Source: Protoeuglena noctilucae (lineage: Eukaryota). Taken from it: a stretch of 20,000 bases of DNA. Each line of letters begins with the position of its first letter. The first letter of the stretch is position 1. The stretch is from positions 1,603,983 to 1,623,982 of the forward strand of contig OY253671.1 in assembly GCA_958009085.1 (NCBI GenBank), given 5' to 3'. The translations under genes and the position numbers were made by a program. Under the pieces are notes generated by a model. It was not told the origin of the DNA. It made no database searches and saw only the letters and a list, made by a program, of their open reading frames with translations. Shown here one piece after another: positions 1 to 20,000 of this stretch.

Positions 1-82
1 GCACACAGCGCTGTGCAGCTGGTGTCAGCTCCCATCCAAACATTCGTTTAGTCACGCCGCATCCTCTCTCGCACCCGCGCAG

Positions 83-1249
83 GGCCGTGTCGCAGCTGGC
101 ATGGCTGCAGAAGGAGGGGACGTTCGTGCCCAGGCCCGTCCTCGACTGCGCACGTGAGTCCCGCGGCCGTATGCAACAAGTGGGCGTGTCATGCATACTA
201 CTGTGCACCCAGGCAGTGCCTTTCTGATTACAATGACGACACCACAGATACCCCAGCGACCCACCCATGGCATGACTTGCACGACACTAACCCTTCTTCA
301 CCCATGGATCCACGCACTCATCTATTCTCCTATCATCCCCGCAGTGGTGGCGCTGTCGGATTCGTACGACCTCGAAGGCGCCATCCGCCTCTTTGAGACC
401 ATGGAGCAGTCGTTCGGGCAGGCGCCCTCCACGCAGAGCCACTCCGCCATCATGCGAGGCTGCCTCGTCAACGGCAACCCGGGCGCCGTGCTCTCAAGTG
501 CGTACACACACATGACACATGACACACTCACTTGCAGCATGTGCCCCGGCTCTCGGCTGCCGCACCGCAGACCCTCACTGGCACTCCCTTCCGATGCCTC
601 GCACCGCAGTCGGCGAGGAGATGCAGCGCGCGGGCGTCGACCCGGATCGCCTGGCCCTGGAGGCAGTGGTTCAAGCCCATCTGGCGCGGTCCGAGCTGGA
701 GCTGGCAGCCGAGGGGCTGGACGCGATGCTGGGGAGGCAGATGACGCCCAGCACGCGGCTGCTGACGGCGTTCACCCTCAAAGCCACGCGGCTGGGGGAC
801 GAGGGGGCGCTGCAGGTGCCCAGGGTGCAGCCACGGGCGGGCTGCGGTGCGTGCGCACTCGTGCATGCGATTGACATCCTGCTTCCTTACTGTCCTCCGC
901 AGTGGGTCGCCGGCGTGCTGCAGTTCCTGCAATACTACCCTTCTCAGCTGTCCGCCATCGAGCGGCGCTGGCGGGGGAGCGCGGGCGCCAGGAAGCCCTC
1001 CCTGCTCGGCAAGGTCCGCGAGTTCCTCAAGCACGCGCCGTCCTACCCTGAGGTGAGCGAGATGGCGCTGGTTCCGCGCAGCTGACTCCGATGGAGGGCG
1101 CGACACGGCAGGCCCCGCGTGCGCCGCAGGCCGAGACGTCGTTGATCGGGCGTGGACTCGACGAGGAGGTCAAGCTGATCGCCCGGCACGACGAGAAGGC
1201 CGCTGCGGCTGCTGCGAGCGCCATGGGGGCGGTAGAGAAAGACCGATAG
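83..1249 (+). CDS. Pentatricopeptide-repeat (PPR)-like protein, 3' part (gene begins upstream of the window)
   Basis: Exons 83-153, 345-497, 610-815, 903-1052, 1130-1249 join in phase over GT-AG introns. The spliced product contains ~35-aa helical repeats (…AIRLFETMEQSFGQAPSTQSHSAIMRGCLVNGNPGAVLSIGEEMQRAGVDPDRLALEAVVQAHLARSELELAAEGLDAMLGRQMTPS…) with the PPR-type 'eM...G..Pd' signature. Stop TAG at 1247-1249. Confidence 0.75.
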
Positions 1250-1385
1250 CACCCGCCCGGACAGGGCTAGGTACACCCTCTTCTGACACGCCGGCGTCGA
1301 AAATCGACAAGAGCTGGCGCCCCCGCCCCGCCCCACCCCTCTCTCACTAGCCTACCTGGCGTGGAACCCAGCTCGCGGGGGAAAG

Positions 1386-2392
1386 ATGGCCGAGGAGCAG
1401 CACGATCTCACCTTCGAGAATGCCGACGCCGGGGCTTCTCACACGTTCCCCATGCAGGCGGGCGCCATTAAGAAGGGTGGTCACATCGTCATCAAGGGGC
1501 GCCCCTGCAAGGTGGGCCGGGGGCGACCGCAGGCCGTTGCTCCTCCGCCTGCTGGATCGGTCCGCGGCTCGCGCTGGCCGTCACGGGCCCGATGGAGGCC
1601 CCTCAAGGCTCTCCGGGCGCCACTGCGCGCTGCCCGGCCGCGAGTCCGCCGCGCCCCCCTGCTCGGCCGTCAAGGCGGGCGGGTTGCGCGCACGCGCAGC
1701 ACCGGCCCATTTCGCGAATTTGGCCGCCGGTGCATTCCGCCGGGTCCCCCGCCGGGCCCGCGCGACCCGCGCCGGCCTGGAGGGCGGCAGGATGGGCCCG
1801 GGGCCCCCGCGCCGCCGAGCGAGCCTCCCGGGGTGCGAAGGCGGCGACGGAGCCCTCCCTGGTGCCGCAGGTGGTGGACGTGTCCACCTCCAAGACCGGG
1901 AAGCACGGCCACGCCAAGTGCAACTTCGTGGCGGTCGACATTTTCACCAACAAGAAGTACGAGGACATGTGCCCCTCCTCTCATAACTGCGAGGTGCCCA
2001 CAATCAAGAGGGCGGACTACCTCCTGCTGGACATCTCGGAGGACGGCTTCGTGTCGCTGATGGACGAGGCGACGGGTGCGCCCCTGCCGCGCTGCGCCTG
2101 GCCGCTCGGCCCGCCGAATCTTCCTTCGCTGACCTGTGCCGCGGCTCCGACTCTAGCCATCGGGAGGTGCCGCGAGCGACGCCGTGCTGAGATCCATTCC
2201 CTGGACCCTGCCGCAGGCGACACGCGTGACGACCTGAGCCTGCCCAAGGGCACGGATGAGCTGGACAAGCTGGCGGCGGACCTCAAGGCCGCGTTCGACG
2301 AGGGCAAGGAGCTGCGCGTCTCCGTCACCGCGGCCATGGGCGAGGAGATGATCCAGGCCCTCAAGACGGCCACCGACGTCACGGCGTCCTGA
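1386..2392 (+). CDS. eIF5A: Eukaryotic translation initiation/elongation factor 5A (168 aa)
   Basis: Exons 1386-1511, 1871-2075, 2217-2392 (507 nt). Contains [47 protein letters not shown], including the invariant hypusine motif [12 protein letters not shown]. Confidence 0.97.
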
Positions 2393-2896
2393 GCGCGCGG
2401 CTCGGCTGGCGGCGAGCAGTGCATTGGCCAGGGGATGTCTTCGTGCTGCGGCTCGCGCGTGCTGGACCAGACGGGCTTTGCTGAGAGGCTTGACAGGGAC
2501 GGCACGTCCTCGTGTCTTTGCTTGGTTGGAGGAGTAGAGGGCGTCTCTGCGCTGCGATGCCGCGCCCATCGTGGGGCTCTGGTAGGCTGACACTGGGAGC
2601 CGCCGGGCTTTGAATGATCGTCTTGACGCTCGAGCCTGCGGTTGAGGGCCTGCATCGGCCTCCGTGAACTCGCCCCTGTCCCGGCCGCTCGCCCACGCGA
2701 CGCTGCATGCCCATCATGCGCAAGCTCGTGCCCCTCACGCTTGCAAAGCGCCGAAATGGCTTTACCCTACGCTAGGGTTTCTGCCTGGCGGGCCCAGCGG
2801 GTCTGCGAGGCCGCTCCACCGTCCCCGCAACTTCCATTGCGAAAGGGAGTGGAACACAACCCTTCCTTCCCTTTCTCCTCCGTCATCCCGGCCACC

Positions 2897-4754
<1,858 letters not shown>

Positions 4755-5315
4755 CGCGGCGACGAGGGCGAACGGGGCGGCGTGGCCTCAGCCGACATTG
4801 GTGTGATGCGCAGCGGATTGCGACTGGGGCGGTCGGACCGGGCTTGTGTGCATGTGCCCATAATGCTGCCTTACGTAGCAGTCATCGCTCTCCGCGCTTG
4901 GGTCGCGAGCGGAGAGCCGAGTAGACAATTCGAAAAGTCGGCCCTTGAAACGATTTGAGGGATCCCGGGCGTTTCAGCGCCAGACACCGGCCCTGCGTGC
5001 CCAGGAGACGACGCTGGGGCGGCCGGGCCTCGCAGTGACTGAGAGCGATCATAGTATTCTCGAGCTGCGAGCGTCGTGTGCCTCTCCGAGCCGCAGAAAC
5101 AGCACAGCACACTTCTTTGCCTAGCGTTTGCTCCTGCCACTCCTGGGAGTCGTGTTTCCGCTCACGTTCGTCATCTTCGGCTTTCCATAGGCGCAGGCTG
5201 ATTGTAGTGTGCTTGGCTGGCTCTGGGGATGCCGCGCAGCATTCATTTCACGCGGCAAGGGGTGGCGGGATCTCGCACTGGCCGGGAAACCGGGTTTCGG
5301 CGGTAGCGCGTCGTC

Positions 5316-8300
5316 ATGCTGATACCTTACGGCTTTCCCACTGTCTGGGCCCTCGGGCAGGGGACCGACGGGGCCAGCGCAGGCCAGGATGGGGACCCTG
5401 AGAGTGAGGCCGCGCTCGTTGCGCGCCCATCGCCGAACCGCGCGAGCTATGCGCTCGCCGCGATCCTGCCAGTGAGCTGTCGCATCATCGCTACCGATCC
5501 GCGCCCCGAGACATGCCTGTTAACTTCCAGGCTTTCCAAGGTTCCCACCCCTGCCAGGACTTGTCTTCACCCACCAAGCCCCCCCTTCCCTGCGACACGC
5601 AGAGACGACTGCGCTCAAGGTGCTCTCCACGCCCTCCCTCATGGCCGTGCTCACCTCCCGCGGCCTCGAGGTGTGGTCGGCCGGGCGCGACCGCCACTGC
5701 GTCGCACGGTGGGCCGCTCCCCCGGGGGAGGCCCCCATCGATTTCTGCCTGTGGCCGTCCGCCCCCGCCGCCGCGGTGCTGTGCGCCCCCGACGCCCTGC
5801 ATCTGCTCACATGGAAGGAGACCTGGCAGACGGTGGCGGGGTCTCCGGTCCCATCCGCATCGGTGCAAGTGCGACACGTGGCAAGGGTGCCCGCGAGGGC
5901 AGGCGCCACGCCGGTGATCCTCGCGGGCGGCGCCGTGGGTCTCGTGCAGCCGCGCGGGGCCACCGCCGACCCGGGTGCTGCCCCGGTGGCGCTGGCGGGT
6001 GATGCGGGCGCGGTGGCAGTCGCCTTTGTGGACGGCAGCCTGCTGGCCGTGTCGTGGGCCGGGCGGCCCCTCGGCCTCGCATCCGCCGCGCATTGGGCGG
6101 CCGACGCTCCCCGCGACACCCCCTCTCCAGCTGCGGAGGTGGCGGTGGGGGGAGGGGTTGCTGCGGTGCGCATGCCGGGGCTGGGGGTGGCAGTGTGCGC
6201 GCTCCCATCGCCGGGAATCGCCGGGGTGCCCCCGCCGCCCGGGGATGCGTCGCTGCTCCCCTCCCCCGCCTCCCTGCCCGGGTCGCTGCTGGTGACGGAG
6301 GGGCGGGGACCGTGTGCTTTGGCGTTGGCGGCGGATGGCGACTGGCTGGCCGTGGGGATGGAGAGCGGCACCGTCGAGCTGTTTCAGACACGGGGGGGGA
6401 CGGCAGGGGCGGACAAGTGAGGCTCACTCGTGCCTGCCATTGCGTGCCTGCCCACCCATGTCGCTGCCCATTCGTGCTTGTGCGCAACACGCCCCAACAT
6501 GCATGCTACCCTGTGTCTGTCTCCCCTGCAGCAGTGACCCCCTCCCCTTCGCGTGGCTGCGCCCCTCGGACCTCGGTGACCCCCACCCCGGCGCCGTCAC
6601 AGCCCTGGCATGGTCACCCTGCGCCACCACTCTGGCAGTGGGATACGCATCCGCACCCGTCGCTCTATGGTCTCGCGCCGGCCACCGCCTGGCCTCCCTT
6701 GGCCCCGACACGGCGTGGACGCCCGGCAAGCGCGGCGTGTTGGCCACCGGTGCTCGGTCCATTGCCTTCGCTGCCCACGGCGCATTCCTGGCCGCTGTGG
6801 GGGGCAGTCCCGACGACAGGTGACGATGACGATGACGATGGGGAGGGTAGTTAGTACACAAGAGTGAAAGATGTTGCGGGTGCATATAGCAGTTGACGAT
6901 GACGGTGGGGAGGGTAGTTGGGGCAACGGTGATGGATGCTGCGGATTGATGGCAGTTGGCAGTTGTATCACTCCCCGCATCCCTCACTCCATCTTCGATC
7001 CCTGTTCACTCGACTGCAATGTTATTGCTCACACCTCACGTCATCATCTCTCCACTCTTCTCTCCCCCAGTCACGCGGTGGTGGAGGTGGGGCTGGCGCG
7101 CGCCCCCTCGGGCCTCCACCCGCAGCCGGCGATGGGCCCCGTCGCTGGGGGGAGGAACGCGGACGCAGCGGCGGCGGCACCGGGGGCGGCTGGGCGTCGT
7201 CACTGCGCGGCGATGGTGTACGGGGATGGGGTGCTGCTGGTGGGGGTCGACTCACCGCAGGTGACTTTGACAATGGGGGCGGGGGTGGTTGGGGTACTGG
7301 TGGTTGTAAAGTAGTTGTATGGTTGCTATTTAATCTCAATTGTTCGCATGTTCCATTCACTCTCCATAGCAGTACTAACCAATCTCCCCCTCCCCTCCCC
7401 TGGTCTCTCCCCCAGGGTTCCCTCCCCAGCCACGACCGCATCCACGCGCACGTGATGGCCGTGCCTGCCCCCGAGGCGTACCTCGCCCACTGGCCTCTGC
7501 GCCACGTCGCATGCCGGGGGGACGCGGTGGCCGTCGCGGGGTGCAGGGGGGTGGCAGGTAAATGGGTGGGGGGGTGGCTATGCAGGTGGCTAGCAGGGAC
7601 TGATGAAGCATCTCTGTACTCACCACAACTGCTGTGCTCTCCAACTGCATAGCTGTGCGGTTGCCGCTACGGTCACACCGACTCTGCGACATCACGTCTC
7701 TCCCTCTCTCACCCGCAGTACACTCCCTGCCCTCCTCCCGCTGGCACCTCTGCGGCGATGCTCACCACGAGCGATCTTTTACAACTATTGCCATCGCATG
7801 GGCAGATGACCACCTCGCCCTCCTCACCACCCCACCGCCGCAGCCGGGCACGCCACCCCACGCGCACCTTGTAAGCAGTGACGCCCCGTCTGGGCCCATC
7901 ACCCTGCAGGCGAGAGAGAGGGTGTTGTTACACATGCATGCAACATGACAGCACTGTTGCCACACACCACCATTGCCACCGCCACCACCACCCCATCCAT
8001 GCCCCCCTCTCCCCTCCCCCCCAGGTCTACGCCCACGGCCGCCTCTCCCCCGACACCCTCGCCACCTGGGACCCTCCCCTCCACCGCACCCCCATCGCCC
8101 TCTGTGCCGCACGCACCTACCTCGCCGTCGCCCTCGCCCCATCATCGGACTCACCCCTCACCGTCGAGATCCTCACCCTCACCGACTCCCCATCCCCACC
8201 ACATCTAACACCCCAGCGCCTGGCATCCGTGGACATCGCAGACGCACCCCCTTTACCAATGACCACGGCCCTGCTGCTGAGCGCGCCCCACGCGACGGGG

Positions 8301-11300
8301 CCCGCCCCGCCATGGCTGCCCCCCGCCGGCCCCGGCCACCGCCTGCGCCCCTCGCATCTGGCAATGCTGTCCGGGTCTCAATCGCGCACGCTGTCGGTCG
8401 CCTCTCTGCGCACCGGCCGTGCGGCGCCTGTGGCGGTGAACGTCAACGCGGCGTGGACGCCCGGGGTGGCGGCGCTGGGGCAGAGAGACACGTGAGTGGG
8501 GGCGGTAGAGAGGGAGGAGTGATGAGGGTAGATACGTGAGTGGGGGTGGCAGAGGGGGGGGGTTGTGATCAGGGGGGATGCGTGTGATGGTGCGGCATAG
8601 CTGTGTCGCCATTCTGCTCTGTGTTTGCCACTCATGTCGCCCTCATGTTCACCACCCCCCCCATGTACCCACTCCCTCTCATGTTCACCACTCCCCCTCA
8701 TGTCACCACTCACATGCCACCCTCATATCCCTCCTCACTCACTCACTCACCCTCTCCCCTCCCCCCCAGTCGCTCCTCGTGGCCCCGCCCCGACGCCCGC
8801 GCCCCCTCGGCCGCCCACGCATCGGTGGGGTCGCTGGGATCGATGGGATCGGTCAGTTCTCTCAAACTGGACCTGCACACCGTCAGGGAGGCAGTCGCGT
8901 ACCCACACGGGCCCGGTGAGGGGGGGTGGATGGATGCGATTGGCAGAGACATCACTGATGATCAAGCGCACAGCTGATGACCGTGATGCTGCTGTGGCCA
9001 TGCGCTGCAGTGCGGTGGTGTGCTGTCTGCTGCAGTTGTCATACATTGCGCTGCTGTCGTGCATTGCATTGCATCCATCCACAAAATGTCACCCCCCCCC
9101 CTCCCTCCCCCAGGTCTCCCCCGCCCCCCCCACCCCCTGTCCGGCACCGCGCGTGAGATGGCGTCCATGTCTGACCTGGGCAGGCTGCTCGACAGGGCAG
9201 CACACGTGCACGGGGTGCCCACGGGGGTCACCTCACCCGCCCAGGCGAGAAAGGGTGGGGGTTCATACTGCTGTCGATCTCATTACGATCAACAGCAGCG
9301 CTTGCTGTCTCCAGTGACACTCACTCACTCACTCCCACACTCCCACACTCACCCGCTCACTCACTCAGTCCCTCATTCACACCTCCCCCCCCTTCACTCC
9401 CCCCCAGTCCCGCCCCTCCCTCGACGCCCTCTTCCCCACTCACACTCACACACACAGACACACTCTCACTCACTCTCACCCATTCACAATCCCGTCTTCT
9501 CCCCCCCAGGCCCGCCCTTCCCTGGACGCCCTCTTCCCCCTCTCCCCCTCCCGCGCCGCATCCACCACCGCACTGCTGCCGCCCTGGTGGGTGGTGGGAG
9601 CCGGGGGACTACACTGCGCCCACCCATCGGCATTGACAGCCGTGGATGCAGACGCACCGATGACCACCATGGCTGCGCCACCCAACACAATGGTTGGTGC
9701 TATGACGAGTGGTTCTGGTGTCACGTCTACCGTTGGTGTCACGTCTACTGCTGGTGTCACGCCTATTGCGATGTCTATGGCAACTGCTGGTGTCATGGCA
9801 TCTCCTGACATGGTGGATGCTGCATCTCCGGGTGACGTGCCTGTGGACCAGGATCACGTGACAGTGGGGCTCGACTGGCAGGGGGGGGCGGTGGTCACGA
9901 TGAGGCGAGTGCGCGAGAGGGGGGGGGCGGTAGCGAAGCATATGATGCGAGTGGCTGTATTGGGCACTCGTTGTACTAACCAATCAACCAACAATCGCCT
10001 GTGTCATCGCGATTGCCAGCATAAGCGTCACTCACGCCACCCTCCTCTCATGCGCATGCCATAGTGTATGTGGCACTCACGCCACCCACCTCCCAACACC
10101 GCCTGTCATGCCATTCCCCCCATCTCCCTCCCCTCCCTCACAGCACCGTCTCCACCGTCCACCGTGCCGCATCTGTCTCTCTTTACCCCCCCCGCGACCC
10201 ACTCCTGGCGCCGTGGGCGTCACCCCACGCGCACGTCACGCCACTCCTCCCATTCATGCTGCGGTGAGTCGTTGTGCTATGGCAAATGCTCGAACTTGCT
10301 TTTATATATAGTGTATCTCTCTTTTTTTGTATTAAACGCACTCTCATCGTCAATCCATGACCCCCCCCTCTTCACCCCTTCACACCCACATCCTGACCCT
10401 CAACCCCCCATATATCATCTCCCCCCCCCCCCCCAGTCAGTTGGTGCGCCAGGGCCGCCTCCCCGAGGCAGAGTCCCTGGCACTGCGCCACGCATCGTCC
10501 ACCGACGTGGCACTCTCGCTGGAGAGACTGCTGGCACTGGCACTGCACGCCTGGCACCCCGCCACCCCCAGGCACCGCATGCAGGGGGCAGGCACGCACA
10601 GCCACGGTGAGGGGGATGTGGGTGTAAGGTTGCATGTGGATACCGTTCATGACAGTACTGGTACTATCAGTACCATCATAGAAACGAGTTGCCATGGTAG
10701 ACGTGTGCAGCGTGTCGAGATGCATGTAGTGCTAAGCATGTATTGACAAGACATAATACACGCAACCCCTTCCACCTCCCACTCCCCCCCAGTGCGCCCC
10801 CTCCCCCTCGTGACCCCCGTGCACTCGGTGGCGAGGCCAGACGACAGCCCACCCCCCTCCCCGCCCTCGCCCCTCCCACCGCGGCCGGGCAGCCCCCCCG
10901 CCTTCTCGCATCTCCCTCCCCGCGACGCCCACGCTGTGACTGCTATGGTAACTGATGACGACGACAGCGGGCGTGAGCGTGGCACCCCCTCCCCCCGCCA
11001 CAGCGCCGACGCCGCCAGGGAGTCACCGGGTGAGGGGAGAGTGCGTGTGGTAATTATACAAGCGTGCATGCTCACATGCTGTCACGCGCACCCCCATGTT
11101 CACCATCACATGCAGTGACGCGCAGTCCGCACCCCCTCTGCTCATGTGTCGTCACTGCCCCCACCTCTGCCCTTCCACTCTCAGCCTCTTCCCCCTTCAC
11201 CCCCGACATCTCCCGGCCCCTCAGCCGCCGCTCCCTCCACCGCCTGGCCATGCCATCCCTGTCCCTCTCCCCCGGCACTCCCAGCGGGGACGACGACAAC

Positions 11301-13249
11301 GAATGGGGCACTGCCAGAGACGCGACAGGGGCGGTGAGGAGATGGGGGGGGCATGTGTGATGGATGCAGCTGCGAGCAAGCCCAATGCATGCATTGGGAC
11401 CTGCAATTTAGGCAACCACACACAAGCACGCAATCGGCAGGCGTATGCGCGCACCGCCTCTGCTCTGCTTTGCTCATAACATGCAATCACACATGCCCCA
11501 GTGTAACCGTGATGTCAATCATACCATCGTCACTCTCACCGCCAATGCTCCCCTCTCCCCAATCAACAGGGCCCCGCCCCCACCTCTCACCTCGAAGACG
11601 TCTTGGCCATCCTCAAGCAGTTCCCGCACTTCCCAGAAGTGGTCATCAGGCGAGAGATGGGGTGATGGAACACGGCATGTATTGCACCCATCTCCACTCA
11701 CTCCCACTCGCACTCAATATCACCTCTCACCCATCGTCCCCCCCTCACCCCCAGCGTGGCGCGCAAGTGCGACCACTCCCTCTGGCCCCCCCTCTTCCGC
11801 CTCGCCGGTCCCCCCTCCTTCCTCGCCGAAGAGGTCCTCGCCAGGGGTAACCTGCGCACAGCAGCGTCCGCACTCGTCGTGGTGGGGGAGGCCGAGGGGG
11901 GGGACGCGGCCGCGTCGCTGGCCAGGCTGGTGACGGAGCAGGCGTTGCACGCGGCAGACTACGATCTGTGCGCGGAGCTGCTGCGGTTTGCGCTTCTGAG
12001 GGGGACGGGAGCAGGGCCGCCCTCGCACCCCCCCTCGCCCACCCTGCGCGCGAGCGGGGGCGGCAGCGCGCCCGCATCCCCCGCACTGCGCCGCAACGGG
12101 CACAGCGGCGATGCGGCGAAGGCGCAGGGAACGCAGCCGCGCGCGTCGCAGGGGTGGTGGCTGCTGTCGTGGCTGATGGGGGGCGATGCGACACGCGGGG
12201 AGGGGGGTGGTGGTGGTGGCAGTAATGGTGCCAATGCAAACGCGGGTGCAGTGTCCAGTCGCCTGTCCCGCAACAGTCTGCCCCGCTCGTCGGGTCTGCT
12301 GGACCCGCATGCGACGTTGGACGCGGTGCTGTCATCCATGGCGGTGCCTGAGCCGCCCCCCCCCGAGGGCACACCTGCCGCGTGGCTGTGGTCGCTGTGC
12401 GGGGAGGTGTGTCAGCACGCAGTGGCATTGCTGGACATGGGCATGCTGTCGCAGCTGGCGGCCATGGGCAGGGCACTGGCACCCGCGGGGGCATCGCTGT
12501 CAACAGTGCTGGGGGCGGGGGGGGCGGCGCGGTGGGCGGCCGCTGAAGGGGCGATGGCGGAGCGGGGCGTGGCGGGCGCACAGGCGTGGGGACTCGAGGC
12601 GTCGCTGCTGGCGGCCGTGGCGGGGCCGGACGAGGGGGAGGGGGAAAGTGAGGGAGCGCTAGTGAGAGTGGCGATGAACGTGGTATCACGACTGCCATGT
12701 CACGCGCCGTGTGATGTCTCGTTGCTCACCCATGCTATAACCACCTCCCCTGCAGCGCCCCTCCCCCCCCGCCCGCTCTCCACCAAGACCCGTGCTGCCA
12801 TGGCCGTGCACGCGCTGTCCCTGTGCCGCGACGAGTTCACCGCGGACCCCGGGGACGCGGCCCGCTCCTCTATTGATGCTCTGTGCGATGCTTTGGGGTG
12901 CCATGGGGCGTGGGCGTGGGTGGCTGCGCTGGGACTCGTGGCGGCGTCCAAGGAAGCCATCGCTGAGGTGAGGCACAGGCATTGCATACATTGCATGGCA
13001 TGGCACGGGACAGTGATGCATGGGGCAGCAAGCGGATGTGATGAGGGGCGGGGTTGGGTGACATGAGGCGCACTGCTGCTGACGGCTGCTCTTCATGCAT
13101 GCATGCCGTTCTCTCTCCCGCAGGTAGCCGCCAAGGACCATGCTTTGTGGGAGCACTTCTCCCGCCAGGTGCGCACGGACGTGCAGCTGGCCGCCTTCTG
13201 GGGGACAGTTGATGCGGCGTGGGAGGAGGGGCTGGGGAGAAGGGCGTAG
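5316..13249 (+). CDS. RIC1: RIC1 homolog (Rab6/Ypt6 GEF complex subunit; WD40-like N-terminus plus RIC1 domain), about 1612 aa
   Basis: Exons 5316-5403, 5603-6416, 6532-6819, 7071-7260, 7416-7557, 7719-7909, 8025-8491, 8770-8915, 9114-9244, 9510-9904, 10144-10263, 10437-10606, 10793-11029, 11185-11333, 11570-11649, 11755-12647, 12756-12967, 13124-13249 (4839 nt, in phase). RIC1-like motifs recognised from memory: MLIPYGFP start, YLAHWPLRHVA..DAVAVAG, RWHLCGD, MLRQLVRQG..LSLERLL, FPHFPEVVISVARKCDHSLWPPLFRLAG..LRTAA. Some internal boundaries are uncertain (7871 vs 7910 donor; 11116 vs 11185 acceptor). Confidence 0.88.
9318..9481 (+). repeat. Intronic (CACT)n/(CA)n low-complexity tract
   Basis: CACTCACTCACTCACTCCCACAC…CACTCACACTCACACACACAGACACACTCTCACTCACTCTC within intron 9245-9509. 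Confidence 0.8.
9717..9770 (+). repeat. 18-bp coding minisatellite in RIC1 exon 10 (GVTST[V/A] units)
   Basis: TGGTGTCACGTCTACCGT / TGGTGTCACGTCTACTGC / TGGTGTCACGCCTATTGC, with a further partial unit near 9784-9797. Confidence 0.85.
11650..11754 (+). other. GC-AG intron in RIC1
   Basis: CAG|GCGAGA donor, phase 2, restores FPEVVIS-VARK. Confidence 0.85.
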
Positions 13250-13641
13250 GGATGACAGGGACTGTTAGAGACTGTGTTTATAGATCGGTGTGCCTTGCCT
13301 ACCTGCTGCTGCCTGCGGGGCTTGATGGAATGAAACGAGACAACTTGCGCTGGCACTTGCGCCCCGCACTGGCACGCGAGGCAGCGACGAATGGGAGCAA
13401 GGGGCCGATCAGTGCGATCAATACCACGACATCACCGACACCGGATGCTGATAGGGCACGACCGCGCGCCCCTTTCTGCAATCACGCTACGGTTGCCACG
13501 CCCGGGCCGCATCCGGCGCCCGGGAGAGTGAAACCAGGCGGTTGCCGGGTGAAGATTGAAGCAAAGGCAGCGGTGCAGATATCGGTGTGACTTTACAAGC
13601 CCGGGTGGGCCGCAGGCGGGGTTGGCCCTAGGCGGAGCAGA

Positions 13642-16600
13642 ATGAGCCAGGCTCCTGCCGCGCCGGCGCGGCCCCTGGCGCAGGGGGCCACGCAGATGGA
13701 GAAGGAGAAGAGCATTCCAGCCACTCCGACGCCCACGGGATCCTCCGTCCCCGCCGATGCGTCCGCGGCCCCTCTTCCCACGATGTGGTCCGAGGTGGCC
13801 CCCGAGGAGGTCCAGCAGGCGAGCGGGGATAGCCGGGCAGTGCAAATGCATTGGGTATTGAGCAACAGCGCTGCGGAAGTTGAGAGCGGACGCTCTGCGC
13901 GATCTGGGAGTCCCGTTTGTTCTGCGCTGCGTTTGTATTCGACTCCCCGCGCGCATCCCCCCTCGCGGACTGGCGCTGCATGGTCAATCTCGGTCTGCTT
14001 ACGGATGATGTGCATCGGGGCAGAGTGAGGTGGCCATTTGCGCTCGCAGGGTGCGCTGATGGTGGCCATGGCGCTGACCCCGGGCCGAGGCATCCAGATG
14101 GCAGGGCGTGCGGCAGCGGGGCCCGGCAAGGGCGCGGACTCGGACGCGAGCATCGTGCCGGTGGCGGTGCTGGCGGCCGCGGAGACCTCTGACCCCCTGG
14201 GCATGGGTCGGCTGGACCCCGCCACCCTGCGGCTGGTGGAGCCCCGGGCGGCGAGGCCCGCGGCGCTGCGGGCGGGGGCCCCTGCGCGCGCGGCGGCTGC
14301 GGACGCGGCGGCGGTGCTGCCCACGAGCAAGTCCTTCGACCCCGACGCGTACCTGGGCACGGTGCATGGGGCGACCCCTCGAGTGCGACTGGAGGCGGGG
14401 ATGGCGACGCTGTCAGAGGAGCTGTCAGAGCGGACGGCGCAGCTGCGTGCGCTGGTGCGTGACAACTTCGCCCGGTTCATGTCCTGCAAGGGCGCCATCG
14501 ACGGCATCTACGGCCGCCTGAGGGTCAAGGACTCTGGGGGCGTGGCATCCACGCGCGCACTGCTAGACACGGTGAGGGGGGGAAGGGGAGCAGTGCTGGA
14601 TGTGCGGGTAGACATGATGAGTGCGGGATGCTGTGCGACTGTGTCTGGGGAGAGGCGAGCGGGATCGGGGCGCACGAGTAATGGTGTGACCGGACGGGTC
14701 GCTCCCGTGTGCAATCACGGCAGTCTGGGGCAGGCGTGGTCGCCATGCACACCCCTTCTTTCTCCCGTCTCATCCGCAGATATCCCAGGCCGAGCAGTCT
14801 GCCCGCAAGGCCCTCGACCCACTCCTGGAGCGGCAGGAGCGCACCGAGCGCCTGCGGGCGTCCATGGCGGCCCTGCGCAAGCACTCGGCGGCCGTGTTCC
14901 TGCCGTCGAGGATGCTCGAGAGGGCGGGCAGGGGGGACTTCGCGGGTGCTCTGGAGGACTTTCGCGGGTGCAGGCACCTGCTGGCGCCGCCCCAGCCGGG
15001 CGCCACGGGGGGGGCGGTGTGGGCGGGGCTGGTGCGGGAGGCGAGGGGCGCGCTGCGGCAGGTCGGGCACATGGCGCAGGCGCACCTCTGCGCCAGCGCG
15101 GGGGACGCGGGGGAGGTGGCGCGCGCCCTGGTGGCACTGCGCGGCATCGCCCAGGAGCTGGGGCCCGAGGCGGTGCGGCCACCCAAGTGAGGGACACGAG
15201 AGTTGGTGGAGTGCTTGACTTAGATTGTGTTAATATCTGTCTACGAGTATGTTCAATAGTGTCGCACCTTGTCGCCCTTTTGTCGCAGGCGGCAGGCGGA
15301 GGGGGAGGGTGGGGGTGCGCCTCCCCTGGTGCCGCTGGACCCGGAGCCGGGGCGGCTGCTGGTGCGCACGATATGCGCGAGGGGGGTGCGGGAGGTGCAG
15401 AAGACGCACGGAAAGCTGCAGAGGTGTGAGGGGCGCAATGGAGGGGGGGTGGGGTACCACATCACATGTCATATGCAGTTGGGATGCCGCGCATGGCAAC
15501 CACCCTGCTACCCTGACCCCCCCGCGCACACACCCGCAGGGCTTTGAAGCGACTGGAGGGCGAGGGCGCCCCCCGCCGCGCCCGCACCACGGCGCTGGTC
15601 CGCGCGGCCGTGCGCGTCTCCCAGGCGACCACCGACTGCGTGCGGCTGGCGTGGCGGCTGGCCAATACCCCCGCGGTGCTCGAGGCGGCCGCCGCGTTCC
15701 CCGTCTTCGGGCCGAGGGGGGCCGCCCGCCACGCCGCCAAGCGCAGCATCGGCTCCGATGCCGACCTGGCGGGGGCGGGGGCTGGAGCGGGGGATGCAGG
15801 GCCCTCGCGGCTGGGCCCCGGGGGCCGCGGCGGTCGCGGCGCCGTGGCCGGCACCCCCGACCGCGACCGCCGCGCCATGCACCGGATGTCATCGGTGGCT
15901 GCCCAGTCCCTTAGCCGCGCCAGGTCCAGCGTGGCGTCGTTGCACGCCGACCCCCTGGGCACCGAGGCGGGCACCGCGCACCTCATCGACGAGTTCTCAA
16001 GAGTCGCGGGGGACATCCTCGAGGTGAGGATGCGATGGGCAGGGGGGTGCAGATGGGCAGCATGTGACTGTGCTTGTCCTTGCGATGCTGAGGAGTGCAG
16101 ATGGGTAGCTTGATGAGCTATCCATGAAATGCTGCGGAACGCATGCGCAGTGTCCGACTCTTCGCCAAATCTGTGACATTCTGTGACATTCTGTGACATT
16201 CGCAGCGGGTGGTGCGTCTCTCCACCGAGGCCACCGCCGAGGCAGGGGGCGACGACGGCACGGTGGGTGACATGGCACCCGTGGCGTCACTGGTGCGCGC
16301 GCTGGGGGCAGCCAGGAGGCAGCTGCTGGCCACGGGGGCGGCAGGCGGGACGGACACGAGCAGGCGAGACACAACGCGGGGCTCACACGGCTGTATGATG
16401 CAGCTAGTACTACTTTCGACAGTCAACCACACCGCCACGCACGTCACTGAGGAAACACATTAGTGCCCAACCAACCCCCCTTCCCCCTCCCCGCAGCAGC
16501 ACCTCCCCCCCCTCGCCCGTGGCCCCCGTCTCCGCCGAGGCCGTGGATGCCGTGGATGCCCTGCTGCGGAGACTGGTCGAGGCGTCGGCGTCCGCGGCCG

Positions 16601-18094
16601 CCCGTCGCCTATCCACCGCCGTGGATGCCGCGCTGGCAGAGCACCCCGGGGCGTGCGCGGCTGCGCTGGCAGAGTCGGTGGACGGCCCCTCCGCCCGCGC
16701 CCTCCTCGCCCTCCTGCAGCCGGCGCCCGGCCACGAGGCCGCCTCCGCCCTGGTCGTGCAGCTGGAGGGGGCGGCCACCCCGGACGGCCCCGGCGCGCCC
16801 GACCCGGACCTGGAGCGCACCGCCCTGGTCGCGTGGCTGAGGGGGGCACTGCGCGCCGCCGTGTGCTCGGTGGAGAGCGCCGCGCGCGACGCCGACGCCG
16901 CCGGCACCGGTCTGCTCTTCGACGCGACCGCCCTCGTCGACGCCGCCTGGGGGGCCGTCGCCCGCGCCGCCGCATTCCTGGAGCTCTGCTGCTCCAAGGG
17001 GGCGGCGCCGCCGGGGCCGGATGGGGAGCGTGTGGCCGCCCCTGCACCCGGCGCACCCCCGGTCGGATCCCCCGAGTGGGCACTCGCCTCCCTCAGGTGC
17101 GAAGACGAGCAACGATATCACAGATCGCAACGCCACGCGTCGCGAATTCCCTTTATAAGACACCACCCCCTCGCGTGCCTGTGCCTATGCAGGTCCGTGT
17201 CGGGTCTGGAGGCTCTCTGCGCGTGGCTGGACTCTCGCCTGGCGCCCCTGCTCATGCACAGCCCGGGCCGCGCCGCCCCCGTGCCCCCTGCCCCCGCCAC
17301 GTGCCTGTCCGCCCTCTCCGCCGCCCGCGCCGCCGTCATGGCGCACTTCTCCTCCTCGGCCGCCTCGCGCGTGCGGGCGCTGGTGCGTGAGTGGGTGGCC
17401 AGCGTGGCGCGCGTCCCCGTGCTCAGCGTCGACCTGCTGGACGACCCGGACGGCGACGAGGCCGCGGGGGTGCGCGCATGGGGGGTGCCGGCTGGGGCCA
17501 GGGGCGAGTGCGCGCGCGTGGTCGACTACCTCTGCCGCGTGGCGGGGGACCTGTCCCGGAGCGCCCCGGACCAGCGCCTGGCGGTGCTGGGGGCGCTCGT
17601 GCGGGGGGCGCTGGGCGAGGCGGGGCGCGCGGCCGAGGCGCTGCTGCAGGGAACCCTGGAGGCCCCGGCCCCGGGGGGCGGCCTCGCGCCCCTGTCGCTG
17701 GCCTGGCGCGTGCAGCGCCGCGTGAGCGTGTGCGCCTACTGCCAGCTGCGCCTGGAGCTGGAGGTCCTCGACGAGGCCACCGCCGCATTCCGCACCCCGG
17801 ACACCGAGGCGGCCCTCTTCGCGGCACTCGAGGCGCTCGCGGAGGCGGCCGTCGTCACGGGTGAGGGGCGGGGAGAGGGGGGTCTGCCGGGCGGCGCTGG
17901 CGACTGTTGTGTACTTACCCATTTCCCCCATGTGACGCGCAGAAGAGGACCAAGCGCTGCTGGGGCTGGACGCCGAGGCGGGCGTGGCGGCGGGCCCATT
18001 GGCGGAGGACGCGTACGGGGCCGTGGCCGCGCCCCTGCTGCCCGCGGCGCTCGAAAGGATGGCCCTGGCCACGCGGTGCCTGGACGCGGGGTGA
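13642..18094 (+). CDS. SEC5: Exocyst complex component SEC5/EXOC2, about 1100 aa
   Basis: Exons 13642-13818, 14050-14571, 14780-15186, 15289-15423, 15540-16023, 16206-16363, 16497-17096, 17193-17860, 17943-18094 (3303 nt, in phase). Plant-Sec5-like motifs DPLGMGRLD, FDPDAYLGTVH, LRALVRDNFARFMSCKGAID, ALDPLLERQERTERLR, FLPSRM, AYCQLRLELE. The start codon is less certain. Confidence 0.88.
16171..16200 (+). repeat. Perfect tandem repeat (CTGTGACATT)x3 at an intron 3' end
   Basis: Three identical 10-mers immediately before the CGCAG acceptor at 16201-16205. Confidence 0.95.
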
Positions 18095-18419
18095 CGCCAG
18101 TGATGATGGCGGCAGAGGATAGTGCTATTGAATGCGTGTTGTCAAGCGTGCATGCGGGAGGCACAGCGGCGTGCGTTGGTTGCTGGGTGCGTGCGACTTG
18201 GCTGCGGCTGGCGTGCTGTCGGAAGCGTTGAAGAGGGTGGCCGATGTGACGGGGAGTAACATTTGATGCTGCGTATGAATCGATTCAGTTGCAAATGCTC
18301 GCAGCGCGCGGAGCGGGGCGTGTGACAGTGTGCATATTCGAGTCCCTGGATTGGGACCCTGCGCCATCGGAAGTCAACGACTTGGCAAGCCCATCGCCGG
18401 GGGCGCGTCTGCCGTACAG

Positions 18420-18551
18420 GCCGCGCTGGTCGTGCAGGGCCCAGGCGCAGGGACCGTCGTGGCCTACGACGACGCGCGGGGGTCATTCACGGTGATAGTC
18501 ACGGCTGATGCGCCGGACGAGGTGGTCTATGTGTCGGTGGCCTCTGACTGA
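18420..18551 (+). pseudogene. Possible coding-exon remnant interrupted by an element tail
   Basis: After a TACAG acceptor-like site, GC3-rich codons give AALVVQGPGAGTVVAYDDARGSFTVIVTADAPDEVVYVSVASD. The stop TGA is supplied by the CTGACTGA tail of the adjacent element. Confidence 0.3.
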
Positions 18552-18716
18552 CTCTCTTCACAAGGCTCACAGCTAAGATCGCGGATCTACCTCTTGCCAC
18601 TATCGCCCGGGGCCCTCGAGCAGTGGCTTCAGCCGCTTTGGCAGTGCCAGGGCCAGCAACTACCAACGCCAGGGAAGCTTGCATCAGCGGTGTAGAGTAC
18701 ATCACCACCGCCTAGC
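18544..18716 (-). other. Predicted structured RNA element, copy 1
   Basis: Several stems covary with copy 2. G-U wobbles work only on the minus strand. Confidence 0.65.
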
Positions 18717-18885
18717 CACAAAGAAAAAAGGCGTGAGACATGAAGCCGTCACGCCGCTCAAGGGGGCACCCCCTTGGGAATGGAGCGCCCCGGGGGGCGG
18801 AGAGAGACAGCCCAGGAGGGCGGCAACACTCAGAACGAGCGGAGCAACACCCACCGGGGAGGCCCGGCGGGGGAGGAAGGCGCCC
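18544..18885 (-). mobile_element. Putative 5'-truncated non-LTR retroelement fragment 1 (3' UTR only, (AGTC)n tail)
   Basis: 18544-18716 is a diverged homolog of 18886-19073 (identical block AGCCGCTTTGGCAG at 18631 and 18989; shared CTACCAAC, GTGTAG.GTACATC, GCCTAGC). It starts with CTGACTGACT on +. The retroelement identity is inferred from architecture. Confidence 0.55.
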
Positions 18886-19073
18886 CTGACTGACTGACTC
18901 GCTTCAAAGGGCACACAGCTTAGGCCTCAGGCCTATTGCTCGCCAGTTCTAGCCTATAACTAGGGGTCCGGTCCCTGGACCTGGCTTAAGCCGCTTTGGC
19001 AGCACAAGGGCCTATGCTACCAACACCCAAGAAGTTCGCGTCGGCTGTGTAGTGTACATCGGCACAGCCTAGC
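18886..19073 (-). other. Predicted structured RNA element, copy 2
   Basis: Same stems as copy 1 plus an extra hairpin CUAGUU-AUA-GGCUAG. Confidence 0.65.
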
Positions 19074-19392
19074 TTAGAGGTGGAACCCGAGGAAAAAACC
19101 ACCCGAGGGTGAGGAGGGCAAGCCCCCCTGTGCCGGCGAAGGCGCATGCAAGAAGCAAGCGCAAGACCCCCAGATACGAGGGCGGGTGCCCGCTAGGCGG
19201 GCTCAAAGGGCTGCAGCAAGGCAGCGGGGGCAGCTGCAAGACAGCGGGTAGGCGGCGCGGCGGCTGCCACTCCCCCCGACTCGCAGGGCCGGGCTGGGGT
19301 GGCGGGCTCAGTGGCCCACCGCTTGAGAGCCCTGGTGCATGGGGAGGTGCCCCTGGGGCGCCGCCCTCTGCACCCTGGGCCCGGCCGCCCCA

Positions 19393-19746
19393 TCATGGCG
19401 GCGCTCGGGCACGAAGGCCGATGGGGAAGGGGAGTGGGCGCCCCACGCCCGGCGCGGGCACACGGTCCATGCTGAACCACTGGCCCGCCTGCTGGATCTC
19501 TTGGACTACAGCCTGACGCTGGGAGAAGAAGGCGCCCCGCACCGTCGTGGCGATGGCGCGGCGCACCCGAGTGAGCACCTCGCCCGTGCCCGGGGGCCGG
19601 GCGTGGGGCAGCCGGCGCAGGGTGGTGTGGTACAGGACCATCGTGCCCCATGCCGCCATGGCCCAGGCGGAGGCGACGATGAGCCACAGGGTCGGCGGCC
19701 AGTTGGGCGGCGTCTGCAGGCCGAGCACGTGGCCGGCCGTGAGCTG
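19393..19746 (-). pseudogene. Truncated ORF (117 aa), possibly the C-terminus of an L1/Tx1-type ORF2
   Basis: QLTAGHVLGLQTPPNWPPTLWLIVASAWAMAAWGTMVLYHTTLRR… has GC3-rich codons and no in-frame ATG at its start. It loosely resembles the hydrophobic 'lt..hvllg..P...lW.lv...a.W' segment after the zinc knuckle of L1-clade ORF2. No RT motifs are present. Confidence 0.4.
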
Positions 19747-19755
19747 TTAAGATGG

Positions 19756-19834
19756 TTAGGGTAGGGTAAGGTAAGGGTAAGGGTTAGGGTAAGGCATTTT
19801 AGGGGTAGGTTTAGGTTTTTAGGGTTAGGTTAGG
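19756..19834 (+). repeat. Degenerate proximal telomeric repeats
   Basis: TTAGGG, TAGGG, TAAGG, TAAGGG, TTTTAGGGG, TTTAGG, TTTTTAGGG and TTAGG variants. Confidence 0.9.
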
Positions 19835-20000
19835 TTAGGGTTAGGGTTAGGGTTAGGGTTAGGGTTAGGGTAGGGTTAGGGTTAGGGTTAGGGTTAGGGT
19901 TAGGGTTAGGGTTAGGGTTAGGGTTAGGGTTAGGGTTAGGGTTAGGGTTAGGGTTAGGGTTAGGGTTAGGGTTAGGGTTAGGGTAGGGTTAGGGTTAGGG
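19835..20000 (+). repeat. Telomere (TTAGGG)n
   Basis: Near-perfect TTAGGG array running to the end of the sequence, G-strand 5'->3' outward, with two TAGGG units near 19871 and 19984. Confidence 0.97.

Follow-up and report, generated by a model that had tools for sequence, protein, structure and literature searches.

Zepp, an L1-like LINE of trebouxiophyte algae, is poly(A)-tailed and forms nested clusters, and in Chlorella it is said, from work by Higashiyama in 1997 and Yamamoto in 2003, to gather in telomeric DNA and at the ends of new minichromosomes. Drosophila has no telomerase, and its HeT-A, TART and TAHRE elements are the telomere itself. Endonuclease-dead L1 reportedly retrotransposes at dysfunctional telomeres in repair-deficient cultured mammalian cells, a finding attributed to Morrish in 2007. 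The Drosophila elements lie head-to-tail, with 3′ tails centromere-ward and variably truncated 5′ ends toward the chromosome end, and other telomere-located non-LTR elements include SART/TRAS, MoTeR, GilM/GilT and Tx1-1_ACar, according to the available portion of PMC10088271. Coccomyxa Zepp clusters are, in the available sections of PMC3446292, mostly inside chromosomes, one per chromosome. EN-minus Athena/Coprina PLEs are found at chromosome ends and carry, at the end that attaches, reverse-complement telomeric repeats next to a hammerhead ribozyme motif, and Naiad/Chlamys PLEs are tandem and microsatellite-associated, as described in the accessible part of PMC8557442.

Here we describe the end of a 20-kb window (the whole stretch of DNA analysed) from a marine protist, in which the final 1.2 kb ahead of a TTAGGG telomere consist of two cut-off copies of a retroelement-like sequence, units 1 and 2, joined tail-to-head. 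By description only, the locus resembles Zepp in having 5′-truncated LINE copies stacked or nested beside a telomere that telomerase has built, also in a unicellular alga, but the telomere repeat differs, being TTAGGG here, and whereas Zepp is poly(A)-tailed, the DNA copies here end in (AGTC)n, with poly(A) on an RNA contig only. With HeT-A/TART it shares head-to-tail units at the extreme chromosome end with tails centromere-ward; unlike them, it has two units only, its junction flanks suggest nicked targets, and it is capped by TTAGGG, so the elements do not replace telomerase repeats. A generalist LINE primed by a chromosome-end 3′-OH, as in endonuclease-independent L1 retrotransposition, would give the same polarity, but the GCC(Y) flanks described below argue for nicking. 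SART/TRAS and MoTeR are likewise non-LTR elements at telomeres alongside telomerase repeats, but that type inserts into the telomeric array, whereas here no telomere repeat is proximal to either tail, and the targets are single-copy DNA (junction A) and unit-1 sequence (junction B). Association with a chromosome end recalls Athena/Coprina, and the tandem arrangement and microsatellite association recall Naiad/Chlamys; however, the ORF end resembles, as a lead, the zf-RVT found in non-LTR elements and not a GIY-YIG endonuclease, and no PLE-type RT was seen. A first-pass annotation of the window had likened the polarity to that of end-attaching elements. It is indeed as expected for priming from a G-strand 3′-OH, but the Athena comparison fails because reverse-complement telomeric stretches and hammerhead motifs are absent here.

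Results

The window ends in at least 250 nt of TTAGGG-type repeats capping unit 2, with 28 TTAGGG among the 41 units parsed at 19747-20000. Direct reading shows degenerate repeats on the plus strand up to about 19834 (TTAAGATGG, TAGGG, TAAGG, TAAGGG, TTTAGG and others; 19747-19834), followed by a (TTAGGG)n tract at 19835-20000. The G-rich strand is the plus strand, which places the chromosome end to the right. Telomeres of TTAGGG, together with 63% GC and high numbers in ocean samples, are reported for a pelagophyte (PMC9481584), an affiliation that may fit this DNA. Before 19750 there is a single lone TTAGGG, at 4592; none lies within 18000-19746, and the whole window has no CCCTAA. Housekeeping genes (eIF5A, HMBS, a RIC1-like gene and Sec5) extend up to ~450 bp from unit 1, so that no other subtelomere exists. 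The last gene is a Sec5-like frame whose stop codon reads at about 18093-18095, with the Sec5 Pfam matches upstream of a single-copy spacer (18096-18543) that runs from the stop codon to the unit 1 tail with flat depth and no repeat match. We aligned to the window contigs from four runs, three of DNA (X1, X4 and X6) and one of RNA (X9); statements about contigs refer to the pieces and loose ends listed, beyond which are 106 pieces and 29 loose ends. Contig depth over the flank (18026-18529) is flat, at 8.8, 97.3 and 312.1 in X1, X4 and X6, respectively.

Read directly from the plus strand of the window, 18544-18553 is CTGACTGACT and 18886-18899 is CTGACTGACTGACT, and these are the only runs of at least two CTGA or TCAG repeats in the 20 kb. 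Comparison of the window with itself aligned 18544-18716 to 18890-19073 with 68.4% identity over 187 columns (E 2.4e-14), and no further self-match was found at E <0.02. The tails and the matching stretches behind them define two diverged units in minus-strand sense with their tails inward, unit 1 at 18544-18885 and unit 2 at 18886-19746, with a common 3′ module of ~185 nt. Unit 1 consists of a tail that is (AGTC)2.5 in sense (18544-18553), joined to single-copy DNA at junction A; a conserved, structured 3′ module (18554-18725) with identity to unit 2, a consensus fold and raised depth; and a subfamily-specific upstream part reaching the 5′ truncation point (18726-18885), where 18880-18886 repeats 18785-18791. 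Unit 2, on the same strand, begins with an (AGTC)3.5 tail (18886-18899) that directly abuts the 5′ end of unit 1 at junction B, with no telomere hexamer between the units. Behind it lie the conserved, structured module (18900-19080), recognised by the alignment to unit 1 and the consensus fold; the rest of the 3′ UTR (19081-19392), which measures ~495 nt from stop codon to tail and is overlapped by contigs at 18927-19745 in X1 and 19167-19726 in X4; and an ORF remnant of 117 codons and a stop (19393-19746), the C-terminal end of the element protein.

The first-pass annotation had proposed two diverged minus-strand units with centromere-ward 3′ tails, a unit 2 tail joined straight to the truncated 5′ end of unit 1, and a unit 2 cut within its ORF and followed by telomeric repeats. 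All of this is borne out by the alignment, by the sole (CTGA)n runs and by the junctions themselves, at 18886 and where the ORF gives way at 19746 to repeats from 19747. Its head-to-tail, telomere-capped array stands as an arrangement, but the "array" is of two units only. We lean slightly toward the reading that the right-hand end of the window is a genuine chromosome end whose subtelomere (18544-19746) is made up wholly of two 5′-truncated copies from two related subfamilies.

The 3′ module is predicted to be structured. A minus-strand consensus fold of the two units has 49 pairs, eight of which are changed on both sides and none broken; one of 500 shuffles does as well, and slid controls give no compensatory pairs. 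Fold energy is -51.55 kcal/mol for the minus strand versus a worse -35.8 kcal/mol for the plus strand. An Rfam scan of 18300-20000 at E ≤10 returned seven weak matches (E 0.06-10), all far below gathering scores, and no hammerhead.

Longer copies of both units exist elsewhere. Contigs in all four runs continue past 19746, and the sequence behind that point translates, by eye, into the residues lying upstream in the database protein P0005. Similarly, two contigs that match 18604-18879 without a difference, one of 990 nt (X1 and X4) and one of 7791 nt (X6), continue beyond 18879. Both units are thus 5′-truncated. The longer unit-1-type copies have a ~95-nt tandem duplication, with its joint running from 18879 to 18785. 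Summed contig depth in the element bins is ~2-18 times that of the single-copy flank, with a range of 6-18 times over 18554-18725, and contigs of other copies reveal at least two further non-telomeric 3′ flanks. In X6, telomere repeats are joined to the element at 19726, a second cap point besides 19746. A common 3′ end with variable 5′ truncation (18879, 19746 and 19726), and a short simple-repeat 3′ end of (AGTC)2.5 or (AGTC)3.5, are features of non-LTR elements.

Junction A is covered by X1 and X4 contigs that extend out of the single-copy flank as far as 18573, entering unit 1 by 30 letters (the bridging threshold is 31), and contigs passing from flank to unit 1 tail occur in a marine metagenome and two organism-A runs. 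Junction B (18886) and junction C (19746/19747), where the telomere of the window itself begins, are not bridged by any of the contigs listed; contig depth is non-zero across both junction bins. In RNA, a 358-nt X9 contig consists of 18545-18881 and 21 T, the latter standing before 18545 and corresponding in sense to poly(A) after ...AGTCAGTCA. Both subfamilies are present in RNA libraries, and X9 has no RNA cover at 18089-18214, 18467-18529 and 18908-19096.

Four 3′ junctions are readable, namely A and B in the window and loose ends at 18544 (X4) and 18560 (X9), and GCC, or GCC followed by C or T, precedes all four. GCC(Y) occupies 5.35% of positions in the background, which puts the chance of four out of four at 8e-6, or ~1e-3 after a generous factor for a motif that was spotted post hoc in four junctions. 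The flanks hint at a nick preference of an endonuclease, which would fit them better than attachment to randomly eroded ends. Unit 2 has no readable target-site duplication because its distal flank is telomere.

The minus-strand frame in unit 2 (19396-19746) encodes 117 amino acids that are 98% identical to residues 128-244 of the 244-aa protein P0001, 99% identical to P0005 and 100% to P0008. As the frame matches the C-terminal 117 residues of P0001, unit 2 is cut mid-ORF. The N-terminal continuation of P0001 contains CRFCSP...HALWTCP, a CX2C...HX4C knuckle, and for its residues 1-135, 25 of 30 named Atlas matches fall in a family set holding zf-RVT (score 0.94, 171 shared features); as a lead only, these protein-language features would place the 244-aa protein beside zf-RVT clusters. 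Pfam, NCBIfam and PDB sequence searches with the ORF proteins returned no significant match (CT_C_D, at E 0.21, came closest and is below cut-off) and no RT or endonuclease domain; the window copies do not include that region. The AlphaFold model of P0001 is unusable (mean pLDDT 37.7).

Searched against 1.84 billion representatives, the 117-aa ORF has two matches, both near-identical proteins; P0001 has no relatives among longer proteins, and only P0001 itself was found among those of similar length. Database forms of the ORF are 244, 122, 111, 108 and 88 aa long. The 111-aa forms, on 10 contigs (seven for P0007 and one each for P0011, P0012 and P0015), begin at precisely the start codon that a gene caller would pick in the cut copy of the window, and P0014 (108 aa) begins at the one it would pick in a copy cut at 19726. 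Protein-guided scans of genome contigs and viral contigs confirmed no related locus. The first-pass annotation's description of 5′-truncated, retroelement-like copies with (AGTC)n tails is upheld, the alignment, contigs and fold revealing a multicopy, transcribed sequence with a common 3′ end, and its suggestion of a possibly undescribed family agrees with the protein collections searched, where near-identical copies are its only relatives. A keyword search of an incomplete literature library found no account from a marine protist of a LINE that lies next to a telomere and has an (AGTC)n tail.

Two short nucleotide matches were set aside. A conserved 21-mer recurs in nine metagenome stretches that are unrelated (GC 47-51%, no further similarity), and a 23-mer found in one bacterial MAG contig is a chance match.

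Discussion

We consider it somewhat probable that the two units are LINE-like insertions made by target-primed reverse transcription, and that telomerase healed either the outer cDNA end or a break that came later, as is reported for Zepp in Chlorella. The reverse transcriptase and endonuclease steps, their order and the healing, as we infer them, would run as follows. Each unit would have been primed from a 3′-OH on the G-rich strand, most likely provided by a nick of the element's own putative endonuclease after GCC(Y), and reverse transcription presumably starts at the (AGTC)n tail, because the RNA has poly(A) behind the tail and the DNA copies do not. Unit 2 would have inserted into unit-1-family sequence, its outer cDNA end, or a later break within it, would never have been rejoined to distal DNA, and telomerase would then have capped the open end with TTAGGG repeats, in a case of chromosome healing. 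With an unjoined end healed in this manner, the telomere association would be opportunistic, as with Zepp, rather than the work of a system dedicated to building telomeres. Judged by its sequence features, the family would be an unnamed, multicopy, transcribed, LINE-like (non-LTR) retrotransposon. Several observations stand against insertion followed by healing: the searches showed no RT or endonuclease domain, a target-site duplication is not readable, the GCC(Y) motif comes from four junctions and was spotted post hoc, junctions B and C are spanned by no listed contig, both polarities are exactly as end attachment demands, whereas a random later break gives that polarity half the time, and telomere junctions only 20 nt apart, at 19746 and 19726, are odd for random breaks.

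If instead the G-strand 3′ end of an uncapped or eroded chromosome end served as primer, in a dedicated or an endonuclease-independent end attachment, as it does for HeT-A/TART and reportedly for L1 where telomeres are dysfunctional, then unit 1 would have come first, its 5′ end would have eroded, unit 2 would have been added on top and telomerase would have capped last, making the family a back-up or partner of telomerase. The polarity would then be obligatory in both units (tails centromere-ward, antisense on the G-strand), and the unit 2 tail set straight onto truncated unit 1 with no filler or readable target-site duplication, the telomere repeats that immediately adjoin truncated 5′ ends at 19746 and 19726, element fragments forming the entire subtelomere beside essential genes, and the modest copy numbers in contigs would all fit; in a genome with few chromosomes, the observed copy numbers could all sit at ends. 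We nonetheless regard this account as unlikely. GCC(Y) at four of four junction flanks is unexpected for randomly eroded ends, the telomere-complementary stretch and hammerhead motif are both absent, and telomerase is evidently at work here, which makes a retroelement telomere unnecessary; the non-telomeric 3′ flanks of other copies also weigh against it, although they do not exclude ends because 3′ flanks are always proximal. Rather less likely still, in our judgment, is a dedicated chromosome-end retroelement working alongside telomerase, with most or all copies at ends and their tails inward. Uncapped ends would first be extended by reverse transcription of element RNA recognised via the structured 3′ module and AGTC tail, and the cDNA end would be handed to telomerase, the two closely spaced cap points marking a preferred stop or hand-over site.

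The order of the units might also be reversed, with unit 2 resident at 18544 and the 340-nt unit 1 later entering its (AGTC)n tail orientation-specifically, in the manner of microsatellite-targeting LINEs, and the telomere on unit 2 coming from an unrelated terminal break healed by telomerase. AGTC repeats do lie on both sides of unit 1, and its identity over 276 nt to another copy suggests that it is young; an insertion bias toward microsatellites is reported for other retroelements in the available part of PMC8557442. This order is improbable, however: the flank at junction B is GCC(Y) as at the other junctions, in keeping with a nick made by unit 2 in unit-1 sequence; a separate break would need to have occurred within unit 2 and with the correct polarity; and the two tails available supply no independent example of tail-targeting. 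Non-LTR reverse transcriptases are known to jump end-to-end between templates, and a single run starting from 18544 on a unit-1-type RNA could have jumped to the 3′ end of a unit-2-type RNA, with telomerase capping the chimera. The seamless join of the unit 1 5′ end to a complete unit 2 tail and the presence of both subfamilies in RNA libraries agree with such a jump, but the point where unit 1 stops is internal in longer copies, so the jump must start from a broken or truncated RNA, the GCC(Y) at the unit 1 end would be a coincidence, and nothing in the data singles this reading out; we give it little credence. Least probable of all is an assembly artefact in which telomere reads or a repeat copy were misjoined to a gene-rich contig. 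A multicopy element invites misjoins, and no listed contig bridges 18886 or 19746/19747, but a marine metagenome and two organism-A runs go from the single-copy flank into the unit 1 tail, short-read contigs of X6 independently place telomere repeats on the same ORF at 19726, the 111-aa database ORFs, which come from 10 contigs, start as on the window's cut copy, and depth is non-zero across both junction bins.

If insertion and healing is the true course of events, this is a natural chromosome end in which two retroelement stumps only lie between essential genes and the telomere, and with its unnamed LINE-like family the case would be useful for annotation and for understanding the tolerance and repair of terminal damage in compact protist genomes. 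The dedicated chromosome-end element, if real, would match the Drosophila system in an organism that has telomerase, and we know of no such element described in the lineage of this marine protist. Were this bolder reading true, it would extend end maintenance by retroelement plus telomerase beyond insects, Giardia and fungi, and the 3′ module with its tetranucleotide tail would offer an RNA handle for tests of template and primer choice.

Two element stumps between housekeeping genes and the telomere

The window has a GC content of 63–76% per kb and is filled by plus-strand frames with Pfam matches to eIF5A (~1287–2392), porphobilinogen deaminase (~2930–4132), RIC1 (~11666–13066, with a weak WD40 match upstream) and exocyst Sec5 (from ~14029, probably to 18095). 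Our reading of the frames takes the last coding sequence to ~18095, and the element stumps begin ~450 bp past its stop codon; the two stumps therefore constitute the entire subtelomere, with housekeeping genes running up to the chromosome end and no other component in the subtelomeric repeat zone. Short tandem repeats at 8640–8711, 9318–9479 and 16170–16201 occupy gaps between coding frames and presumably fall within introns or spacers of the RIC1-like gene and of Sec5; their types are an 18/37-nt repeat, (CACT)n/(CACTCA)n, and a perfect 10-nt unit present 3.2 times.

Read on the minus strand, unit 1 (18544–18885) and unit 2 (18886–19746) have their 3′ end in common and finish in (AGTC)n tails. 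On the plus strand the tail runs read CTGACTGACT (18544–18553) and CTGACTGACTGACT (18886–18899); no other (CTGA)≥2 or (TCAG)≥2 run occurs in the 20 kb. Self-comparison of the window aligns 18544–18716 with 18890–19073 at 68.4% identity over 187 columns (E = 2.4e-14) and yields no further match with E < 0.02. Both tails face the chromosome interior, and that of unit 2 adjoins unit 1 without filler. The first-pass annotation was right in describing minus-strand units with inward tails; the array that it proposed has two members only.

A G-strand telomere tract closes the window, with degenerate units from 19747 and regular (TTAGGG)n from ~19835 to 20000; TTAGGG makes up 28 of the 41 parsed units, and the hexamer is absent between units 1 and 2 and proximal to them. 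The ~90 nt of variant units at 19747–19834 (TTAAGATGG, TAGGG, TAAGG, TAAGGG, TTTAGG, TTTTTAGGG, and one unit with an internal CATTTT) are probably real rather than long-read errors, because a short-read contig from X6, a DNA run of organism A, has similar units at its own telomere junction. As source organism, the pelagophyte of PMC9481584, for which TTAGGG telomeres and 63% GC are reported, would be a possible match.

The minus-strand consensus fold of the two 3′ modules has 49 pairs, 8 of them changed on both sides and none broken in either sequence; these values were reached by 1 of 500 column shuffles, and sliding the partners by 1–3 columns left 0 compensatory pairs and 32–43% paired cells, a contrast inflated by the use of two sequences only and of a structure derived from the same two. 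The plus-strand fold is weaker (–35.8 versus –51.55 kcal/mol; 41 pairs, 6 compensatory), and the 3′ module resembles a structured RNA read from the minus strand.

Longer copies and RNA in other samples

Across marine metagenomes, metatranscriptomes and runs of organism A, the stretch or part of it occurs in 15 of 24 listed runs (6 studies). We compared the window with contigs from X1 (metagenome), X4 and X6 (organism A) and X9 (RNA). The flank at 18026–18529 has a flat depth of 8.8, 97.3 and 312.1 in X1, X4 and X6, respectively; summed contig depth, which is not copy number, is 155, 1760 and 1929 at 18593–18655, and 33, 521 and 560 at 19475–19537. Contig breaks coincide with unit borders. The family is evidently multicopy, with the 3′ module as the part most often represented. 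A 21-mer from this module also recurs in six metagenome contigs of ~49% GC (L001, L003, L004, L005, L007 and L008), seemingly within one same A/G-rich coding stretch; we rejected these as relatives of the element and regard them as unrelated chance matches.

Both units are 5′-truncated relative to other copies. In all four runs a contig goes on behind 19746 and, translated by eye, gives the upstream residues of the database protein P0005; other copies are therefore longer than unit 2. Contigs of 990 nt (X1, X4) and 7791 nt (X6) are identical to 18604–18879 and then continue. These longer unit-1 subfamily copies contain a tandem duplication of ~95 nt of 18785–18879 (joined 18879 to 18785 in X1, X4 and X6), diverged by 10 mismatches and 2 gaps; window bases 18880–18886 repeat 18785–18791, so unit 1 reaches its junction with unit 2. 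Telomere repeats sit on the truncated ORF at two points, since an X6 contig ending at 19726 enters telomere-type repeats, 20 nt proximal to the cap point seen in the window; one X4 contig likewise ends at 19726.

The family is also present in RNA. A 358-nt X9 contig comprises 18545–18881 without mismatches plus 21 T, which in sense is a poly(A) directly after ...AGTCAGTCA, and a 722-nt contig covers 19145–19746 and continues into a longer copy. DNA carry-over in RNA libraries is possible, and a 21-nt homopolymer seems unlikely as genomic sequence in such GC-rich DNA.

The coding remnant of unit 2

The 117-aa minus-strand frame at 19396–19746 has no match in a Pfam search, agrees at 98% identity with the C-terminal 117 residues of P0001 (244 aa, from metagenome assemblies) and is 99–100% identical to 122-aa database forms; the match to the P0001 C-terminus places the cut at 19746 inside the ORF. 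Upstream of the cut position, P0001 has a CX2C...HX4C knuckle (CRFCSP...HALWTCP). Comparison of P0001 with Pfam, NCBIfam and PDB sequences gave nothing significant, and a single-sequence structure prediction (pLDDT 37.7) is unusable. Among 1.84 billion protein representatives there were 2 matches, both near-identical copies, and word-index searches at longer and similar lengths found no relative beyond such copies. The only family lead comes from protein-language searches, in which 25 of 30 named hits to P0001 residues 1–135 fall in a family set holding zf-RVT (PF13966; score 0.94, 171 shared features) and the whole protein gives a zf-RVT cluster at 0.95; this is a lead to kinship, not proof of membership. 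The zf-RVT domain is a zinc-binding region behind the reverse transcriptase in many non-LTR elements.

Forms of other lengths may reflect the cut copies themselves. P0014 (108 aa) begins at the first start codon remaining on a copy cut at 19726 and has M at codon 10, where the window has L; the 111-aa forms begin at the GTG expected from a gene caller given the copy cut as in the window; by their start positions they would fit copies cut at 19726 and 19746, respectively. The 244-aa forms P0001–P0004 (alignment A2) are identical over their first ~140 residues and fall into two types differing at ~25 of the last 100, a mosaic pointing to exchange between subfamilies by recombination or template switching. 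One contig in all four runs matches the ORF only at 19436–19470 and 19561–19597, lacks the intervening 90 nt (30 codons) and has unrelated sequence at either end; it may represent a relative that has undergone deletion or strong divergence.

Junction flanks and the origin of the structure

Four 3′ junctions are readable: A (18543|18544), B (18885|18886), and loose ends of X4 and X9. Among other copies, different 3′ flanks appear as loose ends before 18544 (X4) and before 18560 (X1, X4, X6 and X9). All four readable junctions end in GCC or GCC plus a pyrimidine directly before the tail complement, against a background of 5.35% of window positions on both strands (chance 8e-6, or ~1e-3 once generously corrected for choosing the motif post hoc). 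These letters are absent from the polyadenylated RNA contig, which stops before them, and so come from the target rather than from the element. The flanks suggest a nick-site preference, four junctions being a hint and not a logo, and such a preference suggests endonuclease-dependent target-primed reverse transcription, including that of unit 2 into unit-1 sequence.

On balance we lean toward insertions at GCC(Y) nicks followed by telomerase healing of the outer cDNA end or of a later break. The cDNA of each unit would have extended a 3′-OH of the G-rich strand, which would give the observed polarity; these 3′-OH groups would be nicks at GCC(Y) sites, in subtelomeric DNA and in resident unit 1. 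Reverse transcription would begin in the AGTC repeats, upstream of the poly(A), a start that we liken to those LINEs that recognise a 3′ stem-loop. The outer cDNA end, or a later break, would then have lost its distal partner and been healed by telomerase; de novo telomere formation at breaks is an established process, as excerpts of PMC4700185 describe it.

The main rival, true end attachment in the manner of HeT-A or of endonuclease-independent L1, accounts more naturally for the polarity of both units and for the two cap points but leaves the GCC(Y) flank motif unexplained, and we consider it rather unlikely. Two other histories of junction B, insertion of unit 1 into the tail of unit 2 and a single event with a template jump, are each improbable. 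Misassembly is very improbable, although none of the contigs listed for the four runs, a listing that omits 106 pieces and 29 loose ends, bridges 18886 or 19746/19747, and flank contigs extend to 18573, only 30 letters inside unit 1.

Relation to known telomere-associated elements

Insertion at GCC(Y) nicks with subsequent healing would leave a structure that fits the behaviour of Zepp, reportedly stacked LINE stumps at algal telomeres (work cited in PMC3446292); the likeness is one of behaviour, and the tail type differs. Replacement of telomerase, as by the Drosophila elements, is not seen here. Telomere-repeat-specific LINEs insert inside the repeat array (PMC10088271), whereas the units here lie outside it, and the telomere-complementary stretch and hammerhead given for Athena/Coprina (PMC8557442) were both sought and are absent. 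Behaviour and the zf-RVT lead point to non-LTR class membership and a LINE-like family, and no reverse transcriptase was seen. The family seems unnamed, the protein searches having given no named protein and keyword searches of partial literature coverage no paper on it. The structure at this chromosome end is thus genuine and tidy and of a type already known, while the LINE-like family that built it is apparently undescribed.

Follow-up and report, generated by a model that had tools for sequence, protein, structure and literature searches.

In this study, we have described an RNA fold of about 175 bases that occurs twice, both times on the minus strand, within the window, that is, the whole 20-kb stretch of DNA that was analysed. 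The two copies are the 3'-terminal modules of two different transcription units at a chromosome end, and the secondary structure of the module is under selection. As to its function, we favour, tentatively and with slightly less than even confidence, a role as the 3' tail that retroposed units have in common and by which a reverse transcriptase (RT) recognises them. An RT-recognition element was among the possibilities raised in an earlier note on this DNA, and it is still the best single guess, because of the poly(A) site at the end of the module, the sharp boundaries of the homology, the variable (AGTC)n tail and the head-to-tail arrangement of the units next to the telomere; what speaks against that proposal is that neither the window nor the units yielded a reverse transcriptase, an endonuclease or a gag-like domain. 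The module is a large, well-supported multi-helix RNA outside any catalogued family, placed where repeated transcripts meet their poly(A), at a chromosome end of a GC-rich marine protist.

A fold kept by compensatory change

Copy 1 lies at 18545..18716 on the minus strand (172 nt) and is identified by its structure and by poly(A) evidence from RNA contigs, and copy 2 at 18887..19073, also on the minus strand (187 nt), by its structure and by a contig of RNA run X9; both stand where they had been placed earlier. They are 83% identical (171 aligned columns, 47 differing). The limits of the homology are sharp, each copy starting with GCTAGG and ending in an (AGTC)n tail of varying repeat number, which is G(AGTC)2A in copy 1 and (AGTC)3 in copy 2. 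Scanning the window with R1, a covariance model made here from the module, returned the two copies only, the next match (5210-5261, 10.6 bits) being by eye unlike the module.

A seven-helix fold is common to both copies. In copy 1 it is built from hairpin A with its 13-nt loop, the closing helices CUUC/GAAG and GGC/GCC, hairpin B (loop GGCCCU), helix E, hairpin C (loop AGGGCCC), hairpin D and the G(AGTC)2A tail; copy 2 has the same helices and an additional 15-nt hairpin within stem C, and its loop C reads AGGGACC. The stems that the earlier note listed as A (7 bp), B (7+4 bp), D and the closing CUUC/GAAG stem pair in both copies, as do the outer and inner parts of stem C, although the boundaries given for the latter in copy 2 (GCCAG and GGUCC) need a correction: the single G between them is unable to belong to both stems. 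Three elements had been missed, namely the 8-bp helix GCGGCUGA/UUAGCUGU, which surrounds hairpins C and D, the 3-bp GGC/GCC helix, and the additional hairpin of copy 2.

The folding energy is ordinary for the base composition (z = +0.93 and -1.08 for the two copies), and therefore the case for structure rests on compensatory change. Over the 41 pairs that align cleanly (MAFFT, two full sequences only), 82 of 82 cells pair, with seven double changes, three single-side changes and no broken pair, in agreement with the initial observation that the stems differ in sequence yet stay paired. When the 3' partners were slid by 1 to 3 columns in either direction as a control, 31-44% of the cells were paired and there were no double changes. 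Under a random-substitution null, seven or more double changes arose in 1 of 20000 trials, and no trial of the 20000 was free of broken pairs (minimum, five). Unguided, RNAalifold recovered the same helices (46 pairs, eight double changes), and alignment of stem C by hand yields three further double changes. All seven of the listed differences found in other copies of the module are compatible with the fold; four fall at unpaired positions, and those at paired sites are changes of G.U to A-U and of U.G to C-G. The RNA strand is taken to be the minus strand because of the G-U pairs, of which each copy holds seven, as the earlier note had argued, and the predicted fold of this strand is more stable than that of the plus strand by 4-10 kcal/mol.

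A neutral origin, as a tandem subtelomeric repeat whose stems would be due to chance or to features at the level of the DNA, would be consistent with the ordinary z-scores and with the ease with which GC-rich DNA folds. Such a repeat would have to account for an unbroken set of 41 pairs with seven double changes that no null trial equalled, for G-U pairs specific to one strand, for an RNA that is made and polyadenylated, and for flanks that are unrelated, and hence for something that is not a simple tandem repeat; we disfavour it as extremely improbable.

Loops A, B and C are conserved between the copies. Loop B is complementary to loop C, as had been noticed, over 6 bp in copy 1 (predicted duplex -11.6 kcal/mol) and with an interruption by one A in copy 2 (-7.0 kcal/mol); in another copy, a change from A to C in loop C regains the 6-bp complementarity. 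Judging from this complementarity, a kissing interaction between loops B and C may provide a tertiary contact, and the two loops give no covariation signal because both are simply conserved. The enterovirus 3' UTR (oriR) likewise has hairpins before its poly(A) with loop-loop kissing, and a stretch of U's there is able to base-pair with the tail's first A's; the enterovirus RNA is viral and copied by an RdRP, and its likeness to the module is one of analogy only, with no sequence similarity.

The polyadenylated end of the transcript

In RNA contigs of two of the four RNA runs (X9 and X10), 21 non-templated T residues stand before position 18545 of the plus strand. The poly(A) site of copy 1 is thus at 18545/18546, with cleavage at the CA of the (AGUC)n tail, and since the non-templated 21-A tail begins exactly at the end of copy 1, the module is a polyadenylated RNA 3' terminus, of which it forms the final 172 nt ahead of the tail. 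The DNA has no A run after the tail of the module, although the RNA is polyadenylated, so that, if the unit was copied, priming would have taken place at the tail. RNA contigs of X9, X10 and X12 cover 18545-18879/18881, and a contig of X9 tracks 18887-19740 and departs from the window sequence exactly at 18887. X10 and X12 had no contig over copy 2, and uncovered stretches of this kind prove nothing. The poly(A)-tailed contigs may derive from a sister locus instead of the window locus; they are also the exception among libraries that may otherwise hold DNA. The polyadenylation of the RNA had escaped the earlier note, as had the chromosome end and the hairpin with six U's ahead of each copy.

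This upstream element consists of a GC hairpin and a following U6 run. Before copy 1 it occupies 18724..18755 of the minus strand (hairpin 18730-18755, U6 18724-18729; seen in the fold, 7 nt upstream of the module), and before copy 2 it forms a terminator-like site at 19093..19112, again on the minus strand (hairpin 19099-19112, U6 19093-19098; 19 nt upstream). The T6 runs start 13 and 25 nt ahead of the modules (-8 to -13 and -20 to -25) and are the only minus-strand T runs of at least 5 in 19740 nt. The hairpin before copy 2 has no sequence homology to that before copy 1, and the recurrence of the hairpin-T-run pattern before both modules suggests that function is conserved across the entire 3' region. 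Pairing of the U6 run with the poly(A) tail is predicted for copy 1 only, with a gain of 1 kcal/mol, is absent in copy 2, and was rejected as an explanation, as were pairing of the U tract with the purine-rich GAAGAGAG (copy 1 only) and an ENE/poly(A) triple-helix clamp (a single U6 run outside the module, with marginal tail pairing in copy 1 only).

The hairpin and U run directly upstream of both copies, the sharpness of the 5' and 3' boundaries alike, and a conservation of the three loops A, B and C like that in small RNAs bound by protein, would suit a free-standing non-coding RNA of ~175 nt, either excised from longer polyadenylated transcripts of the host or transcribed from a promoter of its own; in that case the RNA upstream would end at the hairpin-U6, and processing would take place at the sharp GCUAGG start. 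The word depth of the contigs, 20-69 over 18545-18879 vs 4-6 for the neighbouring gene, goes in the same direction, such depths being unable to rank genes. However, the RNA contigs are colinear over the 5' boundary of the module (18545-18881; 18887-19740) with no piling up of ends there (although assembled contigs cannot reveal RNA ends), no tRNA-like or known small-RNA match was found, and the two copies have no upstream promoter motif in common at a fixed spacing. We consider such a small RNA improbable.

The compact multi-helix fold, the possible loop-loop contact and the location at unit junctions have also to be weighed in the context of a new self-cleaving ribozyme, as raised earlier, which would release unit RNAs from head-to-tail co-transcripts. 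There is precedent for ribozymes at the ends of non-LTR elements (PMC4035085, PMC8501958). In our case no ribozyme family was matched even at E<=10, the RNA ends 3' at an ordinary CA/poly(A) site, where the non-templated poly(A) indicates the normal cleavage pathway, and contigs span the 5' boundary uncut, all of which makes a ribozyme very unlikely; a hammerhead in particular was dismissed, as CUGAUG is present in copy 1 only.

The statement that the family is not a recognised one stands: Rfam gave no match at the gathering score over the 20 kb, and at E<=10 over 851 nt it gave three weak, unrelated matches only. ARAGORN predicted 0 genes, there was no match to tRNA, 7SL or 5S, and no A or B box could be made out by eye, on which grounds a SINE with a pol III head was rejected. 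A search of JGI metagenome contigs with the hairpin-B pattern gave 0 matches, and a looser loop-A/stem-B pattern gave three, all chance by eye (R1 scored 6.6 bits over 15 nt in L003 and did not match L001 or L002). IMG/VR gave 0 matches, and the one match in GTDB genomes, in a Rhodoferax MAG (52 nt, 15.8 bits) and selected by the pattern itself, was judged non-homologous. The literature search did not find the element described.

Other candidates were set aside on specific grounds. For a telomerase RNA, no TTAGGG-complementary template is common to both copies by eye. A Helitron 3' end on the plus strand (hairpin and CTAG) would leave the 40-odd covarying pairs, the G-U pairs and the poly(A) end unexplained. 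Introners and MITEs were rejected in view of the lack of terminal inverted repeats, and a Fanzor/TnpB guide RNA in view of the lack of such an ORF and of an RNA that ends at the scaffold without a guide. For a terminal exon following a U-rich tract and CUAG, the contigs are colinear over the boundary, with no joint reported.

Two units at a chromosome end

The window is a eukaryotic chromosome end. TTAGGG repeats fill 19747..20000 (plus strand) up to the window end, with degenerate TTAGGG-like repeats from ~19756 to ~19830 and regular (TTAGGG)n from there on, and the G-rich telomere strand runs 5' to 3' outward. As to lineage, the Atlas cluster closest to eIF5A is rich in Streptophyta, whereas TTAGGG telomeres at 63% GC have been reported for Pelagomonas, a pelagophyte (PMC9481584); neither observation is decisive. 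Next to them, on the minus strand at 19393..19746, lies the ORF of the distal unit (117 codons and a stop). Complete copies elsewhere encode 122 aa and start with MGPSE; in the window, telomere repeats replace the first five codons. The 122-aa ORF has ten near-identical variants, and the N-terminal half of its protein is hydrophobic. Among 1.84 billion representatives, the 117-aa ORF had two matches only, itself and a fragment of 47 aa; in three frames upstream of copy 2, Pfam recognised 0 families, and the Atlas matches of the 122-aa protein were borderline (0.90), to bacterial membrane-protein fragments only, and uninformative. The codon bias of the ORF (GC3 0.90) is host-like, comparable to that of the real genes of the window; this is an observation against retroposition, in that the ORF could be a host gene with the module in its 3' UTR.

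From the stop of this ORF to copy 2 extends a 3' untranslated stretch (19074..19392, minus strand), in which ORF107 and ORF196 have no coding signature. The upstream part of the copy-1 unit (18717..18886, minus strand) is non-coding, with flat GC at the three codon positions. In the window it is cut at about 18879-18886, where it adjoins the tail of copy 2; elsewhere it continues with a tandem second copy of 18785-18879 (joint 18879 to 18785), and loose contig ends are found in this unit beyond 18874. Both units are on the minus strand, head to tail, with their 3' ends centromere-ward, an orientation that two head-to-tail units would have by chance about 1/4 of the time. The proximal unit is cut where the tail of the distal one starts, and the distal unit is cut by the telomere repeats. 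The module is the sole part common to the two: neither their upstream flanks, which align at 65% identity with long gaps, nor their downstream flanks are related. Neither of the two junctions that were read shows a target-site duplication, and the unit junctions contain no telomere repeats.

Elsewhere, identical or near-identical modules adjoin different flanks, and the copies stop at the same base, followed by unrelated DNA. An identical copy-1 module lies on a 1,066,337-nt ENA contig and is then followed by different codons (P0003 ends VAC*); P0003 was also the one match in a protein search with the 70-aa frame across copy 1 and represents a second locus without sequence variation, and the flank on the ENA contig recurs as a loose end in run X13. 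A divergent copy of the module has a tail of its own, CTGACTGACT, as well as a separate flank. In all, the common 3' end occurs in at least four contexts, and one unit is 5'-cut.

The main rival to a retroposon tail is a 3' UTR element that acts in cis in a small family of subtelomeric genes and that together with the hairpin-U6 would direct or protect the mRNA 3' end, by fixing the cleavage site, holding the first A's of the tail against the U6 run and slowing decay, the copies having arisen by ordinary DNA duplication and recombination among chromosome ends. It would account for a module that ends exactly at the used CA/poly(A) site, for the only two minus-strand T runs of at least 5 preceding the modules after non-homologous GC hairpins, for the codon-biased 122-aa ORF of the distal unit with its ten variants, and for the failure to find an RT in the window or the units. 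DNA duplication leaves unexplained, however, the four separate breaks of homology at the last base of the RNA and the 5'-cut fragment adjoining the tail of the other unit, and the U6/poly(A) pairing is predicted in copy 1 only, at 1 kcal/mol; we regard this explanation as rather unlikely, if a serious one. Were it correct, the module would be an unusual structured mRNA 3' signal in a very GC-rich genome in which T runs are nearly absent.

According to the retroposon-tail explanation, which we prefer, the units would spread through RNA by retroposition, with the module as a cis signal for a trans-acting reverse transcriptase. Copying would start in the (AGUC)n repeat, not in poly(A), as in stringent-type LINE/SINE tails and in the R2 3' UTR, and protein or tertiary contacts would be made by loops A, B and C, which are conserved. 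The proximal unit would be a 5'-truncated copy, and the distal unit would have lost its first five codons to the chromosome end. An RT-recognition signal of this kind would suggest that a compact algal genome hosts a retroposition system that is active and has gone unrecognised, and perhaps that chromosome ends are repaired or extended through RNA alongside telomerase. Under either explanation, model R1 is a direct handle for finding copies genome-wide.

Structured tails and telomeric elements in known systems

Many retrotransposon enzymes pick their template via structured 3' tails, and stringent LINE/SINE tails end in short tandem repeats of variable length. To our knowledge, descriptions of structured retrotransposon 3' tails from organisms other than animals are few, and they mostly concern single hairpins. 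The module shares several traits with the stringent tails: the 21-nt A tail directly after it in two of the four RNA runs, a structure kept by compensatory change (41 of 41 pairs, seven double), and a variable tandem-repeat tail, (AGTC) x2 or x3, in DNA without templated poly(A).

Stringent LINEs require a specific structured 3' tail that is common to their partner SINEs (PMC4176376). In eel UnaL2 and zebrafish ZfL2 (CR1/L2-type), the structured element lies, like the module, at the extreme 3' end of the RNA (PMC4176376, PMC1636434). Further points of likeness are a tail common to otherwise unrelated units and DNA copies without an A run and, if the units here are retroposed, 5'-truncated copies and reverse transcription that begins at the tail and not at poly(A) (PMC4176376, PMC1636434). 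In contrast, those tails are single stem-loops of ~30-60 nt, whereas the module has seven helices and 172-187 nt, with the hairpin-U6 upstream; no LINE with an RT and bearing the module was seen in the window or units, and such a partner may lie elsewhere in the genome; and one unit here bears a 122-aa ORF of no known family. The R2 3' UTR is, like the module, a multi-helix RNA of ~200 nt at the 3' end, with a fold conserved above the sequence; the RT initiates target-primed reverse transcription by binding a pseudoknotted part of it (PMC12222951). R2 differs in being autonomous, in inserting into 28S rDNA and in having no sequence or Rfam-level likeness to the module, and the tertiary contact of the module is a candidate only.

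With regard to the position at the telomere, telomeric retrotransposon arrays are described as head-to-tail units with their 3' ends centromere-ward (PMC5537684). This layout, reported there for Drosophila HeT-A/TART/TAHRE, Giardia GilM/GilT and Athena Penelope-like arrays, is that of the two units here, and 5'-truncated copies at the end have their parallel in the distal ORF without its first five codons (PMC5537684). HeT-A is likewise without its own RT (PMC5537684). It is conceivable, at a low probability, that a marine alga with ordinary TTAGGG telomeres also harbours HeT-A-like, RT-less terminal retroposons that depend on an RT in trans and on a new 175-nt module. The units, one of them encoding the 122-aa protein, would then be copied onto eroded or broken chromosome ends and recognised via the kissing-loop, three-way-junction module with its hairpin-U6, by an RT of the LINE or Penelope type or, conceivably, by telomerase itself. 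Differences from the known arrays are that only two units are present, that the telomeres are of the ordinary TTAGGG kind and that no gag or RT domain was found here; Athena has telomere repeats at its 3' junctions, which the units here do not (PMC5537684). Finally, and again unlike those arrays, one identical module at least is found in a different genomic setting, possibly away from a telomere.

A selected RNA fold on the minus strand

The module occurs on the minus strand in two copies, copy 1 of 172 nt (18545-18716) and copy 2 (18887-19073) with an extra 15-nt hairpin within stem C; they share 83% identity, 47 of 171 aligned columns being different. All the stems given in the earlier note were found in a stem-by-stem check, together with an additional 8-bp helix around hairpins C and D and a 3-bp GGC/GCC helix below the CUUC/GAAG closing stem. 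The fold comparison rests on these two complete sequences and the pair count on the 41 pairs aligned unambiguously by MAFFT, in which all 82 cells pair, and the claim that the stems differ in sequence while staying paired is borne out, with seven pairs changed on both sides, three on one side and none broken. When the 3' partners were slid by 1-3 columns, 31-44% of the cells paired and no double changes were seen, while scattering the same 47 differences at random gave seven or more double changes in 1 of 20,000 trials and never fewer than five broken pairs in 20,000. Alignment of stem C by hand adds three double changes, and RNAalifold, run without a supplied structure, returns the same helices (46 pairs, eight double changes). 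The assignment to the minus strand by G-U pairs also stands, since on the opposite strand the seven in each copy would become A-C mismatches; folding energy likewise favours the minus strand over the plus, by 4-10 kcal/mol. Against the case for the fold, these energies are unexceptional for the composition (z = +0.93 and -1.08). In variant RNA contigs, the seven differences listed, a subset of 9 + 9, are all compatible with the fold: four affect unpaired bases, two replace a wobble pair by a Watson-Crick pair (G.U to A-U and U.G to C-G) and one lies in loop C. The module is an RNA fold of several helices under selection; it is real, and its support goes beyond what the earlier note could tell. 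Set beside these counts, a neutral repeat is scarcely credible.

In copy 1 the proposed complementarity of loop B (GGCCCU) to loop C (AGGGCCC) spans 6 bp (duplex energy -11.6 kcal/mol), and in copy 2 of the window it is broken, as had been described (-7.0 kcal/mol); in a copy-2 relative, loop C changes from AGGGACC to AGGGCCC and the perfect 6-bp match to loop B is regained. Roughly estimated, chance alone would give two hairpin loops of this size a 6-bp match in about 1/100 of cases. Arms B and C are alike in length (about 11 bp) and separated by one 8-bp helix, which makes the contact geometrically plausible, and covariation is absent at the loops because both are simply conserved. The modelled kissing contact is therefore put forward as unproven. 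The palindrome GGCC is present in both loops, through which they could also pair between molecules.

That the fold belongs to no known family agrees with an Rfam scan of the whole window, which gave no match at the gathering score; at E<=10 the 851-nt region gave nothing relevant. ARAGORN found no tRNA-like gene, JGI metagenome contigs, IMG/VR and GTDB genomes, scanned by pattern, gave either no matches or chance ones, and we found no description of the module in the literature. Beside these searches, a ribozyme appears very unlikely.

The 3' end of polyadenylated transcripts

RNA contigs of four metatranscriptome runs were compared with window 17800-19740. In two runs of one study (X9 and X10), a contig over 18545-18879/18881 has, in plus-strand orientation, a stretch of 21 T ahead of 18545; as the genome has no A run there, these represent the non-templated poly(A) tail of a minus-strand RNA whose terminus is the CA in the (AGUC)n tail of the module, so that the module constitutes the final 172 nt ahead of the poly(A). 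Contigs of X9 and of a further run, X12, extend upstream past 18879, first through another copy of 18785-18874 that differs slightly and then into non-window sequence. The 95-nt segment 18785-18879 is thus tandemly duplicated in other copy-1 units (10 differences, 2 gaps), and the tailed RNA is a longer version of a unit that in the window is cut at its 5' side. The module stands at the very 3' end of transcripts that are polyadenylated and multi-copy and whose units have defined termini; that it is instead a processed small RNA is quite improbable.

A/T homopolymers of at least five are nearly absent from window 1-19740, with three in 19.7 kb. All three are T runs, one on the plus strand away from the modules (T7, 10322-10328) and two on the minus strand, T6 at 18724-18729, ending 7 nt upstream of copy 1, and T6 at 19093-19098, ending 19 nt upstream of copy 2. 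Both T6 runs are directly preceded by a GC hairpin, the two hairpins having no common sequence, and the chance of both runs lying within 30 nt upstream of the modules is estimated at about 5 in a million. This paired placement points to a functional 3' region, in the order hairpin, U6, short linker, module, (AGUC)n and poly(A). A predicted pairing of U6 with the poly(A) tail has marginal support in the fold of copy 1 alone.

Two units at a chromosome end

On the plus strand, (TTAGGG)n fills the last ~250 bases of the window (19747-20000), including, from about 19756, ~80 nt of degenerate variants (TAAGG, TAGGG, TTTAGG, TTTTTAGGG), which could reflect a former junction or errors of long-read sequencing, before the repeats become regular. 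The terminal repeats, a GC content of 68% overall and the introns identify the window as the right-hand chromosome end of a GC-rich, intron-bearing eukaryote. An eIF5A gene (1386-2392, plus strand) is split by a ~350-nt intron, with exons in two frames and GC3 of 0.84-0.93. A long plus-strand gene (14038-18231), with a weak Pfam match to Sec5 of the exocyst (E 0.14, below cut-off), contains an 82-nt GT..AG intron (17860-17941) confirmed by an RNA contig; its 3' end is tracked by contigs as far as about 18437, making the gene convergent on the module poly(A) site at 18545.

Upstream of copy 2, an ORF (19396-19746, minus strand) has GC of 0.74, 0.59 and 0.90 at codon positions 1, 2 and 3, resembling in GC3 the eIF5A exons (0.93 and 0.84) and the Sec5-like gene (0.89); the stretches beside both modules are flat (0.63-0.71). 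Its full form of 122 aa, represented by 10 variants (95-100% identity) on short contigs of ENA and Logan, begins MGPSE, five codons in whose place the window has telomere-like repeats. The product has no Pfam family, matches among 1.84 billion representatives only its own near-identical cluster representative (P0001) and a 47-aa fragment, and has no informative neighbour in Atlas. The distal unit is thus a small gene with a ~500-nt 3' UTR ending in the module, its start cut off by the chromosome end, and the proximal unit is a non-coding 3' fragment, also ending in the module, cut at its 5' end right against the tail of the distal unit. In both units the 3' end faces the centromere.

Unit boundaries and a model of copying

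The host-like ORF and the hairpin-U6 would be well explained if a subtelomeric gene family carried the module in its 3' UTRs to serve 3'-end formation or stability. This chief rival, which we consider unlikely, leaves the boundaries unexplained. Homology between the copies starts abruptly at GCTAGG and stops at the tail, where copy 1 has about two AGTC units and copy 2 has three; the upstream flanks, at 65% identity with long gaps, are unrelated, as are the downstream ones. A 56-aa protein (P0003, from a 1,066,337-nt ENA contig) follows the copy-1 frame letter for letter and then, unlike the window, reads VAC*, and the loose end of a contig from run X13, in our reading of its reverse complement in that frame, yields these three codons again, and the stop. 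A copy-2 relative in X9 tracks 18887-19740 with 9 differences and diverges at 18887, and a divergent module copy, with 9 differences over 108 nt, carries both a CTGACTGACT tail and a flank of its own. The module 3' terminus therefore recurs in other contexts, with at least four homology breaks on the last base of the RNA.

These breaks, the 5'-cut fragment, the variable repeat tail and DNA copies devoid of an A run despite the polyadenylated RNA suggest RNA-mediated copying from the tail. The units would be copied through RNA, with copying begun at the module tail, which is exactly the behaviour ascribed in PMC4176376 to stringent-type LINEs and their SINE partners. The start of reverse transcription at an RNA 3' element can also be likened to R2, which binds a pseudoknotted 3' UTR element for this step (PMC12222951), and the head-to-tail arrangement, in which the 3' ends face the centromere and 5' sequence is lost at the chromosome end, agrees with telomeric retrotransposon arrays as portrayed in PMC5537684. 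The chief weakness of this model is that no reverse transcriptase (RT) was found in the window or in the units. The module is a structured 3'-terminal RNA in no catalogued family and most probably serves as a retroposon tail signal, and we tentatively favor, as a possibility, a 3' tail shared among retroposons and recognised by RT in trans.

A sequencing-run look-up found the window stretch in 13 listed runs of 4 studies, comprising DNA of one cultured organism, marine metagenomes and five marine metatranscriptomes. Elsewhere in the window, 7800-11750 shows a strong C skew, with GC skew falling as low as -0.44. It contains microsatellites of (CACT)n and (CA)n, and a C-rich motif ending in CCCCCCCAG recurs within it; two occurrences, 9397-9437 and 9499-9539, resemble each other at 93%, and related ones lie near 8003, 8748, 9092, 10112 and 10780. 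These motifs could be reiterated 3' ends of introns, or else a short element in dispersed copies. At 9698-9765 there are about three copies of a TGGTGTCACGTCTAC-like 18-nt tandem repeat.
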